A DNA stretch of 64,000 nucleotides from Candidatus Omnitrophota bacterium (GTDB lineage Bacteria > Omnitrophota > Gorgyraeia > 2-01-FULL-45-10). This document shows positions 1 to 64,000 of the stretch, in pieces (positions within the stretch are counted from its first letter, which is position 1; the number at the start of each line of letters is the position of its first letter). The stretch lies in assembly GCA_030695905.1 (NCBI GenBank), contig JAUYOL010000043.1, positions 64,998 through 128,997 on the forward strand, given 5' to 3'. Position numbers and translations under genes: made by a program. The notes beneath the pieces were generated by a model. The model saw only the letters and a list, made by a program, of their open reading frames with translations, did no database searches and had not been told where the DNA came from.

Positions 1-140
1 GTTTTTTTGGATATATGTTTCTGCATGGTCTCGATATTAAAGGTATTCTCTCCAAAATAGCTGGAAACTTTTTTTAGGACTGCTTGTTTTTTCAAATCCA
101 CGCTCTTTACTTTAAATAATGCTTCCTGTCGAATTGCCAT
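1..140 (-). CDS. glutamine synthetase type III (GlnN-like), N-terminal 46 codons, continues beyond window start
   Basis: Minus-strand ATG at 138-140 preceded by an AGGGAG RBS. Translation MAIRQEALFKVKSVDLKKQAVLKKVSSYFGENTFNIETMQKHISKK follows the N-terminal pattern of Bacteroides-type GSIII (S-DYY--VF---M--YLPK), recalled from memory. Confidence 0.5.
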   Translation of the reverse strand, partial: MAIRQEALFKVKSVDLKKQAVLKKVSSYFGENTFNIETMQKHISKK

Positions 141-179
141 AAAACTCCCTTTCTATGTTTTTATTGCGGGTGTCCAAAT

Positions 180-207
180 ATTATAGCACAGGCCCATCCC
201 AATTCAA
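180..207 (-). promoter_or_regulatory. sigma70-like promoter TTGAAT-N16-TGcTATAAT, about 40 nt upstream of the glnN ATG
   Basis: Minus strand reads ttgaattgggatgggcctgtgctataat, i.e. an extended -10 TGnTATAAT with a perfect hexamer. Confidence 0.45.
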
Positions 208-223
208 TCGTTTTTACTTTTAC

Positions 224-269
224 AAAAAAATAACGCCCATCTTGGCAGCTGCTATTTCCAAAATGAACG
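224..269 (-). terminator. terminator-like hairpin plus U-run, either the glnK1 3' terminator or a glnN leader attenuator
   Basis: Minus strand: CGTTCATTTTGG-(12 nt loop)-CCAAGATGGGCG forms a 12-bp stem with 3 G-U pairs, followed by TTATTTTTTTG. Confidence 0.4.
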
Positions 270-293
270 CCTGTGTTCCACTTTAATATTGTA

Positions 294-307
294 GCACTAC
301 TTTGTGC
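294..307 (-). promoter_or_regulatory. conserved hairpin P1: GCAC-AAAGTA-GTGC, 13 nt downstream of motif copy A
   Basis: 4-bp stem with a hexaloop carrying A at position 1 and G at position 4. The same architecture follows motif copies B and C. Confidence 0.45.
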
Positions 308-320
308 GGCATTACTATAC

Positions 321-351
321 ATACAAGTAAAAACGGAGGCGTTTTGGTAAC
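321..351 (-). promoter_or_regulatory. conserved 31-nt motif copy A (minus strand GTTACCAAAA-N8-TTTTTACTTGTAT), upstream of glnN
   Basis: Plus strand ATACAAGTAAAAA-CGGAGGCG-TTTTGGTAAC. The 13- and 10-nt flanks are identical in all three copies and only the central 8 nt vary. Confidence 0.6.
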
Positions 352-692
352 TACCCTATAGCTTCCTGTCCCCTCTCGCCCGTTCTTATCCTTATGCACT
401 CTTCGAGGTTCAGCACAAATATCTTTCCGTCGCCTATATTGCCCGTCTTAGCGGCCTTACTGATTGCGGCTATAGTGGGTTCCACAAATTTCTCATTTAC
501 TGCGATCTCAAGCCTTACTTTTTTTAGCAGATTTCCAGTTTCTTTTCTGCCACGGTATATTTGAGTTATTCCTTTTTGCCTTCCGCATCCCAGGACGTTG
601 GAAACAGTTTTAAGATGTATTTCGCACTTGTCCAGCTCCTGCAGGACATCTTCAAGTTTATGCGGCTGAATAACAGCGACTACTAACTTCAT
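351..692 (-). CDS. glnK: nitrogen regulatory protein P-II (GlnK, copy 1)
   Basis: 113 aa starting [10 protein letters not shown] with the T-loop RGRKE; lies downstream of amtB. Confidence 0.9.
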
Positions 693-703
693 ATTGTCCC
701 CCT

Positions 704-1939
704 TTAGTCGAGCAGTGTATACGCGCTCTCCTCATGCTGTGTTATATCAAGGCCTATTACCTCTTCCTCATCCTCGACTCTTAGACCCATAACAGCATCA
801 AGAACCTTTAGCAGAACAAACGTAATGGCTATAGAATAAACCATTACTGCCAGAACACCAGTTGATTGTATCATAAATTGATTTTGATTTCCAAAAAATA
901 AGCCATTGTTACCAGCCGGGTTAATTATTTTTTGCGCAAGCAATCCTGTTGCCAATGCTCCAACAGCTCCTCCGACACCATGCACGCCGAAAGCGTCGAG
1001 AGAGTCGTCATATGAAAATTTCAGTTTTATAATAGCTACGGCAGTGTAACACAATAATGCCGCCGCGATGCCTATCAATATGGCAGACATGGGAGAGACA
1101 AATCCCGACGCGGGTGTTATAGTGGCCAGGCCCGCGACAGCGCCTGTGGCGCCGCCCAGAAGGGTCGGCTTGCCGGTTGCTCTCCACTCTATAAACATCC
1201 ACGTAAGCGCTGCTGATGAAGCGGCTGCATTAGTAGCTACAAACGCCCATACCGCTAATCCATTTGCCGCGAGAGAGCTTCCTGCGTTAAAGCCGAACCA
1301 ACCGAACCAGAGCAACCCCGCTCCAATGATAGTTAGCGGCAGATTATGCGGAGGCATAGGTTCCCGTCCATAACCCCGCCTCTTACCTAATATAAGAGCA
1401 CACACTAAAGCTGATACTCCGCTTGATACGTGTACTACTATCCCACCGGCAAAATCCAATACTCCCTTATTCCTTAGCCAACCGCCCTCGCCCCATACCC
1501 AATGACATACGGGATCGTATACAAGAGTGGCCCATAACAAGGTAAAGACAACATAAGTTGAAAATTTCATTCTTTCGGCGAATGCTCCGGCTATCAGGCC
1601 GGGCGTTATGACTGCGAACATCATCTGGTACGCCATGAAAAGAAGGTGTGGTATCGTTGATGAGTAAGTAGGGTTGGGCTCTATTCCAACGCCTTTTAAA
1701 CCCATCCATGCCAGGTTTCCTATAAAATGGCCCTGGTCGGGGCCAAAACTTAAACTGTATCCGCATAACATCCATTGAATACTGATAAGGCACAATACGA
1801 AAAAAGATTGCATCATCGTCGCCAAGACATTTTTTCTTCTTACCAACCCGCCGTAAAATAGTGCCAGTCCGGGTATCGTCATAAGCATAACCAGCGCCGT
1901 AGACATCAAAATCCACGCCGTATCGCCAGAATTTATCAT
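704..1939 (-). CDS. amtB: ammonium transporter Amt (copy 1)
   Basis: 411 aa with multiple TM helices and the Amt signature [10 protein letters not shown] ... DFAGG.VVH.SSG. Confidence 0.9.
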
Positions 1940-1985
1940 AATTTATCCTCTCTTGTATTCAACTGCGTAATCAATTGAGCAAATT

Positions 1986-2035
1986 TAAATAAAAAAATAG
2001 CGCGCACCTTGTTGAGCACAACATTGTGCACGCTA
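1986..2035 (-). terminator. amtB1 leader terminator/attenuator: TAGCGTGCAC ... GTGCGCGCTA plus TTTTTTTATTTAAATTT
   Basis: 10-bp stem with 1 mismatch followed by a U-run, about 45 nt before the RBS and ATG. Its 5' arm overlaps hairpin P1 (2016-2029), so the two structures are mutually exclusive. Confidence 0.5.
2016..2029 (-). promoter_or_regulatory. conserved hairpin P1: GCAC-AATGTT-GTGC, 11 nt downstream of motif copy B
   Basis: Hexaloop with A at position 1 and G at position 4. As DNA it is also a GCAC-N6-GTGC palindrome. Confidence 0.45.
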
Positions 2036-2040
2036 TTGCT

Positions 2041-2071
2041 ATACAAGTAAAAAAGATAGATTTTTGGTAAC
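2041..2071 (-). promoter_or_regulatory. conserved 31-nt motif copy B, upstream of amtB1-glnK1
   Basis: Plus strand ATACAAGTAAAAA-AGATAGAT-TTTTGGTAAC. Confidence 0.6.
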
Positions 2072-2158
2072 CAATTTCGCTTTGCGAAATTGGCCCTGAG
2101 CGAGCCATGAAATCCGACTTTATAGGAGGATTTCAGGCGAGCCGAAGGACCTTTCCAC

Positions 2159-2512
2159 TCATCCTATCGCTACGCCATCTCTTTCACCCGTCCTTATTCT
2201 CACGCACTCCGCAAGATCCAATACGAATATCTTCCCATCACCTATATTGCCTGTTTTTGCGCCCTTTGTTATGGCCAATACCGTAGCTTCAACATATTTT
2301 TCATTTACAGCGATCTCGAGCCTTACCTTTTTCAGAAGGTTGCCCGTCTCCTTTTTGCCTCTATATACTTCGGTTTTACCTTTTTGCCTTCCGCACCCCA
2401 GGACATTGCTTACGGTCTTTAGGTGTACCTCCGCCCTATCCAGTTCCTGCAGGACATCTTCAAGTTTATGTGGTTGAATAATCGCGATTATAAGCTTCAT
2501 ATAAAACGTCAC
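2159..2512 (-). CDS. glnK: nitrogen regulatory protein P-II (GlnK, copy 2)
   Basis: 117 aa, about 80% identical to copy 1. Confidence 0.9.
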
Positions 2513-2518
2513 CTCCTC

Positions 2519-3754
2519 TTAGTCTAACAGCGTATATGCACTCTCTTCATGCTGTGTTATATCAAGGCCTATTACCTCTTCCTCATCCTCGACTCTTAGA
2601 CCCATAACAGCATCAAGGACCTTTAATAATATAAAGGTCACGGCCACCGAATATGCCATCGTGGCTAAAACACCGATTGCCTGGGTAGCGAATTGCGCTG
2701 AATTTCCAAAAAACAACCCATTATTTCCAGCGGCATTTACTATCTTTTGCGCAAATAAACCTGTTGCAAGCGCTCCCAACGTTCCTCCTACACCATGAAC
2801 ACCAAAAGCATCGAGTGAGTCATCGTAGCCGAATTTTAATTTGATAACAGCTACAGCTGTATAGCAAACAAGTCCTACCAGAATCCCTATAAGGATCGAC
2901 GACAGAGGTGTTACGAATCCCGCTGCGGGAGTAATTGCAACAAGTCCCGCTACGGCGCCGGTTGCTCCGCCAAGTATTGTTGGTTTTCCGGTAACTTTCC
3001 ACTCTATGATCATCCATGTCAACGCGGCTGCAGCTGCGGCGGTATTTGTGGCGATAAAAGCCGAGACCGCGAGCTCGTTTGCACCTAAAGCGCTGCCGGC
3101 GTTAAATCCAAACCAGCCAAACCACAAAAGGGCCGCGCCGATCAGACATAAAGGAAGATTGTGCGGCGGCATAGGTTCTTGGCCGTAGCCCCTCCTCTTA
3201 CCCATATATAGGGCGCACACGAGCGCCGATATACCGCTTGATACGTGAACTACCGTGCCCCCCGCGAAATCCAAAGCGCCCATATTTCTTAACCATCCGC
3301 CCGCTCCCCACACCCAGTGGCAGACAGGATCATAAACAAGCGTCGCCCATAATAGGGTAAAGACAACGTAGGTTGAAAACTTCATTCTCTCCGCAAAGGC
3401 GCCTGTTATTAGGCCCGGCGTAATTACCGCGAACATCATCTGATAAATCATGAAAAGAAGATGCGGGATAGTTGAGGCATAATCCGGATTGGGGGCCATT
3501 CCTACACCCTTTAAACCCATCCATGCCAGGCTTCCTATAAAATGGCCCTGATCGGGACCAAAGGACAGACTGTACCCAAAAAGCACCCATTGAATACTGA
3601 TAAGGCACAGTACGAAAAAAGACTGCATTATTGTGGCGAGGACGTTTTTACGCCTTACCAGTCCTCCATAAAACAGCGCAAGGCCCGGGAATGTCATTAA
3701 CATGACAAGCGCAGTCGATATTAAGACCCATGCTGTATCGCCTGAATTAATCAT
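2519..3754 (-). CDS. amtB: ammonium transporter Amt (copy 2)
   Basis: 411 aa, about 85% identical to copy 1. GGAGG RBS upstream of the ATG. Confidence 0.9.
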   Translation of the reverse strand: MINSGDTAWVLISTALVMLMTFPGLALFYGGLVRRKNVLATIMQSFFVLCLISIQWVLFGYSLSFGPDQGHFIGSLAWMGLKGVGMAPNPDYASTIPHLLFMIYQMMFAVITPGLITGAFAERMKFSTYVVFTLLWATLVYDPVCHWVWGAGGWLRNMGALDFAGGTVVHVSSGISALVCALYMGKRRGYGQEPMPPHNLPLCLIGAALLWFGWFGFNAGSALGANELAVSAFIATNTAAAAAALTWMIIEWKVTGKPTILGGATGAVAGLVAITPAAGFVTPLSSILIGILVGLVCYTAVAVIKLKFGYDDSLDAFGVHGVGGTLGALATGLFAQKIVNAAGNNGLFFGNSAQFATQAIGVLATMAYSVAVTFILLKVLDAVMGLRVEDEEEVIGLDITQHEESAYTLLD

Positions 3755-3769
3755 AGCTACCTCCTCTTT

Positions 3770-3949
3770 TTATTTTATATCCAGTTTTTCTTTGACCATT
3801 TCTGCGTATACTTTATTTATGCGGCCAGTTTTTAGCCATCTCTCTAATGTCGACACCTGTATATTTATCTTCACAGAAAGATCATGCAGCGTATAGTCAT
3901 TTTCTTCTTTAATTTGCTGTATTTTTTTAATTAATTCTTTATCAATCAT
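3770..3949 (-). CDS. small 59-aa HTH-like protein, not in the ORF track
   Basis: Translates to MIDKELIKKIQQIKEENDYTLHDLSVKINIQVSTLERWLKTGRINKVYAEMVKEKLDIK. The segment TLHDLSVKINIQVSTLERW looks like a helix-turn-helix. Its stop lies 16 nt before the amtB2 start. Confidence 0.4.
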   Translation of the reverse strand: MIDKELIKKIQQIKEENDYTLHDLSVKINIQVSTLERWLKTGRINKVYAEMVKEKLDIK

Positions 3950-3969
3950 TAATGCAGCTTCCTATATTT

Positions 3970-5226
3970 CTAAAAAGTGATGAGCGCGTCCATGCTGAAT
4001 GTCAGCTGATCCCTCTTGCCGGTGCTAAATACTGATCTGTCAGAGTGGTCATAACGAATTTCCGGCCGAAACAACAAGTTGGATAGTACCTTGTCTTTTG
4101 GGAACGGCTTTATTGCTACGCCTGCGGTTACCTCATAGTAGTTGGCGCCGACAGGAGCGGCGTTAGAAAAACCGCTGGCTGCATCTTTATACCACTCCAG
4201 TCGGGTATTCAGAGTAAAATACTGATTAAGCGCATAGCTAGCATATCCGGCCACACCCCCCCACTGCTTGACCTTATCTTGCGATCCGGGGATCTTTGGA
4301 GTCACAACGTAGTCAGTGCCCAGGCCGAGGCTTAATTTATCATTGATCTTATGTGTTATAACTAAATCCATGGCTGTCCACCAGTTGGCGCTGTCACCCG
4401 TAGGAAGATTGTGTCCGACACCGATCGGGAATTCAGGGCCTTCCGTCATCGTAAAGATGGCGGTAGTCTTGTCGCTGGGTGTAAAGGTTACACGGCCCAA
4501 TAGATCCAAAGCATGGTTGGCATCTCGCAGCGACTGGTTCCATCCCAGCGTTGTGCCAAGGTCAAACGTCCATTGCGGGTTCATTATATAGGTGGCCAGA
4601 ACGCCCGTCTGCGTACCCGGCTCAGCATAGAGAAACTGGTAACTATAAGAATAGAATGCCTTGGCAGGATCACCGAAAGCCCCGTAAATATTGGCGCTGA
4701 ATTGTTCAAATCCGGCCAACTCGATCCACTTACCTACTCTAAGCCGTACAGGTATATAAGGAAGAGCCATATCCGCGTAAGCTTGGAGAAGGTCCCATTG
4801 ATTATGACCCGTTTGGGTATCCCACATGCCATTAGAGTGTATGAAGGCAGCGTCCGCGCCAAAGATGCCCTCCATGCGCCCGCCTATGTCAAACTGCTTC
4901 TTGGTCGGATCTACCGTGCGTTCGACGTTCAAGCTGACCTTATTAAGGGTTATGTCGCTTTTGAAGTTGTTATATCCGATGAAGGTCGGCCCTACGCCTT
5001 CCTGAGGCGCTGTAGCGTCATAAAACCAGCCCGCCTGGGTGTATCCATAGATCTTAATGCCGAGCTTATCTAAAGGTTTGGCTAAACCCACCTTGTCCAT
5101 GCCGGTCATAAGCAGCCCTCTCGACGGCGCAGTTAGAACATCCTCATCGGCATATACCCAGGAATGCGCTTGCGAGTACACAAGGAATGATACCAATATT
5201 AAAGTAATTTTTTTAATCAGTTCCAT
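3970..5226 (-). CDS. outer-membrane beta-barrel (porin-like) protein
   Basis: 418 aa with a signal peptide, alternating amphipathic strands and a C-terminal ...ALITF with terminal Phe. It is the first gene of the transcription unit leading into amtB2-glnK2. Confidence 0.55.
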   Translation of the reverse strand: MELIKKITLILVSFLVYSQAHSWVYADEDVLTAPSRGLLMTGMDKVGLAKPLDKLGIKIYGYTQAGWFYDATAPQEGVGPTFIGYNNFKSDITLNKVSLNVERTVDPTKKQFDIGGRMEGIFGADAAFIHSNGMWDTQTGHNQWDLLQAYADMALPYIPVRLRVGKWIELAGFEQFSANIYGAFGDPAKAFYSYSYQFLYAEPGTQTGVLATYIMNPQWTFDLGTTLGWNQSLRDANHALDLLGRVTFTPSDKTTAIFTMTEGPEFPIGVGHNLPTGDSANWWTAMDLVITHKINDKLSLGLGTDYVVTPKIPGSQDKVKQWGGVAGYASYALNQYFTLNTRLEWYKDAASGFSNAAPVGANYYEVTAGVAIKPFPKDKVLSNLLFRPEIRYDHSDRSVFSTGKRDQLTFSMDALITF

Positions 5227-5249
5227 ATTATCTCCTTTTTATGTACCTC

Positions 5250-5295
5250 AAATAAAAAAAGCGTCTTATTTATCCACATGGATCAATAAGACGCC
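5250..5295 (-). terminator. porin leader terminator-like hairpin T2: GGCGTCTTATT-(14 nt)-AATAAGACGC plus TTTTTTTATTT
   Basis: 10-bp perfect stem followed by a U-run, ending about 20 nt before the AAAGGAG RBS. Confidence 0.55.
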
Positions 5296-5304
5296 AATGT
5301 CCTA

Positions 5305-5337
5305 AAATTTAAATAAAAAAGCGCTCTTTTCGAACGC
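5305..5337 (-). terminator. porin leader terminator-like hairpin T1: GCGTTC-GAAAA-GAGCGC plus TTTTTTATTTAAATTTT
   Basis: The 3' flank GCGCTTTTTTATTTAAATTT is nearly identical to the amtB1 leader flank GCGCTATTTTTTTATTTAAATTT. Confidence 0.45.
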
Positions 5338-5349
5338 CTTAGTTTATCA

Positions 5350-5363
5350 ACACAACTATGTGT
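5350..5363 (-). promoter_or_regulatory. conserved hairpin P1: ACAC-ATAGTT-GTGT, 13 nt downstream of motif copy C
   Basis: Same stem-hexaloop architecture, with A at loop position 1 and G at position 4. Confidence 0.45.
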
Positions 5364-5376
5364 CTTAATGCTACTC

Positions 5377-5407
5377 ATACAAGTAAAAAGAGCTTAGTTT
5401 TGGTAAC
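5377..5407 (-). promoter_or_regulatory. conserved 31-nt motif copy C, upstream of the porin-HTH-amtB2-glnK2 unit
   Basis: Plus strand ATACAAGTAAAAA-GAGCTTAG-TTTTGGTAAC. It overlaps the last 4 codons and stop of the sigma factor gene. Confidence 0.6.
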
Positions 5408-5933
5408 TCCTTTTTATCTCGCATCTCAGTTTCTCGCATTTTGCCCTGATCTTTTTCCTTAATTTTATCACGGCGACGTGTGAAATGCCAAGCTTTTCAC
5501 CCATTTCACGCACTGTCAGGCCGTCGGTGCTCATTTTTATAATAGCGATTTCCCTGTCATTAAGGTCATTTTTATAGGCTTCATCATATAATATTTTGTC
5601 CTCAACCTGTTCTTCACAGGACGATTCGTTTAAAGCTAATACTTCTTCGAGCATAGTTCCGTCTTCATCTATGGGGCTTTCGATGCTCTGGATCTTTACT
5701 TTATCCATGGATGTCCTTATGTAATTCTTAAGATGAAAGTAGCAGCCCTGCAATATATAGCTGTCCGTTTTATCATCAAGGATGCCCTTGCCAGACTTGA
5801 TCCATAGATGGATAACCGCCTCCTGGTATAGGTCATCATCGTTAAAGAACGTAAAATGACCGTTGAGCCGATGACTTATCCTTCGGATCGTAGGCGTAAG
5901 TCTGGTTATTAATGTTTCGAAATTATCTTTCAT
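5394..5933 (-). CDS. ECF-type (sigma-24-like) RNA polymerase sigma factor
   Basis: 179 aa. A region-2-like segment DDLYQEAVIHLW...YFHLKNYIRT and a region-4 HTH LTVREMGEKLGISHVAVIKLRKKIRAK. Confidence 0.55.
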   Translation of the reverse strand: MKDNFETLITRLTPTIRRISHRLNGHFTFFNDDDLYQEAVIHLWIKSGKGILDDKTDSYILQGCYFHLKNYIRTSMDKVKIQSIESPIDEDGTMLEEVLALNESSCEEQVEDKILYDEAYKNDLNDREIAIIKMSTDGLTVREMGEKLGISHVAVIKLRKKIRAKCEKLRCEIKRSYQN

Positions 5934-5942
5934 GTTAATAAA

Positions 5943-5981
5943 GAAGCCCTTCGATGCATATCAATGCATACAAAGGGCTTC
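5943..5981 (-). terminator. rho-independent terminator downstream of nadE
   Basis: Minus strand GAAGCCCTT-(21 nt, internally palindromic ATGCAT..ATGCAT)-AAGGGCTTC followed by TTTATT. Confidence 0.55.
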
Positions 5982-6025
5982 TTTGCTCCTTAATATTTTT
6001 ATCTCTTCAGCGAGATAAATTCCTT

Positions 6026-7705
6026 TTAATATTCTTTATACTTGTTCGTTATCGGCATTCTTCTATCTTTGCCGAATGACCTTGGCGTTATTCTTATGCC
6101 CGGCGGTGACTGCCTCCTCTTGTATTCGCTCTTATCGACCATAGCAACAACTCTCAAGACATCGTCTTTACTGCATCCCGAGGATATGATCTTCTTCATA
6201 TCGCGGTCATCTTCAACATACGCTTTGAGTATAGGATCTAATTTGCTGTAAACCGGCAATGTATCGCTGTCTTTCTGATCGGGCTTGAGCTCCGCGGTGG
6301 GCTCTTTTGTTAAGACAGAATCCGGTATTATATGAGAAATAGAATTTCTATATTTGCAAAGCTTATAGACAAGGGTTTTTGGCACATCTTTTATTACCGC
6401 GAAGCCTCCTGCCATGTCTCCATACAGAGTGGCATAGCCGGTGCTCATTTCCGATTTATTTCCCGTAGTAAGGACGAGCCACCCAAATTTATTGGACAGG
6501 GCCATCAATATATTGCCTCTTATGCGCGCCTGCAGATTTTCCTCCGCTATGTTCTTTTCTGATCCAGCGAATAGCGATGATAAAGTAATAAGGTATAATT
6601 TAAATATCTGTTCTATGGAAATAGCCTCATATCTTATGCCTAAGTTACCAGCGACCTCTCTCGCGTCGTTTGCTGATTCTTGTGAAGAATATCGAGACGG
6701 CATGAATATGCCCGTTACGTTATCCTTGCCAAGGGCATCTACTGCCAACGCCGCTACTATGGCGGAGTCTACGCCACCGCTTAATCCAATGGCAACTTTT
6801 TTAAAACCATTCTTGTTTACATAATCCTTTAGTCCCAGCAGGAGCGCTTTATATGCCTCTTCCGCATTTTCTACCATGACAGCAACTTTATTTTTTAATA
6901 CAGAAGGTTTCTTATCTATCTTTTTCTTTATGGTCAATATTTTACTATCAGTTCTTCTGTGCGCAGCGTTTAAAGCAATATCCGCGAAAAGCAGCTCTTC
7001 TTCAAAAGCCTTGGCTCTCGCGATTATCCTGCCCTTATCGTTTGCCACCATACTGCGGCCGTCAAATACAAGTTCATCCTGTCCCCCTACCATATTTACG
7101 TAGGATATAAATATCTTGTTGCTTTTTGCCGCCTTCTGGATAACATTTTCTCTTTCCTTTATCTTTCCGATATGATAAGGAGAAGAGTTTATTGCGATCA
7201 TTACTTGAGCGCCGGCCAAAGCACACATTTTTACGGGCCCGGACTTATGCCATATGTCTTCACATATACTGAGTCCAAATACTATATTATCCATCTTAAA
7301 GATAAAAGGAGATTTACCCTGTTTAAAATAACGGACTTCGTCGAATACCCCATAATTGGGCAATAGCATCTTGTGGTATATACCGAGAATTCTTCCCTTA
7401 TATATTACCGCGGCGGCATTGTAAACATTGGCGCCCTTACTATCCGCGAAGCCGATTATAGCTGCTACATCCCCGACAGACTCGGCTATCTCCTTGAGTA
7501 TGTGCACATTTCGTTCGATAAAATGCGATTTAAAAAGCAGGTCCTCTGGCGGGTATCCGGTTATAGCCAACTCAGGGAAAGAGACTATGTCAGCTCCCGC
7601 ATTTTGAGCCTTATTTATACAGTCCATTATTTTCTCGGCGTTTAGATACAGGTCTCCTACTGTGCAATTAACCTGCGCTAAAGCCAATCGTATTGTTTTC
7701 TTCAT
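6026..7705 (-). CDS. nadE: glutamine-dependent NAD+ synthetase
   Basis: 559 aa. N-terminal CN-hydrolase/nitrilase domain plus a C-terminal NAD synthase domain with the PP-loop GLSGGVDSA. Confidence 0.85.
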   Translation of the reverse strand: MKKTIRLALAQVNCTVGDLYLNAEKIMDCINKAQNAGADIVSFPELAITGYPPEDLLFKSHFIERNVHILKEIAESVGDVAAIIGFADSKGANVYNAAAVIYKGRILGIYHKMLLPNYGVFDEVRYFKQGKSPFIFKMDNIVFGLSICEDIWHKSGPVKMCALAGAQVMIAINSSPYHIGKIKERENVIQKAAKSNKIFISYVNMVGGQDELVFDGRSMVANDKGRIIARAKAFEEELLFADIALNAAHRRTDSKILTIKKKIDKKPSVLKNKVAVMVENAEEAYKALLLGLKDYVNKNGFKKVAIGLSGGVDSAIVAALAVDALGKDNVTGIFMPSRYSSQESANDAREVAGNLGIRYEAISIEQIFKLYLITLSSLFAGSEKNIAEENLQARIRGNILMALSNKFGWLVLTTGNKSEMSTGYATLYGDMAGGFAVIKDVPKTLVYKLCKYRNSISHIIPDSVLTKEPTAELKPDQKDSDTLPVYSKLDPILKAYVEDDRDMKKIISSGCSKDDVLRVVAMVDKSEYKRRQSPPGIRITPRSFGKDRRMPITNKYKEY

Positions 7706-7725
7706 ATTTTAATCTCTTTATCCCC

Positions 7726-7751
7726 ACAAAATAAAAAATGCCTTCCGGCAT
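7726..7751 (-). terminator. nadE leader hairpin ATGCC-GGAA-GGCAT plus TTTTTTATTTTG (attenuator-like)
   Basis: Short 5-bp stem with a U-run, located between the promoter and the RBS. Confidence 0.35.
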
Positions 7752-7789
7752 ACTTTGCCAAAAGACATTCTTTGTCTACTACAATAAGT

Positions 7790-7817
7790 ATTATATCACA
7801 CTTCGGTAGTTTGTCAA
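7790..7817 (-). promoter_or_regulatory. near-consensus sigma70 promoter TTGACA-N16-TGaTATAAT for nadE
   Basis: Minus strand ttgacaaactaccgaagtgtgatataat. Confidence 0.55.
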
Positions 7818-7850
7818 TCAAGTAATTCCTGCTTTTTAATTTCTAACCCG

Positions 7851-8567
7851 TTATTTCTTTTTCATCGAGTCTATCAGGATGATAGCGTCCGCTATATCGC
7901 GCATGGAGCGCCTTGTATCCATACTCTGTCTTTGTATCTTCTTAAACGCTTCCTCTTCGGAAAGGCCCTGCTCTCTCATAAGGATACCCTTGGCCTTTTC
8001 AACGCTCTTCCTGGTTTCTAATTCTTCCTGTATTACCTTAGTCTTTACCATAAGTTCCGCATTTTCAATAACTATCGCAGCCTGGTTTGCCACAGAGAAC
8101 AGTATGTCTATCTCTTCCTTCGTGAACTTGTGCGGTTTTGAAGTATAGTTATTTAATACGCCTATTACCCTGCCCTTAACTGAAAGAGGAACGGATAGTA
8201 GAGATCTTAAGCCTTCCTTCTTTGCTATATCCTTATATTTATATTCCGTCTCTTTGGATATGTCGTATATTGCCTGCGGCTTATTTTCTAAAGCGGCCTT
8301 TCCGGCTATCCCTTCTCCTATATGCAGCGGCGGTTTTTTGTTGTATGTTTCGCTCATAGATTGAGTCGCTTTAAGCACAAGCGTTTTTGTCTTATCATCC
8401 ACCAGGCTTAAAGAGCATATCTTGGAATTCATGATCTCCGCGGTAACCGTTACGATAAGTTTTAGAATATCTTCCAGGTAGAGGTTTGAGGTAATAGTTC
8501 TGCTGACCTTGGAGATTGCCTCTAAGCGTTTCGCGTGAGATACTGCCCTGCTGTCCTTTTTTGCCAT
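7851..8567 (-). CDS. GAF-ANTAR regulatory protein (RNA-binding antiterminator family)
   Basis: 238 aa. N-terminal GAF-like region and a C-terminal ANTAR-like segment EKAKGILMREQGLSEEEAFKKIQRQSMDTRRSMRDIADAII. Confidence 0.6.
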   Translation of the reverse strand: MAKKDSRAVSHAKRLEAISKVSRTITSNLYLEDILKLIVTVTAEIMNSKICSLSLVDDKTKTLVLKATQSMSETYNKKPPLHIGEGIAGKAALENKPQAIYDISKETEYKYKDIAKKEGLRSLLSVPLSVKGRVIGVLNNYTSKPHKFTKEEIDILFSVANQAAIVIENAELMVKTKVIQEELETRKSVEKAKGILMREQGLSEEEAFKKIQRQSMDTRRSMRDIADAIILIDSMKKK

Positions 8568-8571
8568 TTGG

Positions 8572-9534
8572 TTATCTCTTTCCTTCCGATTTAGGGGCTA
8601 TGTTCGTCCCGAGAAATTTCGTGTCAGAGTCTTTGGGCATTTCTTGTATCCAGCCATTATTTAACCCCAACTTGTGCGCTTCGTCAACTTTTATTTTGTA
8701 CTCCTCCTCCAGTATACCGCAAGACAGCTCTTTAAAATCACATGCTTTATAGGTCGGATAGTATTGGCTCATTATACTCAAGTAGGCATCTTTAGAGATG
8801 TTTTCCTTGATAAATTTTAAACTTTCGGTAGTTCCAGAAATATTGTGCGGCAATACCAGAAGCCTTATTATGAGGCCTTTTATCGCAATATCATCGTCGT
8901 CCAAAATAACGTTTCCTGCCTGTCTATACATCTCCTTCACCGCTGTCCTATCGCGTTCAACGTAATCGGGAGCATCGGAATACAGCTTGGCCATCCTGTT
9001 ATCCGAATAGCGCATATCAGGCAAATATATGTCGATAATGCCATCAAGTAGACGTATAGTGTCTGTAAGGTCATAACCGCTTGTATTATATACGATGGGT
9101 ATCGAAAGGCCGTTATTGACGGCTATTTCCAACGCCATCAATATCTGAGGCACATAATGCGTAGGATTGACCAGGTTTATATTATGACAGCCCGCTTGCT
9201 GCAGTTCTAACATTATCGAGGCAAGTTTCTCTATCGATATTTCGTCGCCTCCATCAAGCTGGCTGAATATGTAGTTCTGGCAGTATGCGCATTTCATATT
9301 ACAGCGCGAGAAGAATATCGTTCCGGAGCCTTTAGAGCCGGATAGCGCGGGTTCCTCGCCGTGGTGGGCCATGTAACTGTATATAACGGGATTGTATGGC
9401 GCCCTGCAATAACCGAGTTTGCCCGCGAACCTATTTACTTTGCACCGGCGCGGACATATTGCGCATTTACTTAAAGAGTCTTTCAGCAAGTCAAGCGCAA
9501 TACGCACTTTCTTTAATTTATCATCTTTATTCAT
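8572..9534 (-). CDS. radical SAM enzyme, PFL-activase-like (AmmeMemoRadiSam-type)
   Basis: 320 aa. CNMKCAYCQN is a CxxxCxxC motif, and an N-terminal Cys cluster CAICPRRC...C is also present. Confidence 0.6.
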   Translation of the reverse strand: MNKDDKLKKVRIALDLLKDSLSKCAICPRRCKVNRFAGKLGYCRAPYNPVIYSYMAHHGEEPALSGSKGSGTIFFSRCNMKCAYCQNYIFSQLDGGDEISIEKLASIMLELQQAGCHNINLVNPTHYVPQILMALEIAVNNGLSIPIVYNTSGYDLTDTIRLLDGIIDIYLPDMRYSDNRMAKLYSDAPDYVERDRTAVKEMYRQAGNVILDDDDIAIKGLIIRLLVLPHNISGTTESLKFIKENISKDAYLSIMSQYYPTYKACDFKELSCGILEEEYKIKVDEAHKLGLNNGWIQEMPKDSDTKFLGTNIAPKSEGKR

Positions 9535-9548
9535 ACGAGAAAAAGGCC

Positions 9549-10262
9549 TTAAGAGGGATCCGCTCTGTGTGTTATATTCTTATCGATGAAATTTATTATG
9601 GCTTTTTCTTTTTCAGGAGTAAGGTGCGTGAAAGCTATCCCCGTGCCGGGATAGAAATGCGGTTGAAGTTCTTTATCCGCCAACCATATGACCCTGCCCG
9701 CGGTATCGGTAAATTTTATCTCACCGGGAAGGTCAATCTCCATTTCTATTTGGCTGTTGATGGGGAATGTGTATTTGGAGAATATATACATTCCCGCGGC
9801 GCTCAAATTGAGGATTTCTCCTTCGAACACTTTGGGGCGCTTTTGATTTCCAACGAGCCAATACTTCACTTTTAGGCTTATATCGAGCCGTTTGAACCTG
9901 CGCCTCAAAGGCATGGCCAGAACCGCAGCGTCATAAAAACTTTTTATAGCGGACTCCTCGTCAGGATATACTTCGAAAGTATTTTCCAGCTTTACTATTT
10001 TAAAGAGTTCTATTACCTGAGGCGATACGTTAAGGAATTTAATCTTACCTTTATGGTTAAGTACATTTTTGTAGGCTATGGCGAGGACTGAAAGACCGCT
10101 GTAGTCCACCATGTTGACATTTTCGAAGTTTAAGATGAAGTTAAGCTTGCCGGAGCCCAGGAAGTATCCTATCATCTCGATGATATCAGAAGAGTTGATA
10201 TCAATATTGCCTTCGGCATCGATAATAGTTATATTTCCGCTTTCCCTGAATCTTATCGGCAT
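9549..10262 (-). CDS. STAS (anti-sigma antagonist-like) - PilZ fusion protein
   Basis: 237 aa. N-terminal SpoIIAA-like STAS segment, then PilZ motifs RRRFKR ... NLSAAG. Confidence 0.6.
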   Translation of the reverse strand: MPIRFRESGNITIIDAEGNIDINSSDIIEMIGYFLGSGKLNFILNFENVNMVDYSGLSVLAIAYKNVLNHKGKIKFLNVSPQVIELFKIVKLENTFEVYPDEESAIKSFYDAAVLAMPLRRRFKRLDISLKVKYWLVGNQKRPKVFEGEILNLSAAGMYIFSKYTFPINSQIEMEIDLPGEIKFTDTAGRVIWLADKELQPHFYPGTGIAFTHLTPEKEKAIINFIDKNITHRADPS

Positions 10263-10265
10263 AAA

Positions 10266-10406
10266 TTATGGTTGGCGGAAGAAGAACGTGCTTACTCCTC
10301 TGCCCATCCTGTTGACATCCTTGCCTACCCCGGAGACGGTCTCTCCGCAACCCATTAATATGGCAGTCACGCTTATTAACAATAAAAATAATAGCATCTT
10401 TTTCAT
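10266..10406 (-). CDS. entericidin EcnA/B-family lipoprotein (46 aa), not in the ORF track
   Basis: Translates to MKKMLLFLLLISVTAILMGCGETVSGVGKDVNRMGRGVSTFFFRQP. It has a lipobox LMGC and the entericidin-like G.G.D....G motif. RBS AGGGAGGG. Confidence 0.5.
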   Translation of the reverse strand: MKKMLLFLLLISVTAILMGCGETVSGVGKDVNRMGRGVSTFFFRQP

Positions 10407-10425
10407 TATTACCCTCCCTCTAACG

Positions 10426-10959
10426 TTATCTCATCAGCCTTCTGGGATCCTGCGGCTCCCCTTCTTTGCGTATTTCGAAATGCAGGTGCGGCTGCATAGA
10501 TTTCGAAGCGGCATTTCCGGTTTTGCCGACATATCCTATCAGATCACCCTTATTTACGCGCTGGACCGGTTTAATGGCCCAGTCCGCAAGATGTCCATAG
10601 TATGTTTGGTATCCGCCCGGATGGTATATCATTACATACTTTCCGTATCCGGTAGGTACTTCTGCTTTAAATGCGGTGCCGCTCTTTGCCGCGTAAACAG
10701 GCGTTCCTGTAGGAGCTAAAATATCTATCCCGCTGTGCGAACGGCCGTTTCGCCTTTTAGAGCCAAATTCACCATCGCCATGCGCGTCATTACGCACCAC
10801 CATCTTTGAAGGCGATGTATGTACGGGGCGTATAAAAAACGGCTCCCTTATATTGAATATCAATAATGATACAGGATCATATAACAATATGGTAGCCGCT
10901 ATCGTTATGGTGATAATAGCTGCTACGATAATAAAATCTCTCTTCATCGCGCTCTTCAT
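10426..10959 (-). CDS. M23 family metallopeptidase (membrane-anchored)
   Basis: 177 aa. HSGIDI...HLH motifs and an N-terminal TM segment. Confidence 0.75.
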   Translation of the reverse strand: MKSAMKRDFIIVAAIITITIAATILLYDPVSLLIFNIREPFFIRPVHTSPSKMVVRNDAHGDGEFGSKRRNGRSHSGIDILAPTGTPVYAAKSGTAFKAEVPTGYGKYVMIYHPGGYQTYYGHLADWAIKPVQRVNKGDLIGYVGKTGNAASKSMQPHLHFEIRKEGEPQDPRRLMR

Positions 10960-11024
10960 ATTACAGAAGAAGCCATATTTCTTTTTATAAGAAGATATGG
11001 CTTCTTTATATATATTTTAGGTTA

Positions 11025-11420
11025 TTATTTTTCAGCTTGCTCGGCCTGCACAGGTTCCTGAGCTTTTTCTTTTAGAGCTTCGGAGGGTACTTTTATTGTG
11101 CCTTCGCCCGCTTTCACGACAGTTTCAGCGGTACCTGTTATAGGCTCGGTTATCAGTTCTTTTGTCTTGGCAACATCACCCGTGGTGACTTCTCCTACCC
11201 TTTTTACGGTTGTGCTAACCACGTCAGCGCTTCTCTTCGTTGTGTCCGCGACTACTGAAGCAGACTCTTCAGTAACCCTGGCAGGGTAACCAAGAAGATT
11301 TCTCCAGAAATTTTTTACTTTTGTTCCGAACGTCTCTTTTTCTGCGGCAAATGACGCAGATACAAACATAGCGGATATTAATAGTGCCGCTATCGCTACT
11401 ACAAATACTCTTCTCTTCAT
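11025..11420 (-). CDS. secreted hypothetical protein
   Basis: Signal peptide followed by a low-complexity TVK/TGE-rich region. Confidence 0.4.
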   Translation of the reverse strand: MKRRVFVVAIAALLISAMFVSASFAAEKETFGTKVKNFWRNLLGYPARVTEESASVVADTTKRSADVVSTTVKRVGEVTTGDVAKTKELITEPITGTAETVVKAGEGTIKVPSEALKEKAQEPVQAEQAEK

Positions 11421-11475
11421 CTTGCTCCTCCTTCAATTGATTTGATGTACACTATATAATATATATCGTATTTTT

Positions 11476-11835
11476 TCAAGTAAAAACGATCATCTTTATT
11501 GCCACTGCCAGAAGTATCACTCCAAATATTTTTTTCAGAATCATGTCAGGTATTGTCTGCACCATTTGGGCGCCTACCAACCCGCCTACTATAAAGCCCA
11601 ATGCTATGAACATCGCTATATCCAGTTTTACATTTCCGCTGTAATAGTATCTCAATGCCGCCAGCAGTGTTATTGGGGGCACCATTACCGCAAGAGAGGT
11701 TCCCTGCGCCTGATGTTGGGTCAGCCCGAATATATAAACAAGTACCGGCGTAAGAAGGATGCCCCCGCCTAATCCCATAAAACCGCTGAAGATGCCTGCC
11801 GCAAGCCCTAATAATATGTAGGATAGCCAAATCAT
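11476..11835 (-). CDS. TauE/SafE (DUF81)-like membrane protein, short form
   Basis: 119 aa with 4 TM segments and a GxGGG motif. Confidence 0.45.
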   Translation of the reverse strand: MIWLSYILLGLAAGIFSGFMGLGGGILLTPVLVYIFGLTQHQAQGTSLAVMVPPITLLAALRYYYSGNVKLDIAMFIALGFIVGGLVGAQMVQTIPDMILKKIFGVILLAVAIKMIVFT

Positions 11836-11852
11836 AGGACGCCCCCCGCATT

Positions 11853-12341
11853 CTATTTCAACAAAGACATTACCAGTTGGTTTACGACTTTTCCGTCTGC
11901 TTTCCCTTTAACTTTTTCCATTACGGCTTTCATGGCTTTTCCGGTATCAGCCTTGGACGTTATACCCATCTCTTGTATGGTGGCCTTTATGATAGACAGA
12001 AGCTCTTCCTCACCCATTTGGGCAGGTACGTATTTTTGCAGGATATCAAGTTCTGCCTTCTCTTTATTTACAAGATCAGGCCTATTACCCTTCTCAAACT
12101 GCGCAATAGACTCCTTGTGTTCTTTTATCATCCTCTGGATCACTGAAACTATATCTACATCTTCCAGCTTTTTAACTTTTTTTGATATTTCGGTATTCCT
12201 TACAGCAGCAAGCAGCATGCGCATTACAGACAATCTTACATTATCCTTGCCGCGCATCGCATCTTTCATTTCCGAATCAATTTTTTCGTATAGATCCATG
12301 AGTGGTGCTCCTGTGTTAATAGACAAAAACATCTCCTTCAA
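11853..12341 (-). CDS. GatB/YqeY domain protein (start probably at an internal Met)
   Basis: Segment DAMRGKDNVRLSVMRMLLAAVRN matches the YqeY family. Confidence 0.6.
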   Translation of the reverse strand: MKEMFLSINTGAPLMDLYEKIDSEMKDAMRGKDNVRLSVMRMLLAAVRNTEISKKVKKLEDVDIVSVIQRMIKEHKESIAQFEKGNRPDLVNKEKAELDILQKYVPAQMGEEELLSIIKATIQEMGITSKADTGKAMKAVMEKVKGKADGKVVNQLVMSLLK

Positions 12342-12409
12342 ATCGCCTTTATATTAGGAAAAAGAGATTTTAAAGAGTATAAAACTTTAGTGAGGAGGGA
12401 AGTCGAAAG

Positions 12410-12610
12410 TTAAATCTTCACAACTTTCGTTGCCTGATCTCCCTTAGGGCCCTGGACGATATCAAACTGAACCTTATCGCCTTCTTTCAGGCTCTTGAAT
12501 CCTTCGCCTTCTATTGCGGAGTGATGAACAAAGACGTCTTTACCAGTGTCAGCAACTATGAAGCCGTACCCTTTTTTGTCATTGAACCACTTTACTGTTC
12601 CTTGCGCCAT
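12410..12610 (-). CDS. cspA: cold-shock protein (CspA family)
   Basis: Starts [18 protein letters not shown] with the RNP1 motif. Start chosen at the internal Met of track ORF 12410..12646. Confidence 0.85.
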
Positions 12611-12731
12611 TTTATCTTTTTCACCCCCTTCCAACAAAAAAGCCACCCAAGGCTCACAAAAAGCCTTTGATGGCTACATAACTATTTTTTGAAAATATTC
12701 AGCACTAAGTACCTACTTAAACTATAGGTAG

Positions 12732-12760
12732 AGTATATATCATAATTTACGTATTGTCAA
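12732..12760 (-). promoter_or_regulatory. sigma70 promoter TTGACA-N17-TATACT for cspA, with about 110-nt 5' UTR
   Basis: Minus strand ttgacaatacgtaaattatgatatatact. It overlaps the last codons of def. Confidence 0.45.
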
Positions 12761-13216
12761 GCGGTTAGAGAATAATAGTTTCTTTATGGGGCTCAAATAG
12801 TCTATTATGAGTTTGCCCAATAAATGATCGATTTCATGCTGAAGTACGCGCGCTAACAGCCCATGTGCGGTTATTTTTACGGCCTCGCCGCCCTCATTTA
12901 AATATTCAACCGTGACTTTTTTCGCTCTTTTTACCTTTATAGCGGCTTCGGGGACGCTTAAACAGCCCTCTTCCTGCGTTTCACAGCCGTCCTTTTTAAC
13001 TACTACGGGGTTTATTAATTTGATAAGGCCGTCTCCTATGTCTATTACAGCAAGCTGTTTATCTATGCCTACCTGGCACGCGGCCAGGCCTACCCCGCCC
13101 TTTAGGTACATGACCTTTGCCATTTCGTCCAGCATCCTCTTTTCTTCATCAGATACCTTAAGGACTTTGGAGGTCTTTTTTCTTAAGCAGGGATTTGGGA
13201 GGCAGACTATTTCCAT
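12740..13216 (-). CDS. def: peptide deformylase
   Basis: Motifs GLAACQVG, EGCLSVP and HEIDHL. Confidence 0.9.
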   Translation of the reverse strand: MEIVCLPNPCLRKKTSKVLKVSDEEKRMLDEMAKVMYLKGGVGLAACQVGIDKQLAVIDIGDGLIKLINPVVVKKDGCETQEEGCLSVPEAAIKVKRAKKVTVEYLNEGGEAVKITAHGLLARVLQHEIDHLLGKLIIDYLSPIKKLLFSNRLTIRKL

Positions 13217-13230
13217 CGTAGTTCCTACGG

Positions 13231-13584
13231 CTATTTTGTGCTTTTTATGCGGTTTTTGTCGTCTACTTTTACTGCTATTAATTTTAGTTTTTTTGCGGTT
13301 TTGTCATCTACAAGGCAATTTGACAGGATTATTACCAAGTCTCCTACTTTTCCCAGGTGGGCGGCCGCGCCATATAGGCCTATTGTGCCTGAACCGGCCA
13401 CTTCTTCTATGGTATACGTCTCGAACCTGGACCCGTTATTTATATTAACGACCTGGACTATCTCGCCCGGGTAGATGTTGCTCGCCTTGAGAAGATCTTT
13501 GTCTATCCCTATGCTTCCTTCGTAGTGAAGATCGGCTTTTGTGATCCTGACACGATGTATCTTTGATTTACACATTAATCTCAT
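13231..13584 (-). CDS. panD: aspartate 1-decarboxylase
   Basis: Starts MRLMCKSKIHRVRITKADLHYEGSIGID. Confidence 0.85.
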   Translation of the reverse strand: MRLMCKSKIHRVRITKADLHYEGSIGIDKDLLKASNIYPGEIVQVVNINNGSRFETYTIEEVAGSGTIGLYGAAAHLGKVGDLVIILSNCLVDDKTAKKLKLIAVKVDDKNRIKSTK

Positions 13585-13587
13585 ATT

Positions 13588-13929
13588 TTACAGCTCGTCT
13601 ATATCGGTAAGATATTGTCCATCGAAGTATAATTTCCTGGTCCTGGAAAGATAATCCGCGTCTATGGGCAGGCCTGTCTGGGCACGATACACCCACATAT
13701 CGCGGGGATCCTGCCACCTCTTCTTATCCTCGATCGTGCTTATCTCATCCGGCTTGCCCCATTTAGCCTCTACTTCGTGTTTTGTCATACCTATCTTCAG
13801 GTCAGTCTTGCCAAGAGGATACTTTAACACATCATCCGGCTTCGGCAACGCCTCTATCAATGTACACCCGTAACCAGTTATCGCCAAGGCGATAATAACT
13901 ATCAAAAGTTTAATGCGCATGCCGGACAT
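13588..13929 (-). CDS. hypothetical lipoprotein
   Basis: Signal peptide plus the lipobox GYGC. Confidence 0.4.
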   Translation of the reverse strand: MSGMRIKLLIVIIALAITGYGCTLIEALPKPDDVLKYPLGKTDLKIGMTKHEVEAKWGKPDEISTIEDKKRWQDPRDMWVYRAQTGLPIDADYLSRTRKLYFDGQYLTDIDEL

Positions 13930-13930
13930 C

Positions 13931-14308
13931 TTAGCTCTCCTTCTGTAGGTTGTATATCAAATCACATAAGAATTTTAAAAATGTATTCTTATTGTCTTCT
14001 TCTATTTCGATAAATTCCACACCGATGTCGTAAGGCGCGTTATCTTCCAGGCTTAATCTCTTTTTCCATACTACCTTACCCTTGGCGTGTACCGGATTAT
14101 GAGTGTCATATATTTCAAGCTTGAGCTCAATAGTGCCCGATACCTTAATATCTTTCGCGTTAGATTCTAATCTCAAGCCGTCAGCGGATATATCTTTGGT
14201 TATAGCGCTGTATATGCTGCCGGTTTCAGGGACTGTATACGTCACCGGTATAGGCGATTTAAGCCTAATATACTTTCTTCTCTCGATAAGCCTGTCTTTT
14301 ATCTTCAT
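13931..14308 (-). CDS. PilZ domain protein
   Basis: Motifs RRKYIR and DISADG. Confidence 0.65.
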   Translation of the reverse strand: MKIKDRLIERRKYIRLKSPIPVTYTVPETGSIYSAITKDISADGLRLESNAKDIKVSGTIELKLEIYDTHNPVHAKGKVVWKKRLSLEDNAPYDIGVEFIEIEEDNKNTFLKFLCDLIYNLQKES

Positions 14309-14433
14309 ATTATCAACATGTTATGATGAATGCCAAAAAGGAATGATAGCATACGCATCGCGATGCGTCAATGATAAAAAAACAGAGCCACTCGTTATAA
14401 AACAAATGGCTCTGTTATCTTTGAATCACTTAA

Positions 14434-14799
14434 TTATTTAGTCGTACTTGCAGTTGAAGGCTCCATAAGCGGATCCGGCTTTACAGGGCTCTTATCGTAG
14501 TCGGGTATCGGGAAAGTGGCTAAATCGACCGCTCCAGAGATAGTTCTCGGAAACGCCTTTTTAAAACCATCCCATGCTCCGGCCGTGAGGCCTAATGCCG
14601 CGTTCTTTGACTCATTAGTAACCTGATATATAGATAGCGGTATGTCGGTCCAACCCAGCAAAAGATTCTTCAAGCCTCTTCCGGCCTTGTTCATCGCGCC
14701 TTTGCAAGCGTCAGAAGAAGCAGATTCAGCTGCATATGATAATCCTGAAAAAGATACTGCCAATAAAATTATGATTGCTACACAAAATAACTTTTTCAT
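14434..14799 (-). CDS. small secreted protein (paralog of 20501..20833)
   Basis: Signal peptide. Shares W.[DE][IL]P..IY...,  G...G and FP.PIP blocks with the paralog. Confidence 0.45.
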   Translation of the reverse strand: MKKLFCVAIIILLAVSFSGLSYAAESASSDACKGAMNKAGRGLKNLLLGWTDIPLSIYQVTNESKNAALGLTAGAWDGFKKAFPRTISGAVDLATFPIPDYDKSPVKPDPLMEPSTASTTK

Positions 14800-14908
14800 T
14801 CATTCACCCCCTTTTTTTACGTTATTCATCAGGGAGTATATCACAAGTTTCGCATAAAGTCAAATCTATTTAGTTCGTTGAATCCACCAAGCCAATTGAA
14901 AGCGGATT

Positions 14909-16555
14909 TTATACGTTGCCCTCAAGCCACTTCTTTATAGTGTCGAGCACGGCTGGATCGGTTTCATAGTATAGCTTATGAACTCCATCATTGATAGGCT
15001 TGCCAAGAAAATGGCCTAAATATCCATAATATATTAGCTTGTGATTTTTATTTCCGCTATCTTCCAGAGCCTTATCCAGGTTAGAAACATCCTTTGGGGG
15101 AATCAGTTCGTCTTCCTTGCCTTGTAATATGAGTACGGGGCACTCAACCTTTCTGATAATGTCTATAGGGTTCTCCTGTAAATCTTCTCTTAGCTTTTTC
15201 AGGAAGCATCTCGTTCTTAATATCGTCGCCCAGTCGCCCTTTATATTTTTTACTTTGTCTATGGTCTCCATGCGGGACTTTATAGTCAATTTAAGATACT
15301 GCTCGTCCCATTTGCGTTTAGCGGCCATCTCATTAAGGCTGTCAAAATTAAGATCCATCTGGCCGGCTGAAGTTATCAAAGGCGACAATAGAATCAGCGC
15401 TTTGACATTTTTTGTTTCAGATGCTATCTTTGCGGCATCTAACGCGCCCTTGCCGTGACCTATGAGAATGATCTTATCTATATCGGCGTCTTTTCTTCCG
15501 AATAAGTAGTTCAAGGCCGCTTTGGCGTCATCGAACGCTTCGCTATCGGTAGTAGATTTACTATCGCCGCCGCTTGATCCTATTCCGCGCTTATCAAATC
15601 GTAAAGTTAAGAAACCATTCCTTGCAAGTGTATCGCAAAGGTGTGTAAATAATCCTTGCTCTTCCCTGTCGCTTTCTTCCGTACCGCTTATCAAAAGTAC
15701 GGCAGGATGAATGCCCTGATCTTTGGGTGCGGCGAGGGTTCCCGTAAGAGCTGTTTTTTTGTCGTTAATCTTCACCTCTTCTGTTGTGTAGGTGTCTGAT
15801 TTTAAAATAAATGGCCCTGCTTCGAAATCTTTAGGCGTAAAAGTGCGTGTTATCTTTATTTTTTTTTCAGGAAATTCTATCCCTACAAGGCTCCTGCCCG
15901 TTTTTGTGACAAATAGCATGCCTTGCGGAAAATTTCTCATCTTTATCAGCAGACATTCCACCTTCGTCTTCCTCGACCCTATTTTGATATATTCATCCCT
16001 GATAGATGTGAGTATTAAGAGTTTTTTCATAGGTGGCAGAAGCGGCGAATAGCACATTACCACATTAAAAGCCTGCGCTTGGCCTATGTCAAAATCGTAA
16101 TTTTCAAGGATCGGCAGGTATGTTACCGGAGAATATTCTTCGAATACAAATGTGTTGTGTTTTATAGGCAAGTTGGCAATGTAAGCGAATTCGGACATGG
16201 CTGTTCCAACAAAGGATATATTATCGTTTATATTATCGAGAAGCACGGTATTTTGGGCTCCACCGCCCGATTCTTCTCTTGTATAATTGATTAAAGAGTA
16301 CCTTTTGTCCAGGGTCAGCCGCGATTTTGAGTCTGTCAATAATGGCTCAAACGGCATGGAGCTTTGCGATTTATAGAGCAGGTTTTCGTCGGTAATGAAC
16401 TTGTCCACTTTTATGGTGCCCATGTCACGGCCGTCAATATTTACCGTAAAATGTAAAAGCTTGTGTTTTTCTTTATCCAGATAAAACAGCGATGCAGTGA
16501 AGAGTATCGCGCTTACTACGAAGATTATGAATACGGTAAGATAAACTTTTCTCAT
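14909..16555 (-). CDS. membrane-anchored protein with C-terminal alpha/beta-hydrolase fold
   Basis: 548 aa with an N-terminal TM segment. C-terminal dienelactone-hydrolase-like fold, but the nucleophile elbow reads GHGKG with no Ser. Confidence 0.45.
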   Translation of the reverse strand: MRKVYLTVFIIFVVSAILFTASLFYLDKEKHKLLHFTVNIDGRDMGTIKVDKFITDENLLYKSQSSMPFEPLLTDSKSRLTLDKRYSLINYTREESGGGAQNTVLLDNINDNISFVGTAMSEFAYIANLPIKHNTFVFEEYSPVTYLPILENYDFDIGQAQAFNVVMCYSPLLPPMKKLLILTSIRDEYIKIGSRKTKVECLLIKMRNFPQGMLFVTKTGRSLVGIEFPEKKIKITRTFTPKDFEAGPFILKSDTYTTEEVKINDKKTALTGTLAAPKDQGIHPAVLLISGTEESDREEQGLFTHLCDTLARNGFLTLRFDKRGIGSSGGDSKSTTDSEAFDDAKAALNYLFGRKDADIDKIILIGHGKGALDAAKIASETKNVKALILLSPLITSAGQMDLNFDSLNEMAAKRKWDEQYLKLTIKSRMETIDKVKNIKGDWATILRTRCFLKKLREDLQENPIDIIRKVECPVLILQGKEDELIPPKDVSNLDKALEDSGNKNHKLIYYGYLGHFLGKPINDGVHKLYYETDPAVLDTIKKWLEGNV

Positions 16556-16558
16556 ATT

Positions 16559-17137
16559 TTAAAAGTCCAGCGATGCGTTGTCTGCCGTTAGCCTGCCGGA
16601 CCACTTTCCAAAACTTTTCTTGGGTTTTTCACCTTCTCTTAACTCAAGAAATATCTCGGTCGGGCAGTTTAAAATTATTTTTTTGAAGGCATACGATTCG
16701 TTCGGCTTTAAGACCGTTTTCGGATGAGTGGACAGATAGGGTATATTCACATAAGGAAGAACGCTTCCCCCCAGGGACGGCTCCTGCGGATACATCTGGG
16801 TCTGGTAGATAACAGCGTTGTCTTTATCCAGGAAATTTATTATTAGGCATAAATCGAGTATCTCCTTGGCGCCTTTATTAGTGACGGTTCCTTCTATTAT
16901 AGGTTTTCCCTTGAGAGGGCCGGTATTCTCTATTCTTGCGTCCAGCTTTTCAATGGCAATATATTTTGAATATATTTTTGCCTTGGCCTTGCCCAAGAGT
17001 TCGTGATAACTTGTCTCGAACTCCTTAGCCTTGAACTCAAGGTATATGAAATATCCCGCCAGTGTCAGTACCAGCACCAGAGCTATTACGAAGCTCGATA
17101 CTAACCCGACTATAAGGCTCTTCTTCTTTACAATCAT
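16559..17137 (-). CDS. hypothetical membrane-anchored protein
   Basis: 192 aa with an N-terminal TM segment. Confidence 0.35.
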   Translation of the reverse strand: MIVKKKSLIVGLVSSFVIALVLVLTLAGYFIYLEFKAKEFETSYHELLGKAKAKIYSKYIAIEKLDARIENTGPLKGKPIIEGTVTNKGAKEILDLCLIINFLDKDNAVIYQTQMYPQEPSLGGSVLPYVNIPYLSTHPKTVLKPNESYAFKKIILNCPTEIFLELREGEKPKKSFGKWSGRLTADNASLDF

Positions 17138-17670
17138 TACCTATTTCCCTTAATTTCGTTTTTGTAGCGTTCCCTTATAGAATTGAATATTGATATATAC
17201 TCGTCTGTCCTGTAATCAGGATATGTCCATGGCCAGGCATTGAATTTTTCACCCATGAAATGCAGCGTTACTTCGGCATATATATTATTACCGACATGCA
17301 TCCTGTGCGAATAATCTTTTGTGGAGAAGAGCACGAGCTTGGCCAGGTCCAGGTATCCCGGATCTATATTTATTGCGCGTTTATTATTAAGAGAAAATTT
17401 ATCTTCTATCTTATTCGAGACCAATTTCATCTTTTCAATATTTTTTAAAGAGACCAGTTTTTTAAAACTTAAGAATTTACGCTTTAAATTAATGCCCATC
17501 TCTTTGTTGTAATAATCCGTGTAAGAAAAATCGATAATAGTGCTTTCAAAGTCGATTTTGTTTTTAAATCTTTTTTCCAGTAAAAGCTTTGCTTTGTCAA
17601 AGAGCTCCGTATCGTTGGATATGAGTCCTGTAATTAGCTTAACTTTTCCGGCGGTTCGTATATTACCCAT
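17137..17670 (-). CDS. DUF4416-like protein
   Basis: N-terminus MGNIRTAGKVKLITGLI resembles DUF4416, recalled from memory. Confidence 0.35.
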   Translation of the reverse strand: MGNIRTAGKVKLITGLISNDTELFDKAKLLLEKRFKNKIDFESTIIDFSYTDYYNKEMGINLKRKFLSFKKLVSLKNIEKMKLVSNKIEDKFSLNNKRAINIDPGYLDLAKLVLFSTKDYSHRMHVGNNIYAEVTLHFMGEKFNAWPWTYPDYRTDEYISIFNSIRERYKNEIKGNR

Positions 17671-18127
17671 GCAGGATATCGGCGAGATGGGTGTGCGCGG
17701 GCTCTTTTAACGCGATAAATTTTACACCGCAATGAAATAGTCTTTTGCCGAACGAATCCTGATCCTGCGCGTCTTTAATCCATACGACCTCGGCCTCGAC
17801 TTCCACTACTTTCTTTTTTTCCGGTATATATGCTTTAATATCCATTATTGAGCCTTCAGGCAGTTTTTCATCTATAAGAAGTTTCATTCCACCGCCGGAC
17901 ACATTTATGGTCCTGCCGGGTTTGAGATGAGATTTTTTTTCTACGCTATATTCAACTTCCAGGTCCTTGTCAAAACGCTGATGCTTGCGCCTCTCTTCGC
18001 TGTCCCAGTATTCTTCTATTTTGGCGCGGGGCGTTATTCTTTTATTCGTTATTCTCTCATGTGCCCATAACATAAAGAGCGTTACGGATAGTAATGCCAA
18101 AAAGCATGTCCCTACAATAAAAAACAT
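17663..18127 (-). CDS. PilZ domain protein with N-terminal TM helix
   Basis: Motifs RRKHQR and NVSGGG. Confidence 0.6.
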   Translation of the reverse strand: MFFIVGTCFLALLSVTLFMLWAHERITNKRITPRAKIEEYWDSEERRKHQRFDKDLEVEYSVEKKSHLKPGRTINVSGGGMKLLIDEKLPEGSIMDIKAYIPEKKKVVEVEAEVVWIKDAQDQDSFGKRLFHCGVKFIALKEPAHTHLADILHG

Positions 18128-18487
18128 CTACCGGCCTTTCTTATTTGAAATATAAGTAGCTATGATTTCTTTATCCTTAGCTGATAGATCATCAAAAAAT
18201 ACCGCTATATCATAATGTTTTATGATACCGTCTACTATGACCGAATGCTGCCTCACAACTATGCCGCTTACCTCGATATTCTTCGCGCCGGGTTTGTCCT
18301 TTGAGAAATCGGGCACCATAAGCATCAGTTTTACCCTGGACATCAGAGGCAGCTCTTTGTCTACTTTGCAATATACTCCCGACGTGCTTATATTTAGAGT
18401 ATGGGTTATCGAATCGAACCCGTCCAACTTAAGCGAAAGAGTGTCATCCTCTAATCGCGGAAACCGTCTTCTTTCTTCAGAAACCAT
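18128..18487 (-). CDS. PilZ domain protein
   Basis: Motifs RRRFPR and NISTSG. Confidence 0.65.
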   Translation of the reverse strand: MVSEERRRFPRLEDDTLSLKLDGFDSITHTLNISTSGVYCKVDKELPLMSRVKLMLMVPDFSKDKPGAKNIEVSGIVVRQHSVIVDGIIKHYDIAVFFDDLSAKDKEIIATYISNKKGR

Positions 18488-18515
18488 CGTTTTAGTTCTC
18501 CTAATATTTTACTTA

Positions 18516-19595
18516 TTAATCATCTACTTCTATTAATTTGTAATCCAAATTGCCGAGCCCGAGTTCGTTGGCGTACTTTAGCTGCACCGTCCAGTCTATT
18601 TCAGAGTGCCGGGCTCTAAATATGTCCTGCTTGCCCATATTGTTTAAAAGGTCCGCAGACGCCTTATCTATGCTGACCAGATCGTCTGAGGCAAGTATGC
18701 CTATATCATGTGTTATCCTGGGTTCGTCCTTTGCAAGACAATCGCAGTCTCCGGTTATATTTGTAAGAAAATTTATATAACCCAGCTTTCTGTCAAGGAT
18801 CTCCACCGCACCGTAGGCATATTCTACCATCTTCTCTTGCAGGTTTGCAAGTGTTTCGCTCCATTTTGTGGTCAAAGCGTCCGTTTTACATACCACTACA
18901 CACTCACCACAGCCGATGCACCTGGTTTCATCCAGTCTTGCCTTACCCGCTTCAAGGCTAATACACCCCGCGGGACAATTGGCAACACAGAGTCCGCAGC
19001 CTACACAGTGTTCTATGTTGAAATCGGGAACGATCCCGCAATGTTGTTCGAACTTTCCCCGTCTCGATGCGCAGCCCATGCCCAGGTTTTTTATCGCACC
19101 GGCAAAACCGGTCATTATATGGCCCGTTATATGAGTTAGCGCCAATAGGCTGTCGCAGTCGGCGATATCAGAAGCTATCTTTACTTTGGAAAAGCGTTTC
19201 TTGTTTATCTCTACTTCTACAAAATTTCTGCCCCAAACCCCGTCCGCTATGATTACCGGTACACCCATCTTATCGAATCCGAAACCATGTTTATACGAAA
19301 GCTTAAGGTGATCTACGGCATTTGTCCTCTCGCTCTCCTTATACAGCACATTTGTGTCGGTGAAGAATATATTTTTTGTTCTTGATTGTACATTACTAAC
19401 CAGGCTTTTGAGCCAATCGGATTTTATGTGGCCGGTATTGCCGCTCTCTCCGAAATGTATCTTAATGCCGGTGTAAGAATCCTTTTTTATAAAGTTTAGC
19501 ACTCCGGATCGCTTGACAAGATTTTCTATCTTCTTATTTATTGCCTCGTCTTTTTCGCTGCTATCCAGCCTTGTCAGGTATACATTACTCGGCAT
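18516..19595 (-). CDS. DUF362 domain protein with two 4Fe-4S ferredoxin motifs
   Basis: CVGCGLCVANCP and CIGCGECVVVC. Confidence 0.6.
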   Translation of the reverse strand: MPSNVYLTRLDSSEKDEAINKKIENLVKRSGVLNFIKKDSYTGIKIHFGESGNTGHIKSDWLKSLVSNVQSRTKNIFFTDTNVLYKESERTNAVDHLKLSYKHGFGFDKMGVPVIIADGVWGRNFVEVEINKKRFSKVKIASDIADCDSLLALTHITGHIMTGFAGAIKNLGMGCASRRGKFEQHCGIVPDFNIEHCVGCGLCVANCPAGCISLEAGKARLDETRCIGCGECVVVCKTDALTTKWSETLANLQEKMVEYAYGAVEILDRKLGYINFLTNITGDCDCLAKDEPRITHDIGILASDDLVSIDKASADLLNNMGKQDIFRARHSEIDWTVQLKYANELGLGNLDYKLIEVDD

Positions 19596-19702
19596 ATTAA
19601 GCCTCTTTTGCTTTTATCTTATCATTAAGATTACCAGAGCCGCGAAAAGTGCAATTTACGCCGGCAAGACAAGCGCTTACCAGCGTATTTTTATGCAGGA
19701 TA

Positions 19703-20050
19703 TTATTTTGAGGGAGCTTGCTCTTTGGCATCAGAAGGATTTTCGGGCGTTTGGGCCTGCTCTTCTTTCTTTGCCGTCGTCTTCCAGCATCTCTTGGTGC
19801 AGAAAAATTTGCCATTTCTGTAGTAATAGCGTTTTTTCTTTATCGATTTGTTGCACACTGCGCAATTGACAGGCTTCTCTTTCTTCTTCTCTTCAACTTT
19901 TTTCTCTTCCGCGGGTTTTCCGGCAGCTTCAGCCTTTGGCGCCTCGGCCTTGGGGGCTTCCTGCGCAGGAGCTTCGGCCTTAGGAGCCTCTTGTTTAGGA
20001 GTCTCGGCCTTCGGAGTTTCTTTTGTCTGGTCTTTCTTTTCTTCAGCCAT
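19703..20050 (-). CDS. small basic Ala/Lys/Pro/Glu-rich protein with C-terminal zinc-ribbon
   Basis: PKAEAPKAEA repeats, then CAVCNKS...FFCTKRC. Confidence 0.45.
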   Translation of the reverse strand: MAEEKKDQTKETPKAETPKQEAPKAEAPAQEAPKAEAPKAEAAGKPAEEKKVEEKKKEKPVNCAVCNKSIKKKRYYYRNGKFFCTKRCWKTTAKKEEQAQTPENPSDAKEQAPSK

Positions 20051-20059
20051 AAAAAGGGA

Positions 20060-20416
20060 TCATTTCCTTTCTGATAGTTTCAACCACAGTGAATAGATAT
20101 AATCTAACAATCTACTTTTATCAAACCCATCTATAACGGCAAACCTGATGCCGGTTTCATACGCGCTTTTTTTTGGTTCGAGTATCGATTTTCTCTGCCA
20201 CGCTACAGTACCTGAAACGAATATCGGCACATTGTCTCCAGGCACGTCTAAAGATACATTTATCTCGGAGCCGTTATCAAGCGGTGTATCTAAAACTATG
20301 AGGGCGCCGGACTTAGAGATATTCTTTACTTCGTAAGTCCTCTTTATGCCGCGGCCTATTTCGCAGATCGCCTTCAGTGCGGCATTGAATCTTATGAAAT
20401 CTCTTCTCTCTATCAT
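20060..20416 (-). CDS. PilZ domain protein
   Basis: Motifs RRDFIR and NISKSG. Confidence 0.65.
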   Translation of the reverse strand: MIERRDFIRFNAALKAICEIGRGIKRTYEVKNISKSGALIVLDTPLDNGSEINVSLDVPGDNVPIFVSGTVAWQRKSILEPKKSAYETGIRFAVIDGFDKSRLLDYIYSLWLKLSERK

Positions 20417-20448
20417 ATTTTAGGTACAGTTTTTTTAATGACAAAAAT

Positions 20449-20479
20449 AAGGGGATAAAAATATTATTTCTATCCCCTT
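20449..20479 (-). terminator. rho-independent terminator after 20501..20833
   Basis: AAGGGGATA-(13 nt)-TATCCCCTT, a 9-bp stem followed by ATTTTTGTCATT on the minus strand. Confidence 0.55.
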
Positions 20480-20500
20480 ATTTATGAAAAGCAAATAATC

Positions 20501-20833
20501 TTATTTGCCCTTAAATACAAACTCCGGTTCCAATACTGGATTATATCCTTCCGGTATCGGGAATGGGAATGTCACCGTCTCGTAAACGCCGGCGCCAGTC
20601 CTAACGATCGTCATTCCGACTCCTTTTGCCAATCCAATTGTTAAACCAGAGAGAGGATTATCTTCTACGCTTGTGTCGTAAATGTTCTTAGGTAGTTCTA
20701 CCCAGCCAGTTACGATGTTCGCGACTCCTCTGTATAGTTTCTTTCCCATATCCTGTGCATAGCTAGCAGAAGCCATATTCAGGACCATCAACACAGCAAC
20801 GCATATAATTATACCCTTTAGTAAGCTTTTCAT
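20501..20833 (-). CDS. small secreted protein (paralog of 14434..14799)
   Basis: Signal peptide and the shared blocks described for the paralog. Confidence 0.45.
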   Translation of the reverse strand: MKSLLKGIIICVAVLMVLNMASASYAQDMGKKLYRGVANIVTGWVELPKNIYDTSVEDNPLSGLTIGLAKGVGMTIVRTGAGVYETVTFPFPIPEGYNPVLEPEFVFKGK

Positions 20834-20920
20834 CTTATTCTTTCACCTCCTTTACACTAAATTTGCTTTAAGTATAACATAGATAGCATATTTTGTCAAG
20901 GTTGCGCAGTTAAAATGAAG

Positions 20921-21346
20921 CTATTTTCTCGACCTGGATTGGGATTTTATTATCTCTTCCACAGCTTCGGATATCCTATCCCTGTCCTCCGGCCTTATAT
21001 CGATAAATTCTACTCCGGTATCGTAAATATAGCTGCCCTTCTGTTTGGGTTCGGATTTTTTGACTACCCATACGACTGTGCCGCCGCATTTTATAGGCGG
21101 ACGGTCGTCTTCAAGGAATAATTCGAGGTCAACACCCTGGAAAAGGCCCAAATCTTCCTTTATAATCACACATATCCCGCCAGCGCCTATATTCTCTGTG
21201 TTTGTGGATATAGTCTTTGCGGTGAGACGTTTTTTGATCGTAATAAGACACTTGTAGCTTGCTCTCGGGAATTTTCTTCTGTTAATACCGTTCCACATAA
21301 AATAAATCTCCTTATTGTGCTTTTCAACACGCATTACAGTATACAT
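20921..21346 (-). CDS. PilZ domain protein
   Basis: Motifs RRKFPR and NIGAGG. Confidence 0.65.
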   Translation of the reverse strand: MYTVMRVEKHNKEIYFMWNGINRRKFPRASYKCLITIKKRLTAKTISTNTENIGAGGICVIIKEDLGLFQGVDLELFLEDDRPPIKCGGTVVWVVKKSEPKQKGSYIYDTGVEFIDIRPEDRDRISEAVEEIIKSQSRSRK

Positions 21347-21420
21347 AACGCGTTTTTAAAATGCAAGTAATTTTATTTGCTTTACGCCGGTTTTGGATAT
21401 ATAATTGTTTTAAATAAACC

Positions 21421-22239
21421 ATGTATAGAGAATTCTTCGGCCTTAAAGAGAAGCCTTTCAACGTTACCAGCGACCCGAACTTTCTTTTTTTAAGTCGTGT
21501 CCATAAAGAAGCGTTTTCGCATCTTTTATACGGCATTAAAGAAAGAAAAGGCTTTTTGGAGATAACCGGAGAAATAGGCGCCGGCAAGACCACCCTTTGC
21601 AGGGCGCTTTTGAATCATCTCGACGCTAATACAAAGAGCGCGTTCATCTTTAATTCCACTCTTCCCGATATGCAGTTATTCCAAACGATACTCGAAGACT
21701 TCGGCCTGTCCGTAGAAAGAAAAACCAAAGCGGCCATGTTGAGGCAATTTAATAATTTTTTGCTCGAAGAGCTTTCGAGAAATAAAAATGTCGTTCTGAT
21801 AATAGATGAAGCGCAAAATCTTAAAAACTCCGTTCTTGAAGAGTTGAGGATACTTTCGAATCTTGAGACAGAAAAAGAAAAACTTTTTCAGATGATCCTT
21901 GTCGGCCAGCCTCAATTAAGAGATAAGATCAACTCCCCCGGCCTGGAGCAGTTAAGGCAGAGGATCAGCGTAAGGTTCCATATCACGCCTCTGGAAAGCA
22001 ACGAAGTCGTAGAATACATATGCCACCGTCTTAAGGTTGCGGGTTCAAGGGGTGATATAAATTTTTCCGATGCGGCACTGGAAGGTATTTATAGGTATTC
22101 CAAAGGGATACCGAGGATAATAAACAAAGTGTGTGACAAGGCGCTCCTTTGCGCCTATGTCGTCGAAACAAAACATATAGATCTTTCAATAATTGAAAGG
22201 TGCATACAAGAGATAGAAGGGGTGGTGGCTGTAGCATGA
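21421..22239 (+). CDS. ExeA/GspA/MshM-like AAA ATPase
   Basis: N-terminus FGLKEKPFNVTSDPNFLFLSRVHKEAFSHLLYGI and the Walker A motif GEIGAGKTTL. Confidence 0.7.
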   Translation: MYREFFGLKEKPFNVTSDPNFLFLSRVHKEAFSHLLYGIKERKGFLEITGEIGAGKTTLCRALLNHLDANTKSAFIFNSTLPDMQLFQTILEDFGLSVERKTKAAMLRQFNNFLLEELSRNKNVVLIIDEAQNLKNSVLEELRILSNLETEKEKLFQMILVGQPQLRDKINSPGLEQLRQRISVRFHITPLESNEVVEYICHRLKVAGSRGDINFSDAALEGIYRYSKGIPRIINKVCDKALLCAYVVETKHIDLSIIERCIQEIEGVVAVA

Positions 22240-22787
22240 GCATAATACAGGAAGCTTTAAAAAAAGCCCAGGGTGATTTTTCCGAAAAAAAGATACCTGA
22301 AGTGACCGAATCGGTTAAGTGCGCGGACTCGGTTAAGGAAGCCGCGCTGCCGGCGCCTGAAATTCAAATTCCGCATGACATAAAAAATATAACGTCTAAG
22401 CGCCTGCCTGCTTTGGTGGGGATATTGGCAATACTTCTGCTCGCTTATGGCCTTAGATTATCTTTGCAATATTCTGATAGAAATGCCGATAAATCCAAGC
22501 GTGTGCCCGTAAGCCAGGAGAGCCGTGACGCTTCCGTATCCGCGCCTAAGGTAGTAGAAGACTTCACTCCGCCTAAGACGAACCCTGTAAGTTTCGTAAC
22601 GAAGCGGAATCCCCTATTTAATTTAAGCGGTATAATGTATCTGGAAGATGGGCCTCAAGCTATTATAAATGGCTATGTGCTTGAGGAAGGAGACAAAATA
22701 AACGGCGCCACTGTCCTGGTTATCGAGAAAGATTGCGTCCTGCTCGATGTGAATAATTCTAATGTGAGGCTGGAACTTAACAATTAA
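22236..22787 (+). CDS. GspB-like membrane protein partnered with ExeA
   Basis: ATGA overlap with the exeA stop. One TM segment. C-terminal segment GIMYLEDGPQAIINGYVLEEGDKINGATVL resembles GspB. Confidence 0.45.
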   Translation: MSIIQEALKKAQGDFSEKKIPEVTESVKCADSVKEAALPAPEIQIPHDIKNITSKRLPALVGILAILLLAYGLRLSLQYSDRNADKSKRVPVSQESRDASVSAPKVVEDFTPPKTNPVSFVTKRNPLFNLSGIMYLEDGPQAIINGYVLEEGDKINGATVLVIEKDCVLLDVNNSNVRLELNN

Positions 22788-22789
22788 GC

Positions 22790-23248
22790 CTAAATTTTTA
22801 ATTCAAGATTGTGTATTTTGAATCCCGATATCTCCAGGGCCTCCGTCTCTTTAAACCCTTTCTTAAGACAAAGTCTCATGGCATCGGCCATACGATCTGT
22901 GCACCTGAAATAGACTCTCTTATAACCTTTTTCTTTACAAAAATCTATCGCCTTATCAAGTAATTGGGTCCCATAACCTTTTCTGCGGTGTTTTAAATCT
23001 ACGAATAGTCTGCGCAATAACGCGGTATTTTCGGTATCTTCTTTTACCCCAACAGTTCCCGCTATCCCTCCGTCATCTTCGATAACGATAAAAGATTCTT
23101 TTGGCCCGCCGTACACTTCATGGATCTTGTCAAGGTCACTGTCAGAATACGCGTTCTTGTCAAAAGGATATTCTTTTGTGAGGATAGATAATATCAGGTC
23201 TTTGACCCCGGACGCGTCATTCTTGGTGAAGACTCTCAGCTTATGCAT
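22790..23248 (-). CDS. GNAT family N-acetyltransferase
   Basis: Motif RRLFVDLKHRRKGYGTQLL. Confidence 0.7.
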   Translation of the reverse strand: MHKLRVFTKNDASGVKDLILSILTKEYPFDKNAYSDSDLDKIHEVYGGPKESFIVIEDDGGIAGTVGVKEDTENTALLRRLFVDLKHRRKGYGTQLLDKAIDFCKEKGYKRVYFRCTDRMADAMRLCLKKGFKETEALEISGFKIHNLELKI

Positions 23249-23263
23249 AGGCAGCTCCTCATT

Positions 23264-24355
23264 TTACATGCGTCCTTTAATCGAATTGATTATCAGCGGG
23301 CGCTTTATACCTTCAACTATACGCACCTTCCCTATTCCCGAAGGAAGGACGAACTTATTTTTTCCATGTACAAATTTTTTATCGCGCAAAAGCGAGTCGT
23401 ATATGCGGGATATCTTCAGCCCCGAGATCTTTACGGGCAGCCCGCACTTTTTTATCAGGGACTCTATTCGCAACTTATCTTCATATTTGATAAGATTCAA
23501 TTTTGCCGATATATCCGACGCGCATACCATGCCTATGGCTATGGCCTCGCCATGATTATATCTTTGCGAATAATCCGCCGCGCTCTCAAGGGCATGGCCG
23601 ACAGTATGGCCATAGTTTAATATTATGCGTTTACCAAGCCTGTCAAGCTCGTCCTGGGCCACAACTTTTGCTTTAATCCGGCTGCACGCCGCTACTATGC
23701 GCATGAGGGCGTCTTTATTGAGCATCAACACTTTTCTGTAGTTATACTCCAGATATTCGAATAGCCCTTTGTCTTTTATGACGCCGTATTTTATGCACTC
23801 CGCCAGGCCGTTTTTTATCTGTTTGCCGGAAAGGGATGTCAATATAGATGTATCGGATATAACAACCTTTGGCTGGTAGAATGAACCCACAAGATTTTTT
23901 GCCGCAGGCAGGTCTATCGCCGTCTTGCCGCCTATCGCCGAATCGACCTGCGAAAGCAGTGTGGTGGGTATCTGAACGTACGGTATCCCTCTTTTGTATA
24001 TAGAAGCGGCGAATCCTGTCAGGTCGCCTATGACTCCGCCGCCCAACGCGATGAGAAACAATGTCCTGTTCTTGTCGTAGGCGCCTATTCTATTCAGGAG
24101 GGATATTAATGTTTTGTGGGACTTTGCCTTTTCTGAATCCGGAACAAGTTCCAGCTTAAAGCTTATTCCGGATTTATTTAAGGAACTTTCGATCTTTTTT
24201 CCATAGAGGCACGCTACTTTTTTGTTGGTTACGACTATAGCGTCTTTACCAATGGAAAGATTTTTGAGAATAGCGCCGGTCTGTCTGATAACCCCCGGGC
24301 CTATCAGAATATTGTAAGACCTGTCCTTTAAGGGAACTTTGACGCTATTAGTCAT
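23264..24355 (-). CDS. aroB: 3-dehydroquinate synthase
   Basis: 363 aa with conserved AroB blocks. Confidence 0.8.
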   Translation of the reverse strand: MTNSVKVPLKDRSYNILIGPGVIRQTGAILKNLSIGKDAIVVTNKKVACLYGKKIESSLNKSGISFKLELVPDSEKAKSHKTLISLLNRIGAYDKNRTLFLIALGGGVIGDLTGFAASIYKRGIPYVQIPTTLLSQVDSAIGGKTAIDLPAAKNLVGSFYQPKVVISDTSILTSLSGKQIKNGLAECIKYGVIKDKGLFEYLEYNYRKVLMLNKDALMRIVAACSRIKAKVVAQDELDRLGKRIILNYGHTVGHALESAADYSQRYNHGEAIAIGMVCASDISAKLNLIKYEDKLRIESLIKKCGLPVKISGLKISRIYDSLLRDKKFVHGKNKFVLPSGIGKVRIVEGIKRPLIINSIKGRM

Positions 24356-24362
24356 GAAAGAA

Positions 24363-24677
24363 TTATTTTTTTGTTTCTTTCTTCGCTTCAGCTGCCTTAC
24401 CTGCCGCAGGCGCTTTGCCCGCTGCCGGAGCCTTACCTGCCGCGGCCGGAGCCGCGCCCGCCGCCGGAGCCGCGCCTTCGGCGCCTTCGGCTGCGGCTGC
24501 TGCTTTTTCCTTCTTAATCTTGAATCTCGTTATCTTTACCTTAGGCAGTCCATATACAGAATCTTCATCGGCCCACTTTTCTTTTTCTTTGAGCGCCTTT
24601 ATTCTCTCGTGACGTTTGAGGACAGACCTCTGCGCTTTATCTTTGTCCGACACTCTTAAGCTGGGATGTTGCGACAT
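24363..24677 (-). CDS. small basic protein with AKP-rich tail
   Basis: 104 aa. C-terminal AAPAAGKAPAAGKA repeats, matching tandem repeats in the DNA. Confidence 0.4.
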   Translation of the reverse strand: MSQHPSLRVSDKDKAQRSVLKRHERIKALKEKEKWADEDSVYGLPKVKITRFKIKKEKAAAAAEGAEGAAPAAGAAPAAAGKAPAAGKAPAAGKAAEAKKETKK

Positions 24678-24701
24678 CTTCGTTACCTCCTGGTTTACTT
24701 T

Positions 24702-25268
24702 CTATTTTAACCTTACATATGCATCTCGATGCATCTGTTTTACTTTGTTTAATGTCCTTTGCGCGTTCTCTTTATTCGCGAATGATCCAACACAGACCAG
24801 ATAATACGGCTCGCTGTTATATACAAATGCCTCAAGGCCGCTTATTTTGATCCGGCCTACCTCTTTAACGGCAGTTGCCTCCTTCGAGAACGCCGCAACT
24901 ACTATTGTATAAGGCATTGTATTCTGCGCGGGCTTTACCGCGACTGCCTTAACCGGCGCTTTAACCGCCGTTTTGGCCTGTACCGGCTGCTGTATCGTTA
25001 CGGCTGCCGCAGGACGCTGTGCCGGGACAGCCTGCGCGATAGCGGGACTTATGCGGACAGTTTTGGCCGCAGATGCCTTGCCTCTCTCTACGCCAAGAGC
25101 GAATGATACCACAAGCAGCATTATTACGCCGATTGAGACAAATATAAGCCTTTCGGCACTCAGGCTTACGGCAAAATCCGTTCTTTGAAAAAAACGGCCG
25201 AATCTATTTGGCTGTCTTCTGGGCGCGTCAAACTCAAAAAGCTCTTTTTGTATGTTATCTTTTTCCAT
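24702..25268 (-). CDS. SPOR domain protein (membrane-anchored, peptidoglycan-binding)
   Basis: TM segment plus a C-terminal SPOR fold YTIVVAAFSKE...YYLVCVGSFANKENAQ. Confidence 0.6.
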   Translation of the reverse strand: MEKDNIQKELFEFDAPRRQPNRFGRFFQRTDFAVSLSAERLIFVSIGVIMLLVVSFALGVERGKASAAKTVRISPAIAQAVPAQRPAAAVTIQQPVQAKTAVKAPVKAVAVKPAQNTMPYTIVVAAFSKEATAVKEVGRIKISGLEAFVYNSEPYYLVCVGSFANKENAQRTLNKVKQMHRDAYVRLK

Positions 25269-25339
25269 ACCGTACTATAATTTTTTCCTTAAACGGGCCA
25301 CATTATAACATAGCGCCTGTCAAAAATCAACCCCGCCCA

Positions 25340-26041
25340 TTATTCCTTCATCACCATAGTGCCCACGTTGAGCCTGAACATCTTGCCCGATATCTGAACC
25401 GATGGCGAGCGATAGTCACCTTTTAGCTTTACCGATAAGCTCTTCCACTCCTGCGGCTCATCGTTCATTATTACCGAATGCAGCTCCATAGGCACATCTT
25501 TAAGCGTATCTTTGGAGAATGAGGCGGTTATATTTACATCTACCACTCCCTGGTAGAATATATCCCCGGAAATAAAGAGTTTTATCTCCCTTCCGTTGGC
25601 CTGGAATTTCTTTAGCGTAAAGCCGTTGGAAAATATTTCGACAACGCCGGATATGTCTTTATAGGTCCATCGCCCTTCAAATGGCATTGCCACTATGCCT
25701 TCGAGCGTGTCATACTGCGCTTTCGGTTTATCTTTCGAGCTTTTTATAAAGTGCGCGTCCTTGAATTTAAAATCAAAATCCAGGCTCTTTAGAAAATTGA
25801 GTTTTTGCACAGGCTTTATAGTGGCGCGCGCGCAGAAGAACCCGAGTCCCATCTTGTCGTTTACCATCTTCAGATTTTCAAATATATAGCCATCCCGCGC
25901 ATCTTTGGTCATAGATTTGTACGATATATTGAGTTTGTAAATTTTTGATAACGCGAATATGGCTATCTTATCCAATGACAGGTAGATTACCGTTATGGCA
26001 ACCAGCAGGATAATAAATATTGTAAAGATTTTGGATCTCAT
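25340..26041 (-). CDS. hypothetical membrane-anchored protein
   Basis: 233 aa with an N-terminal TM segment. Confidence 0.35.
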   Translation of the reverse strand: MRSKIFTIFIILLVAITVIYLSLDKIAIFALSKIYKLNISYKSMTKDARDGYIFENLKMVNDKMGLGFFCARATIKPVQKLNFLKSLDFDFKFKDAHFIKSSKDKPKAQYDTLEGIVAMPFEGRWTYKDISGVVEIFSNGFTLKKFQANGREIKLFISGDIFYQGVVDVNITASFSKDTLKDVPMELHSVIMNDEPQEWKSLSVKLKGDYRSPSVQISGKMFRLNVGTMVMKE

Positions 26042-26043
26042 AT

Positions 26044-29000
26044 TTAGTTTCCCCAGCAGACATCGTCAAAATCGCACTTTTGACATTTGTCATCATCTCT
26101 TTCGGGCAGCTTCTCGAAGCTCAAAGCCTTTATATCCGCCCATACTTTTTTAATCAACTCTTCCATATTACGGACCATATCTTCGGAAATTTCTACCGAA
26201 AAATTCGCGTAGTCGCCTTTTCTGTATCCGTACTTCCTTAATTCGGATTTCAAAGGCTCTATGAACGCGAGAACGCCATGGCTTACTTTTATGCCCACGG
26301 GCACAGACTTGTCCCTTTCGTAAAGTAATTTATAGCATACCAGCTGCCTTAAATATCCGTCGCATTCGTCGCTTGCCAGATCGCAGGCCTCGCTTATCTT
26401 CTTTATATGGTCATCGCCTTTACCGGTTTTATAATCGACTATCCTTACCAGGGATCTTTTCTCATCTTCCCATTCGACCTTATCGTACTTTCCGGTGAAT
26501 ATTATATTTTCACCTATGGTTATAAGTATCTTCTTCTCCAGGTCTATGGGCATCACAGGTTCTTTCGACGCTTTTTCAAACCAATTTTTTATATCATCGC
26601 TTTCGGCTTTCTTCAGGCATTCGGATTCCATTAGCTTGTCCGGTCCCTGATTCTTCAGCTCTTTTTTAAACTCATCCAGAAAGAACCTGAATTTTGGGAA
26701 AAATCTGCTATTTTTATACTCCTTATATACTTCTTCCAGCGCCTTATGTACGCAATTTCCGAATACAAGGCTCTTCTTCTTGGCGCCCGGTATCTTTAAT
26801 ACGTCGTTATACAGAAATTTGCGTTTGCAGGTTATGTAATTATTAACGCGCGTCGGGTTCAGGGAAAGATTGCCGACCATATCTTCCAATATCGCTTCTG
26901 TCCCTATGAACGGGTCAGATACGTCGGCAAGCTCCAGCGATTTTGACACAACATCTTCCTCGTTTACAAATTCCGGGCTTTCCCTGTGAATATCGATGTT
27001 GTCAAGATATGAGCTTGATATCGTATTTTCCGTCGGGCTTGCTGTAAGCGTAAGCGTTGATTTTGCCCTTGTTATGGCCACATAGAAGAGCCTCGTCTCG
27101 TCGTAGAGCGCGAGTTGTTTTAAAAGAGACTTTTCTTTTATCCTCTCCTTTGTTTTGAATAACGTCGCCGGCAGAGGTATCTTTTCCGGTATGGGCCTTG
27201 CCGGCCAATTCTTGTTTTGCAGGCAGAAAGGTATTAATACGGAGTGGAACTCCTGTCCCTTGGAGCCATGCGCCGTATAAATTCTCACCCCGTCCTGTGT
27301 CATAGTGACGAGCTGGCCCTGCACGGGCAGGTTGTGGTCGCGGCGCGTCTTCATCTCGAGGATAAAATCGTTTAGCCTTATGCCGGGTTTCGCAAGATCC
27401 GCGTTCTTGACCATGTTTACAAAAGAAGTCACCGCCCTTAAATCCCTGATCCTTAATATTTTTTTGTCGGCATACTCTTTGAGGATGTGCTTAAATATTC
27501 CGGCGTCTTTTATGTAATTTAACAGGATAGTGTGAATGGTCCTTGTCTGGGCATCGTCGAAGAGATTTTTTATTGCCTCATATGCGCGGTGCGGTTTGAA
27601 ATGTTCGAAAAATTCGGATAATAAAGTTACGCTCCTGTCTTTCTCTTTCTTTTTGTTTACCATGTTGACAAATTTCAGTACTTGGGCGTGCGGTATGCCG
27701 AAATAATCCGAAGTCAGCACTTTGTAGAATACCAGGTCTTTGGATCCGATGTCATTGCTTTCCATCGAAATCAGCTCGAGGACATCCAACAGCTGCTTTA
27801 CGCGCTTATGGGAACTTATATCTTCTTTTCCATCGGTTGCGTAAGGTATCCCCGCCTGTATAAAAGCATCTATGATCTTTGGTATATTGTTCCTCTTCCT
27901 GACGAGTACGGCGATATTATTGTACGGATGATTGCGTTCTTCGGCAGAGATTTCTTTAGAGCACAGTATCCTTTCCCTCAACTCTTTGACCTTGTCCACC
28001 ATATATAAAAGCTCTTCGTCTTCCGTAGTAAACTCCCTGAAGAGGATCTCCTTATCCTTGTAGTCCTTTAAGCTCTCCAGCCTCTTTTCGGCCATCCTCT
28101 CTTCGCGGGGTATTATGTTTATTATGTTTTTTGATACTTGTATAAGATCGTTGGTGGAGCGGTAATTATCTTCTAAGGATATCTCTTTGAGCTTTGGAAA
28201 TCTTTCCTTTAGTGCCCTGAAATTTCCCACGCTGGCTCCCTGAAATCTATATATGGATTGATCGTCATCTCCGACACAGCAGAGGTTGGGATCCTTATCA
28301 TCAATAAGGCTGAATAATAGGTCCAGCTGCGCTCCATTAGTATCCTGATATTCATCGACCATGACATACAGGTATTGCTTTCTGTATTTTTTCCGCAGGG
28401 CCAGTTCTTTCTTAAGCGCCTCGGTCGCGAACAGTATCATGTCGTCATAATCATATCTGCCGCGTTCATCGAATATCTCTTTATTATTGCCGCGTTTTAA
28501 GTCTTCATACATCCTGTATGCTACCGCAAGCGCTTTTAGGCGCCCTATATGCTTGTCCTCCAGGTATGGATCGAGTTTTTTATGCTTCGCGAGATAGCCG
28601 TCAAGTGAGTCGGGCTTTATCCCGTCTTTCTTTAGTTCCCCTATCTTCTGTTTGATCTCGCCCAGATATATATACGGAGCGTTAAATGGCCTTATTTCGT
28701 CCACGCCCTTGGCGTGATCGAGTATATACTCTATCGCCCTTACCTGTTCAACCTCGTCCATCTGGATCTTGTCGCCGGCATAGTTTGCGGCTTCTTCCGA
28801 TTCTTGAATTATTGAATTCGCGAAGCTATGGAACGTGCCGACGTCTATGTCGTAGCCCTTGGCGCCTATTATCCTGGCAAGACGTTCTTTCATGGCTTTG
28901 GTCGCGGCATTGGTATAAGTGAGTATAAGTATGTTTTCGGGAAGGACGTCCGGTTTTTTGCTTAAGATGGCCTTGGCTCTTACCGATAATAGCTGGGTCT

Positions 29001-29136
29001 TGCCTGTACCGGGCCCGGCGAGGACAAGCAGAGGGCCGTCTATGGTGTCGACGGCCAGTTTTTGCTTCCCGTTCAGCTTGGCGTAGAATTCTTCCAGAGT
29101 ACTATGCGGATTTTCTTTTTTTAAGGAGTTTTTCAA
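26044..29136 (-). CDS. UvrD/PcrA-type helicase fused to a C-terminal PD-(D/E)xK (RecB/Cas4-like) nuclease with a Cys cluster
   Basis: 1030 aa. N-terminal AGPGTGKTQ and the C-terminal VDYKTGK, QLVCYKLLY and C..C.......C motifs. Confidence 0.65.
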   Translation of the reverse strand: MKNSLKKENPHSTLEEFYAKLNGKQKLAVDTIDGPLLVLAGPGTGKTQLLSVRAKAILSKKPDVLPENILILTYTNAATKAMKERLARIIGAKGYDIDVGTFHSFANSIIQESEEAANYAGDKIQMDEVEQVRAIEYILDHAKGVDEIRPFNAPYIYLGEIKQKIGELKKDGIKPDSLDGYLAKHKKLDPYLEDKHIGRLKALAVAYRMYEDLKRGNNKEIFDERGRYDYDDMILFATEALKKELALRKKYRKQYLYVMVDEYQDTNGAQLDLLFSLIDDKDPNLCCVGDDDQSIYRFQGASVGNFRALKERFPKLKEISLEDNYRSTNDLIQVSKNIINIIPREERMAEKRLESLKDYKDKEILFREFTTEDEELLYMVDKVKELRERILCSKEISAEERNHPYNNIAVLVRKRNNIPKIIDAFIQAGIPYATDGKEDISSHKRVKQLLDVLELISMESNDIGSKDLVFYKVLTSDYFGIPHAQVLKFVNMVNKKKEKDRSVTLLSEFFEHFKPHRAYEAIKNLFDDAQTRTIHTILLNYIKDAGIFKHILKEYADKKILRIRDLRAVTSFVNMVKNADLAKPGIRLNDFILEMKTRRDHNLPVQGQLVTMTQDGVRIYTAHGSKGQEFHSVLIPFCLQNKNWPARPIPEKIPLPATLFKTKERIKEKSLLKQLALYDETRLFYVAITRAKSTLTLTASPTENTISSSYLDNIDIHRESPEFVNEEDVVSKSLELADVSDPFIGTEAILEDMVGNLSLNPTRVNNYITCKRKFLYNDVLKIPGAKKKSLVFGNCVHKALEEVYKEYKNSRFFPKFRFFLDEFKKELKNQGPDKLMESECLKKAESDDIKNWFEKASKEPVMPIDLEKKILITIGENIIFTGKYDKVEWEDEKRSLVRIVDYKTGKGDDHIKKISEACDLASDECDGYLRQLVCYKLLYERDKSVPVGIKVSHGVLAFIEPLKSELRKYGYRKGDYANFSVEISEDMVRNMEELIKKVWADIKALSFEKLPERDDDKCQKCDFDDVCWGN

Positions 29137-29374
29137 TTTTTGAAATAATTTTAGGATCGCGTGTATAGCTATATCCTGTAGTGGATGTGGTCCTGTGCGC
29201 CGCTAATATTTTTAGTTTAACCAGGTCTTCAAGAGCTTTTCTAACCTTTGAGCGCTCCTCGCGTACCCATGTGGAAATACCTCGCGGCGTATCTATAGAG
29301 GCCTGGTTTTCATGAAAGAATTTCATTATCTTAAAGTGCAGTTCCGATAAAGCGGTCTTGTCATCGTTTGCCAT
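29102..29374 (-). CDS. small hypothetical protein (possible winged-helix)
   Basis: About 90 aa. Overlaps both neighbours. Confidence 0.3.
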   Translation of the reverse strand: MANDDKTALSELHFKIMKFFHENQASIDTPRGISTWVREERSKVRKALEDLVKLKILAAHRTTSTTGYSYTRDPKIISKIEKLLKKRKSA

Positions 29375-30884
29375 GTTTTTCCCTCGCAAGCATTTCACTT
29401 ATATCTTTTCTCTTTATGACTTCTAAAAACGCCTGTACTACTTTTGGATCAAATTGTTTTCCTGAGCTGTTGCGGATCTCTTCGGCCGCCGCGTTTATGG
29501 ATTTAGGCGTCCTGTAAGGCTTTTTCGTTATCATGGCCTCAAAAGCGCTCACTACCGCCATTATCCTGGCGCCTACAGGGATCTGGTCTTTCTTCAGTCC
29601 TTTGGGATAGCCTGTGCCGTCGTAGTTTTCATGGTGATGGAGTATTATAGGGATTATCGACTTTAATGCCTTTATCGGTTTTAATATTTCTGCGCCTATT
29701 ATCGGATGTTCTTTTACCAGATTATACTGTTTTTCGGTGAGCTTCGCGGGTTTTTTAAGGACTTCTTCGGGCACGATCAGCTGCCCCGCGTCATGCAACA
29801 GTATCGAGTATTCTATGCTCTTGAGCTCATATCCGGAAAGGTGTAATTTTTGTCCGACCAGCGTCGTTATCCTTAAAAATGAAGCCCGCGGCATATACTG
29901 GCCGCTTTTGCGCGTGCTCACTATTGCCGCAAGGGACTTTATCATTCCAAATGTTAATTTCTCCTGCTCCTTATATAGATGCGCGTTCTTTATCGCTATT
30001 ACCGCCTGCTCGGCAAGGGTGGACATTATCTCCTGGTCGAATTGCGTGAAGGGTTTGCCGTCTATCTTGTCATATAGCGTTATAACACCGATGACATCCT
30101 CGTCTATCAAAGGTGTGGCCAGGTGATTTTTGTCGCGTATCGGCCTGCCGAATTTCGCGGCTTTGCCCGGCGACCAGCGGCCTATGCGCACCTTCTTAAG
30201 CTTTGATTTAGTTTCTCTCAAGTCTACAGTGGCCTTCGGCAGCAGCAGTTTTTTGGTGGAATCTACAAGTTTTATGGAACATCTGTTGGCCCTTATTACT
30301 TGCAATGAAAGTCTCGCCACTCGAGGCAGAAGCTCGTTCATATCAAGGGTAGAGCCTATAAGCCTGTGCACCGTGTGGACCGTCGATAACGCTATAGCGC
30401 GCGGACGTATCGTCTCATACAATTTGGATAGCTCAAGTTCTTTCTGCACTTCTTTTACTATAGTATCCGTAAAAGCGGCGAAGATGTCCATTATCTCGTC
30501 GGAGACATCTTTTTTGGTATAACATGCGCCTATGTAGCCGTATAGTTTGTCGCCCTGCGAAATAGGATAGATGAATCCGCGCAGGCCCTCTATGCATTCA
30601 AACCGCACCATCCTTTTCTCCAGGCCGGCCTTTTCCACCATATCTTCCAACATCCTGACGCAGCTGGCGCCTTTTTGGAAATCAGGTTTTTTAAGAAATG
30701 GGCATGTGTTTAAGACGAGTTTCTTTATAGACGCCGCTGAAGGATGCGGCTCCTCTATGAGCCACCACATAGCGCTCTTTAGGCATGAGCCGAAACATTC
30801 TTCTTCTTTTTTCAGGCTTACGCTCTTCTTCAGCTTGTCAAAAAGTTCCTGTTGGTATTCCCTGTCTGTAAATTCCTGCTTCAT
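29361..30884 (-). CDS. GAF domain - HD-GYP phosphodiesterase (c-di-GMP hydrolysis)
   Basis: HD...HHENYDGTGYP signature. Confidence 0.75.
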   Translation of the reverse strand: MKQEFTDREYQQELFDKLKKSVSLKKEEECFGSCLKSAMWWLIEEPHPSAASIKKLVLNTCPFLKKPDFQKGASCVRMLEDMVEKAGLEKRMVRFECIEGLRGFIYPISQGDKLYGYIGACYTKKDVSDEIMDIFAAFTDTIVKEVQKELELSKLYETIRPRAIALSTVHTVHRLIGSTLDMNELLPRVARLSLQVIRANRCSIKLVDSTKKLLLPKATVDLRETKSKLKKVRIGRWSPGKAAKFGRPIRDKNHLATPLIDEDVIGVITLYDKIDGKPFTQFDQEIMSTLAEQAVIAIKNAHLYKEQEKLTFGMIKSLAAIVSTRKSGQYMPRASFLRITTLVGQKLHLSGYELKSIEYSILLHDAGQLIVPEEVLKKPAKLTEKQYNLVKEHPIIGAEILKPIKALKSIIPIILHHHENYDGTGYPKGLKKDQIPVGARIMAVVSAFEAMITKKPYRTPKSINAAAEEIRNSSGKQFDPKVVQAFLEVIKRKDISEMLAREKHGKR

Positions 30885-30940
30885 AAGATTAGATTATATT
30901 GTCCTTTATGAATATTGTCAATTTGTAACGGCCCGGGCGG

Positions 30941-31441
30941 TTATCTGTAATTACAGAAAGTAAGAGCTAAGGGATAATCTATCTTTTTAAGATGCGCTAT
31001 GACCGACTGCAAGTCATCTTTTTTCGGCGAAGAGACCCTTATCTTCTCTCCTTCTATCTGCGCCTGGACTTTAAATCCCAGCCCTTTTATTATTTTAACG
31101 AGTTCCTTGGCCTTATCCTGCGGTATGCCGGCGGCCAGATCCGCTATCTGCTGAAGGCATCCGCCGAATATGCTTTGCGGCTCCGCGAATGTCAGAAGCT
31201 TCATCGAGACGCCTCTCTTCGCGAGTTTTGCCGCAAGTATATCATTTACAGAGCGCAGCTTAAAATCGTCATCACCCACAAGCGTTATCTTTTTCTCGTT
31301 CCGGTTGTAATCGATAGACGACTTACTGCCCCTGAAATCGAATCTCTGCGCGAGCTCTTTCTTGGCCTGGTTTACCGCGTTGTCCACTTCCTGCAGGTCC
31401 GCTTCGGAAATTATGTCGAATGAAAAACTTTCTTTTGCCAT
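30941..31441 (-). CDS. yajQ: YajQ family (UPF0234) nucleotide-binding protein
   Basis: Starts MAKESFSFDIISEADLQEVDNAVNQAKKELAQRFDFRG. Confidence 0.75.
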   Translation of the reverse strand: MAKESFSFDIISEADLQEVDNAVNQAKKELAQRFDFRGSKSSIDYNRNEKKITLVGDDDFKLRSVNDILAAKLAKRGVSMKLLTFAEPQSIFGGCLQQIADLAAGIPQDKAKELVKIIKGLGFKVQAQIEGEKIRVSSPKKDDLQSVIAHLKKIDYPLALTFCNYR

Positions 31442-31442
31442 A

Positions 31443-32192
31443 TTATTTTTCCCTTGCGCTTATTATAGCATGCCTGTCGGCATGTTTCATCATTTTCTTG
31501 CTTAAGTACGCCTTTCTCTTTGGCTCGGGAAATTTTTCAATGGCGTATCTTAACATCGTCCGCGGCATATTTTCGCAGTGGACGGACAAAAAGCCTTCAA
31601 GGGTCTTTACATCACGCTTGCCCACTTCCCGCAGCATCCAGCCGACAGCTTTATGGATAAGATCTTCTTTATCGCCCATGAGCATTCCGGATAATCTTAG
31701 AGTCTCTTCAAAATCGTTATTTCTTATATAGTAAAATGTGGCTATTACGGCTAATCGTCTTTCCCAGAGATTTTTGGATTTCGCAAGCTCATAGAGCGCG
31801 CGCTTATCTTTATCATTAAGAAATCCGCCTATTATATGATGCGCGGTCAGATCCACCAGGTCCCAATTATTTACAAATGCGGAATTCTTCATGTATAACC
31901 GGTATATCTTCTTTTTGCCGGTATCATCGGCAGATTTGAATTTATAGACGAGTATTAAAAGCGCGGTAAGTCTCTCCTCGTGAATGGGGGATCTTAAGAG
32001 TTTTGGCAGGTATTTTAAACCTATATCTTTGAATTCTTTGACAACTTTCCTGGCATAAGGCACCATAACCCCGATAAATATGTCACCCTGGGCGTACTCA
32101 CCGGGGCCTGTTTTAAAAAACCGCTGGAGAACGGGGATTTTTTTCTTATTACTGTATTGCTTTAATCTTTTTTTAATAGCCGATACTGACAT
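31443..32192 (-). CDS. DNA alkylation repair enzyme (AlkD/HEAT-repeat family)
   Basis: 249 aa of pfam DNA_alkylation type. Confidence 0.55.
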   Translation of the reverse strand: MSVSAIKKRLKQYSNKKKIPVLQRFFKTGPGEYAQGDIFIGVMVPYARKVVKEFKDIGLKYLPKLLRSPIHEERLTALLILVYKFKSADDTGKKKIYRLYMKNSAFVNNWDLVDLTAHHIIGGFLNDKDKRALYELAKSKNLWERRLAVIATFYYIRNNDFEETLRLSGMLMGDKEDLIHKAVGWMLREVGKRDVKTLEGFLSVHCENMPRTMLRYAIEKFPEPKRKAYLSKKMMKHADRHAIISAREK

Positions 32193-32594
32193 TTACTTCT
32201 TTATTATTTTAAAGCTCCAAACCGTATCATGCCGGCTCCAGATCCTCGCTGAAGCATCGCGCTGTTCGACATACCAGCTGTATGTGACGCCGTCTTCGAA
32301 TTTATCAGCGGGGACATCTATTGAAAATACATTCTGAGGCAACTCTTCCGATACGACAAAATCATACTTAAAGCCTTTGATCAATTTGAACCGGTAGGCG
32401 TCCCTGCCCCCTCCCGGAACGGGAGAATTTTTCCATTTAAATGTTATGCCCGGCTTCTCTGTAAGGTCTATCGTAATCTCGTCATCCGGGGAAAGGAATG
32501 GGACATTCGGCACGTCGCTTCTCCTGCCGGTGGCAAATGCGCCTGAAGCGAGTAAAAGGCATATCACCATTAAAATAAACGCTTTTTTGGCCAC
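32193..32594 (-). CDS. secreted hypothetical protein
   Basis: Signal peptide. Confidence 0.35.
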   Translation of the reverse strand: MAKKAFILMVICLLLASGAFATGRRSDVPNVPFLSPDDEITIDLTEKPGITFKWKNSPVPGGGRDAYRFKLIKGFKYDFVVSEELPQNVFSIDVPADKFEDGVTYSWYVEQRDASARIWSRHDTVWSFKIIKK

Positions 32595-32636
32595 ATTACC
32601 TCCTTACGATCTGGGTAGCGTTACCTCTTCCTGATC

Positions 32637-33338
32637 TTACATGAACCTGCCAAGAAGGCTGTAAGTTTTCAGAGACCTGACTAACACCCTTGCGCAGCGC
32701 GGCACCTTTACCTTATTCTTGATAAGGATATTATCCGCGGAAATCTCTCTTCCGTAAAGTTCCCTGTTGCCATCCCAATGTTGCGCAAGCACGGCGCCCT
32801 CGAGCTTTATCCCTATAAACAATCCCCTGCTTCTGGAATATGATAATATACCGCCCTTTAATTGAATGTCCGTAGCGGCGGACGCGCTCCTGCCGACCGG
32901 CCCCGCTGCAACAGAAGCGTCGGCGCCCAATTTTACCTTGCCGCTTAAAAGCGCGTCTACGCTCTTTTTATCCATAAAAAGTAAAACTATATCTGTGGCC
33001 TGTCCGCCTATTTGCCAGCCTATGCTGCCGCCTCCGAGTGTGAATATGGCTGGGGGTGACCATCGCCCATTATTGTTTACCAGTATAACGCCCTGGCCGT
33101 ATTGACCTCCGATACCGATACCCGCGGAAATAGTATTCGGGAATATGGCTATTGCCTGTGCTTTTAGGAGGGCACCTTCGGGTATGCCCTGATCGGGCAT
33201 CTTCCTTATCTCTGTCATTACCTTAGTGCATTCCTTGATAAGCCTGGTCCATTTATTATCCGGCTCTTTAGCGCATCCGGTAAGCACAGTCAAAATCGTA
33301 AAAGCGGCTATTAACAAGACCCATCTTTTATTTACCAT
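32637..33338 (-). CDS. Ysc84/DUF500 family lipoprotein
   Basis: Lipobox LTGC, plus GGSIGWQIGG and LFIGIKLEG motifs. Confidence 0.5.
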   Translation of the reverse strand: MVNKRWVLLIAAFTILTVLTGCAKEPDNKWTRLIKECTKVMTEIRKMPDQGIPEGALLKAQAIAIFPNTISAGIGIGGQYGQGVILVNNNGRWSPPAIFTLGGGSIGWQIGGQATDIVLLFMDKKSVDALLSGKVKLGADASVAAGPVGRSASAATDIQLKGGILSYSRSRGLFIGIKLEGAVLAQHWDGNRELYGREISADNILIKNKVKVPRCARVLVRSLKTYSLLGRFM

Positions 33339-33441
33339 GCACGCCTCTCTTATTTTTTAACCCCTCTTCCTGGGGTAGGGACACCCTATAACTTTACAGG
33401 GCGCCTCTGTATCAGGATAGGTAATGATTGTGTAGGAAAGC

Positions 33442-33690
33442 CTACACTTTATATACGATGTCGTCTTTACGGACCTTCTGCTCCACTTTTATACTGATAA
33501 GATCTCCGGCCTTCGCCTCCTGCGCCGGAACGCGATCTATCTGCATACTCAATATATCCTGTGTGAAATCCGAGGTATTTCCTTTTATGCGTATCTTATC
33601 GCCCACCTTCAGCGCATCGCTCAACTTTATCATCCCCACGCTGATGTTGCTGAAAAAATGATCCACCGTCCCTATCTGCTTCTCGTCCAT
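33442..33690 (-). CDS. hypothetical 82-aa protein
   Basis: ORF with good coding look. No family recognised. Confidence 0.3.
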   Translation of the reverse strand: MDEKQIGTVDHFFSNISVGMIKLSDALKVGDKIRIKGNTSDFTQDILSMQIDRVPAQEAKAGDLISIKVEQKVRKDDIVYKV

Positions 33691-33947
33691 ATGCTCCCCC
33701 TTTATTTACAAACGAATTTTAACGTAGTCTTCCAGGATTCCAGTTTCTTATTTTTTGATATCCCCGCATAAGCCTATTCCGGATTTTGACAATAGCGCAT
33801 TCTTCATTCCGTATATTATGCCGAAACCTTTACCGGTTTCTTGCCCCACCTGAAAATCTTCCCAAACCATCTTTTACACTTGGTCTGCACCTTGTATCTT
33901 CTCCTGCACAATAGACTGGCTATTAACTTCATAAGACCTCTTTTTAG

Positions 33948-34076
33948 TTATTTGCAGCACTCATCCGTCTTCTTGCAAACCTTGCAGAACGTATCATGCA
34001 CGCACTTTGCAGCCCTGAAAACGAACGAAAATATCACTATAAGAAGAACGATCTGCCCAAACAGTCCCCAGCTCAT
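33948..34076 (-). CDS. 42-aa membrane mini-protein with Cys-rich tail, not in the ORF track
   Basis: AGGAGG RBS 6 nt before the ATG. Translates to MSWGLFGQIVLLIVIFSFVFRAAKCVHDTFCKVCKKTDECCK. Confidence 0.35.
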   Translation of the reverse strand: MSWGLFGQIVLLIVIFSFVFRAAKCVHDTFCKVCKKTDECCK

Positions 34077-34097
34077 ACGCACCTCCTGTTTATGTTT

Positions 34098-34496
34098 TTA
34101 CTCTTTTTGTTTCAATGCAATGTGAACGGGATTAGGCTGTAACTTATACTGTGTCCCCGCGCATATATCAAATACCCAACCTAAGGGCCCCCAGCAAAGC
34201 GTGTTACCGGCCACGGCCTCGCTTATAACATGAGTCAATTTAACCGTCTGGCTTTCATATCCGTCTTTCGAAAATACAAGCGTATGGTCACGCCTTCTTT
34301 CGAGCCGCAGCTTCACAGGCGCAGTATGCGATTCTTTTTCATCAACCAAAACAGTCGCGCCCGACGGATCAGATGTTACCTGGATCTTTTGCGACGTACC
34401 GTTTACTATGGTAGCACATCCCGATATAGATGCAACGAGAAGCCCTATAATCATAAGCACATATATTCTATATACTTGACTTAATACAACCTTCAT
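34098..34496 (-). CDS. PEGA domain lipoprotein
   Basis: Lipobox ISGC and PEGA-like segment GATVLVD...KDGYESQTVKL. Confidence 0.5.
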   Translation of the reverse strand: MKVVLSQVYRIYVLMIIGLLVASISGCATIVNGTSQKIQVTSDPSGATVLVDEKESHTAPVKLRLERRRDHTLVFSKDGYESQTVKLTHVISEAVAGNTLCWGPLGWVFDICAGTQYKLQPNPVHIALKQKE

Positions 34497-34615
34497 ACAA
34501 TCTTGACTCCCGCGCCTCTAAGGTCCTTAGTAAGAAAGTAACTTAACATTGTACGGATGACTACTATTGCGCCCAACATCCCTGGTGGTGGCACTGTTTT
34601 TTTACTTTCGGTTTC

Positions 34616-34879
34616 TTATCTATTATAAACTTCGCGTCTATGGCCTATATCTATTACGAGTACCGTTAGAATGCTATGTTCTATCGAATAGATTATGCGG
34701 TACATACCTACCCTGTATGACCATTTACCTTTTAATGTGAGTCTTAAAGACTTGCCTTGATGGGGATCTTGAGCAATAGAGCTTAAAGCAGCTCTTACCC
34801 GTAAAAATATATTTTTATTGGTGCCATAGAGGTAGGAATATTCTTTTTGCGCGTTCTTTGTAAGGACTATCTTATACAA
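34616..34879 (-). CDS. relE: type II toxin, RelE/ParE family
   Basis: 87 aa containing YRIIYSI...VLVIDIGHRREVY. Confidence 0.7.
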   Translation of the reverse strand: MYKIVLTKNAQKEYSYLYGTNKNIFLRVRAALSSIAQDPHQGKSLRLTLKGKWSYRVGMYRIIYSIEHSILTVLVIDIGHRREVYNR

Positions 34880-35144
34880 TGCCGAGTTCCTTTTCTATCT
34901 TGTCCAAACTCTTTACATCGCCTTTTCTAATCTCTTTTTCCGCCTGTTTGATGCTTTTCATCAATCTTGGATCAGATAAGATGCTCAAAGTTTCTATCAA
35001 GCTCTCGTAATCATCGATAGACATCATCATGGCAACCGGCTTGCCCCGCCTGGTTATGACAAATCTATCCATCTTTGAATCTACCTCATTTACCACTCTG
35101 GGCAGACTGGGCCTCAATTTTTTTAATGTTATACTCTTTGTCAT
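34872..35144 (-). CDS. type II antitoxin, Phd/YefM family
   Basis: GGAGGTG RBS. Starts MTKSITLKK... and overlaps the toxin start by 8 nt. Confidence 0.65.
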   Translation of the reverse strand: MTKSITLKKLRPSLPRVVNEVDSKMDRFVITRRGKPVAMMMSIDDYESLIETLSILSDPRLMKSIKQAEKEIRKGDVKSLDKIEKELGIV

Positions 35145-35163
35145 TTTATTCACCTCCAAACCA

Positions 35164-35192
35164 AGTATACACTATAGTGTATACCTTGTCAA
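35164..35192 (-). promoter_or_regulatory. TA promoter TTGACA-N17-TATACT overlapping a 20-bp perfect palindrome operator GTATACACTATAGTGTATAC (35165-35184)
   Basis: Read directly from the sequence. Confidence 0.6.
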
Positions 35193-35258
35193 CCCCTATG
35201 AAAAGTTTCTGTGTATTGCATGTCTCCTCATTAGGATGGCCCCGGTCTACTTATCTAT

Positions 35259-35705
35259 TTATTTTTTTGCTTTTGCGCTATATTTTTCCGGATTTTTATT
35301 AAATTCCGCGGTACACGCAGGGCAGCAAAGACTATACGCCTCTTCCTTGTATTCTACAGTAGCGGGATTCTTCATATCTACTTTTTCACCAGTAACAGGG
35401 CAAACTGTATTATTAACTTTTACTACCGCAGCCTTGGCGTCGCCGGCCGATTTTTCCTCTACCCCGCATACTCCGCACATAGCAAAAGCGCTATTGCACA
35501 CAAATATTACCGCTACCGCAATACCTATAATTCTCCTGACCATATCCACCTCCTGCATTTTATGGAGTGTCCCCAAATGGACCGTCCCCGACTTACCTCC
35601 ACATCCCTTAGATTCCTTCTTATGTTTTGACAGCCACTCCTCATAATATTTGCACTTCGCCGTTTCATCCTGGATCTCCTGAAAACAATACGGGCACTTT
35701 TTCAT
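35259..35705 (-). CDS. YHS-domain (metal-binding) protein, probably starting at the internal MVRRIIG
   Basis: C-terminal segment CPVTGEKVD...YSLCCPACTAEFNKNPEKY matches the YHS/TRASH pattern. Confidence 0.5.
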   Translation of the reverse strand: MKKCPYCFQEIQDETAKCKYYEEWLSKHKKESKGCGGKSGTVHLGTLHKMQEVDMVRRIIGIAVAVIFVCNSAFAMCGVCGVEEKSAGDAKAAVVKVNNTVCPVTGEKVDMKNPATVEYKEEAYSLCCPACTAEFNKNPEKYSAKAKK

Positions 35706-35818
35706 AGCATCCTCCCTTTTTTGTTTTACAGATCTCTCCTTTTTACTGGGGCGTCCCCTTCTCGCCCGTCCCCGAATCTATTCTTGTGTGTCCAAGCGAC
35801 ACGTCCCCCATCTTCGTG

Positions 35819-36352
35819 TTAAATTACTTCATGAACTATCTTGCTACGAGCTATATCTCCTGGCGAGGTGGTCTCGGCGTCACCCACGCTTGGCACTATG
35901 TCTAATCCTCCACCCAAATAAAATGCTTTGTAGCAAAGTTCGCTGCAAAAGTAATCTTGATCTTCTTGCAGCGAATCGGAAGCTTTTTTATTGTGCGCAA
36001 TCTTCAGTCCAAGTAATTTTAGTAAACGCATTTTTCGTAAAAATATTTTCCAGCCCAATATAGTAGCCGATCTGGTGTCATATTTTCTAGCGAGCATCAT
36101 TATTAAAAATGAAACAACGCCGTTTATTTGGTAAGGGTGATCATCTTTAACTCTATATAGATCGTAAGGAGTTTTATAGTTTTCAACAGAAATAGCCCTA
36201 ACTCCACCCTGAGGGATAGCTTCTATAATAAGCCCCAGGTTGGCTGAGGCCGCAACCGCCACATGTGAATAAGCACTATTAGTACCCCATTTTATAAGTT
36301 TTGAAGTAAGGTCGGTACCTTTACAAAGAAGAATGTCACCATCTTTTAACAT
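35819..36352 (-). CDS. YiiX/YaeF-like permuted papain-fold amidase (C92)
   Basis: Segment GDILL..G....S..I...T.S.YSHVAV. Confidence 0.5.
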   Translation of the reverse strand: MLKDGDILLCKGTDLTSKLIKWGTNSAYSHVAVAASANLGLIIEAIPQGGVRAISVENYKTPYDLYRVKDDHPYQINGVVSFLIMMLARKYDTRSATILGWKIFLRKMRLLKLLGLKIAHNKKASDSLQEDQDYFCSELCYKAFYLGGGLDIVPSVGDAETTSPGDIARSKIVHEVI

Positions 36353-36383
36353 GATTATTATTCCTTTGCGTAAATTTTTCCGA

Positions 36384-36584
36384 TTGGCGAGGGATAAGCC
36401 TTGAGGGTTGTGAAAAAAGGCGGCGAGTGCTTACGGGATGGGGTTATCTGCCCCCGCTGTTTTGACTTTGTGATTTCGGAACAAAGCAAGCGAGGGCGTG
36501 AAAGATACCAAATCCGTTTACACTCCTATTGTGCACCCCGTACGAGCCAGCCTTTTGAACGCCCGAAAGGCTTGCCCGAGCCAA
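36384..36584 (-). ncRNA. candidate structured RNA / riboswitch-like element of about 200 nt, in the 5' region of the C92 amidase gene (strand uncertain)
   Basis: A long-range closing helix pairs TTGGCGAGGGATAAGCC (36384-36400) with GGCTTGCCCGAGCCAA (36569-36584). Internal GC-rich hairpins include GGGG-N7-CCCC. Two CGGGG elements occur on the minus strand. There is no convincing ORF. Confidence 0.3.
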
Positions 36585-36654
36585 TGCCCGGGAAAATTTA
36601 AAGAACATTTAGAGATTGCTTCGGCCCTTCGGGCCTCGCAATGACGAAATTGTC

Positions 36655-37806
36655 TTACACGCGCTCGTAAGGCTCAAAAAATTTCTTATATTCATCAAGC
36701 GCATACCTATCCGTCATCCCCGCTATATAATCGCACACAACCTGATGTTTATCTTCTTTTTTGAGTCTTGCAAGAGTCGACGGTGGAAGTTGTTCCGGTT
36801 TGTCGAAATAGACATTGTAGAGCGCCGATATGAACCGGCTCGCTTTATTGGACATGCGCACTACGCGGTAGTGCTGGTAGAGGTTCTTCTGCAGGAATTC
36901 GCGCATCGGCTTGCGCAGGTTCTCCATGCTCTTGGAGAATGACACTATGCGCGCAGGCAGTTTCAGGACATCGTGAATGTTGCGGATCTTGTAACGTTTT
37001 ATATTGTTCTCGGTCTGCGTCAATATGTCGGTTATCTGCTCATTTATGAGGCCGCGGATTATCTGATATTTGCGTATCTCATCTTTAAGGCGCGGATAGA
37101 GCTTGCGGATCTGGCGCTCTTTTTGAGTCCAGATGCCAACGCTGCGCAAATCCTCTTCTTTTATGAGCCTGCTCGTTATGCCGTCATCGAGGTCGTGGTT
37201 ATCATAGGCGATTTCGTCGGCGGCATCCACTACCTGTATTTCAAGCAGAGGTGAAGCCGTAGATTTGAACGGCACGATCGGCCTGGGCAGGTCGTACATG
37301 GTGGAATGCTTTATTATGCCCTCGCGCACCTCGTAGCTAAGATTTAATCCCGGAAATTCCGGATATCGCTCTTCCAGTAGATCTACGACCCTTAAGCCAT
37401 GAGTGTTATGGTCGAATCCGCCGTGGTCCTTCATTATTTCGTGCAGGGCGTCCTCGCCTGAATGGCCGAATGGCGTGTGCCCCAGGTCATGGGCAAGCGA
37501 TATCGCCTCGACCAAGTCTTCGTTAAGGCGCATGGCCCTGGCTATCGATTTCGCTATCTGGGCTACTTCCAGCGTGTGGGTAAGACGCGTCCTGTAATAA
37601 TCGCCCTCATGATTTACAAAAACCTGGGTCTTGTACTCTAATCTTCTGAAGGCGGTTGAATATATGATCCTATCTCTATCGCGCTGGTAACATGAACGGT
37701 AGGGGTGTTCGGGCTCTTTGTAGATCCTGCCCATGGAGTTTTTGCTCTTCTGCGCGTATGGCGCGAGAAGATCTTCGACTTTTTCGAGGTCTTTTCGTTT
37801 AAACAT
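36655..37806 (-). CDS. dgt: dGTP triphosphohydrolase-like HD protein
   Basis: Motif HDLGHTPFGH. Confidence 0.75.
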   Translation of the reverse strand: MFKRKDLEKVEDLLAPYAQKSKNSMGRIYKEPEHPYRSCYQRDRDRIIYSTAFRRLEYKTQVFVNHEGDYYRTRLTHTLEVAQIAKSIARAMRLNEDLVEAISLAHDLGHTPFGHSGEDALHEIMKDHGGFDHNTHGLRVVDLLEERYPEFPGLNLSYEVREGIIKHSTMYDLPRPIVPFKSTASPLLEIQVVDAADEIAYDNHDLDDGITSRLIKEEDLRSVGIWTQKERQIRKLYPRLKDEIRKYQIIRGLINEQITDILTQTENNIKRYKIRNIHDVLKLPARIVSFSKSMENLRKPMREFLQKNLYQHYRVVRMSNKASRFISALYNVYFDKPEQLPPSTLARLKKEDKHQVVCDYIAGMTDRYALDEYKKFFEPYERV

Positions 37807-37848
37807 AGGTTAATAGGTTTTCACCGCCGCGATGTTATAGTAGCATAC

Positions 37849-38319
37849 TTAACGTCCGCCTCGGCGGTGTGATACAAACAACTTATACATAGCATCGAGC
37901 GAGTCCGGCACAACCTTTGTATCCGCTATTACGGGCATAAAATTCATATCGCCTTCCCACCGCGGCACTATATGTATATGCATGTGGTCGGCAAATCCTG
38001 CCCCGCCGGCCTTGCCCTCATTGAACCCTATATTGAAACCGTGCGGTTTTAATTTCTTTTTAAGTATCTTCTTGGTCTTTATGACCAACTCCATTATGTC
38101 GCACACTTCCGCTTCGGATAAGAGGTCGATGCTCCTGATATGCCTTTTAGGGAATACCATTACGTGGCCGTTATTATAAGGATAGATGTTGAGCATCGAG
38201 AATGAATACTCCGACTCGTCGAGAACATACTCTTTCGGTCCGCAGAATATGCATTTCTTATTCTTATGCGATATTATGTATTTTTTTCTCCAGGGCGCCC
38301 AAAGGTTACTTCGCTTCAT
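37849..38319 (-). CDS. HIT family hydrolase
   Basis: Motif HMHIHIVPR. Confidence 0.65.
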   Translation of the reverse strand: MKRSNLWAPWRKKYIISHKNKKCIFCGPKEYVLDESEYSFSMLNIYPYNNGHVMVFPKRHIRSIDLLSEAEVCDIMELVIKTKKILKKKLKPHGFNIGFNEGKAGGAGFADHMHIHIVPRWEGDMNFMPVIADTKVVPDSLDAMYKLFVSHRRGGR

Positions 38320-39121
38320 TTTTTAACCTCACCTGCGCCTCTTCGAAGAATGGCTGGGCAAACTCTGTGGACCATGTCTTCTCCTCAAATGCCCTCTCCC
38401 CGACGGTCTTTAAGAACCTTTTGAACTCTTCGGCATAGCTGCCGTAAATATGGAAACTGTCGCTTATGTCGACATATCTGCCGACGGTTACATTTTTACC
38501 GGTATTTTTCGATATCCGGCCGGCTATATTCGCCTGAAGGTCCGTAAGGGCGAATATATTCATGAAGCTGGCTTTATAGGCATCGCGGGATCTCCAGTGT
38601 GTATTCATATTAAGCGAATAGGTATTATTGCCGCGGTCCACGAGCCTGCACCAGATCCTCTGCAGGCACGGAGGATCGTCTGTAATGGGATCCGTGCCGG
38701 GATTCCATGTTATTGCCTGCGCCCTCCTGGAATACGACGTTTCCGACAGTTTCTTTATTAAGTATTCCACCTGGTTTACCACCTTGCCTTCTATATCAAA
38801 ACTGAACAGGCGCTGATGATACGTGTATGTCCATTTTCCTTCTTCAGGCTTTATCCAATGGTCGTGTATGCCGTCAACGACTTCCTGCCTGTAGACTTCC
38901 AGGTCCTCCAATCCGCCCGGAAACGCCCTGTGAATACGCGGCTCTTTCATCGGGTCATTGACGACCATTATCATAGTGCAGTCTTTACTCGCTGGGTCAT
39001 CCGGCTTGTCATATTCTGTCTTTATATCCAGTCCGTCCTTCCAGGTAGCTATTACGGCCTTCTCCCACGCCTCGGGAAGCGTATCGCCTTCAACTCTTAT
39101 TACGGGAATATCTTTGGTCAT
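38306..39121 (-). CDS. thymidylate synthase family protein (archaeal-like ThyA)
   Basis: YSRRAQAITWNP...DPPCLQRIWCR...DSFHIY aligns with the ThyA blocks SRRIIVSAWN, LAPCHAFFQF and GDTHLY. Confidence 0.55.
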   Translation of the reverse strand: MTKDIPVIRVEGDTLPEAWEKAVIATWKDGLDIKTEYDKPDDPASKDCTMIMVVNDPMKEPRIHRAFPGGLEDLEVYRQEVVDGIHDHWIKPEEGKWTYTYHQRLFSFDIEGKVVNQVEYLIKKLSETSYSRRAQAITWNPGTDPITDDPPCLQRIWCRLVDRGNNTYSLNMNTHWRSRDAYKASFMNIFALTDLQANIAGRISKNTGKNVTVGRYVDISDSFHIYGSYAEEFKRFLKTVGERAFEEKTWSTEFAQPFFEEAQVRLKNEAK

Positions 39122-39124
39122 ATA

Positions 39125-39607
39125 TTATAACTCCACTATTTTACCTTCTATCTTTTTATCCGTGACCTCCAGGATACCGTAAGAATTCTTCGAAGCGAAT
39201 ATCTTATCCGTCGGGCTTCCGGGATTAAAAAATAGAACACCGTCTTTTTTTACGTTTACAGCGATGTGAGAATGTCCGAACACCAGACAGTCTACTTTGC
39301 CAAATTCTTTTCTGACACTCGCCATCAATTCTGACGGAGCGCCGTAACCATGTATAAGCCCTATCTTAGACTTGCCTATCGTGATGAGTTCTTTAGGATT
39401 AAGCTGCGCGCGGATCTCCTGCGAATCCATGTTGCCGCAGACGGCCTTCACCTCTTTTATGGAGCGCAGTTTATCCAAAAATTTCGCGTCTATAAAGTCT
39501 CCGGCATGGAATATCATGTCCACGTCTTCGGCCGCGTCATAAATAGCCTTCGGCAGGTCCTGCGCGGCTATTGGTATGTGCGTATCGGATAAGACGAGTA
39601 TCTTCAT
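39125..39607 (-). CDS. metallophosphoesterase (YfcE/MJ0936 family)
   Basis: Motifs DTH, GD, GNMD and GHSH. Confidence 0.65.
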   Translation of the reverse strand: MKILVLSDTHIPIAAQDLPKAIYDAAEDVDMIFHAGDFIDAKFLDKLRSIKEVKAVCGNMDSQEIRAQLNPKELITIGKSKIGLIHGYGAPSELMASVRKEFGKVDCLVFGHSHIAVNVKKDGVLFFNPGSPTDKIFASKNSYGILEVTDKKIEGKIVEL

Positions 39608-41236
39608 CTAAACTATGACCTTGGTTTTGCCGTAAGAGTTCAGGATATTGTTGATTGTGGATATATCCCATATCGATATCTTTAGCTCTTTTGCCAGCAG
39701 CTTCGCGTTTTCATCGATACCGCATAAAGATATCACTATCTTGTTCGATATCTTGTATGTAAGAGGCTTTACGTTTTTGATATATTCAACGATATCGTTC
39801 TCGTTCACCACATGTGTATATGCCTGCACCAGCCAGGTATTGCCCCTGAAAGTGGCGGCCAGGCACCTGTTTTCATCGGATAACGCCCTTACCTCCACCT
39901 TGGTAAAGTGCGGCAGCCTTAACTGCCTGGAATCCACCTGTATCAGCTCATTGGAGAATGAGTTGAATAATTCCGACAGGCGCGCGGTTATCTCTTTTTC
40001 GGATTCGGTTATGAAATCGGATATATATGCCTTCACCTGTGAGGTAAACAGCTCGGACCTGTTAAATATGCCGTCTACGAGAAGGTTCTTTCTCTTCTGG
40101 TAAACTTTTCCCAGCCAGAACTCCAGCATTGAATCGTCTATCTTGTAAAATATGCCGAATTTGGAGACGAGCCCGAGCTCTGAAAGCTGCGCAAGGTCTT
40201 TAGATACCTCCGACTGCTTCGCCTTGACCGACTTCGCGATATCGGCGAGCTTGTTGCGGCCGCTCGATATAGATGTCAATATCGACAGATGCCTGTCTTT
40301 ATGCCTTGAATCCAATAAGTCCAGGATGAAGTTCATCAGATACTGGTGTATTACCCCGCTTGAATCGTATACGGTCTCTATTATGGCTTTTGTCAGGATG
40401 TCGGTATCTATATGGTTGGACATCTTTTCGGTGGCGAGGTCTTTCGCCTTCTTGGCAATATGGTTTAAATAGAACGGATTACCGTCGGTAAATACCACCA
40501 GGAACCTCTTTAACGCGTTGTCTATCTCAAAGCCCCCCAGCCGCATATCGACGAACCTTTTCGCGTTCTCCATATCGAATCCCGAGACCTTCACTATTTC
40601 GAAATTTCCGAAGAGAAGCGAGAGTTTTTCGGAGAGTATCTTTTTGAATACCTGGTTGCGGGAACTGGATACTATATACATAGTATCCTTCTGTATCATT
40701 ATGACCTTGCCGAAATTTAAGAACGGGTTCTTTATGCCTATATATTCCAAATTGTCGAATTCGTCCAGTATGACTACGCAGGATTTTTTGATCTCTTCTT
40801 TCAGCGTAGAGGTAAGGCCCAACAGGTTAAAATACGCGGCTTCGTGGTCGCTCTTCTCTACGAGCGAATTGATATTCTTTATCGCGGCGTATGTCTTAGG
40901 AAGGCTCTCCTGGGCTTTTCCCAGAAGGTTATCGAGTTCAAACCCGGCGTCTTCGCCCGTCTTCGTCAGCGCGTTATATAATAGAGTGGCTATAAACCTG
41001 TTGGTAAAGGCGCGGAACGGCTCTTTGACGACCTCTACGTATATTGTTATGAACTCCTCTTCCTTTATAGAATAGAGGAAGTGGTGCAGTATCGATGTCT
41101 TTCCGGCAAGGCTCTGGCCCGTAAGCGCGACATTCTGGCGGTAGCCGTCTTTTAACGCCGAGACCCTTTTATTGAGAAGATCCAATACCTCATCTCTTCC
41201 GAAAAACTTCTCGCCAACTACAGGTTCACTGAACAT
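39608..41236 (-). CDS. Arch_ATPase-family AAA ATPase with DUF234
   Basis: FFGRDEVL...LTGQSLAGKTS. Confidence 0.55.
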   Translation of the reverse strand: MFSEPVVGEKFFGRDEVLDLLNKRVSALKDGYRQNVALTGQSLAGKTSILHHFLYSIKEEEFITIYVEVVKEPFRAFTNRFIATLLYNALTKTGEDAGFELDNLLGKAQESLPKTYAAIKNINSLVEKSDHEAAYFNLLGLTSTLKEEIKKSCVVILDEFDNLEYIGIKNPFLNFGKVIMIQKDTMYIVSSSRNQVFKKILSEKLSLLFGNFEIVKVSGFDMENAKRFVDMRLGGFEIDNALKRFLVVFTDGNPFYLNHIAKKAKDLATEKMSNHIDTDILTKAIIETVYDSSGVIHQYLMNFILDLLDSRHKDRHLSILTSISSGRNKLADIAKSVKAKQSEVSKDLAQLSELGLVSKFGIFYKIDDSMLEFWLGKVYQKRKNLLVDGIFNRSELFTSQVKAYISDFITESEKEITARLSELFNSFSNELIQVDSRQLRLPHFTKVEVRALSDENRCLAATFRGNTWLVQAYTHVVNENDIVEYIKNVKPLTYKISNKIVISLCGIDENAKLLAKELKISIWDISTINNILNSYGKTKVIV

Positions 41237-41347
41237 GTGCGTCCTCTATTCTGCTCCGCCCTTCAATCTTGTATAGCCGGTAGGGCTACGCAGGAATAAG
41301 CCCTGCGAAGCCATGCCGCCAGTACGCGCGGTGAATGGCGAAGTAGG

Positions 41348-42021
41348 CTATTTGGATAGATAATAAAACGGGTTCTGCGGCTCTCCGCCGCGCCTTATTT
41401 CAAAATGCAGGCTGGGCTCTTTTGCCCGGCCGCCCCTTCCGACTTTCGCTATGACGGTATTCTGCTCTACGAAATCCCCCACATTTACCAAAATGGCCGA
41501 ATTATAAGCGTATACCGTCTGAAAACTGTCTCCATGATCCAGTATTACGGTTTTGCCTAAACCCTTCATCCACTCATCGCAGAATACCACTTTGCCCGCG
41601 CGCGACGCAACGACCGAACTGCCCTCTTGAGCGCGTATATCGATGCCTTTATTCTTGGTCCTGTCGTGCTTGGCCCCATAATATGATATCACATTACCTC
41701 TTAATGGCCACGTGAAAAGATCACCGTAGGAATAGGCCTTGCGCTCTTCCGTGCGCTTAACGGCCGCCGTCGAACCGGGTATCAAAAGACGCTGGCCGCG
41801 GTCTATGTCCTTAGCGTCGTCTATATCATTAGCTTTTAAAATGGCGCTCATATCCACACCGTAAGACTTGGATATGCCCCAGAGGGTTTCGCCCTTTCTC
41901 ACGTAGTGATAGACACCGCCTATAGTTTTGGTATCGGCTATATAAGGCTTTTCTACCGTTCCACAGCCCGCAAGCGTAAGAAGCAAAAATATTATTACTG
42001 CGAAGCCATACCTGCGTTTTA
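41348..42021 (-). CDS. LysM-domain M23 peptidase lipoprotein (start uncertain; the ORF-track N-terminus runs through a tRNA)
   Basis: LysM segment YVRKGETLWGISKSYGV and M23 segment HDRTKNKGIDI...HFE. The first 36 aa of track ORF 41348..42130 are translated tRNA. There is no in-frame ATG before the lipobox, so a possible ATT start at 42019-42021 is proposed. Confidence 0.55.
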
Positions 42022-42033
42022 CTTGTTGAATGG

Positions 42034-42107
42034 CAAAGCAGAATGGAGCGAGCGATGGGAATCGAACCCACGTATCAAGCTTGGGAAGCTCGTATTCTAC
42101 CATTGAA
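42034..42107 (-). tRNA. tRNA-Gly(CCC)
   Basis: Minus strand GCGAGCG-TA-ATTC-AATGGTA-GAAT-A-CGAGC-TTCCCAA-GCTTG-ATACG-TGGGT-TCGATTC-CCAT-CGCTCGC-T-CCA. Acceptor stem 7 bp, anticodon stem 5 bp, T-loop TTCGATT. Confidence 0.85.
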
Positions 42108-42130
42108 TTACGCTCGCGCCGATCGCTCAT

Positions 42131-43030
42131 TTAAAACCTGGTTAATTTTTTAAAATCCGAATACCTTTTATTGATATCCGACATTTTTATGGCAAGAAGT
42201 CTGTTTACGCTGAAGTCTTCTACGGCAAATGAAGCCATTATACTACCATAGACCATGCTCTTCCTTATTGCAGCGTCGTTTATCTTGCCGGCCTTGCTTA
42301 AGTATCCTATTACACCGCCCGCGAATGTATCGCCCGCGCCGGTAGGATCAAATACGTTTTCCAGAAGATATGCTGGAGCCACAAAATGCCCCCGCTTCGA
42401 GTAATATATCACGCCATGCTCGCCCTTCTTTATGACTACGCTCTTCGGGCCTTTCGATACGATTATCTTCGCCGCCTTCATCAGGTTGGCCTCCCCGCTG
42501 AATTGCCTAGCCTCGGCGTCGTTTAAAAAGAATACGTCGACTTTATGCAGAAATTTTTCCAGGGACTTCTTTTTGCTCGTTATCCAATGGTTCATCGAAT
42601 CACACGCTATCAATTTGGGCTTTTCGACCTGCCTCAATACGCTCTCCTGTAAGTCCGGGTCGATATTGGCGAGGAACAGTATGCGCGGATTTTTTAAGCT
42701 GTCGGGTATCTTCGGAGCGAAGTCCTGGAAGACATTGAGGTGCGTGGCGAGAGTATGCGCGACATTCATATCATATTCATACCGGCCTTCCCAGCGGAAT
42801 GTCTTGCCCTTACTTATCTCTATGCCTTCGGTGCCTATATTCCTATTCTTCAAGAGCTGCAGATGCCTTTTAGGAAAATCCTCTCCGACGGTGGCTATTA
42901 TATTGACCTTGTCGAAGAATGAAGCCGATATGGAAAAGAATGTGGCCGACCCGCCCAAGATCTCTTCCTTCTTTCCGAATGGGGTCTCTATGGAGTCCAG
43001 CGCTACTGAACCAACGACCAGTATACTCAA
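42131..43030 (-). CDS. PfkB-family sugar/nucleoside kinase
   Basis: Motif DPTGAGDTFAGG. Confidence 0.65.
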   Translation of the reverse strand: MSILVVGSVALDSIETPFGKKEEILGGSATFFSISASFFDKVNIIATVGEDFPKRHLQLLKNRNIGTEGIEISKGKTFRWEGRYEYDMNVAHTLATHLNVFQDFAPKIPDSLKNPRILFLANIDPDLQESVLRQVEKPKLIACDSMNHWITSKKKSLEKFLHKVDVFFLNDAEARQFSGEANLMKAAKIIVSKGPKSVVIKKGEHGVIYYSKRGHFVAPAYLLENVFDPTGAGDTFAGGVIGYLSKAGKINDAAIRKSMVYGSIMASFAVEDFSVNRLLAIKMSDINKRYSDFKKLTRF

Positions 43031-43031
43031 G

Positions 43032-44318
43032 TTATGTACCTCTCAAACATTTTTCCGCAGTCTTAATAGAACAGTATTCTCCGCACATTGTGCAGACATC
43101 TTTTTGATCCGGCATAGACGCTTTGCGGTATTCGGTGGGCTTCACCTTATCCAGCGCCAATTCAAATTGCTTTTTCCAATCTCTTTTAAACCTCGCTTTG
43201 GACATCGCTATATCCCTGTCCATGGCACCCGGTATATTCTTCGCTATATCCGCCGCGTGCGCGGCTATCTTTGAAGCGACTACGCCTTCTCTCACATCTT
43301 CCAGGGTAGGCAGCCTCACATGTTCGGATGGAGTTACATAACATAAGAAGTCCGCGCCTGCGCTGGCGGCTATCGCTCCGCCTATAGCGCTGGTTATATG
43401 GTCATATCCGGGCGCTATATCTGTGACGAGAGGCCCTAAAACATAAAATGGCGCGCCATTACACAGCGTTTTTTCCAGCTGCACGTTCGCTTCTATCTGG
43501 TTTAGAGGAACGTGTCCGGGACCCTCTATCATTACCTGCACACCCTTATTTACGGCCCTTTTTTGTAATTGCCCGAGAGTGACCAATTCTGATATTTGGG
43601 CTTTATCCGTAGCGTCGGCAATAGAGCCCGGCCTCAAACCGTCTCCGAGGCTTAATGTAATATCGTAGCGCTTCACTATATCTATTACCCTGTCAAAATA
43701 TTCATAAAAAGGATTTTCTCGGTTGTTGGTCAGTATCCATTCGGCAAGAAAAGCCCCGCCGCGCGAGACTATATCGAGAATTCTCGGGCTCTCTTTGAGT
43801 ATCGATAATACCCTTTTGGTAACTCCGGAGTGTATCGTAAAGAAGTCCACGCCCTCTTTCGCCTGTTTTTCAAGGCAATCGAACATGTCGTCCACGGTTA
43901 TCGAGGATATCGAACCGCGGGCCTTTATGCCTTTTACAACCATCTCATATATAGGGACCGTTCCTACGGGGACTGTAGACCCCGCGAGTATCTGGCGCCT
44001 CGTTTCATCCATGCGCGGGCCTGTGGACAGGTCCATTATAGCGTCGGCGCCTAACTTTATGCACTCCCGCATCTTCTTCAGCTCATTGGCTATATTTGAG
44101 GAGTCCTTCGATGTGCCTATATTGGCGTTTATCTTTGTCTTTAAACCTTTGCCTATTCCGCAAGGCTTGCTGATATCGCGTTTTGTATTTTTAGGTATTA
44201 CAATAACTCCGTCGGCGATGCCCTTGCGTATAAAATCCACGGTAACGCCCTCATCGCGTGAAACCTGGATCATCTCGGATGTTGTCTTGCCGCGTCTTGC
44301 GTATTCTAATTGCGTCAC
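43032..44318 (-). CDS. thiC: phosphomethylpyrimidine synthase
   Basis: 428 aa with ThiC blocks and C-terminal CTMCGEYCS. Confidence 0.85.
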   Translation of the reverse strand: MTQLEYARRGKTTSEMIQVSRDEGVTVDFIRKGIADGVIVIPKNTKRDISKPCGIGKGLKTKINANIGTSKDSSNIANELKKMRECIKLGADAIMDLSTGPRMDETRRQILAGSTVPVGTVPIYEMVVKGIKARGSISSITVDDMFDCLEKQAKEGVDFFTIHSGVTKRVLSILKESPRILDIVSRGGAFLAEWILTNNRENPFYEYFDRVIDIVKRYDITLSLGDGLRPGSIADATDKAQISELVTLGQLQKRAVNKGVQVMIEGPGHVPLNQIEANVQLEKTLCNGAPFYVLGPLVTDIAPGYDHITSAIGGAIAASAGADFLCYVTPSEHVRLPTLEDVREGVVASKIAAHAADIAKNIPGAMDRDIAMSKARFKRDWKKQFELALDKVKPTEYRKASMPDQKDVCTMCGEYCSIKTAEKCLRGT

Positions 44319-44725
44319 TTTAATGCCTTCTTTTCTATCTCGTAAATTTTAAACCTGAGATTGGTAAATTTAGCGGAGCCTTTTTTGTCTACGAGTTTGA
44401 AGAACTCCTCAAGCACCCTTAAAGACTCCTTTACTCTTTGTATATTCGCGCTGAATATATCGGCATAAGTTATCCTGTTCATCTCGCTTTTGGATACGCC
44501 GCACCTGCCAACGTCATTGGCCGAATCCCTGCTGGCGCTTAGTATCTTGACCGTTGCTGGAGCATCTTTAAGGATAGACGATATGGAATGCCTGGCCATC
44601 TTCAGATCTTTTGTCAGCGTCGGGCAGTTCCATACAAACCTTGCTACTTCCTCGCATACTCTTAAGCCTTCGCGGGACCTGTTGAAATTGGCGTCTATAA
44701 TACGGTAAAGCTCTTTCTTCATCAT
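44315..44725 (-). CDS. hypothetical protein co-operonic with thiC (resembles the N-terminal extension of cyanobacterial-type ThiE)
   Basis: YRIIDANFNRSREGLRVCEE motif, recalled from memory. It has 4-nt overlaps with both neighbours. Confidence 0.3.
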   Translation of the reverse strand: MMKKELYRIIDANFNRSREGLRVCEEVARFVWNCPTLTKDLKMARHSISSILKDAPATVKILSASRDSANDVGRCGVSKSEMNRITYADIFSANIQRVKESLRVLEEFFKLVDKKGSAKFTNLRFKIYEIEKKALK

Positions 44726-45195
44726 ATATTCTCTATCTTCTTTATCAAAGATGTGGTCGAGTATCCCCTTACAAAAGGTATTCTCTTTACCTTTCCACCG
44801 TGGGACTTTACAAATTCACCGCCAACGATATCTTCTATCTTCCAGTCGCCGCCTTTTACCAGCGTATCTGGCTTAAGCTGCCTTATAAGGCGCTCGGGCG
44901 TGGATTCGCCGAATACCGAGATGTAATCTACACATGACAGAGCCGAAAGCACTTTGGCCCTGTCGCGCGCGTTGTTTATCGGGCGGCCTTTTCCCTTGAT
45001 CTTTTTTACCGAGGAATCGCTATTTAATCCCACGACGAGGATGTCGCCCAGCGATTTTGCTTTGGAAAGATAATCCACATGGCCTACATGCAGTATATCG
45101 AAACAGCCATTCGTAAATACCACGCGCCTGCCTTTTGAGCGCAGACGTTTTAGAAGATTCGCCAATTTTTTAGAATCTAAGGTTTTCGCGGACAT
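44722..45195 (-). CDS. D-beta-D-heptose 1-phosphate adenylyltransferase (RfaE domain II type)
   Basis: Motif VVFTNGCFDILHVGHVDYL. Confidence 0.7.
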   Translation of the reverse strand: MSAKTLDSKKLANLLKRLRSKGRRVVFTNGCFDILHVGHVDYLSKAKSLGDILVVGLNSDSSVKKIKGKGRPINNARDRAKVLSALSCVDYISVFGESTPERLIRQLKPDTLVKGGDWKIEDIVGGEFVKSHGGKVKRIPFVRGYSTTSLIKKIENI

Positions 45196-45816
45196 CTATT
45201 TTTTAAATATATCTTCCTCTATAAGCGCGCAGAGTATGTGCGCTATCATAGCCTGGGATTCCTGGACGCGCGGCGTATCTTTGGAGGGCACTATTATCGA
45301 TATATCGGCCTCGCCTTTCATCTTCCCGCCGTCCGAACCTATCAAGGCGATCGTTTTTATACCAATCGCCTTCGCTTTTTTGAATGCTTCTATCACGTTC
45401 TTTGAATTTCCGCTTGTCGATATGCCCAACGCGATATCGCCTTTACGGCCGAGAGCTTCTACCTGTCTTGAAAACACCACATCATAGCCATAGTCATTGG
45501 CTATAGCCGTTAACGCGGATGTATCGCAAGTCAGCGCTATCGCGGGAAGTGCTCTTCGCTCCATCTTGAACCTTCCGACGAGCTCTGCCGCCATATGCTG
45601 GCTGTCGGCAGCGCTGCCGCCGTTACCGAACACAAGAAGTTTACCGCCGTTTTTAAGCGAATCGATTATTAATGTAGCGGCCTTCTCGATATTACCAAGC
45701 TGATCTTTAAGGACCAGCTCTTTTGTCTTTATGCTCTCTTTGATATAGGATTCTATCTTCTTTTGCACCCCGCACCTTCTCCTGTTTGCCCCCGCACCTT
45801 CGAAGGTACGGGGCAC
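45196..45816 (-). CDS. gmhA: phosphoheptose isomerase (SIS domain)
   Basis: Segment LLVFGNGGSAADSQHMAAELVGRF. Confidence 0.75.
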   Translation of the reverse strand: MPRTFEGAGANRRRCGVQKKIESYIKESIKTKELVLKDQLGNIEKAATLIIDSLKNGGKLLVFGNGGSAADSQHMAAELVGRFKMERRALPAIALTCDTSALTAIANDYGYDVVFSRQVEALGRKGDIALGISTSGNSKNVIEAFKKAKAIGIKTIALIGSDGGKMKGEADISIIVPSKDTPRVQESQAMIAHILCALIEEDIFKK

Positions 45817-45821
45817 GTATT

Positions 45822-46862
45822 CTATCCAAAAAACACTTTAGCAAGTTCATAGAATTTTGCATCAACTGTTTTAAGCGTGCCTACCGCGTCCTGTATCGGA
45901 ACCTCTATAACGTCGGTCCCTTTGAGGCTTGCCATGTAACCGAACTTCTTCTCTAAAACCAGGTCCATAGCCTTTACCCCAAATCTTGTGGCAAGGACTC
46001 TATCAAACGCGCTTGGCGTGCCGCCTCTTTGTATATGGCCGAGCACCGTGACCCTCGTCTCAAAACCTGTCCTGTTCTCTATCTCGGCCGCGAGGATCTC
46101 CGCTACTCCGCCCAACCTTACGTGGCCGAACGAGTCAAGCTTCTCTTCCTGTGTTACTACCTGGCCCGCTTTGAATGTAGCGCCTTCGGCAACGACGACT
46201 ATCGAGAAACCCTTGCCCCTCGCGTGGCGCTTTTTAAGTATTTCGCATACTTCGTCGATGTCGACTTTGATTTCAGGTATAAGTATTACATCCGAGCCCG
46301 AAGCTATGCCGGAATGTATCGCTATCCAGCCGGCGTGCCTGCCCATGACCTCGACTACCATTATCCTGTGATGGCTCTCCGCGGTCGTGTGGAGCCTGTC
46401 AATGGCTTCAGTCGCTATATTTACCGCTGTATCGAATCCGAATGTCACATCTGTCGCGTTAAGGTCGTTATCTATAGTCTTTGGAACGCCGACCACGTTT
46501 ACGCCCTTCTTCTCCTTATTCAGCTTATTCGCGACGCCGAGAGTATCTTCTCCGCCTATTGCTATAAGCGCGTCGAGTTTTAATTTTTTGTAATTTTCTA
46601 TAACCTTCGCCACATCTTCAGGCTTTTTATAAGGATTGGTCCTGGACGTCCCTAATATCGTGCCGCCCTTCGGAAGTATCCCGGAAACAGAATCCAGTCC
46701 AAGCTCTACCGTATCTATCTCTACAAGGCCTTTCCATCCGTTCTTTATACCGACTATCTCGATATCATTACCGGATCTGACCGCCTTCCTTACAATCCCC
46801 CTTATTACGGCGTTTAATCCAGGGCAATCGCCGCCGCCCGTCAATACTCCTACTCTGCTCAT
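45822..46862 (-). CDS. pfkA: 6-phosphofructokinase
   Basis: Segment GVLTGGGDCPGLNAVIRG. Confidence 0.8.
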   Translation of the reverse strand: MSRVGVLTGGGDCPGLNAVIRGIVRKAVRSGNDIEIVGIKNGWKGLVEIDTVELGLDSVSGILPKGGTILGTSRTNPYKKPEDVAKVIENYKKLKLDALIAIGGEDTLGVANKLNKEKKGVNVVGVPKTIDNDLNATDVTFGFDTAVNIATEAIDRLHTTAESHHRIMVVEVMGRHAGWIAIHSGIASGSDVILIPEIKVDIDEVCEILKKRHARGKGFSIVVVAEGATFKAGQVVTQEEKLDSFGHVRLGGVAEILAAEIENRTGFETRVTVLGHIQRGGTPSAFDRVLATRFGVKAMDLVLEKKFGYMASLKGTDVIEVPIQDAVGTLKTVDAKFYELAKVFFG

Positions 46863-46889
46863 CTGTAACTTCCTCCTCGTTATTTTTAA

Positions 46890-47495
46890 TTAAAAACTGC
46901 TGTACTCTATGGTTCCCCTGAAAGGCGGAACTTTATCGTCCTTCTTTGTGTCTCTGGCCTTCTCATCCTTATGGGCTATCTTTGTCACGTTTACCTGTAT
47001 CTCGACAGGCTCGTCCACACCAAGCATATCCTGGACGCGCGACTTTACTATACTCTGGATCTTTTCCGTAGTTTCGGGAATATTGGTATCGGAAAAGAGC
47101 ACAACCTTATTTATTATCATTATGCCCTTCTTGCTGGCGCGCACATTCGGCCTCGACTCTTTGACCTCGGGAAGCTGTTTCATAGACCTTTTTATAAAAT
47201 CTTCTATCGCGGTCAATGAGATGGTGACCTGCCCGTCGGGATTTTCGAAAGCTATCGTCTTCTCTTTATTGATTATGCCCAGCGTTATCTGTATTACCAT
47301 GAGGCTGATGAATATCAAAAGCCCGCCGGTCAATCCCAGTATCAACCTTACGTCCGAATTTGTGTAGATGGTATTGAGCACGTCTATTATATAGTTTAAG
47401 GGTATTACATTGGTCGCCACAACTATGAATATGCCGCCCACCAGAAAAAACACAAGCGTGTAAAAGAACAGCGTTAATCCTCCGATAAATCTCAT
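46890..47495 (-). CDS. Asp23-associated membrane protein (AmaP-like)
   Basis: Two TM segments plus an extramembrane domain. Lies adjacent to the Asp23 gene. Confidence 0.4.
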   Translation of the reverse strand: MRFIGGLTLFFYTLVFFLVGGIFIVVATNVIPLNYIIDVLNTIYTNSDVRLILGLTGGLLIFISLMVIQITLGIINKEKTIAFENPDGQVTISLTAIEDFIKRSMKQLPEVKESRPNVRASKKGIMIINKVVLFSDTNIPETTEKIQSIVKSRVQDMLGVDEPVEIQVNVTKIAHKDEKARDTKKDDKVPPFRGTIEYSSF

Positions 47496-47893
47496 ATAGA
47501 ACCTCCCTTATTCGTCTTTTCAAGTGATTGCGGCGAGCGCACGCCCTCGACTATAACATCTACGGATGAAACAACCAGCCCTGTCATCTTCTCGACGGCT
47601 GCTTTAACATTTTCCTGGACATCATCCGCGACCCTGGCTATGTCGACGCCGTATTCTACAGTTATGTAAAGGATCAATCTTAATTCGTTTTCCGAAGCGT
47701 ATATCTTGACGCCTTTCTTGCCGCCGCGGCGCATCAATACTTCATAGATCGTCTTGCCCAGGCCCCTGCCGACTTTGGAGACACCCTTAACTTCGATGGC
47801 GGCTGTGGACGCGATGGTGGTTATCGCGTTATTATTTATCTTTACCACTCCCAGTTCTGTCGTCCTATACCTGTCACTCGAATCGCGTTTCAT
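47492..47893 (-). CDS. Asp23/Gls24 family (alkaline shock protein-like)
   Basis: Segment GVVKINNNAITTIASTAAIEVKGV. Confidence 0.65.
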   Translation of the reverse strand: MKRDSSDRYRTTELGVVKINNNAITTIASTAAIEVKGVSKVGRGLGKTIYEVLMRRGGKKGVKIYASENELRLILYITVEYGVDIARVADDVQENVKAAVEKMTGLVVSSVDVIVEGVRSPQSLEKTNKGGSI

Positions 47894-47917
47894 CTCTTCT
47901 CTTTCTTCTCCCCGAGT

Positions 47918-49267
47918 CTATTCGGTATGCTCAAATAGTTTTTCAATAAAATCGGTGGAGAACTTCCCTTTTATGAATAAGGGGTTGTTCATTACCTTTT
48001 TATGGAACGGTATCGTCGTCTTTATCGGCTCGACGATAAATTCGTCCAGCGCGCGCCTCATTATAGTGATGGCCTCGTTCCTGTCCTTGCCGTGAACTAT
48101 CAATTTCGCTATCATGGAATCGTAATAAGGCGGTATCTCATAGCCCTGGTAAACATGCGTGTCTATTCTTACTCCGCGTCCCCCCGGCAGATCAAGCATG
48201 GTAATCCTTCCCGGAGACGGCATAAAATCTTTATCGGGGTCTTCGGCGTTTATCCTGCACTCTATCGCGCTGCCGGTGAATTTAATATCTTCCTGTTTAT
48301 GCGCAAGTTTTTCGCCCGCGGCTATCCTTATCTGCTCTTTTACGAGGTCCAAGCCTGTAACGCATTCTGTTACCGGGTGCTCGACCTGTATCCTGGTATT
48401 CATCTCCATGAAATAAAAGTTACCGGCCGCGTCTACCAGAAATTCTATGGTGCCCGCGTTAACATAATTTATCGTTTTGGCGCACTTTATCGCGGCCTCG
48501 GATAATTTTTTGCGTAATTTGGAATCTACTATAGGCGACGGAGATTCTTCTATAAGCTTTTGATGACGCCTCTGCACCGTGCAATCTCTTTCGCCTAAGT
48601 GTATAATATGCCCGTACTGATCTCCCAGAATCTGTATCTCAACGTGCCGTGGTTTTTCTATATACCTTTCTATATAAACATCGGAGCTGCCGAATGCCGC
48701 CTCGGCCTCACGCTGGGCGGTAAGAAGCGCGCTGATGAGCCTGACGTCATTATGGCAAATTCTCATGCCCTTTCCGCCTCCGCCGGCCGCGGCCTTTATT
48801 ATTACAGGATACCCTATCTCTTTGGCTATCTTCAGGGCCTCTTCCTTTGATTTTACTATCGCCTTGCTCCCCGGCACTATCGGAACGCCCGCCTTCCTGG
48901 CGGTATCCTTGGCGGCCATCTTATCGCCCATGAGCCTCATATTTTCCGGGGTGGGCCCGATAAATTTTATCTTGCATGATTCGCAGATCTCCGCGAAATG
49001 GTCATCCTCCGCCAGAAAGCCGTAACCCGGGTGTATCGCCTCGACATCGGCTATCTCCGCTGCGCTTATTATGCTGGGTATGTGAAGATAACTCGAAGCG
49101 CTGGGCGCGCTGCCTATACATATAGCCTCATCCGCGAATTTTACGTGCAGCGAATTTATATCGGCCTGCGAATACACGGCTACCGTGCGTATGCCTAATT
49201 CTTTACAGGCGCGTATTATCCTTAACGCGACCTCTCCTCTGTTTGCTATAAGTATTTTTGAGAACAT
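47918..49267 (-). CDS. accC: acetyl-CoA carboxylase biotin carboxylase subunit
   Basis: Starts [20 protein letters not shown]. Confidence 0.9.
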
Positions 49268-49290
49268 TTTTTATTAGTCCTTTAAAAACT

Positions 49291-49728
49291 TTATGCCGGC
49301 TCCACAACATACAATACATGGCCGAATTCGACGGGCTCGGCGTTCTCTACGTTTATATCGACTATCTTGCCTTTTACTTCACTTTTGATCTCATTCATCA
49401 GCTTCATGGCCTCTATGATGCACAGGACCTGCCCAACCTCTATATTGTCCCCTATGCTCACGTATGCCGGCGCTTCGGGTGACGGCGAGCGGTAGAATGT
49501 GCCTACCATCGGAGATTTTATCTCTATTGTATTTGCTTTCTCCTGCGCAATCGCCTCGGGAGCACGCCCCGCGGCCGGAGCCGGACCGGAGACAAACTCG
49601 ACGGCTTTTTCGTATACGCCGCCGGATTTTTTCAGGCGGATTCTCATGCCATCCTTTTCTATTTCAAGCTCCGATAGGCTGTTTTCGTTCATAAGATTTA
49701 TCATATCTTTTATCTCTTTTATATACAT
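49291..49728 (-). CDS. accB: biotin carboxyl carrier protein
   Basis: Biotinyl motif EAMKLMNEI. Confidence 0.85.
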   Translation of the reverse strand: MYIKEIKDMINLMNENSLSELEIEKDGMRIRLKKSGGVYEKAVEFVSGPAPAAGRAPEAIAQEKANTIEIKSPMVGTFYRSPSPEAPAYVSIGDNIEVGQVLCIIEAMKLMNEIKSEVKGKIVDINVENAEPVEFGHVLYVVEPA

Positions 49729-49749
49729 CTCTAATCCTCCGTAGGTAAT

Positions 49750-50799
49750 TTATATTGTTAAGATCTCAAACCCTTTTTCTGTGACTAAAACCATATCTTC
49801 TATCCTTATCCCGCCTAACCCGGGAACGTATATTGCCGGTTCAACGGTAAATACCATGCCCGGCTTCAATATGCCTGTGCTTCTGCCTGAAACACTCGGC
49901 TCCTCATGAACATCGAGCCCTATACCGTGGCCCATGGAATGGCCGAAAAATTTTCCATAACCCTTATCCGCTATATGCTGTCTGCCGGCGGAATCTACAG
50001 CCGATATCTTGCGCCCCGGCCTAATATTGTCGAAAGCTTTTTCCTGGGCGGCCTTAACCACAAGATATATCTCCCTGATCTTGTCTTTAATCTTGCCGGT
50101 CAAAACCATCCTCGTTATGTCGGAGTTGTAAGAATCAAGCGTGCACCCCATGTCTATCATCACGATATCGTTCTTCGCTATCTTTCTATCAGTAGGATGC
50201 GCGTGAGGCTTCGAGCTGTTCTCGGCGCAGGCCACTATCGGCTTAAATCCGGACTTTGCGCCGTTGGCTATGAATTCGCACTCTATCCGTCCGCTTAATT
50301 TTTTTTCGGATACGCCCGGCGCTACCTCGCCAACGATATTTTTCAGCACTTTTTTCGCGCACGCGACCGATCTTTCTATGCGCGCTATCTCTTCTTTGTC
50401 TTTAACGGCTCTTAAATTTTCCACTATATTATTAAACGGTAGTAGCTTTGCTTTGCCGATATAGCTTTCAAGGTTCTTTATTACGCCGTACGGCAGATTC
50501 ATCGATTCGAACCCTATTTTTCGGATGCCGTTTTTACACGCTATCTTGCCTATGACATCATAGGTCGAAGAGACGACTTCCAGTATCGCGAAACCCCTTA
50601 CCGACTTTTTCGCTTCCTGGGTATATCTGGAATCCGTGAGAAAGAACTGTGAATCCGGTGTTATAAAGAGTACCGAATCGCTTCCTGTAAATCCGCTTAA
50701 ATAAGTTACGTTGCTTTCATTAGTTACAAGTAGCGACTCTATCGATTTTGCTTTTAATTCGCTTCTTAACTTCTTTAGTCTGGTCTTGAAGTCAAACAT
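49750..50799 (-). CDS. M24 family Xaa-Pro aminopeptidase
   Basis: HGIGLDVHE plus the creatinase fold. Confidence 0.75.
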   Translation of the reverse strand: MFDFKTRLKKLRSELKAKSIESLLVTNESNVTYLSGFTGSDSVLFITPDSQFFLTDSRYTQEAKKSVRGFAILEVVSSTYDVIGKIACKNGIRKIGFESMNLPYGVIKNLESYIGKAKLLPFNNIVENLRAVKDKEEIARIERSVACAKKVLKNIVGEVAPGVSEKKLSGRIECEFIANGAKSGFKPIVACAENSSKPHAHPTDRKIAKNDIVMIDMGCTLDSYNSDITRMVLTGKIKDKIREIYLVVKAAQEKAFDNIRPGRKISAVDSAGRQHIADKGYGKFFGHSMGHGIGLDVHEEPSVSGRSTGILKPGMVFTVEPAIYVPGLGGIRIEDMVLVTEKGFEILTI

Positions 50800-51239
50800 T
50801 ATTTTTTGGCCGTAAGAGCGATCGCCGCTTCCAGGCCCAGAATATAGCTGGTCTTACCAAATCCGCATATCTGGCCCTTTGCCACAGCCGAAATCAGCGA
50901 TGTATGGCGAAATTCTTCTCTCGCGTATATATTGGATAAATGCACTTCAACCGTCGGTATATTAACGGCGCTTATAGCGTCTCTTATCGCTACGCTTGTA
51001 TGCGTGTAGGCTGCGGGATTTATCAGTATCGCGTCATATTTACCCTTGGACTTGCCGATAAGCTCGACTATTTCGCCCTCATGGTTTGACTGCACAATGG
51101 TAAGCGCGGCTTTCTTTGTCTTGGCGAGCTTCTTCAGGTCCTTATTTATATCTTCTATAGTGACCTTGCCGTAAACATCCACTTCGCGCTGCCCTAAAAG
51201 GTTAAGGTTGGGGCCGTGTATTACAAGAATCTTCTTCAT
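50799..51239 (-). CDS. aroQ: type II 3-dehydroquinate dehydratase
   Basis: Starts [19 protein letters not shown]. Confidence 0.85.
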
Positions 51240-51416
51240 TTACGCACCTCTCTTGTCTTGCGGCAATTGGGCTTCGTCTATGAGCATTATGGGTATATCA
51301 TCTTTTATCGGATAGCGCCTGCCGCATTTGGTGCAGACTATTCTGTCGCCTTCGAGCTTCACATCCGTTTTGCAGAGCGGGCAGGCAAGTATATTAAGCA
51401 GTTCCTTGTCTATCAT
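51240..51416 (-). CDS. Trm112/YcaR-family small protein (58 aa), not in the ORF track
   Basis: Translates to MIDKELLNILACPLCKTDVKLEGDRIVCTKCGRRYPIKDDIPIMLIDEA, with CPxC...CxxC. Confidence 0.6.
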   Translation of the reverse strand: MIDKELLNILACPLCKTDVKLEGDRIVCTKCGRRYPIKDDIPIMLIDEAQLPQDKRGA

Positions 51417-52385
51417 TTAGACAACCTCCTCCTTAATCTCTTTTAATTTTATCTTAAACTGCGGGCTTAACGCGTATATTACCCCGCCGATTACACTTAC
51501 GCATAAAAGCACCACCAGCCACAGGATGCTCATCGCGAACGCGCGGTCCGATCCTATTAACGGGCCGAACAACGCCACTGTAGAGCCTTCGCGCAGCCCC
51601 AGTCCGTTTATTGAAGGCAAAAGGCTCATCATGCCGACTATAGGCATCTTTACGAAGATATCTTTTACCGGTATCCTGGCGCCGAGGCTAAACGCTATCA
51701 CGCCCAGGCTTGTGAAGAACATGACCTGCGACGCGAATGATATCGCGAATGATTTATACATCAGTTCCTTGTGGTGCTTATAGTTGTGCACTATGTTATA
51801 CAGCTTTTTCAGCTTCTCCTCTATAGGCTTTACTAAAAACAGCAGGAACGAGAATTTCTTCGCCAGCTTATCGTTGGTCATGAATATTATAATAAGTAAG
51901 GATCCAAACGTTATAAAGTAAACTATATATTTTATGGTATTATCCACTATCCCCTCCTTTACAAAGAATAGCGCGATAAAAGCCATCAATATCATCGTTA
52001 TTAGCCCTATGATCCTGTCTACGAAGATAGACGCGTAAGAACCCGCTTTATTATCTGTTTTATGTGATAGATAGTAGGCTTTTACGAAGTCGCCCCCTAT
52101 GGATGTCGGCAGAAAATTGTTGAAGAAATATCCTATGAAGGTTAAAGAGACCGATTCTTTGTATGTTATCAATATATTCTGGGCCTCGACTATCAGTCTT
52201 AACCTTATAGAAGCTATGAATATAGCGGCTATGAAACATAAAAGACCGACAAGGAATACAAAGCCTTTGGTATCGGCAAGGGCTTTAAGTATCTGAGGGT
52301 ACTTATCCCTCATAATATATAGTAATAATATTATAAAGAATATGCTTACAAAAGCCCTGAGAGCCGTAGATAATAATTTCTTCAT
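51417..52385 (-). CDS. UPF0104 / lysylphosphatidylglycerol-synthase-TM-like flippase-type membrane protein
   Basis: 322 aa, polytopic. Confidence 0.5.
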   Translation of the reverse strand: MKKLLSTALRAFVSIFFIILLLYIMRDKYPQILKALADTKGFVFLVGLLCFIAAIFIASIRLRLIVEAQNILITYKESVSLTFIGYFFNNFLPTSIGGDFVKAYYLSHKTDNKAGSYASIFVDRIIGLITMILMAFIALFFVKEGIVDNTIKYIVYFITFGSLLIIIFMTNDKLAKKFSFLLFLVKPIEEKLKKLYNIVHNYKHHKELMYKSFAISFASQVMFFTSLGVIAFSLGARIPVKDIFVKMPIVGMMSLLPSINGLGLREGSTVALFGPLIGSDRAFAMSILWLVVLLCVSVIGGVIYALSPQFKIKLKEIKEEVV

Positions 52386-52441
52386 AATGAGCTTAATAAT
52401 TTATCATAAAGCGGGCGGTATGTAAAGAAAAAATGGGGTTT

Positions 52442-53596
52442 TTATAGCGCTGAAGGTATGTTGAGGTCTTGTTCTTCGGGTAGAGCTGCCGATTCGGCTA
52501 TGCCTTCCTGTTTTCTTAGATCTTCTATCTTTTTTACCTGGCGGTCAAGCTGTTTGCGCCTGGTAGTCGTGAGATTGTCGAATTCTTTTTGGACAGCACC
52601 GATCTTCTCGCCTAAATCATCAAATGACTTCGCGAACAATTCCCACTGCTTGTTAAACGCTCCTAAAAGCGACAACATGTGCGCGGCCGTTTTTTCAAGA
52701 TTAAAGTTGTCGATAGCGTGGTGAATGACGGCCAGTATAGCGTATAAAGTAAGGGGAGAACAGAATATGACCTTGTTTCTAAGCGCGTCGTCGATCAGCG
52801 CGCGGTCGTTCTCATTTATAAAAGAGTATAACTGTTCGTTGGGTATGAAGAGAATAACATAATCCACCGTTTTTTCTTCCGGATTTATATAATCCCTGTT
52901 CGTTACTTCTTTCATCCTGGCTCTGACATCCCTTAAGAATTGGTCCTTATGTTTCTGCTTGTCACTGTCGGATTCCGTCTCGAGATACCGCAGGTAACTA
53001 TTCATCGGGAATTTGACATCCATGTTTACTTTTAAACCCTGGGGCAGAAAAAATGTATAATCCGGCCTTGTGGTTACCGTATCCTGGCTCTTGTCTTTTT
53101 GATAATTGATCCCTTCGGCAAATCCGGCAAGCCTTAATATGTCATCGGCAATCCTCTGTCCCCACTGGCCGCGGGCCTTTGTGCTGACGAGCGCCGCTTT
53201 AAGCTGATTTGTCGTATCGTGAAGCTTGCCCAGCTGTTCCGCGCTTAATTTCAACTGCCCGGAAAGCTCGCCGAACTTTAATTCACGGTCTTTCTCAAAA
53301 TTTGTGACCAAGCACTGAACTTTTTGCAATTCTTCCTTCATGGAGCCAAGAGTCTGGTCTATTAATTTCTTTTTGGCTTCGAGTTCCCGCTCTCCCCCCT
53401 CGGTCTGTTTCGAAAGCGTCTCGTTGGCTATCTTCAGAAATTGATCCATGCTTTTAGACAGGGCCTCGAAAGAAAGCGCGCTAAAAGATTCTTTTAACTG
53501 GGAATGGCTTAGCCTGGATTGACGATTTAACCAAATAAACCCGCCAAGAATCATTATCGCGGCCAGCGCTATTAAAATTATTCCGAATAATAACAT
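52442..53596 (-). CDS. rmuC: DNA recombination protein RmuC
   Basis: N-terminal TM segment, coiled coil and C-terminal RmuC blocks. Confidence 0.65.
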   Translation of the reverse strand: MLLFGIILIALAAIMILGGFIWLNRQSRLSHSQLKESFSALSFEALSKSMDQFLKIANETLSKQTEGGERELEAKKKLIDQTLGSMKEELQKVQCLVTNFEKDRELKFGELSGQLKLSAEQLGKLHDTTNQLKAALVSTKARGQWGQRIADDILRLAGFAEGINYQKDKSQDTVTTRPDYTFFLPQGLKVNMDVKFPMNSYLRYLETESDSDKQKHKDQFLRDVRARMKEVTNRDYINPEEKTVDYVILFIPNEQLYSFINENDRALIDDALRNKVIFCSPLTLYAILAVIHHAIDNFNLEKTAAHMLSLLGAFNKQWELFAKSFDDLGEKIGAVQKEFDNLTTTRRKQLDRQVKKIEDLRKQEGIAESAALPEEQDLNIPSAL

Positions 53597-53605
53597 GAAA
53601 CCGAC

Positions 53606-53953
53606 TTACTCCTTTTTATTTGATTTGGCTACGAAGCGCATGCGCAGATCATAGAGCATGGAGTTGATCGCGTCTTCTTCATCCTTATCAAGATTGCCCT
53701 TAGTCTTGTGCTGCAACATCTCAATGGTATCTATCAGCAGCTTCGCGTGTTGAATATTCGCTTCTTTTTTGTGCGTTACCGGGTTTTCCAGGTCGCCGAG
53801 AGATATCAGCGCTTCCATCATCAGCCCCGTTATAAACAGGCCGAAAGTTACCTCTATCGGCGCCTGCGAGTCACCTTTTACCCCTGGCGTCTCTTTTTCC
53901 TTAGCAACCGCATCCTTCCAAGACTCATCAACGTGCTTCTTCATCTCATCCAT
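53606..53953 (-). CDS. DUF1844 domain protein
   Basis: Segment TFGLFITGLMMEALISLG. Confidence 0.45.
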   Translation of the reverse strand: MDEMKKHVDESWKDAVAKEKETPGVKGDSQAPIEVTFGLFITGLMMEALISLGDLENPVTHKKEANIQHAKLLIDTIEMLQHKTKGNLDKDEEDAINSMLYDLRMRFVAKSNKKE

Positions 53954-53956
53954 TTT

Positions 53957-54790
53957 TTAATCCCACCATTCTTCCTGCCCCGCCATCTTCAGCGACGGAA
54001 AATTGTAAACACTCAACATCCTCTTTATCTGATCCACTTTTTCTTCAGCCGCTTTCTCGCCGAGCGCTATCGCCTCTTTTGCCCTGCCGAAACCGACTTG
54101 ATCGATATCGCCAAGTTCGACTTTGATAAGAGTGTCCGATATGCGGGACTGATACCGGTTAAGTTCCTCACCCATTATCTGGAACGACTGCAAAAGCATC
54201 TGGAATATATTTTCTATCTTGCCGGCTTTTACGCAGAAGCCCACATCGACCGCTATCATGTAGCCGGGATCCAGTGACCTCGCGATTCTCGTTGGCACGC
54301 TGTTCTTGATGCCTCCGTCGACCAATAACCTTCCTTCTATCTTTACGGGATTGAATATGCCCGGCCATGAGCAACTCGCGCAAACTATTTTTTGCAGGTG
54401 GCCTTTCTGAAATATAACCCTTTCGTTTCTTTCTATATCTGTGGTGACTATCGCGAGGGGTATCCTGCAGTCCGCGAAGCTTTTGTTCTCGGTCAACTCA
54501 TTTACGACTTTCTCCAGTTTCTTGCCCGCTAATAGGCCCATCCTGGGCAGTGTCGGGTCAAAAATGGTCTTCCAATTGAATTTGAGCGCAATACCTTCCA
54601 TCTTCTTTACGGATACACCTACAGAGTAAGCCGCGCCTATAAGGGCGCCCATACTTGTCCCCACTATCCTGTGTATAGGTATCTTCTCTCTTTCCAGGAC
54701 CTTTAATACGCCTATATGCGCCAGGCCGCGCGCGGACCCTCCCCCAAGAACAAGCACTACACTTCTTTTTTTCTTCAAAAATTGCAGCAT
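53957..54790 (-). CDS. patatin-like phospholipase
   Basis: Motifs GGGSARG and GTSMG. Confidence 0.75.
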   Translation of the reverse strand: MLQFLKKKRSVVLVLGGGSARGLAHIGVLKVLEREKIPIHRIVGTSMGALIGAAYSVGVSVKKMEGIALKFNWKTIFDPTLPRMGLLAGKKLEKVVNELTENKSFADCRIPLAIVTTDIERNERVIFQKGHLQKIVCASCSWPGIFNPVKIEGRLLVDGGIKNSVPTRIARSLDPGYMIAVDVGFCVKAGKIENIFQMLLQSFQIMGEELNRYQSRISDTLIKVELGDIDQVGFGRAKEAIALGEKAAEEKVDQIKRMLSVYNFPSLKMAGQEEWWD

Positions 54791-54802
54791 ATTGTAGGCC
54801 CT

Positions 54803-55615
54803 CTAATTTATTATTATGCCGGCATAGCCGACGACCGATGACCGGTCCTGGGAAACATCACCGCTGGTCTGATACTTTACCAGCCGCGCTTTTTTCGCGC
54901 CCAAGTTTTTCACCGCCGAAATCATTATTGCCGCCGGAGCGAAGCCGCACATGCTGATATCGAGCTCCTGCACGCGCTGGACAAGCATTTTCTCATCTAA
55001 GTTCAGAATAGCTTCTATAGCCTTGGAGTCTTTTTCTTTCGCGCTCTCCTGCGATTCATAGTGCGTCATGTCGCTCGACGCTATTATCGCCACTATCTTG
55101 TCCATCTTCAGTTCTTTTATAGATTTTGCCATGCACTCGCCTATATGCCTGTATGTTTTTATATCGGAAACGGAGATGACTATGGGAACAAATGTGAATT
55201 CACCCTGAAGTTTCTGCAGAAACGGCAGCTGCACTTCTATAGAGTGCTCGTGTATATGCGCAAGTTCGTCCTTGCGTAAGAGGTCACAGTCTTTTAAGAG
55301 CTTTTCCGTCAGTTCGCCGTTTATCTTTACATCCCCCAGCGGCGTTCTCCATGAGTCGCTTGCGCAAAGGCTGAAAGGCGAACCTAACCCTGTATGATTA
55401 GGGCCCATTATTATATAGGTGGATTTAGGATTTACAGAGGCGAGCACGGCTCCGGCGACAACGCCTGAATATATATAACCCGCGTGCGGCAGCACCATCC
55501 CTATCGCGTCCTCTTTTTTAGCTTTGACGCGGTCGGTCAATCCTTCTATCTCGAGCGAAAGCACCTCCCGCTCTCCCGGATAAAACTGGCCCGCAACTGC
55601 CGGATTACGTACCAT
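54803..55615 (-). CDS. MEMO1 family protein (AmmeMemoRadiSam system protein B)
   Basis: Starts MVRNPAVAGQFYPG. Confidence 0.65.
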   Translation of the reverse strand: MVRNPAVAGQFYPGEREVLSLEIEGLTDRVKAKKEDAIGMVLPHAGYIYSGVVAGAVLASVNPKSTYIIMGPNHTGLGSPFSLCASDSWRTPLGDVKINGELTEKLLKDCDLLRKDELAHIHEHSIEVQLPFLQKLQGEFTFVPIVISVSDIKTYRHIGECMAKSIKELKMDKIVAIIASSDMTHYESQESAKEKDSKAIEAILNLDEKMLVQRVQELDISMCGFAPAAIMISAVKNLGAKKARLVKYQTSGDVSQDRSSVVGYAGIIIN

Positions 55616-55624
55616 CGATAGGAT

Positions 55625-56530
55625 TTATCTTCCCAAAATTTTTGTCAGATACTCCACGCCCCGCCGCAGATCTTCTATGCTTGCAGGGTGATGCGCTTCT
55701 ATTACTTTTATGGTATCTTTACTAATATAAGGCTTCAATACATTAAAATCGAACGTTCCCGCGCCCGGAGCCTTATGGTCATCTATGAGCCCAATTATAT
55801 CATGAAGATGCATGCCAAGCAAGCGGCTTGAAAATTTGCTCAAAAGCTGCAGGTGGCCATAAAACCCCAACCTTTCAAATACTTCCGCATGGCCGACATC
55901 GTGCCAGTAAAATAGTTCTCCGGTCTTAAAATGGCGGAATATTTCCTCAAATTCGTCCATCAGCGGTATTTCGCGGTAGTAGTATCTATTCTCCACAGCG
56001 GGCGCGATGCCTTTTTTGGCGGCATAGGGCACTATATCTTCAAGGCTTTTGATAACCTGCCTCATATGCGGGTCTTTTTTCGCGTCTCTGGCCGATACCA
56101 TCTCTTTTTTTACGCTCTCAAACTTTTCCTTGTCGCCCGCTAAAGAAGCCAGTTCCCTGGTCCTGCCCTGCATCTCTACCCTGCCGATATGGAATACGAC
56201 GGCTCTGGCATCGAACATCTTTGCGTAATCTATCGTATTCATGGCCACTTTTACCGCCATAGCGCGTTCTCCGTCGTCCGTCGAAGAGAGCGAATAATAA
56301 TCGGGAGAGGCTTTTTCGGGCGCTATTTCTACAGGCAGCGGGCACATATTATGAAGGCTCGAGACTTTGATCTCGCCGCGGCGTTTTAATTTTAATATTT
56401 CTTCGACTGTTTTTAGAGGCAGTGTGAAGCCAAGCTCCACGGTATCGAAGCCTGCCGATTTGATCTCATCTATTAGTTTAGCTGCGCTGGAGTGCCTTGA
56501 CGCGTTCCATGAAGTGGAAAGGCTGAACAT
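55625..56530 (-). CDS. xylose-isomerase-like TIM-barrel sugar phosphate isomerase/epimerase
   Basis: 301 aa of AP-endonuclease-2 fold type. Confidence 0.45.
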   Translation of the reverse strand: MFSLSTSWNASRHSSAAKLIDEIKSAGFDTVELGFTLPLKTVEEILKLKRRGEIKVSSLHNMCPLPVEIAPEKASPDYYSLSSTDDGERAMAVKVAMNTIDYAKMFDARAVVFHIGRVEMQGRTRELASLAGDKEKFESVKKEMVSARDAKKDPHMRQVIKSLEDIVPYAAKKGIAPAVENRYYYREIPLMDEFEEIFRHFKTGELFYWHDVGHAEVFERLGFYGHLQLLSKFSSRLLGMHLHDIIGLIDDHKAPGAGTFDFNVLKPYISKDTIKVIEAHHPASIEDLRRGVEYLTKILGR

Positions 56531-56537
56531 TTTGTTT

Positions 56538-59120
56538 TTACTCTGGCTCTATGACTATTTCGGTATATGCGTTTAAGGTAAAGTATTTATTCGCGACTCT
56601 CTTAACATCCTCTTTTGTTACCTTCTTTATCTGGTCCTCATACTTATAGAGATTATCATAGCCCAATCCGTAAAGTTCGTCCAGAGCGCTCTGGAATGAG
56701 TATGAAGTATTTGTCTGCATAAGCATCTTGTAGCTGCTTACCAATTCTTTTTTCGCGGAATTCAATTCTTCTTCCGACACAGCCGTGTCTTTAATAATTT
56801 TTATTTCACCGTAAAGTTTCTCTTTCGACAATTCCAGCTTATCCTTCGTGGTAGCCACATAAAATAAGAAAAAGCCCGTGTCGAGGCCGAGCTTTTGCGC
56901 GCAGCCGAGCGTGTAAGAAGCTCCTGATTTTTCGCGTATCGCGGAAAAGAGCCTTCCTGACATTCCCGATAAGAGCGTATCCAGAACATCCAGCGGATAT
57001 CTGTCCGGATTGCTTATGCCGACGGTCCTGAAGCCCAGAACAAGAAGAGCCTGGTCCCTGTCCATCCCGAAGGACTCTTTTTTTATTTTACCCGGCAACA
57101 TTTCGGGCAATGGCTTCTTTTGTAATTCTCTGGATGGCGCTGACTTAAACAGCGCTTCTACCTTTTGGAATACTTTTTCCGGCTCTATATCCCCGGAAAC
57201 AGAAATAACCATATTGTTCGGCACACAATAGGTATGATAAAAATTGAGCAGTTCGTCCCTTTTGAAAGATGAAATGGTTTCTATTTCTCCGGTGTAACGC
57301 ATACCGTAAGGATGCCCCTCAAAAAGGTTCCTCTTCATCAATAGGCCGCCATATTGAAATATATCGCCGTCTTCATCCCTTATATCCGCGATAGCTAAAA
57401 CTTTTTCTTTTCCTATCTCATCCTGCGGAAATGTTGAATCTAAAATAACATCCTTAGCGATCTCCAACGCGAGGTCGAGGTCGTCTTTAAGCGCCACTAT
57501 GTTGATGCCGAAGCTGTTAAATCCGCTGAACGGCTCGATCTGGCCCCCGCGGTTTTCAATAGCGCCTTTTATATCGGCTTCTTTCCTGCTCTTCGTCCCG
57601 TTAAGCATCATGTCCGCAACAAAAGCGGATATACCGTTATTTTCTTTTGTCTCTATGAGTAATCCTCCGGAGAATACTATCGTTACAGCGACCGCCGGCA
57701 CTTTGGCGCTTCGCCTCGCGAGCACAGTAAGGCCGTTCGGAAGCTTTTTCTTTTCTATCTTCTCTTCGCCGGAAGATTTTGGCACTTTTATATCTTTTAA
57801 TACCGATTCGTCCTTTGGGGTAAGCCTGACTTCGGTAAGATTGTCATTATTAAGATACAACAGAGCCATGCGCCTTATGTCGGATTTCGTAACCTTGTTT
57901 ATGCCTTCTATATAACGATCCGAGAAATCATACACGCCGGTCATTATCTCGCTTTCGCATAAGTCTCTTGCCTGACCCTCAATAGTTTCTTTGGAGAGTA
58001 TATAGTCGCTTAAAAGCATTTTCTTCGCGGTTTCAAGCTCCGAGTCCGTCACGCCTTCATTTTTTATCTTATCTATTTCGCTTAAAACCAGCTTGCTCGA
58101 TTCCTCGATATTATTCTTGTCCAGGATTATGCTTACTATAAAAAGACCAGGATCTTCCGGCGTATAGTTTGACGCAGATATGGAATGGGCTACTCTTCTG
58201 TCTTCAACCAGGGTTTTATTAAAACGCGAGTTGTTCCCACGGCTAAGTATAATCGAAAGCACATCCATAGCGAAGAGGTCTTTACTAAGGATGCCCGTTG
58301 AATGGAACCCCATAGCCATATACGATAACGTCGACGGCGCTTCTTCTTCGATAAGTTTTTTGCCGATCTGCGGCGGCTCAAGTCCGCCGGTATTCGAAGC
58401 CTTGTAATCCGGCTTCCTGAAATCCTTAAACTCTTTCTCTATCAATGCGATAGCATCTTTGCAGTCTACGCCGCCCGCTATCGCGATGACTATATTGTTC
58501 GGTATATATCGGCTGTTGTAATATTTGACCAGATCGTTTCTCGTCAAGCCATTAAGCAGATCTTCGTATCCTATCGCGGGATATCTGTATGGATGCCTTA
58601 TGTATGAATTAAAAAATAGCGTTAGAATGGCCTTCTTCTCGGGGTCATCCTCGCTCATCCTCACTTCTTTTAATATTACATCCCGCTCCCTGTTCATCTC
58701 GACGGGATCGAATGAGGCATTTAAAAGCATATCTTTAAGAAGACGAACCGCCTCGGCAAAATTCTTGGAAGGAACCGTTAACTGATAAGTCGTAAAATCG
58801 CTCGATACCGCGCCGTCGATGAGTCCGCCGTATGACCGGACCTCTTTTTCTATATCGCCCGGTTTTCTTGCGGCGGTGCCTTTAAAGAGCATATGCTCCA
58901 CAAGATGCGATATTCCTGTGCCAAGATACTCCTGCTCGTATTTAGGAGCCGCTCTTACGGCGACATCTATAGTGACCAGGTCTTTGGGCGCAGACTCTTT
59001 CACCAAAACAGTGAGGCCGTTCTTAAGGACTTGCCTTAAAACGGCCTCATTTGCAAAAGTCAAACCCTGCCATAAAATCAGCAGCGGTAGAACCAGAGTA
59101 AAAAATTTAATTCTCTTCAC
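56538..59120 (-). CDS. M16 (pitrilysin) zinc peptidase, tandem-duplicated
   Basis: HLVEHMLFKGT in the first half. 860 aa with a signal peptide. Confidence 0.75.
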   Translation of the reverse strand: MKRIKFFTLVLPLLILWQGLTFANEAVLRQVLKNGLTVLVKESAPKDLVTIDVAVRAAPKYEQEYLGTGISHLVEHMLFKGTAARKPGDIEKEVRSYGGLIDGAVSSDFTTYQLTVPSKNFAEAVRLLKDMLLNASFDPVEMNRERDVILKEVRMSEDDPEKKAILTLFFNSYIRHPYRYPAIGYEDLLNGLTRNDLVKYYNSRYIPNNIVIAIAGGVDCKDAIALIEKEFKDFRKPDYKASNTGGLEPPQIGKKLIEEEAPSTLSYMAMGFHSTGILSKDLFAMDVLSIILSRGNNSRFNKTLVEDRRVAHSISASNYTPEDPGLFIVSIILDKNNIEESSKLVLSEIDKIKNEGVTDSELETAKKMLLSDYILSKETIEGQARDLCESEIMTGVYDFSDRYIEGINKVTKSDIRRMALLYLNNDNLTEVRLTPKDESVLKDIKVPKSSGEEKIEKKKLPNGLTVLARRSAKVPAVAVTIVFSGGLLIETKENNGISAFVADMMLNGTKSRKEADIKGAIENRGGQIEPFSGFNSFGINIVALKDDLDLALEIAKDVILDSTFPQDEIGKEKVLAIADIRDEDGDIFQYGGLLMKRNLFEGHPYGMRYTGEIETISSFKRDELLNFYHTYCVPNNMVISVSGDIEPEKVFQKVEALFKSAPSRELQKKPLPEMLPGKIKKESFGMDRDQALLVLGFRTVGISNPDRYPLDVLDTLLSGMSGRLFSAIREKSGASYTLGCAQKLGLDTGFFLFYVATTKDKLELSKEKLYGEIKIIKDTAVSEEELNSAKKELVSSYKMLMQTNTSYSFQSALDELYGLGYDNLYKYEDQIKKVTKEDVKRVANKYFTLNAYTEIVIEPE

Positions 59121-59284
59121 CGAGATCCCGTCGATCGCTTCTTCCGGCGTTTTCTCTCACTTGGCTTTTCGTAATGTTTTCTCTCTTTGAGAGTTCTTAA
59201 GATGCCTTCGCGTTCGATCTTCTTCTTAAAACGTCGTAAAGCCTTTTCGAGCGGTTCATTCTCGCCAACATTGACTATTGGCAT
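59117..59284 (-). CDS. rpsU: 30S ribosomal protein S21, not in the ORF track
   Basis: Starts [49 protein letters not shown]. Confidence 0.8.
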   Translation of the reverse strand: [55 protein letters not shown]

Positions 59285-59317
59285 TTTTTATCACCCTTTC
59301 TATATAAATTTGATTAT

Positions 59318-60010
59318 TTATTTTATCACGATAGGGCATGCCTTGTCAATCAGAGTAGCAACTTCTTCTAATCTATCGGCTATTATATCTGCGCCCTTAA
59401 GATACTCTTTTGGCAGGCTCGTCGTTATAGCTACGCAGAACATTCCCGCCCTCTTCGCGGAAGTTACGCCGTATGGCGCGTTCTCTATAACCAAACACTC
59501 GGATGGTTTTATCTTAAGGCTCTTTGATGCCTTCAGGTACGGCTCCGGATTTGGCTTGCCCTTTTTAACGCAATCTCCCGTTACTATAAAATCGAATAAC
59601 TTCTCTATCTTTCTGGGGAGTATCTGTTTTACCCCTTCTTTTGTGGTTGCAGTCACTAAACCCAGCGGATACCCTCTCTTTTTCATGCAGATCAAAAATT
59701 CGACCGCGCCTTTAAACACGAATCTTTTAAACCGGTTTTTAAAAAGTTTCTTCCTGGCCAAAAATACTTTTTTAAATATATCTTTCGTGGGGCTTATTCC
59801 GGAACCTTTAAGAAAGTCCATCAGCGACTTTTCCCAATGTTCGCCTTCCCTGGTATATACATCAAAACACTTTACGCTGATGCCCATCGGACGCAGCGCT
59901 TCATACCATGCGAGAAAATGATACGGCATAGAATCGACTATAACACCGTCCATGTCGCATATTATGGCTTTTGGCTTAAAATTTAATTCTTTTACTACTT
60001 TCGCGCCCAT
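59318..60010 (-). CDS. HAD-IA hydrolase (beta-phosphoglucomutase-like)
   Basis: Motif ICDMDGVIVDS. Confidence 0.7.
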   Translation of the reverse strand: MGAKVVKELNFKPKAIICDMDGVIVDSMPYHFLAWYEALRPMGISVKCFDVYTREGEHWEKSLMDFLKGSGISPTKDIFKKVFLARKKLFKNRFKRFVFKGAVEFLICMKKRGYPLGLVTATTKEGVKQILPRKIEKLFDFIVTGDCVKKGKPNPEPYLKASKSLKIKPSECLVIENAPYGVTSAKRAGMFCVAITTSLPKEYLKGADIIADRLEEVATLIDKACPIVIK

Positions 60011-60017
60011 AAAAACC

Positions 60018-60665
60018 TCATTTTTTGAAAGCTATGGTTATATTGAAGGACATCTTAGGCGCGGATATCGCTTTGGGAAGAGCGGAAAACGGAGCTACCG
60101 CCATAAGGCTGGTGCTCGTTATGTGAAGCAATACATTATCCTTGGTCGATCTCGCCCGGTCTATACTATATGTCAGAAGCGCCCCTCTGTCATTCAACAC
60201 AAAGGATAGGTAGACGTCACCTTCTCCGTTATAATATCTGTAATTATCCTGCAGCCTCGCCCTTATCCTGTCCTTCAAATATCCGTAGTAGCTTATGTAA
60301 TCCTTGCTCGATTTTATTTCCGATTCTTTTCTATCCGCCGCTTTTATGTTTTTTAAATCATCCTTCTTTACAGCTCTGTCCGTCTTTCGCTTGTAATACG
60401 ACTTATCGTGTTTGGCCTGTACTGTCCGTGGCGCGGAAGATTTTTGTATTTCAGGCTTTGGCGCCTCCCGCACTGCGACATCTTCTTTATTGGATGTATT
60501 GGCTATTGTGATATTACTGATCTGGCTTAATATCATGTAGTCCACTATTACGGGGTCTTTTCTGACAAAATCACTCCTGATAAGGCTGTGGGTGTAAAGC
60601 GGCGCGGCTATAGCGGTATGTATTATCCCGGAGATTATAAATGCGCTTCTTAGTCCCATATCCAT
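60018..60665 (-). CDS. TonB-like energy transducer
   Basis: N-terminal TM segment and a C-terminal TonB fold. Confidence 0.5.
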   Translation of the reverse strand: MDMGLRSAFIISGIIHTAIAAPLYTHSLIRSDFVRKDPVIVDYMILSQISNITIANTSNKEDVAVREAPKPEIQKSSAPRTVQAKHDKSYYKRKTDRAVKKDDLKNIKAADRKESEIKSSKDYISYYGYLKDRIRARLQDNYRYYNGEGDVYLSFVLNDRGALLTYSIDRARSTKDNVLLHITSTSLMAVAPFSALPKAISAPKMSFNITIAFKK

Positions 60666-60689
60666 ACAAGTGAGTATAGATTAACGGGG

Positions 60690-61514
60690 TCAGGATGTCA
60701 ATAGTCCATAACCACGCGGCGTGATCATAAACCCGCCCTTTAGATAAGTTTTGGAATTACCGACTATGATAGTTGTTGCCATATTTATTTTTTCGGACGA
60801 TATCAATCTCTCTAAGGTAGTGACTACGACTTCCTGATTATCTCTGTAGGCATTTTGCACAATACCCACAGGCGTTTGCGGTGATTTATATTTTAACAAT
60901 ATCTCGCAGGCCTTTTGGAAAGGAATGATTCTTTTGGTGCTCTTAGGATTATAGAGCGCAATAACAAAATCAGCCTTCGCGGCTAATTCGACTCTTCTTT
61001 TAATCAACTTCAAATCAGTTAAAAGATCGCTTAACGAGATGACTGCAAAATCATGCATTAAAGGCGCTCCCAAAAGGGCCGCGCAAGATGTGGCGGCAAT
61101 GATACCGGGAATAATTTCAATCTCAATCCTGTTCAGGTCATCTTTCTTTAAAAGTTCCAAGACCAAACCAGCCATCCCATAAACGCCGGGATCGCCGCTT
61201 GAAATAATAGAGACCCTTTTACCCCTTCGGGCATTCTCTATAGCGCGCTTTGCCCTCTTGACCTCTTCAGTCATGCCTGAAAAGATAACCTCTTTACCGC
61301 GGGCCAGATCACCGAGCAGCCTCACATAGGTTTTATATCCGACAAGAACCTGGGATTCCTCTATGGCCTTCCGGGCGCATTGGCTCATATGCTTTATATG
61401 TCCCGGCCCTATACCGACTATCTTTAGGCTTCCCTTACTACCGCTATGGTAACTCTGCCGATTATCGTTTTTGGCAAAATTAATTTTGGACTTTTTGCTA
61501 CAATTAGCGCACAA
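60690..61514 (-). CDS. cbiH: cobalt-precorrin-3B C17-methyltransferase
   Basis: Segment LKIVGIGPGH...VLVGYKTY. The only in-frame ATG overlaps cbiG by 90 nt. Confidence 0.7.
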   Translation of the reverse strand: MCANCSKKSKINFAKNDNRQSYHSGSKGSLKIVGIGPGHIKHMSQCARKAIEESQVLVGYKTYVRLLGDLARGKEVIFSGMTEEVKRAKRAIENARRGKRVSIISSGDPGVYGMAGLVLELLKKDDLNRIEIEIIPGIIAATSCAALLGAPLMHDFAVISLSDLLTDLKLIKRRVELAAKADFVIALYNPKSTKRIIPFQKACEILLKYKSPQTPVGIVQNAYRDNQEVVVTTLERLISSEKINMATTIIVGNSKTYLKGGFMITPRGYGLLTS

Positions 61515-62206
61515 GGCTCGCTCACCCCCTCAATGCCGATCTTTTCTTTTACAAAGGACGATCTTTTATACGTTCCGTTAAATTTTTTTATCAACTCCGC
61601 AGGCACGATCCTTAATGGAATCCCTAACTCTGCGCATGCATCTTGCAGGCCCCGCTCATTTTGTTTTAAATCTATAGTGGCGATATACCTAACTCTATTT
61701 ATCGGATGCCCGGTTTTAGTCAAAGCATATCGTACCGCCTTTACAATCTCTCCCTTTTTTATGCCTCGCCTGCAGCCCACGCCGATTACTATATTACGTT
61801 TTGACTCCGAAGCCGTGGTAACAACCGGTTCCGCGCCTAAACTATTAGCAACCATGATGGCAAGGTTGTTTGCTCCACCCTCATGGCCTGATAACAGGCT
61901 GATCGCAAAACGTCCCCCCTCATCAACCACAACTATTGCCGGATCGGTATATTTATCCTTTATGTAGGCAGCGATAATCCTGACCACAATGCCCGTAGCC
62001 ATACAAAATATGATTCCATCAAATTCGGAAAAGAGTTTTTTCGTTAAATCTTTTAGCCTGCCCTTCGACGACAAGATATGTACTTCGGATCCTAAGATAT
62101 TTTTTTTAATCTCCAGGGCTGTGTTTTTGCCTTTTTTAGTTATTGCGACAATGGCTACCTTCACTATCCCCCTTCTTCCTGAACATGTGGTCAAAATCTT
62201 TATCAT
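61424..62206 (-). CDS. cbiG: cobalt-precorrin-5A hydrolase
   Basis: CbiG N- and C-terminal domains. Start uncertain. Confidence 0.65.
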   Translation of the reverse strand: MIKILTTCSGRRGIVKVAIVAITKKGKNTALEIKKNILGSEVHILSSKGRLKDLTKKLFSEFDGIIFCMATGIVVRIIAAYIKDKYTDPAIVVVDEGGRFAISLLSGHEGGANNLAIMVANSLGAEPVVTTASESKRNIVIGVGCRRGIKKGEIVKAVRYALTKTGHPINRVRYIATIDLKQNERGLQDACAELGIPLRIVPAELIKKFNGTYKRSSFVKEKIGIEGVSEPCALIVAKSPKLILPKTIIGRVTIAVVREA

Positions 62207-62918
62207 ATAGTTTAGATTTTTGATAATTTTTTCTCAGGACATCCCCAACAATAATCAAGGCCTGGCGCGTAATACCTGCCTCTTTAACTTTTTTTGCGAT
62301 ATCCCGCAATGTACCTATTATTTTTCTCTCTTGGGGAAAAGAGGCTTTTTCTATCACGGCAACCGGAGTATTTAACCCATAACCGTCCTTCAGTTTCCTT
62401 ATAACACGCTCTATTTCCTGAATACTCAGGAAAATCACCATTGTAGCTCTTGCCTTGGACAACTTTCGCAAATCTTCTTTAGCGGGTACTTTGGTCCTGC
62501 CTGAAACCCTTGTTAATATTATTGTCTGGCTCACCCCTGGAAGCGTAAGCTCCTGCTTTAAGCTTGCGGCCGCTGCCTGAAAAGAACTCACCCCGGGAAT
62601 AACAGAATAATCTATCTTCTGTTTCTGACACCAATCCATCTGCTCCTGGATCGCGCCATAGATCGACGGGTCGCCGCTATGAATTCTGGCCACTATCTTA
62701 TTGGTTGATTTCGCTTTTTTGATTAGGCATAATACATCTTCGAGGCTCATCGCGCTCGAATCGTAAAGCCTCGCGCCTTTTTTGGCCGGTTTAATGATAT
62801 CCTTATTTATTAATGAGCCGGCGTAAATAATAATATCCGCCTTCTTAATTATCTTTCCTGCCTTTATAGTCAGGAGTTCCGGATCGCCCGGCCCAGCACC
62901 TATAAAATATATTTTCAT
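62136..62918 (-). CDS. cbiF: cobalt-precorrin-4 C11-methyltransferase
   Basis: Starts MKIYFIGAGPGDPELLTIKA. Confidence 0.8.
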   Translation of the reverse strand: MKIYFIGAGPGDPELLTIKAGKIIKKADIIIYAGSLINKDIIKPAKKGARLYDSSAMSLEDVLCLIKKAKSTNKIVARIHSGDPSIYGAIQEQMDWCQKQKIDYSVIPGVSSFQAAAASLKQELTLPGVSQTIILTRVSGRTKVPAKEDLRKLSKARATMVIFLSIQEIERVIRKLKDGYGLNTPVAVIEKASFPQERKIIGTLRDIAKKVKEAGITRQALIIVGDVLRKNYQKSKLYDKDFDHMFRKKGDSEGSHCRNN

Positions 62919-63655
62919 ATTATATTATCCACATTCCGCTTTACTATGATTACGGAAAGGTATCCTGCCTTCTTATCTTTTAAAGAAGAAAGGTCGCATA
63001 CTATCCTTTCGCCCGCCTGACCGGCATGACTAACCAGGACTGAATTTTTTATAAGTTTCATTTCCTTCAAAAGACAAATTACTCTGTCAAGTTTTGAGCC
63101 GACTTTCATTAAAACCACTGTGTCAAATTCTTTTAATGTCTTTTTTAATCCTGCAAGATTCTTTGTCACCGGTAATATGGCCAGTCTCTCATTCCCTTTT
63201 ACAAGCGGCAGGCCGCTGGAAGCCGCCGCGGCACTAAACGCGCTGATCCCAGGGACAGTCTCTACCCTTATGTCTGGAAAATTTTTACGTAAAGTCTCTA
63301 AAAGATAGATGTATGTGCTATAAATAAACGGATCCCCTATTGTGACAAATGCGGCTATTCGATCTTTTTTTAACTCTTTGGCTATTTTTTCAGCCGCGCC
63401 CAGCCAGCTTGACTTTAGCTTTTTTCGATCCTTCGTCATTGGGAAAGTAAGCTCAATAAAATTTTTTGACCCCGGAACAGCCGCTTCCACTATAGATCGG
63501 GCGCACGACCTTTCGCCATCTTTTGCTCTTGGAGTAAAGATGATATTAACCTTATCCAATATCTCCATTGCCTTTACGGTAAGCAGTTTCGGATCTCCCG
63601 GACCTATACCCACTCCATAAAGCCTGCAGGCTATTTTTTTATAATCATTGCGCAT
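62915..63655 (-). CDS. cbiL: cobalt-precorrin-2 C20-methyltransferase
   Basis: Segment LYGVGIGPGDPKLLTVKA. Confidence 0.8.
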   Translation of the reverse strand: MRNDYKKIACRLYGVGIGPGDPKLLTVKAMEILDKVNIIFTPRAKDGERSCARSIVEAAVPGSKNFIELTFPMTKDRKKLKSSWLGAAEKIAKELKKDRIAAFVTIGDPFIYSTYIYLLETLRKNFPDIRVETVPGISAFSAAAASSGLPLVKGNERLAILPVTKNLAGLKKTLKEFDTVVLMKVGSKLDRVICLLKEMKLIKNSVLVSHAGQAGERIVCDLSSLKDKKAGYLSVIIVKRNVDNII

Positions 63656-64000
63656 AACCCGAACCCCCTCTTACTTGACAATCCTTTTAGATCGGTATCG
63701 ACGATTCTCTCATTTGGATATGTAAGGGCTTCGAAGACAACCGCCCTTCTATTTTTAACGCCATTATGCAGTAAATAGTCAGCTATTTTCCCGGGAGGAA
63801 ATTTCATATCAGTGAATAAAAAGACTTTGTCGGAACTCTTGACATCCCTGACTAAATTCCCCTTTCCTCTGCCGTGTATACTGATGATCTTCGCATCCTG
63901 CCAGCTCTCGCCAATCTTAGCAAAAGCGATCTGCAGGGTGCTTATGCCGGGGATTACCGCGTATTCTTCTTTCTTTAAAGCCGTCCTAATAGCGCCCAGG
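63631..64000 (-). CDS. cbiE: cobalt-precorrin-7 C5-methyltransferase CbiE (C-terminal part, gene continues beyond the window end)
   Basis: Translation ...IISIHGRGKGNL...; the stop overlaps the cbiL start. Confidence 0.55.
   Translation of the reverse strand, partial: LGAIRTALKKEEYAVIPGISTLQIAFAKIGESWQDAKIISIHGRGKGNLVRDVKSSDKVFLFTDMKFPPGKIADYLLHNGVKNRRAVVFEALTYPNERIVDTDLKGLSSKRGFGLCAMIIKK

Follow-up and report, generated by a model that had tools for sequence, protein, structure and literature searches.

The window, a 64,000-nt stretch of a Candidatus Omnitrophota genome, carries at its start three transcription units on the minus strand (glnN; amtB1-glnK1; porin, 59-aa ORF, amtB2 and glnK2) next to genes for a sigma factor, NadE and a GAF-ANTAR protein (Table 1). 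The nitrogen gene identities given in an initial annotation were upheld by Pfam matches (P-II, Ammonium_transp and BBP2 porin) and by the full-length glnN on contig L173 of the same organism, which encodes a type III glutamine synthetase of 730 aa. The 59-aa ORF had been called an 'HTH' protein, for which the Pfam search gave no supporting family match.

Table 1 Features of the nitrogen-assimilation locus, in window coordinates.
Feature	Position	Strand	Basis or remark
Regulated genes, glnN to BBP2 porin (seven genes)	1–5226	−	
glnN, partial at window start	1–140	−	Type III glutamine synthetase
Leader 1 intrinsic terminator, GGCGUUCA...UGGGCGUU then AUUUUUUU	224–271	−	Helix pairing in 31 leaders
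Leader 1 hairpin P2, GAAC-ACAGGC-GUUC	265–278	−	Sequence; covariation
Leader 1 hairpin P1, GCAC-AAAGUA-GUGC (hexaloop A1/G4)	294–307	−	Sequence; helix covariation in homologues
Promoter motif copy 1 (glnN)	321–351	−	Exact pattern match
Copy 1 −10 block, TACTTGTA	322–329	−	Core blocks set from relatives
Copy 1 −35 block, GTTACC	346–351	−	Core blocks set from relatives
glnK1	351–692	−	Pfam P-II
amtB1	704–1939	−	Pfam Ammonium_transp
Leader 2 intrinsic terminator, UAGCGUGCAC...GUGCGCGCUA then U7	1991–2035	−	Fold
Leader 2 hairpin P1, GCAC-AAUGUU-GUGC	2016–2029	−	Sequence
Promoter motif copy 2 (amtB1-glnK1)	2041–2071	−	Exact pattern match
glnK2	2159–2512	−	Pfam P-II
amtB2	2519–3754	−	Pfam Ammonium_transp
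59-aa ORF	3770–3949	−	Open reading frame
BBP2 porin	3970–5226	−	Pfam
Leader 3 second intrinsic terminator, GGCGUCUUAUU...AAUAAGACGC then U7	5254–5295	−	Fold
Leader 3 second P2-type hairpin, GAC-AUUGGC-GUC	5290–5301	−	Overlaps second terminator
Leader 3 first intrinsic terminator, AAGGCGUUC-GAAAA-GAGCGCUUU then U run	5308–5340	−	Fold
Leader 3 P2-like hairpin, AAC-UAAGGC-GUU	5333–5344	−	Loop U1, not A1; overlaps first terminator
Leader 3 hairpin P1, ACAC-AUAGUU-GUGU	5350–5363	−	Sequence
Promoter motif copy 3 (porin, 59-aa ORF, amtB2, glnK2)	5377–5407	−	Exact pattern match
ECF-like sigma-70-family sigma factor, 179 aa (proposed motif reader)	5394–5933	−	TIGR02937, predicted structure, motif linkage
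nadE, glutamine-dependent NAD synthetase	6026–7705	−	Pfam; directly upstream of sigma gene
nadE leader (nadE + leader, 6026–7817)	7706–7817	−	Promoter, hairpins, terminator
GAF-ANTAR protein (proposed antiterminator for leaders)	7851–8567	−	Pfam GAF_2 3.5e-22, ANTAR 8.7e-22

The pattern GTTACCAAAA-N8-TTTTTACTTGTAT had exactly three matches in the window, all on the minus strand and without mismatches (three were allowed), with fixed flanks and N8 centres that are all unlike (CGCCTCCG, ATCTATCT and CTAAGCTC), as the initial annotation had described. It was not matched in 100 dinucleotide-preserving shuffles, zero chance copies are expected in the window, and the other 58 kb of the window contains no further copy. 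The motif lies 181, 102 and 151 nt from the start codons of the glnN, amtB1-glnK1 and porin units, respectively, in agreement with the roughly 100–180 nt reported previously, and copy 3 overlaps the last codons of the sigma gene (..SYQN*), beginning 13 nt before the stop-codon end. A window-wide scan for sigma-54-type sites (≤2 mismatches; 31 matches vs 41 expected) placed none in the three leaders, confirming the previously claimed lack of a sigma-54 signature, and a sigma-54/NtrC reading was rejected.

Relatives were searched for the motif and its downstream genes, as the initial annotation had suggested, and the matches precede nitrogen genes. A 19-base pattern recovered 92 loci, ~74 of them Omnitrophota-type and continuing with TA, and the motif is kept in well over 100 Omnitrophota-type loci. 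Genes for AmtB, GlnK, GlnN, GlnA, GltB, porins, NifH and GAF-ANTAR are found 3' of the motif in relatives; in Omnitrophota-type loci it is nearly always placed before amtB/glnK, glnN, glnA, gltB, porin or nifH. Two blocks, GTTACC(A) and (T)TACTTGTA, are invariant in relatives, the AAAA and TTTT runs being preferences only, and the A/T-biased spacer between them has no conserved sequence and a length of 16 nt (GTTACC to TACTTGTA, 138 of 140 sites). Where a locus has a second site, and where a site was reached via the sigma gene alone, GTTACC and TTACTTGTA are likewise kept and the spacer varies.

We infer from this conservation that the 31-mer is a bipartite promoter for nitrogen-assimilation genes, kept across Omnitrophota, which bears out the proposed promoter-like nitrogen-regulon element with fixed blocks and a free spacer. 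Given that the earliest hairpin cores begin 7–8 nt after TACTTG, the −10 element must be within TACTTGTA. Thus, of the hexamers suggested before (−35 TTACCA and −10 TTGTAT, about 18 nt apart), the first stands as part of a −35 region GTTACC(A), whereas the second and the distance give way to TACTTGTA and a gap of 16 nt. The 31-mer is not of the housekeeping promoter type, since the nadE promoter in the window is canonical (TTGACA-16-TGaTATAAT, i.e., TTGACA/TGnTATAAT) and those of relatives read TTGACA/TATACT. Three copies with 23/23 fixed bases identical inside 5.4 kb could also be produced by a MITE-like mobile or miniature repeat that lies near nitrogen genes by accident, but conservation is limited to the two blocks and extends to neither the centre nor the flanks, terminal inverted repeats are absent, the rest of the window has no copies, and the motif recurs ahead of nitrogen genes, always in the one orientation, at >100 loci of many species. 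We rejected this reading as having practically no probability.

The 179-aa protein, named sigma-70 family sigma factor by NCBI, scored 53.2 bits against TIGR02937 (cutoff 42.9; residues 4–168), a model that matches 19 of 19 aligned sigma homologues at E ≤ 1. The protein is predicted to fold into two helical domains. Nearly all of its best fold matches in the PDB are sigma-70-family proteins, many of them small and ECF-type; SigH and SigB are among them, as are the ECF factors sigma-L, sigma-H, SigW and sigma-E. We picked 80 metagenome loci solely by sigma homology and then scanned them for the motif. A perfect 14-base core motif was located −60 to +200 nt from the sigma stop codon in 47 of these loci and a core motif with ≤3 mismatches in 58, with an estimated chance rate of ~3e-6 per locus (260 positions × 3 spacer lengths / 4^14). 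The recurrent gene order is (radical SAM)-GAF/ANTAR-NadE-sigma-[motif]-porin/AmtB-GlnK-[motif]-GlnN/GlnA, and the adjacency persists to ~33% protein identity, the stop codon often lying inside the −35 block. Sigma regions 2 and 4.2 contain invariant residues, matching the invariance of both DNA blocks. Based on the genomic linkage (47/80 loci), the 179-aa sigma most likely reads the motif promoter; the initial choice of the adjacent sigma and the GAF-ANTAR protein as the relevant partners is likewise supported.

Some observations fit other readers of the motif. No motif copy occurs 5' of the sigma gene (the motif sits 3'), so that the typical ECF hallmark of autoregulation is missing. The conserved cluster shows no candidate anti-sigma, 22 of the 80 sigma-homology loci lack an adjoining motif, and in clades with variant −10 blocks region 2 of the sigma does not change cleanly in step. 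With linkage as the tie between the adjacent sigma and the motif, the missing autoregulatory copy and the 22 loci would suit a different alternative sigma encoded elsewhere, the adjacent one having other targets. We consider this quite improbable, given that the conserved cluster holds no other sigma gene, that adjacency reaches such low identity, and that the invariant residues parallel the invariant DNA blocks. It is also possible, though unlikely, that the 31-mer is a promoter-operator of the housekeeping (or no dedicated) sigma, in which a nitrogen-responsive DNA-binding regulator reads GTTACC and/or TACTTGTA and the sigma gene is a mere neighbor. The regulon includes small putative DNA-binding proteins as regulator candidates, i.e., a Fis-type HTH_8 protein before gltB in many relatives (26–27 loci) and the conserved 59-aa ORF before amtB (13 loci); the A and T runs around the variable centre could bend DNA, and the motif is not 5' of the sigma gene. 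However, the blocks lack symmetry and keep a constant gap of 16 nt, which is promoter geometry, they differ from the TTGACA/TATAAT of nadE and offer no TAnnnT at the correct distance, and the sigma-motif adjacency is far above chance. Moreover, neither the 64-kb window nor this organism's glnN-gltB region encodes the HTH_8 protein, yet the motif is present.

The three small hairpins recorded 11–13 nt 3' of the motif read as stated, with P1 beginning 13, 11 and 13 nt after it in leaders 1, 2 and 3. The second hairpin and intrinsic terminator in each leader had been overlooked. Strong terminators are predicted in 3/3 window leaders. In leader 1, P2 loop positions 4–6 and the 3' arm double as the terminator 5' arm. 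Leader 2 has a single canonical hexaloop hairpin and no canonical P2; its P1 5' arm lies within the 5' arm of the terminator (−25.2 kcal/mol, z = −5.6). The 132-nt fold of leader 3 has z = −5.4, and the UAAGGC loop of its P2-like hairpin reappears in nadE leaders of relatives.

Across 136 motif sites, at least one A1/G4 hexaloop hairpin was detected within 160 nt downstream at 130 (vs 37 upstream), at least two at 81 (vs 6), and a T5 run at 119 (vs 40). The covariation test proposed for the stem found compensatory changes: in 31 homologous leaders P1 and P2 are 86.9% paired with double changes in 7/10 pairs, a level reached by 0 of 500 shuffles (slid controls, 27–44% paired), and the terminator helix overlapping P2 is 96.7% paired with double changes in 5/8 pairs. 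G-U closure is frequent in stems (GC:18, GU:8 at one pair), and the promoter-to-hairpin distance varies from about 7 to >100 nt. Detectable hairpins are absent at some motif sites (e.g., L026 and L055), others have P2 alone (L017, L054 and L070), and no Rfam family matched the leaders.

The A1/G4 hexaloop is the defining feature of ANTAR target RNA (Ramesh 2012, PMC3369931), and such targets are associated with P-II, amt, GS, GOGAT and nif genes (PMC3369931). The GAF-ANTAR gene is 2.5 kb away and is kept in the same cluster among relatives. Sequence and covariation strongly support the motif-proximal hairpin as P1, the first half of a known dual-hexaloop ANTAR target RNA, and equally an attenuator in which the second hairpin, xAC-AnnGnC-GTx, shares its 3' arm with the intrinsic terminator. 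The finding is therefore two separable modules, a promoter and an ANTAR attenuator. Of the 'undescribed module' in the initial annotation, the promoter type GTTACC(A)-16 nt-(T)TACTTGTA apparently has no prior description, whereas the hairpin, an RNA element, is of the known ANTAR target type (PMC3369931). The other suggestion, a duplex-DNA operator GCAC-N6-GTGC for an NtrC-like or other dimeric regulator, draws on the inverted repeat of the stem arms and the resemblance of GCAC/GTGC to NtrC half-sites. It is contradicted by the highly variable promoter distance, the common G-U pairs, the strand-specific loop (A1, G4), the second hairpin and/or competing terminator that always lies 3' of the hairpin, the lack of a sigma-54 site and the nearby ANTAR gene; we rejected it as barely credible.

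The nadE leader in the window has a terminator and ANTAR-target-like hairpins whose A1/G4 loops are 7 nt long, and nadE leaders of relatives have hexaloop hairpins and terminators. As the sigma gene is just 3' of nadE, which carries its own attenuator, the antiterminator may also gate sigma synthesis via the nadE leader, forming a feed-forward cascade.

With moderate confidence, we favor a two-layer control of the three units, in which a promoter read by the adjacent sigma is combined with an ANTAR attenuator and this cascade. In the first layer, RNA polymerase with the 179-aa ECF-like sigma would recognize −35 GTTACC(A) and −10 (T)TACTTGTA, with a predicted transcription start ~6–8 nt after TACTTG. 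In the second, the transcript would open with an ANTAR target (P1, xCAC-AnnGnn-GUGx; P2, xAC-AnnGnC-GUx) whose P2 loop and 3' arm also build the 5' arm of the intrinsic terminator, so that by default the terminator would fold and transcription would stop. Once active, presumably under nitrogen limitation sensed by its GAF domain, GAF-ANTAR would bind the hexaloops, stabilize P1/P2 and block the terminator, so that polymerase could continue into glnN, amtB-glnK and the porin operon. P1 itself would be the terminator's competitor in leader 2, and leader 3 has two tandem terminators.

As in the sigma-54/NtrC, NtcA, GlnR/TnrA and NrpR regulons, one dedicated DNA signal is common to glnA/glnN, amtB-glnK and gltB, but its sequence and geometry match none of theirs: no GG-N10-GC site was found in the leaders, nor by inspection any GTA-N8-TAC, TGTNA-N7-TNACA or GGAA-N6-TTCC. 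The sigma resembles ECF (group 4) sigmas (sigma-E, SigW, M. tuberculosis sigma-H, sigma-L) in being small and two-domain (sigma-2 + sigma-4), with an apparently highly specific bipartite promoter, a fixed ~16-nt spacer and a small dedicated regulon. That regulon, however, would serve central nitrogen assimilation, not the envelope or stress functions of those sigmas, and the gene has neither an adjacent anti-sigma nor an upstream promoter copy. The usual ECF promoter consensus is AAC/CGT, from which the GTTACC/TACTTGTA blocks differ. In its main text, the paper that re-classified the ECF sigmas (PMC7826278) makes no mention of nitrogen, NAD synthase, ammonium, ANTAR or Omnitrophica.

The leaders share with known ANTAR target RNAs (EutV-eut, NasR-nasF, AmiR-ami; PMC3369931) two small stem-loops with A1/G4 hexanucleotide loops, a second hairpin overlapping an intrinsic terminator, an ANTAR-domain protein encoded nearby, and a location upstream of P-II, ammonium transporter, glutamine/glutamate synthase and nitrogenase genes. 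They differ in their host, which belongs to the uncultured phylum Omnitrophota, and in the build of some leaders, where there is just one hairpin, the loop has U1 or G1 or is 7 nt long, or terminators stand in tandem. The regulator, too, differs in carrying GAF as its sensor domain instead of being a REC, NIT or AmiC-partnered type; in 2012, GAF-ANTAR proteins were described as an uncharacterised class (PMC3369931). Two-level control of nitrogen genes is known from Geobacter sulfurreducens (GnfL/GnfM and GnfK/GnfR; Ueki & Lovley 2010, PMC2995071), where a master system governs initiation, an ANTAR regulator relieves leader terminators in a subset of the same genes, and one layer depends on the other for its expression. 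The Omnitrophota nitrogen genes are proposed here to have the same two levels, initiation and ANTAR/terminator. Their initiation layer, however, would have its own −35/−10 promoter and has no sigma-54 site, and where Geobacter uses a two-component His-Asp phosphorelay as master and a response regulator as ANTAR protein, Omnitrophota apparently use an ECF-like sigma and GAF-ANTAR.

The pattern GTTACCAAAA-N8-TTTTTACTTGTAT matched the window exactly three times, always on the minus strand and with 0 mismatches, and shuffled sequence gave no match. This agrees with the three 31-nt motif copies reported in the initial annotation, as do the 4-bp stem with a hexaloop found 11–13 nt downstream of every copy (A at loop position 1 and G at position 4; hereafter, A1/G4) and the nitrogen genes that follow: glnN after the first copy, amtB1-glnK1 after the second, and a BBP2 porin gene, a 59-aa ORF and amtB2-glnK2 after the third. 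The 5' regions between the motif copies and these genes are referred to as leaders 1, 2 and 3, respectively. Conservation of the 59-aa ORF extends to at least 13 related loci, and it was directly upstream of amtB wherever the gene order was read; it matched no Pfam family, and its earlier label as an HTH protein is without support.

Features of the window considered in this analysis
Feature	Position	Strand	Remarks
Type III glutamine synthetase gene (glnN)			Truncated at the window start; 730 aa in L173, a contig of the same organism
Motif copy before glnN	321-351	minus
Motif copy before amtB1-glnK1	2041-2071	minus
59-aa ORF	3770-3949	minus	Between porin gene and amtB2
P2 hairpin with UAAGGC loop	5333-5344		Leader 3
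Motif copy before porin gene	5377-5407	minus
Sigma-motif overlap	5394-5407	minus	13 nt
Sigma-like gene	5394-5933	minus	179 aa; farther upstream of the regulated genes
nadE-sigma spacer	5934-6025	minus
nadE	6026-7705	minus
nadE leader	7706-7817	minus	Promoter TTGACA-16-TGaTATAAT, two hairpins, terminator; no 31-mer
GAF-ANTAR gene	7851-8567	minus	Pfam ANTAR 8.7e-22, GAF_2 3.5e-22
Second GAF-domain-like region	29976-30389	minus	Within a 507-aa ORF (29361-30884); 31% identical to the ANTAR protein in its GAF part
tRNA gene	42047-42117	minus	Rfam, 67.7 bits

To profile the motif in relatives, one genome per species was scanned with TTACCAAAA-N8-TTTTTACTTG, which returned 92 loci. In about 74 of these the match was followed by TA and preceded by G, and almost all of them were from Candidatus Omnitrophota MAGs, the few exceptions being labelled Elusimicrobia, Firestonebacteria or Planctomycetia. 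The rest (Rickettsia, Priestia and others) were without the following TA or preceding G and look like chance matches. The first downstream genes fell into a few clusters, i.e., AmtB, GlnK, GlnN, GlnA, a small Fis-type HTH protein with GltB after it, porins, a glutamine amidotransferase, NifH and GAF-ANTAR. Such a restricted set of nitrogen-type genes rules out a scattered repeat, which had been named as the outcome that would count against the motif. A MITE-like or other dispersed repeat is further disfavoured by the conservation of just two blocks, in copies that share one orientation and invariably precede nitrogen genes.

Sites that the search pattern had not selected, i.e., second sites in the same loci and sites reached via the sigma gene only, shared GTTACC(A) and (T)TACTTGTA as invariant parts in both sets; the A and T runs were mere preferences (e.g., GGTTACCAGCGCTTGCATTGCATTACTTGTA). 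The form GTTACC-N16-TACTTGTA kept its 16-nt gap in 138 of 140 sites around a spacer of variable sequence, and two blocks at a fixed distance have the geometry of a promoter. Because nadE of the same cluster is under a promoter of the TTGACA/TATAAT type (TTGACA/TATACT in relatives), the 31-mer would represent a distinct promoter class. Some hairpin cores start just 7–8 nt past TACTTG, which places the start site directly after this block and assigns the -10 element to TACTTG(TA). Placing the -10 at a TAnnnT-like sequence behind the motif is at odds with this short distance, and its conserved T lies one position too far.

As claimed initially, we detected no signature of a sigma-54/NtrC-dependent promoter: the element TGGCAC-N5-TTGC (-24 GG/-12 GC) was absent from the three leaders at two or fewer mismatches, and sigma-54-type matches at this threshold numbered 31 across the window vs 41 expected. 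By inspection, NtcA sites (GTA-N8-TAC), GlnR/TnrA, NrpR, CRP-type palindromes and an inverted repeat of the whole motif did not fit either. The 31-mer is very probably a dedicated promoter, and its conservation and gene context identify it as a putative conserved promoter of a nitrogen regulon.

Several observations extend the distribution of the motif. In one Omnitrophota MAG (L044, 3005-3300), a motif copy and an ACGC-AUAGUG-GCGU hairpin precede nifH, suggesting that the regulon can include nitrogenase. Motif-plus-hairpin sites were also found in MAGs assigned to distant taxa, i.e., Actinomycetota (L012, Candidatus Geothermocultor, also with sigma and GAF-ANTAR genes), Methanothrix (L072) and Clostridia (L062, with nadE, glnN and a Fis-type gene); these could reflect binning contamination or horizontal transfer. 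In 26–27 loci (L005, L025, L039, L048, L054, L076, L089 and others), the gene of the Fis-type HTH_8 protein (80–126 aa) lies between gltB and either the motif or glnA, and the protein could bind DNA as a further regulator of the regulon. Its gene is absent from the window and from the glnN-gltB-gltD region of the same organism (L173).

Inspection of the leader RNAs predicted a strong intrinsic terminator in each of the three window leaders. Leaders 1 and 3 have both a first and a second small hairpin (hereafter, P1 and P2), and leader 2 has a single canonical hairpin. The A1/G4 loops in the window are AAAGUA, ACAGGC, AAUGUU, AUAGUU and AUUGGC, the exception being one P2 with UAAGGC (U at position 1). 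In leader 1 the second hairpin, GAAC-ACAGGC-GUUC, contributes its loop and 3' arm to the terminator as the 5' arm of the latter; in leader 3, AAC-UAAGGC-GUU precedes one terminator and GAC-AUUGGC-GUC a second; and in leader 2 the first hairpin is itself inside the 5' arm of the terminator.

The stem covariation proposed as a check on the hairpin was found in an alignment of 31 homologous glnN, glnA and gltB leaders of relatives. P1 and P2 were 86.9% paired (27–44% when the partners were slid), and 7 of 10 pairs showed two-sided changes, a level that none of 500 shuffles reached. The G at loop position 4 was invariant in P2 and kept in every P1 that aligns, and position 1 was A, occasionally G. 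P2 loop positions 4–6 and the P2 3' arm together make up the 5' arm of the terminator, and this overlapping helix was 96.7% paired across the 31 leaders, with changes on both sides at 5 of 8 pairs and many G-U pairs. Within 160 nt of 136 distinct motif sites, at least one A1/G4 hairpin was detected downstream in 130 (37 upstream), at least two in 81 (6 upstream), and a T5 run in 119 (40 upstream).

The initial annotation offered an operator in duplex DNA as an alternative reading of the hairpin. The G-U pairs in the stems, loops that are specific to one strand and a spacing of about 7 to more than 100 nt between promoter and hairpin disfavour it and point to a structure that acts as RNA. An Rfam scan of the whole window at gathering thresholds returned only the tRNA, and an E-value scan of 1-8700 returned nothing; the leaders are without any curated Rfam family. 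The published ANTAR antiterminator recognition element comprises two small A1/G4-hexaloop stem-loops, the second of which overlaps the terminator, and in many bacteria such elements are known to precede the genes for P-II, ammonium transporters, glutamine and glutamate synthases, and nitrogenase (PMC3369931). The same traits were found here, i.e., tandem stem-loops, A1/G4 hexaloops, mutual exclusivity of P2 and terminator, compensatory stems and an encoded ANTAR protein, and GAF-ANTAR homologues are also present in the conserved gene cluster of relatives. In all likelihood, to judge from these sequence features, the leaders act as attenuators of the ANTAR type. Hairpin and terminator together would be a new member of a known family, in which the hairpin is half of the RNA switch.

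Some loops depart from the canonical form. A glnA subclade (L021, L027, L029 and L065) has a 7-nt AAAGUUU loop in P1, and UAAGGC loops recur in P2, in the window and in nadE leaders of relatives; if such loops function, this lineage has a relaxed A1 rule. On L173 (2815-2968), past the start of the window, a terminator-like AGGCGUUC...GAGCGCCU hairpin in the glnN-gltB spacer is similar to the P2/terminator sequence, without a P2 5' arm or the motif, and just before it is a promoter-like TTGCAA-17-TATTAT.

The gene that overlaps the third motif copy encodes a predicted sigma-70-family, ECF-like sigma factor, as indicated by both sequence and structure modelling. Residues 4–168 match TIGR02937 (53.2 bits vs a cutoff of 42.9), as do all 19 aligned homologues at E ≤ 1, and the NCBI name is sigma-70 family sigma factor from an Omnitrophota MAG, in a family of 878 clusters in the protein database. 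The structure, predicted using an alignment of database homologues, has helical domains at 5–78 and 106–178 with a disordered linker between them. Its top PDB fold matches were almost all of the sigma-70 family, many of them ECF, at modest E-values (2e-4 and above), and a PDB sequence-profile search with an alignment of the sigma family matched only region 4/LuxR-type HTH segments with weak E-values, so that the NCBIfam and fold matches tell more about the protein.

In genome loci, a motif copy adjoins or overlaps the sigma stop codon, with a recurrent offset of -13, and in the window the -35 block encodes the sigma C-terminal YQN. This overlap recurs across species (loci L001, L015, L045, L037, L053, L081 and many of L093–L172), and the recurrent gene order is (radical SAM)-GAF/ANTAR-NadE-sigma-motif-porin/AmtB-GlnK-motif-GlnN/GlnA. 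The strongest test was on 80 metagenome loci fetched solely by homology to sigma: 47 have a perfect 14-base core motif in the interval from -60 to +200 nt around the stop codon, and the count rises to 58 at three or fewer mismatches; the other 22 are without an adjacent motif. We estimate the chance rate at ~3e-6 per locus (260 positions × 3 spacer lengths / 4^14). This genomic linkage makes it reasonably probable that the adjacent sigma reads the motif. The -10 variants TACTTTAA, TACTTAAT and CGACTTGTA also adjoin sigma homologues (L132, L133, L160, L161, L131, L136 and L149). Sigma region 2 reads GCYYYLRNHLRK in place of GCYFHLKNYIRK in L160, L161 and L168, L132 and L133 keep the consensus, and the clades with variant -10 elements show no consistent change in region 2.

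The nadE leader of the window also looks like an ANTAR-type attenuator. Its hairpins, GAC-AAAGAAU-GUC and GGC-AAAGUAU-GCC, are best read as 3-bp stems with 7-nt A1/G4 loops, and the terminator is AUGCC-GGAA-GGCAU followed by a U run. The nadE leaders of relatives have a housekeeping promoter, hexaloop hairpins (AGAC-AAGGAU-GUCU and GGAC-UAAGGC-GUCC) and terminators. In many lineages nadE and sigma are translationally coupled; the window's clade instead has a 90-nt spacer between the two, with a further hairpin pair. In the window this pair consists of TCTC-GCUGAA-GAGA and, immediately ahead of the sigma start codon, the long GAAGCCCUUU...AAAGGGCUUC, with no Shine-Dalgarno evident by eye in the spacer, an arrangement conserved in this clade. 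Via the nadE leader, the GAF-ANTAR protein may gate sigma synthesis as well, giving a feed-forward arrangement.

Taken together, we tentatively suggest that Omnitrophota and some neighbouring uncultured lineages might run central nitrogen assimilation by a previously undescribed system. A dedicated ECF-like sigma without an anti-sigma would read the near-invariant GTTACC-N16-TACTTGTA, and one of the promoters it targets would be physically joined to its gene. The GAF-ANTAR protein that gates every transcript of the regulon would also gate the synthesis of this sigma, via the nadE leader, with the GAF domain as the sensor of nitrogen status. Such a coherent feed-forward AND gate would take the place of sigma-54/NtrC-type control. 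The initial annotation had called the module undescribed; this does not hold for the hairpin, which has the features of known ANTAR targets, and stands for the promoter, as we found no description of it or its linked sigma, and nothing relevant on ECF sigma factors with ANTAR and nitrogen or on Omnitrophota regulation, in a searchable literature of incomplete coverage.

Omnitrophota are abundant and uncultured, and we know of no account of their gene regulation; the proposed system provides a concrete, testable regulatory code for them. The 14-base promoter core may be used as a marker of the nitrogen regulon in any MAG, and the candidate cognate sigma, small and apparently without an anti-sigma, may serve as an orthogonal expression part. 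The GAF-ANTAR proteins form a large class that was still uncharacterised in 2012 (PMC3369931), and a regulator with many predicted natural RNA targets offers a way into characterising it.

The system shares with ECF (group 4) sigma factors a protein with sigma-2 and sigma-4 only and a bipartite -35/-10 promoter with a fixed spacer. The typical ECF consensus has AAC in the -35 and CGT in the -10 element, unlike the blocks GTTACC and TACTTGTA here. It also differs in autoregulation from a target promoter upstream of the sigma's own operon, as the 500 nt upstream of the sigma gene were free of a core motif in 22 of 23 loci. The sigma neighbours are NadE upstream and a porin, OM protein or AmtB downstream; inspection of these neighbours gave no anti-sigma candidate. 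In Geobacter, nitrogen genes are under a master initiation system and, at the same time, an ANTAR regulator (PMC2995071), and here too we propose a gating of such genes at initiation as well as by ANTAR antitermination. The two differ in that the initiation layer here would be a sigma factor, with no sigma-54 site, and the ANTAR sensor a GAF domain. The Omnitrophota system would represent a second, independent case of such dual gating after Geobacter.

Follow-up and report, generated by a model that had tools for sequence, protein, structure and literature searches.

Our analysis points to a conditional terminator in the leader of amtB1-glnK1, controlled by a GAF-ANTAR protein, and to this leader being a one-hexaloop derivative of the dual-hexaloop switch of an Omnitrophota-wide nitrogen regulon. 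We assign this reading a probability of roughly 0.6. That GAF-ANTAR binds the P1 hairpin of the leader, and that a single hexaloop is sufficient, are elements of it that we infer, as are the signal sensed and the role of the box as a promoter. The leader lies in a 64,000-nucleotide stretch of DNA from an Omnitrophota bacterium, the whole of which we call the window. A preliminary description of this DNA had proposed an antiterminator/terminator switch, and this reading is favored by the location of the structure in a leader, by a P1 loop that has A and G at its positions 1 and 4 (A1 and G4), and by a syntenic GAF-ANTAR gene. However, P1 is not the general overlap partner of the terminator, and it does not exclude the terminator fully.

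Gene order around the amtB1 leader

Every gene in this region is encoded on the minus strand.

7851..8567, minus strand: GAF-ANTAR protein, the proposed antiterminator (Pfam)
7705..6026, minus strand: glutamine-dependent NAD synthase, nadE
5394..5933, minus strand: ECF-type sigma-70 family factor (TIGR02937, 53.2 bits against a cut-off of 42.9)
5226..3970, minus strand: BBP2 porin
3949..3770, minus strand: 59-aa ORF
3754..2519, minus strand: amtB2
2500..2159, minus strand: glnK2
2158..1940, minus strand: glnK2-amtB1 spacer carrying the terminator
704..1939, minus strand: amtB1, the gene behind the leader (Pfam Ammonium_transp, 441 bits)
692..351, minus strand: glnK1 (P-II, 93 bits for the paralog)
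137, minus strand: start of a gene whose orthologs are type III glutamine synthetase (GS-III)

The spacer begins with an 87-nt insert after glnK2 (2158..2072), of which no second copy was found in the window or in the fetched loci.

The terminator of the amtB1 leader and the P1 hairpin within it

The elements of the leader are as follows.

2042..2071, minus strand: box GTTACCA-N13-TTTACTTGTA before amtB1, two-block and promoter-like, 30 nt
1996..2037, minus strand: terminator hairpin, AAUAGCGUGCAC/GUGCGCGCUAUU 12 bp, internal loop, UGUUG/CAACA 5 bp (folding)
2016..2029, minus strand: P1 hairpin GCAC-AAUGUU-GUGC, ANTAR-type hexaloop, A1 = 2025, G4 = 2022
1991..1997, minus strand: U-tract U7 of the terminator (sequence)
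1960..1977, minus strand: CAATTG-ATTACG-CAGTTG, palindromic element or hexaloop hairpin between terminator and RBS (pattern scan)

The letters from which the preliminary description built its terminator are all present on the minus strand (TAGCGTGCAC at 2035..2026, GTGCGCGCTA at 2007..1998, TTTTTTT at 1997..1991, and ATTTA). They do belong to a terminator, but not to one of 10 bp, as had been stated: folding gives 12 + 5 bp. The lower stem pairs AAUAGCGUGCAC (2037..2026) with GUGCGCGCUAUU (2007..1996) over 12 bp that include one G-U, and above it the folding places an AA/AG internal loop followed by the 5-bp UGUUG/CAACA stem. This interrupted 17-bp stem has a minimum free energy of -24.6 kcal/mol, and the 51-nt leader segment that comprises the hairpin with its flanks folds at -25.2 kcal/mol (z = -6.0), with 0 of 200 shuffles as stable. 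The strength and significance of the terminator are thus established, and the earlier worry that it might be thermodynamically negligible falls away. In fact, a stable, G+C-containing hairpin stands directly before a U-tract, which is the arrangement expected of an intrinsic terminator. A simple consensus terminator scan of the window did not list it, because the internal loop interrupts the stem. About 40 nt separate the U-tract from the amtB1 RBS, GAGAGGA, and the gene starts with the ATG at 1939.

P1 has the short stem and the A1/G4 loop of an ANTAR hexaloop, and its GCAC (2029..2026) belongs to the 5' arm of the terminator, as had been noticed. Its loop and 3' arm span the terminator upper stem. 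The overlap of antiterminator hairpin and terminator that ANTAR targets have is present in this leader, but it involves P1, whereas canonically the 3' side of the second hairpin, P2, overlaps the terminator 5' arm. Because every base of P1 sits inside the terminator hairpin, the terminator alone accounts for most of the conservation of the P1 bases.

Folding energies of the two states

On its own, P1 folds at -3.8 kcal/mol, with an equilibrium probability of about 1e-9. When P1 is forced, with the lower 8 bp stacked beneath it, the energy is -12.9 kcal/mol. When the P1 bases are instead blocked, mimicking bound protein, a residual AAUAGCGU/GCGCUAUU stem with a 26-nt loop is left at -6.6 kcal/mol. 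The formation of P1 takes away nine of the 17 terminator pairs, and the proposal that P1 precludes the terminator is borne out to the extent of a strong weakening. It does not extend to full exclusion: the residual stem has 8 bp, is A/U-rich and adjoins the U-tract, and termination might therefore persist. By these folding estimates, P1 would not be able to outcompete the terminator without a protein holding it. In ANTAR systems, the stability of the antiterminator hairpins is invariably well below that of the terminator, and the weakness of P1 relative to the terminator of the amtB1 leader is in line with this logic.

Canonical leaders in the window

Three further leaders in the window carry related elements.

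5254..5407, minus strand: porin-operon leader, canonical form
5407..5378, minus strand: box of the porin leader
5363..5350, minus strand: porin P1, ACAC-AUAGUU-GUGU
5344..5333, minus strand: porin P2, AAC-UAAGGC-GUU
5340..5318, minus strand: porin terminator 1 with U-run
5301..5290, minus strand: second hairpin of the porin leader, GAC-AUUGGC-GUC
5294..5261, minus strand: porin terminator 2 with U7
224..351, minus strand: GS-III (glnA-type) leader, canonical form
351..322, minus strand: box of the GS-III leader
307..294, minus strand: GS-III P1, GCAC-AAAGUA-GUGC
278..265, minus strand: GS-III P2, GAAC-ACAGGC-GUUC
270..233, minus strand: GS-III terminator GCGUUCAUUUUGG/CCAAGAUGGGCGU with U-run
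7733..7817, minus strand: nadE leader
7817..7790, minus strand: nadE sigma-70-type promoter, TTGACA-N16-TATAAT
7776..7764, minus strand: P2-like hairpin of nadE, GAC-AAAGAAU-GUC, 7-nt loop
7767..7739, minus strand: nadE terminator with U6 (-21.2 kcal/mol, z = -5.3)

In the porin and GS-III leaders, the 3' side of P2 is the start of the terminator 5' arm. The P1 loops of the porin, amtB1 and GS-III leaders have A1 and G4 in all three cases, and their outer pair is G-C or A-U. The second hexaloop is found in the porin and GS-III leaders of the window and in the ortholog of the amtB1 leader at L003:16555; the orthologous GS-III leader at L003:18320 has a layout identical to that of the GS-III leader in the window. 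At the place of the nadE hairpin, relatives have GAC-AAGGGU-GUC (L161) and GAC-UAAGGC-GUC (L164).

A family of box-anchored leaders across the Omnitrophota

We collected about 155 box-anchored leaders from loci found via GAF-ANTAR homologs, from a metagenome scan for the box pattern, and from exact-protein look-ups. The genes that follow them include porin, amtB, glnK and GS-III, and the nadE leader also has the hairpin-terminator unit. The motif NCAC-N6-GUGN follows the box in 107 leaders, so that P1, which had been called conserved, does recur. Although the loop was left free in the search pattern, all 107 loops have G at position 4, and 106 of them have a purine at position 1 (A in 78, G in 28). 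Most leaders also carry a P2 of the form AAC/GAC-nnnGGC-GUU/GUC that overlaps the terminator. Among 177 P2-like hairpins, 134 are overlapped by a terminator hairpin with a T-run, with a median energy of -15.4 kcal/mol.

In this regex-anchored set, in which the inner pairs are fixed by the search pattern, the outer pairs covary, both in P1 (A-U 43, G-C 38, G-U 23, mismatched 3; Fisher p = 2e-11) and in P2 (A-U 88, G-C 59, G-U 13; p = 1e-28). With a covariance model, R1, that we built from 30 leaders with short linkers, 57 sites were recovered at E < 1e-3, and the porin leader of the window scores 41.3 bits against it (E = 2.6e-9). In the R1 alignment, 95.5% of cells are paired, compared to 12-50% when the partners are slid. 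The covariation in R1 is weak and is seen at the outermost pairs only, since the inner ones do not vary in sequence. Such invariance is what is expected of a hairpin recognized by a protein, yet it limits statistical proof of the structure.

The layout of the porin leader, the GS-III leader and most of the family is the canonical dual-hexaloop ANTAR design, which precedes porin, amtB, glnK, GS-III and nadE. ANTAR targets have been described as two short hairpins with A1/G4 hexaloops, of which the second overlaps the terminator (PMC3369931). We consider it probable, with more confidence than in the reading of the amtB1 leader, that the leaders of the family are ANTAR targets. The amtB1 leader, which lacks P2, is a variant that would work like an ANTAR target and not a canonical member of the family, and many GS-III and nadE leaders carry P2 only.

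The short form of the amtB1 leader

The amtB1-ortholog leader at L003, whose AmtB1 is 92% identical, contains P1 (GCAC-AAUGCG-GUGC), a 16-nt linker, P2 (GAAC-ACAGGC-GUUC) and a terminator, GCGUUCAUAUUGG...CCAAAAUGAGCGC followed by U8. The window leader is 47 nt shorter and is without the linker, P2 and the old 5' arm. It retains the 3' arm region CAAGGUGCGCGC, which is now paired with AAUAGCGUGCAC, a segment that runs into P1. A deletion of about 47 nt apparently took out the three missing elements, and the overlap of P1 with the terminator at amtB1 is a derived state. The earlier claim of a leader terminator that overlaps a conserved P1 is therefore correct for amtB1 but not for the family, where P2 and not P1 overlaps the terminator.

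Model R1 matches the window amtB1 leader with its P1 half only (9.4 bits, E ~1), and enumerating hexaloops in this leader yielded no second A1/G4 hairpin common to the window and to L103, a metagenome contig with the same short form. Two candidates for a second hairpin were rejected: GCA-AUAGCG-UGC, which has A1/G4 but overlaps P1 in the window leader and is absent from L103, and UGUGCU-CAACAA-GGUGCG, which is not conserved.

The gene order in L103 is that of the window: amtB2 (92%), glnK2 (80%), box, short leader, amtB1 (93%). P2 is missing there as well, the terminator also pairs across P1, and U6 takes the place of U7. Between the window and L103, 21 nt (ATAGCGTGCACAATGTTGTGC) plus 11 nt (GTGCGCGCTAT) are identical, or 32/32 bases of the arms and P1, which includes an identical P1. 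In comparison, identity is 57% at the synonymous third positions of amtB1, 5 of 13 in the box spacer and 0 of 5 in the 5 nt after the box. Set against the synonymous positions, the identity of arms and P1 shows that the structure is more than chance and indicates that the short form has been kept by selection in two diverged lineages. There is also a modest argument that P1 itself, beyond the terminator, may be under constraint: its 3' arm, GUGC, is unchanged in L103 even though it lies there wholly in the unpaired apical loop of the terminator fold, and the neighboring loop bases have diverged at 3 of 8 positions.

These data bear on an alternative that we consider unlikely: after the deletion of P2, the leader could be an unregulated and possibly leaky terminator or attenuator that insulates amtB1-glnK1 from amtB2-glnK2 and leaves a low basal level, with P1 kept only as bases of the terminator stem. 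The lack of a P2 detectable with model R1, the position of every P1 base within the terminator hairpin, and the persistence of the stem beside the U-tract after P1 formation all agree with such a decayed state, and other leaders, for example L042:1860, have lost their hairpins altogether. In addition, EutV needs both hairpins in vivo, where either deletion of P1 or mutation of P2 abolishes induction of eutP (PMC3369931). However, the box is the only conserved promoter-like element here, and a hairpin of -24.6 kcal/mol with U7 directly downstream of it would shut off amtB1-glnK1 almost completely; these genes are nevertheless intact, and AmtB1 is 93% identical in L103. A decayed P1 would also leave unexplained that the A1/G4 loop and the GUGC stay unchanged next to diverged loop bases. 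Finally, the minimal binding unit of ANTAR proteins has been redefined in vitro as a single hexaloop bound by one dimer (PMC8934654), which makes one-hairpin targets plausible.

The GAF-ANTAR protein as the proposed regulator

The preliminary description pointed to an ANTAR protein encoded nearby, and the product of 8567..7851 is indeed one (Pfam ANTAR PF03861, 77 bits; GAF_2, 79.5 bits). GAF_2 covers residues 31-168 and ANTAR residues 180-230, the layout of a one-component GAF-ANTAR regulator, and by tblastn this is the sole ANTAR domain within the window. The ANTAR domain gives a gap-free alignment with Rv1626, EutV and NasR. In EutV, G4 is flipped onto Tyr164 and contacted by Glu160, and R142, K143 and K147 also contact G4 or the loop backbone (PMC8934654). 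Our protein keeps R142, K143, K147 and E160 of EutV, with Y164 replaced by F.

The GAF domain is closest to that of PtsP (EI-Ntr), with hits to PDB 3trc and 3ci6 at about 1e-12 (E = 1.6e-12) and 68 bits for the NCBIfam PtsP model, and it is also near the N-terminus of NifA (NCBIfam NifA model). The GAF domain of EI-Ntr responds to glutamine and 2-oxoglutarate, and that of NifA to 2-oxoglutarate. GAF-ANTAR may thus sense nitrogen status directly, and any ligand named for it is a guess from this similarity. PtsP and NifA provide the nearest sequence relatives of the sensor domain, but the output here is an ANTAR RNA-binding domain instead of a phosphotransferase or a sigma-54 activator. Homologs of GAF-ANTAR with 77-94% identity are labeled Candidatus Omnitrophota (the nearest, P0002, at 94%), and relatives show a conserved gene order: radical-SAM gene, GAF-ANTAR, nadE, sigma factor, outer-membrane protein, amtB, glnK, GS-III, gltB.

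A regulator other than GAF-ANTAR, whether an RNA-binding protein, a small RNA or a metabolite-binding RNA fold, with the ANTAR neighborhood a coincidence, is improbable. The ANTAR gene is 6 kb off, with nadE and the sigma gene between it and the leaders, which leaves room for this idea, but the gene stays beside the regulon in relatives and the nadE leader, directly downstream of it, has the same hairpin-terminator unit. Hexaloops with an invariant G4 and a purine at position 1, stems of 3-4 bp and an overlap with the terminator are the defining ANTAR signature. The 51-nt leader, moreover, is too small for a known aptamer; an Rfam scan of the leaders at gathering thresholds gave zero matches, and a permissive scan gave no riboswitch or other relevant family, the best match being an unrelated ctRNA at E ~3.

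Relation to known ANTAR systems

The kind of system described here is known, because ANTAR nitrogen leaders were predicted in 2012, before genes for P-II, ammonium transporters and glutamine/glutamate synthases in several phyla (PMC3369931), and because GnfR was shown to act on nif leaders. The closest likeness in design is to EutV/eut of Enterococcus faecalis, NasR/nasF and AmiR/amiE (PMC3369931; PMC8934654), which have the same purine-1/G4 hexaloops just before or overlapping a leader terminator, the same nearby ANTAR gene and nitrogen-metabolism targets. The porin and GS-III leaders of the window fit the full dual-hairpin design of these systems. The amtB1 leader differs from it in having one hexaloop, a homolog of P1 and not of P2, that overlaps the upper half of the 5' side of the terminator. 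Two further differences concern the regulator, which has a GAF sensor in place of REC, NIT or an AmiC partner, and the P2 loop, which in the Omnitrophota has an extra conserved -GGC tail (nnAGGC).

In Geobacter, GnfR relieves the terminators of nif leaders, and similar signals occur before glnK and amtB (PMC2995071). The GnfK/GnfR system of Geobacter sulfurreducens thus shares with ours the ANTAR control of leader terminators before glnK, amtB and other nitrogen genes, and also the combination of two tiers, a dedicated regulator of transcription initiation plus antitermination. The conserved sequence that overlaps the terminator is CAGGCAANGGCGCC in Geobacter and nnAGGCGUUC in the Omnitrophota. 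However, Geobacter uses a phosphorylated response regulator behind sigma-54/GnfM promoters, whereas the Omnitrophota have a one-component GAF-ANTAR and an ECF-linked box, and there are no nif genes in the Omnitrophota case. The ANTAR regulons predicted by covariance searches in Desulfotomaculum and Pelobacter (PMC3369931) likewise have several leader matches within one nitrogen-assimilation cluster; the Omnitrophota differ from them in phylum, in sensor domain and in having single-hairpin derivatives.

Our literature search found no paper on ANTAR in Omnitrophota, and the papers it covered describe no such Omnitrophota regulon, characterized GAF-ANTAR regulator, linkage of an ECF sigma factor to the box, or single-hairpin derivatives. 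To our knowledge, ANTAR antitermination of nitrogen genes is widely predicted and has been characterized only for REC-, NIT- and AmiC-linked regulators with two hairpins.

A conserved box upstream of the terminators

The box GTTACCA-N13-TTTACTTGTA occurs in three mismatch-free copies in the window, before the porin (5407..5378), amtB1 (2071..2042) and GS-III (351..322), and all of the roughly 155 leaders that contain it come from Omnitrophota contigs. An ECF-type sigma gene lies directly upstream of the box in 49 leaders, and in the porin leader of the window the last codons of the sigma gene overlap the first block of the box. We infer that the box is a promoter from two features, its two-block geometry with a 16-18 nt spacer and its linkage to the ECF-type sigma gene. 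Judged by eye, none of the sigma-54, sigma-70, Bacteroidetes-type, NtcA or actinobacterial GlnR sites fits the box.

The order of box and terminator makes it very improbable that the latter is simply a plain 3' terminator of the amtB2-glnK2 operon with the amtB1 promoter downstream of it, an option that the preliminary description had kept: it does lie in the glnK2-amtB1 spacer, and in L103, where the glnK2 stop codon directly adjoins the box, glnK2 has no earlier terminator, but the box is upstream of the terminator at 3/3 window sites and in the other leaders, the sole promoter-like match downstream (1962..1935) overlaps the start codon, the segment of about 40 nt between terminator and RBS is taken up by the CAATTG palindrome, and the order box-hairpin-terminator also precedes first genes of operons, such as the porin, where only the sigma gene could be terminated. 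Part of the idea survives, because the abutting box in L103 implies that the terminator would also stop read-through from amtB2-glnK2.

A model for the proposed amtB1 switch

In the conditional-terminator reading, transcription would start at the box, probably the promoter of the neighboring ECF-type sigma factor, or would enter from amtB2-glnK2. By default, the 17-bp hairpin and U7 would form and transcription would stop about 40 nt before the amtB1 RBS. Under nitrogen limitation, the GAF domain would turn on the ANTAR dimer, which would grip the P1 hexaloop via A2025 and G2022 once P1 emerges. With 2029..2016 held as P1, the lower stem would lose its top four pairs and the upper stem would be gone altogether, and the remaining 8-bp A/U-rich stem would close a protein-occupied 26-nt loop, so that polymerase could read through. 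Successive binding of P1 and then P2 has been proposed for ANTAR proteins (PMC8934654). In canonical leaders of the family, P1 would be bound first and the terminator-overlapping P2 second; in the amtB1 leader, which has lost P2, P1 would act alone.

We tentatively extend this model to a two-tier nitrogen circuit in the Omnitrophota, a broader scheme that we regard as possible but on balance doubtful. It would comprise the porin, amtB, glnK, GS-III and nadE, with gltB in relatives; an ECF sigma factor would act at GTTACCA-N13-TTTACTTGTA, an antiterminator with a PtsP-like GAF domain would read glutamine or 2-oxoglutarate, and the amtB1 leader would represent single-hexaloop antitermination after the deletion of P2. 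If this circuit exists, the amtB1 leader is an in vivo test of the single-hexaloop model derived from the EutV structures. Also new, if true, would be a phylum-wide regulon under a GAF-ANTAR with a nitrogen-status-like sensor in an uncultivated lineage of ultra-small cells, a conserved promoter box linked to an ECF-type sigma factor, and natural leaders with one hairpin only, which is P1 at amtB1 and P2 in many GS-III and nadE leaders. Such derivatives are relevant to whether a single hexaloop suffices for antitermination in cells, for which the full form in L003 and the short form in the window and L103 offer a ready comparison of orthologs. If the short form is unregulated, the amtB1 leader is an ordinary leader terminator within a known type of regulon.

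A palindrome specific to amtB leaders

Only amtB leaders have the CAATTG palindrome that stands between terminator and RBS: of the leaders scanned, its pattern matched 8 of the 21 near amtB and none of the 138 remaining ones. In all matches except L125, where the distance is 78 nt, the palindrome ends about 21-24 nt before the ATG.

The conserved box and the adjacent sigma factor gene

The conserved GTTACCA-N13 box of the nitrogen-assimilation leaders has a two-block, promoter-like geometry, and its first block in the porin leader contains the 3' end of an ECF-type sigma factor gene, whose final codons, Y-Q-N-stop, read TTACCAAAAC-TAA.

5394..5933 (-), ECF-type sigma-70 family gene (TIGR02937, 53 bits)
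5407..5378, 2071..2042 and 351..322 (-), the box copies

A gene of this ECF type lies directly 5' of the box in 49 of the ~155 leaders, and glnK occupies that place in 50. Compared by eye with a set of promoter and operator types, the box matched none of them. We propose that the box may be the cognate promoter of the sigma factor encoded at 5394..5933.

Variation among the leaders

The ANTAR-type hairpins P1 and P2 and their terminators are combined in several ways across the regulon.

5254..5344 (-), porin leader with two terminators in tandem
7733..7817 (-), leader of nadE (glutamine-dependent NAD synthase)
1960..1977 (-), CAATTG-N6-CAGTTG, downstream of the terminator and ahead of the amtB1 RBS

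The second porin terminator lacks its own P1, and the sole hairpin ahead of it is of the P2 type (GAC-AUUGGC-GUC); the tandem layout is seen again in many porin-type leaders on other contigs. Further derivative leaders are found at L042:1860, L042:495, L051:3150, L064:912 and L149:917. In many GS-III leaders the box is followed directly by P2 and the terminator, with no P1, and one amtB leader, L042:1860, retains the box alone, with neither hairpin nor terminator; hairpins have thus been lost repeatedly.

The regulon also has two promoter types, since the nadE leader carries a textbook TTGACA-N16-TGaTATAAT promoter in place of the box. Downstream of it stand a P2-like hairpin, whose loop is 7 nt long, and a terminator of 12 bp rich in G-U pairs. 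In the relatives L161 and L164 the nadE leader carries, at that site, one or two proper hairpins of the form GAC-nnnGGC-GUC.

The CAATTG-N6-CAGTTG element of the amtB1 leader is palindromic and at the same time a hexaloop hairpin with a 7-bp stem, lacking the G4 of the ANTAR signature. By pattern match it occurs in 8 of 21 amtB-proximal leaders, among them distant ones whose AmtB proteins are ~60% identical, versus 0 of 138 others. It could be an amtB-specific operator or a 5'-stabilising hairpin.

Duplication, insertion and neighbouring elements

The amtB-glnK pair is duplicated in tandem (amtB2-glnK2 and amtB1-glnK1), the two AmtB proteins being 84% identical; L103 has the duplication too.

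351..3754 (-), amtB-glnK tandem duplication
2072..2158 (-), 87-nt segment from the glnK2 stop codon to the box
3770..3949 (-), 59-aa ORF between the porin gene and amtB2

Near-identical DNA in the last ~90 nt of both amtB copies and the first part of both glnK copies suggests gene conversion. The 87-nt segment is an insertion, with two strong hairpins, one of them a 10-bp stem (CCAAUUUCGC-AAA-GCGAAAUUGG). In L103 the segment is missing and the glnK2 stop codon adjoins the box; no further copies were found in the window or the loci.

A repeat of ~100 nt (GAGCACAT...palindrome...ATAAGTGCGAA...), absent from the window, occurs in L093, L106, L155 and L161 (e.g. L161:9785..9900). It is inserted inside or after leader terminators on several Omnitrophota contigs and resembles an element of the REP or MITE kind. 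The 59-aa ORF, which has no family assignment, is conserved at the equivalent place in both L069 and L155 (64-67% identical).

Follow-up and report, generated by a model that had tools for sequence, protein, structure and literature searches.

The porin operon in the stretch of DNA analysed here (64 kb, referred to as the window) raises the question why two consecutive terminator-like hairpins should stand in front of its first gene, and what would allow transcription to proceed beyond them. According to the ORF calls, the leader of this operon and its associated genes all lie on the minus strand. Read from 5′ to 3′, the locus begins with a radical-SAM gene, followed by a gene for a GAF-ANTAR regulator (7851-8567; Pfam GAF_2 E = 3.5e-22, ANTAR E = 8.7e-22), nadE (7705-6026), the gene ORF179 of an ECF-type sigma factor of 179 aa (5394-5933), the porin leader (5393-5227), which ORF179 adjoins on the 5′ side, and the porin gene itself (3970-5226). 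The latter encodes an outer-membrane porin of the BBP2 family (Pfam BBP2 E = 1.4e-51) that matches a protein from a Ca. Omnitrophota MAG at 100%, and it is the first gene of an operon that continues with a small ORF of 59 aa, amtB2 and glnK2. Downstream of it, a second leader precedes amtB1 and glnK1, and a third leader is followed by the start of glnN, which encodes a type III glutamine synthetase.

Terminator hairpins of the porin leader

T1 (5304-5340, minus strand) is an intrinsic-terminator-like hairpin with a tail. Its stem (5338-5320) is formed by GGCGUUC (5338-5332) and GAGCGCU (5326-5320) around the loop GAAAA; the tail consists of U6 and then AUUUAAAUUUU, reads U6AUUUAAAUUUU and ends at 5304. 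The terminator scan called T1 at 5340..5318 with 9 pairs. T2 (5250-5295, minus strand) is a strong intrinsic-terminator-like hairpin (5295-5261) of 10 bp, a mismatch and an apex, with the tail U7AUUU (5260-5250). Its 5′ arm GGCGUCUUAUU and its 3′ arm AAUAAGACGC enclose a G/A mismatch and the apex AUCC-AUGU-GGAU, so that the segment previously described as the loop ATCCA-TG-TGGAT is actually an apical stem of 4 bp with a loop of 4 nt. Folding yielded energies of -10.4 kcal/mol for T1 and -19.1 kcal/mol for T2, and the fold of the whole leader reached z = -4.67 against dinucleotide shuffles. Both structures show the G+C-rich stem-loop and the U-run on the transcribed strand that characterise intrinsic terminators, T1 with 7-9 pairs and U6, T2 with 10+4 pairs and U7. 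On the plus strand, no T-run follows either hairpin; hence, T1 and T2 point in the direction of the genes. Taken by itself, the generic terminator scan was not significant, with 17 terminators found versus 11 expected in 12 kb.

These results confirm the initial annotation on two points, namely that the porin leader carries two terminators of the hairpin-plus-U-run type, which are moreover kept in relatives, and that both are situated downstream of a promoter-like motif (copy C, 5407-5378) and the hairpin belonging to it (5364-5349) and upstream of the start of the porin gene, where the ribosome binding site AAAGGAG and the start codon are found (5224-5239, minus strand; GGAG at 5235-5232, ATG at 5226). 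The U-run of T2 is separated from this ATG by only 28 nt, which are too few to accommodate a promoter. Transcription of the porin gene must consequently pass both T1 and T2. A flank of 22 nt had furthermore been described as shared between the porin and amtB1 leaders. The resemblance is real but not exact, as the amtB1 leader has an extra A and a U-run of different length (GCGC-U6-AUUUAAAUUU in the porin leader, GCGCUA-U7-AUUUAAAUUU in the amtB1 leader). It is a similar U-rich terminator tail, which carries little information by itself.

Alternative hairpins with hexaloops

Besides the terminators, three small hairpins with hexaloops can be drawn in the porin leader, in the order P1, P2 overlapping T1, T1, P2′ overlapping T2, and T2. 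P1 (5349-5364, minus strand) has the sequence (G)ACAC-AUAGUU-GUGU(U), with A and G at loop positions 1 and 4 (A1, G4). The candidate antiterminator hairpin P2, AAC-UAAGGC-GUU (5333-5344, minus strand), follows 5 nt after P1, and a second candidate antiterminator hairpin P2′, GGAC-AUUGGC-GUCU (5289-5302, minus strand), is located after T1. The 3′ part of the P2 loop together with the 3′ arm, GGCGUU, is at the same time the 5′ arm of T1, and T2 likewise takes its 5′ arm, GGCGUCU, from the 3′ half of P2′. Since these bases are common to both structures, each terminator has a mutually exclusive alternative. The energies calculated for the small hairpins alone were +0.7 kcal/mol for P2, which is unstable, and -3.0 kcal/mol for P2′. 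In view of the much stronger T1 and T2, termination should be the default state, and something, presumably a protein, must stabilise the small hairpins.

Such an arrangement recalls the RNA substrates of ANTAR proteins. These have been defined as two stem-loops in which each stem has 3 bp or more and each hexaloop carries A1 and G4, the second hairpin, P2, overlapping a terminator (Ramesh et al. 2012, PMC3369931). In the porin leader, the stems of P1, P2 and the additional hairpin P2′ have 4-5 bp, 3 bp and 4 bp, respectively. G4 is present in all three loops; A1 is found in P1 (AUAGUU) and P2′ (AUUGGC), whereas P2 of the window (UAAGGC) has U1. [quoted passage not shown] The linker between P1 and P2, which is variable in ANTAR sites and measures 5-12 nt in E. 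faecalis (PMC3369931), is similarly short here: it comprises 5 nt in the porin leader of the window and 2-14 nt in related leaders of the short-linker class. Many leaders of glutamine synthetase genes in the regulon described below depart from this pattern, with linkers of 20-45 nt that greatly exceed the range functional in EutV. P2′ has no adjacent partner hairpin, although the classical ANTAR model requires two. However, the contact of an ANTAR dimer was shown to involve one hexaloop only, and the minimal site has been redefined in this sense (Walshe et al. 2022, PMC8934654), which renders the partnerless P2′ plausible.

Conservation among relatives

Related loci were collected by a porin-profile scan with one genome per species, which gave 70 loci, and by a metagenome scan with GTTACC-N15-TTACTTGTA, which gave 120 more. 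The tandem design P1-P2/T1-P2′/T2 was found in about 28-29 leaders from different Ca. Omnitrophota contigs. T1 and T2 were kept in 27-28 related leaders with mean energies of -12.5 and -18.7 kcal/mol and z ~ -5.3, and the hairpins were retained though their apical sequences vary among relatives. The pairs of the terminator state were formed in 94.6-96.9% of cells, as compared to 26-54% when the partners were slid. Across related Omnitrophota, orthologous as well as paralogous leaders have their terminators at conserved places, and this is the very property on which the initial annotation had made its proposal depend.

The stems of P1 (alignment A5) and P2 were paired in 99% across 30 relatives. 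Covariation of P1 was analysed in a set anchored on P2, not on P1. The middle pair of P1 showed a compensatory change from AU to GC in 4 of the 30 relatives, representing at least two independent lineages; at the outer pair AU, GU, UA and GC all occur, and the covariation of P1 exceeded that of all 500 shuffles. G-U pairs were frequent, with 10 of 30 at the outer P1 pair and 12-15 of 30 at T1 pairs. Together with the strict strand specificity of the units, the compensatory changes and the G-U pairs argue for recognition of RNA rather than of DNA. P2 and P2′ are nearly invariant, and their pairing is consistent (98.9% of cells), not demonstrated by covariation. A first MAFFT alignment (A3) was uninformative with respect to covariation in P2 and P2′, the cores of which do not vary and had in part been set by the selection patterns; sets anchored on other features were used instead. 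The fourth pair of P2′, which involves the base 5′ of GAC and lies outside the terminator, was paired in 83% of 41 cases.

The composition of the loops was counted without constraining them. G4 was present in all 30 P1 loops. P2 loops had A1 in 64 and G4 in 70 of 75 cases, the latter being followed by G and C, while P2′ loops had G4 in 39 of 41 cases and a purine at position 1 equally often (G in 28, A in 11).

A covariance model of the P1-P2-T1 unit, designated R1, was run without filters on the whole window and returned only four units at E < 0.05, all of them on the minus strand in leaders of nitrogen genes. These were the porin T1 unit (5363..5314; 52.7 bits, by construction), the glnN leader (307..226, E = 3.7e-5), the amtB1 leader (2029..1993, E = 9e-4) and the P2′-T2 unit (5310..5254, E = 0.035), which was aligned as a copy of the P2-T1 unit devoid of P1. 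In 653 kb of sequence around porin genes from many phyla, R1 gave 25 matches; each of them is in an Omnitrophota locus and has the orientation of the gene, and the loci of other phyla gave none. A leader terminator was entirely absent from about 45 porin loci, which belong to Aminicenantes, Verrucomicrobia, Binatia, delta-proteobacteria and others. As judged from these two observations, the terminator placement is lineage specific. Rfam models gave no match in the window at gathering thresholds, and at permissive thresholds only chance-level matches (E > 3) in positions 1-9000.

Leaders of other nitrogen genes

In the amtB1 leader (1991-2071, minus strand), motif copy B is followed by P1, GCAC-AAUGUU-GUGC (2029-2016), which is nested in the terminator (2037-1996) with U7; the same design recurs in locus L167. 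The glnN leader (222-351, minus strand) comprises motif copy A, P1 (307-294), P2 with the sequence GAAC-ACAGGC-GUUC (278-265), and a terminator with U7 (271-232) that P2 overlaps. The nadE leader (7733-7817, minus strand) starts from a perfect sigma70 promoter (7817-7790) and contains two AAAG-loop hairpins (7776-7764 and 7759-7747), the second of which overlaps a terminator with U6 (7751-7738). A hairpin and U-run immediately before the ribosome binding site had been ascribed to both the nadE and the glnN leader. This holds for nadE, where the terminator and its U-run (7751-7733) are close to the ribosome binding site, but not for glnN, whose terminator (271-224) is removed from the ribosome binding site by about 70 nt, a stretch that includes a sigma70-like promoter (TTGAAT-16-TATAAT with TG extension; 207-180, minus strand).

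The hairpins of the nadE leader in the window have 7-nt loops, and this leader scored poorly with R1 (8.1 bits). Its assignment to the family is based on the orthologous leaders and on the overlap geometry, not on R1. The nadE leaders of two related loci (L041 and L045) carry a P1, UGUU-AAUGAN-GACA, then a P2′-type hairpin, GGAC-UCNGGC-GUCC, and end in a T2-type terminator with the same AUCC...GGAU apex. The occurrence of P1 together with P2′/T2 in these leaders indicates that the P2′/T2 module is a working unit in its own right.

The first genes after leaders of this type encode the porin, AmtB, P-II, a fusion of an amino-acid permease with P-II, glutamine synthetases of types I and III, and two proteins of unknown function with ~265 and ~307 aa. 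Tandem leaders precede 5 of 10 porin genes, 7 of 27 amtB genes, 3 of 6 genes for permease-P-II fusions and 5 of 9 genes for the 265-aa protein. The 28 glutamine synthetase genes examined are all preceded by a single, longer terminator and never by a tandem leader. This distribution, tandem at transport and P-II genes and single at glutamine synthetase genes, suggests selection for a tighter shut-off of ammonium entry. We propose that the single terminators of the amtB1 and glnN leaders are gated by the same protein through the same hairpins and form part of a nitrogen-assimilation regulon, and the nadE leader is probably gated likewise by the GAF-ANTAR protein.

The GAF-ANTAR regulator and the upstream motif

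The gene of the GAF-ANTAR regulator, located 2.5 kb upstream of the porin leader, is the only ANTAR-domain gene in the window, and an ANTAR-domain protein is thus encoded in the same genome as the candidate RNA sites. Syntenic homologues with 55-79% identity were found in 11 related loci in the order ANTAR gene, nadE, sigma factor gene, leader and transporter gene. Within Omnitrophota, the GAF-ANTAR protein is highly conserved and represented by more than 120 clusters at 77-94% identity, which are named only "GAF and ANTAR domain-containing protein". The GAF domain most resembles its counterparts in the proteins PtsP and NifA. Both proteins are nitrogen-status sensors, and this likeness serves as a lead for the assumption that the GAF domain senses nitrogen status. 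The GAF-ANTAR protein is the candidate antiterminator and presumably binds the leader RNAs.

An exact element of 30 nt, GTTACCAAAA-N8-TTTTTACTTGTA, occurs in three copies in the window, each upstream of a nitrogen gene (copy A, 351-322, glnN; copy B, 2071-2042, amtB1; copy C, 5407-5378, porin; all minus strand). Copy C includes the stop codon of the ECF-sigma gene. Hairpin and terminator units were found downstream of about 119 of the 161 instances of the motif in related contigs. The remaining 42 are chance matches without such units and constitute an internal negative control; CAC-N6-GTG was found within 80 nt of only one of them. The element GTTACC-N15-TTACTTGTA presumably is the promoter of the porin-amtB2-glnK2 operon. 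ORF179 matched NCBIfam TIGR02937 at 53.2 bits (cut-off 42.9), and the profile of its family matches sigma factors in PDB. In most of 33 loci with ORF179 homologues, the stop codon of the homologue is located in the motif or 0-25 nt away from it. The motif is possibly recognised by the ECF sigma factor encoded immediately upstream, linkage being the sole basis for this assignment.

Proposed mechanism and alternative explanations

Attenuation control of nitrogen genes by terminators in their leaders, as put forward in the initial annotation, is supported by the conserved placement of the terminators, by the alternative hairpins and by the lack of room for a promoter after T2. The evidence points to protein-mediated antitermination of the ANTAR type, not to a riboswitch or a leader peptide, as the mechanism. 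We consider it likely that the porin leader terminates transcription at T1 and T2 by default and that the GAF-ANTAR protein relieves this termination by stabilising P2 and P2′. Transcription would start just after the GTTACC-N15-TTACTTGTA element and proceed into a leader of ~135 nt. Without active regulator, the moderate T1 would stop most polymerases and the strong T2 the rest. Under nitrogen limitation, the GAF-ANTAR protein (7851-8567) would bind the hexaloops of P1 and P2 as they emerge; the stabilised P2 would withhold the 5′ arm of T1, which could then not form. Subsequent binding to P2′ would withhold the 5′ arm of T2 in the same manner and let RNA polymerase read into the operon. Read-through would be the product of two events, resulting in a low basal level and a steep response of genes for ammonium entry. 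The leader appears to work like the ANTAR class and very probably belongs to it as a structural variant. It is regarded as a variant because the stems, G4, the overlap with the terminator and the ANTAR protein agree with the class, whereas loop position 1 departs from it, with U1 in P2 of the window and mostly G1 in P2′.

The terminators might also be regulated by another factor, i.e. a different RNA-binding protein, a metabolite or an ion that recognises the hexaloops. P2′ loops mostly starting with G instead of A, the very long linkers between P1 and P2 in some leaders and the conserved T2 apex AUCC...GGAU, for which the ANTAR model gives no reason, would be compatible with this idea. Yet hairpins of 3-5 bp with hexaloops are too small to provide a ligand pocket, and none of the riboswitches in Rfam gave a match. 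The ANTAR definition (PMC3369931) agrees with the loop signature and the terminator overlap seen here, and the only ANTAR-domain gene of the window is adjacent to and syntenic with the leaders. We therefore regard another factor as unlikely. Tandem terminators are common after genes. T1 and T2 could accordingly be plain terminators that end the nadE-sigma transcript, the porin gene being expressed by leak-through or from an unrecognised start; they are situated 54-144 nt past the stop codon of ORF179 (5394) and would indeed end read-through from upstream. But ORF179 and T1 are separated by a conserved promoter-like motif. Identical P1-P2-terminator units are found in front of amtB1 and glnN, both of which follow a glnK gene, and such units also occur in contigs without a preceding sigma gene. 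Plain terminators would furthermore leave unexplained the conserved AAC and GAC bases 5′ of each terminator, and no promoter fits after T2, which makes this explanation quite improbable.

An interpretation of CAC-N6-GTG and GAC-N6-GTC as DNA operators of a transcription factor, with incidental terminator-like hairpins, takes up the fact that conserved inverted repeats of half-sites can be protein-binding palindromes and that palindromes co-vary, too. The frequent G-U wobble pairs, which break DNA palindromes and leave RNA helices intact, the asymmetric conservation of loop position 4, and the location of all units on the sense strand of the downstream gene, each ending in a U-run, render operators very improbable. 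Ribosome-mediated attenuation by a leader peptide, as in trp or his operons, would find a candidate in the ATG inside TTGTATGAG, which opens a frame of 33 codons across P1 and T1 into T2. However, this ATG has no Shine-Dalgarno sequence and is absent in orthologous leaders, which have TTGTAC, TTGTAG, TTGTAA or TTGTAT with other bases, and there is no conserved small ORF in these leaders; ribosomal control of this kind is hardly conceivable here. A relay from T1 to T2, by pairing of the 3′ arm of T1, once freed, with the 5′ arm of T2, was discarded as well, since only ~3 bp could be formed and no helix of this kind appeared in the constrained fold. Loops of the CsrA type with GGA, triplet repeats as bound by TRAP or HutP, and RAT elements were rejected by inspection, as the loops do not fit.

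Returning to ANTAR-type antitermination as the preferred explanation, one can speculate on a more comprehensive circuit, which we put forward tentatively and consider rather doubtful as a whole. In this circuit, an attenuator with three hexaloops and two checkpoints would be embedded in a feed-forward AND gate. The second checkpoint would depend on one hexaloop only, which lacks a partner and has G4 and a purine at position 1, and the P2′-T2 unit may stem from duplication of a P2-terminator unit. The GAF-ANTAR protein, whose GAF domain would directly read 2-oxoglutarate or glutamine, would first free the nadE-ECF-sigma operon from its own terminator. The ECF sigma factor would then drive the GTTACC-N15-TTACTTGTA promoters, and the ANTAR protein would again free each leader. 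Such a circuit, and not NtrBC/sigma54, GlnR or NtcA, would be the main nitrogen control in much of Omnitrophota.

Significance and comparison with known systems

The leader described here is a natural case of two candidate ANTAR-gated terminators in series, the second of which has a single hexaloop and bears on the revision of the minimal ANTAR site to one hexaloop. With two successive checkpoints, the off state would be tighter and the response steeper. The regulon proposed here is well supported and would represent a phylum-specific control of ammonium uptake and assimilation in Omnitrophota, a group without cultured members, and would provide a candidate function for the abundant, uncharacterised GAF-ANTAR architecture. 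In addition, the RNA model and the promoter-like signature can be used for the annotation of metagenomes, and the leader is of use as a model system.

ANTAR sites are mostly found upstream of nitrogen genes, including those for P-II, ammonium transporters and glutamine synthetase (PMC3369931). A review of 2025 lists the GAF-ANTAR architecture, with no characterised example and no tandem leader terminators (PMC12591593), and the combination of a tandem leader with three hexaloops, a GAF sensor and an Omnitrophota setting is not described in the ANTAR literature compared here. As in EutV of Enterococcus faecalis, short stems carry hexaloops, the second hairpin overlaps a terminator, an ANTAR protein is encoded nearby and the targets are nitrogen genes; the linker of 5 nt in the window is inside the range of 5-12 nt known for EutV. 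Unlike EutV, which has a phospho-receiver domain, the regulator here has a GAF sensor, and the leader combines three hexaloops with two consecutive terminators, with a partnerless P2′ that usually carries G1. Its loops end in GGC, and some members of the regulon have very long linkers or only one hairpin.

Another related system is GnfK/GnfR of Geobacter sulfurreducens. GnfR, also an ANTAR protein, antiterminates the leaders of nif genes and of glnK-amtB via CAGGCAANGGCGCC (Ueki and Lovley 2010, PMC2995071), and this site (GGC-AANGGC-GCC) closely resembles P2 (AAC-ANNGGC-GUU). Both systems combine an ANTAR regulator, leader terminators and nitrogen genes including glnK-amtB, and both appear two-tiered, with a dedicated promoter system and antitermination acting on the same genes. 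GnfR differs in being a response regulator activated by a kinase and in working with sigma54/GnfM promoters; single terminators have been described for its targets, and it belongs to a different phylum. NasR at nasF of Klebsiella oxytoca and AmiR at amiE of Pseudomonas aeruginosa likewise couple ANTAR to a sensor domain, by fusion or by pairing, and have a hexaloop hairpin upstream of a leader terminator, in which A1 and G4 are needed (summarised in PMC3369931). In contrast to the porin leader, they have one terminator per leader, and their sensors, NIT or AmiC, respond to nitrate or amides and not to general nitrogen status.

Attenuators in tandem are known from Bacillus anthracis, with two complete TPP riboswitches one after the other, and from multiple T-boxes before thrZ. 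They share with the porin leader the presence of two checkpoints, at which read-through probabilities multiply and the response is sharpened. In those cases a ligand or a tRNA is sensed by RNA, whereas a protein is the presumed sensor here, and the second unit of the porin leader is a truncated copy of the first, unlike the units of tandem riboswitches and T-boxes. ANTAR-dependent nitrogen control is known in several phyla, so the principle as such is not new; the porin leader would be a tandem, lineage-specific version of a known attenuator.

The porin and the amtB-glnK pairs

The BBP2 porin gene (3970-5226, minus strand) has amtB and glnK as neighbours, both in the window and at related loci of Omnitrophota. 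It was compared across L001-L070, the loci from other genomes and contigs that were retrieved with the porin profile. Identity was 61-78% across Omnitrophota, Aminicenantes, Verrucomicrobia, Binatia, Thermodesulfobacteriota, Acidobacteriota and others, and 55% in an Ignavibacteriaceae genome. This conservation is unusually high for an outer-membrane protein and suggests either a porin dedicated to ammonium or ammonia or horizontal transfer of the gene. Two archaea-binned contigs, L005 (labelled Methanothrix sp.) and L057 (labelled Methanoperedens sp.), carry the bacterial porin, and L005 additionally contains the Omnitrophota promoter motif and a match to R1, the covariance model of the unit formed by the hairpins P1 and P2 and the terminator T1; both contigs are most likely misbinned.

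Two amtB genes (704-1939 and 2519-3754, minus strand) and their glnK partners (351-692 and 2159-2512, minus strand) form two pairs side by side in the window, the AmtB copies being 84% identical. A separate copy of the motif precedes the downstream pair, whose leader also differs in architecture: here the terminator (2037-1996) encloses P1. Between the porin gene and amtB2 lies an open reading frame of 59 aa (3770-3949, minus strand), for which no homologue was found in any of the fetched loci and family matches were at chance level only.

Further members of the regulon

Proteins of about 620 aa, in which an amino-acid permease is fused to a C-terminal P-II domain, belong to the regulon as well and are often encoded after tandem leaders, which carry both terminators T1 and T2 (L012, 2906-4774; L034, 2640-4493; L054, 2688-4562; L179, 2161-4029). 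Among the commonest first genes behind such leaders is one for a protein of about 265 aa (L079, 8114-8911; L104, 2534-3340; also L106, L151, L172 and others). It had no match in Pfam or NCBIfam and is probably an unrecognised nitrogen-uptake component.

Leader hairpins and the ANTAR model

The apical stem of T2 (5272-5283, minus strand) has the sequence AUCC-N4-7-GGAU, which is kept in most copies of T2-type terminators, including T2 of L054, L083, L084, L085, L094, L131, L160 and L170 and the nadE leaders of L041 and L045. Such sequence conservation exceeds the need of a terminator, for which pairing alone suffices at this place, and it is left unexplained by the ANTAR model, in which the GAF-ANTAR protein would relieve termination by stabilising P2 and P2'. 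A second GAF-like region (29976-30389, minus strand) shares 31% identity with the GAF portion of the ANTAR protein but lacks an ANTAR domain.

In some leaders of type III glutamine synthetases (L081, L088 (3149), L108, L116 (4018), L121 and L164 (7280)), P1 is wholly absent, and P2 and its terminator follow only 7 nt past the motif; these may represent single-hexaloop sites at the extreme 5' end of the transcript. The glnN leader terminator is followed by a sigma70-like promoter (180-207, minus strand; TTGAAT-16-TATAAT, extended by TG), so that this gene may have a constitutive promoter besides the gated one.

Two further strong hairpins were located on the minus strand: one with a weak U tail, GAAGCCCUU...AAGGGCUUC (5945-5985), between nadE and the sigma gene, and a perfect 10-bp hairpin, CCAAUUUCGC-AAA-GCGAAAUUGG (2073-2095), whose end abuts motif copy B exactly.

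An ECF-type sigma gene beside the promoter-like element

The ECF-type sigma factor gene of the window (5394-5933, minus strand) ends inside one of the three copies of the promoter-like element (322-351, 2042-2071 and 5378-5407, minus strand), namely that at 5378-5407. The end of the sigma gene lies inside the GTTACC-N15-TTACTTGTA element or at most 25 nt from it in most related contigs (the window, L001, L004, L054, L083, L084 and about 30 more). In this conserved module the sigma gene is followed by the motif, then by a tandem leader and a transporter gene. About 118 instances gave the extended consensus aaaa...gGTTACCAaaa-N7-tTttTTACTTGTAt...tg.aa, with TTAC in both halves at a spacing of 21 nt. 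This consensus does not match the sigma70, sigma54 or usual ECF (AAC...CGT) patterns. The element may be read by the ECF-type sigma factor; if so, this factor would form a feed-forward loop together with the ANTAR-gated nadE-sigma operon.
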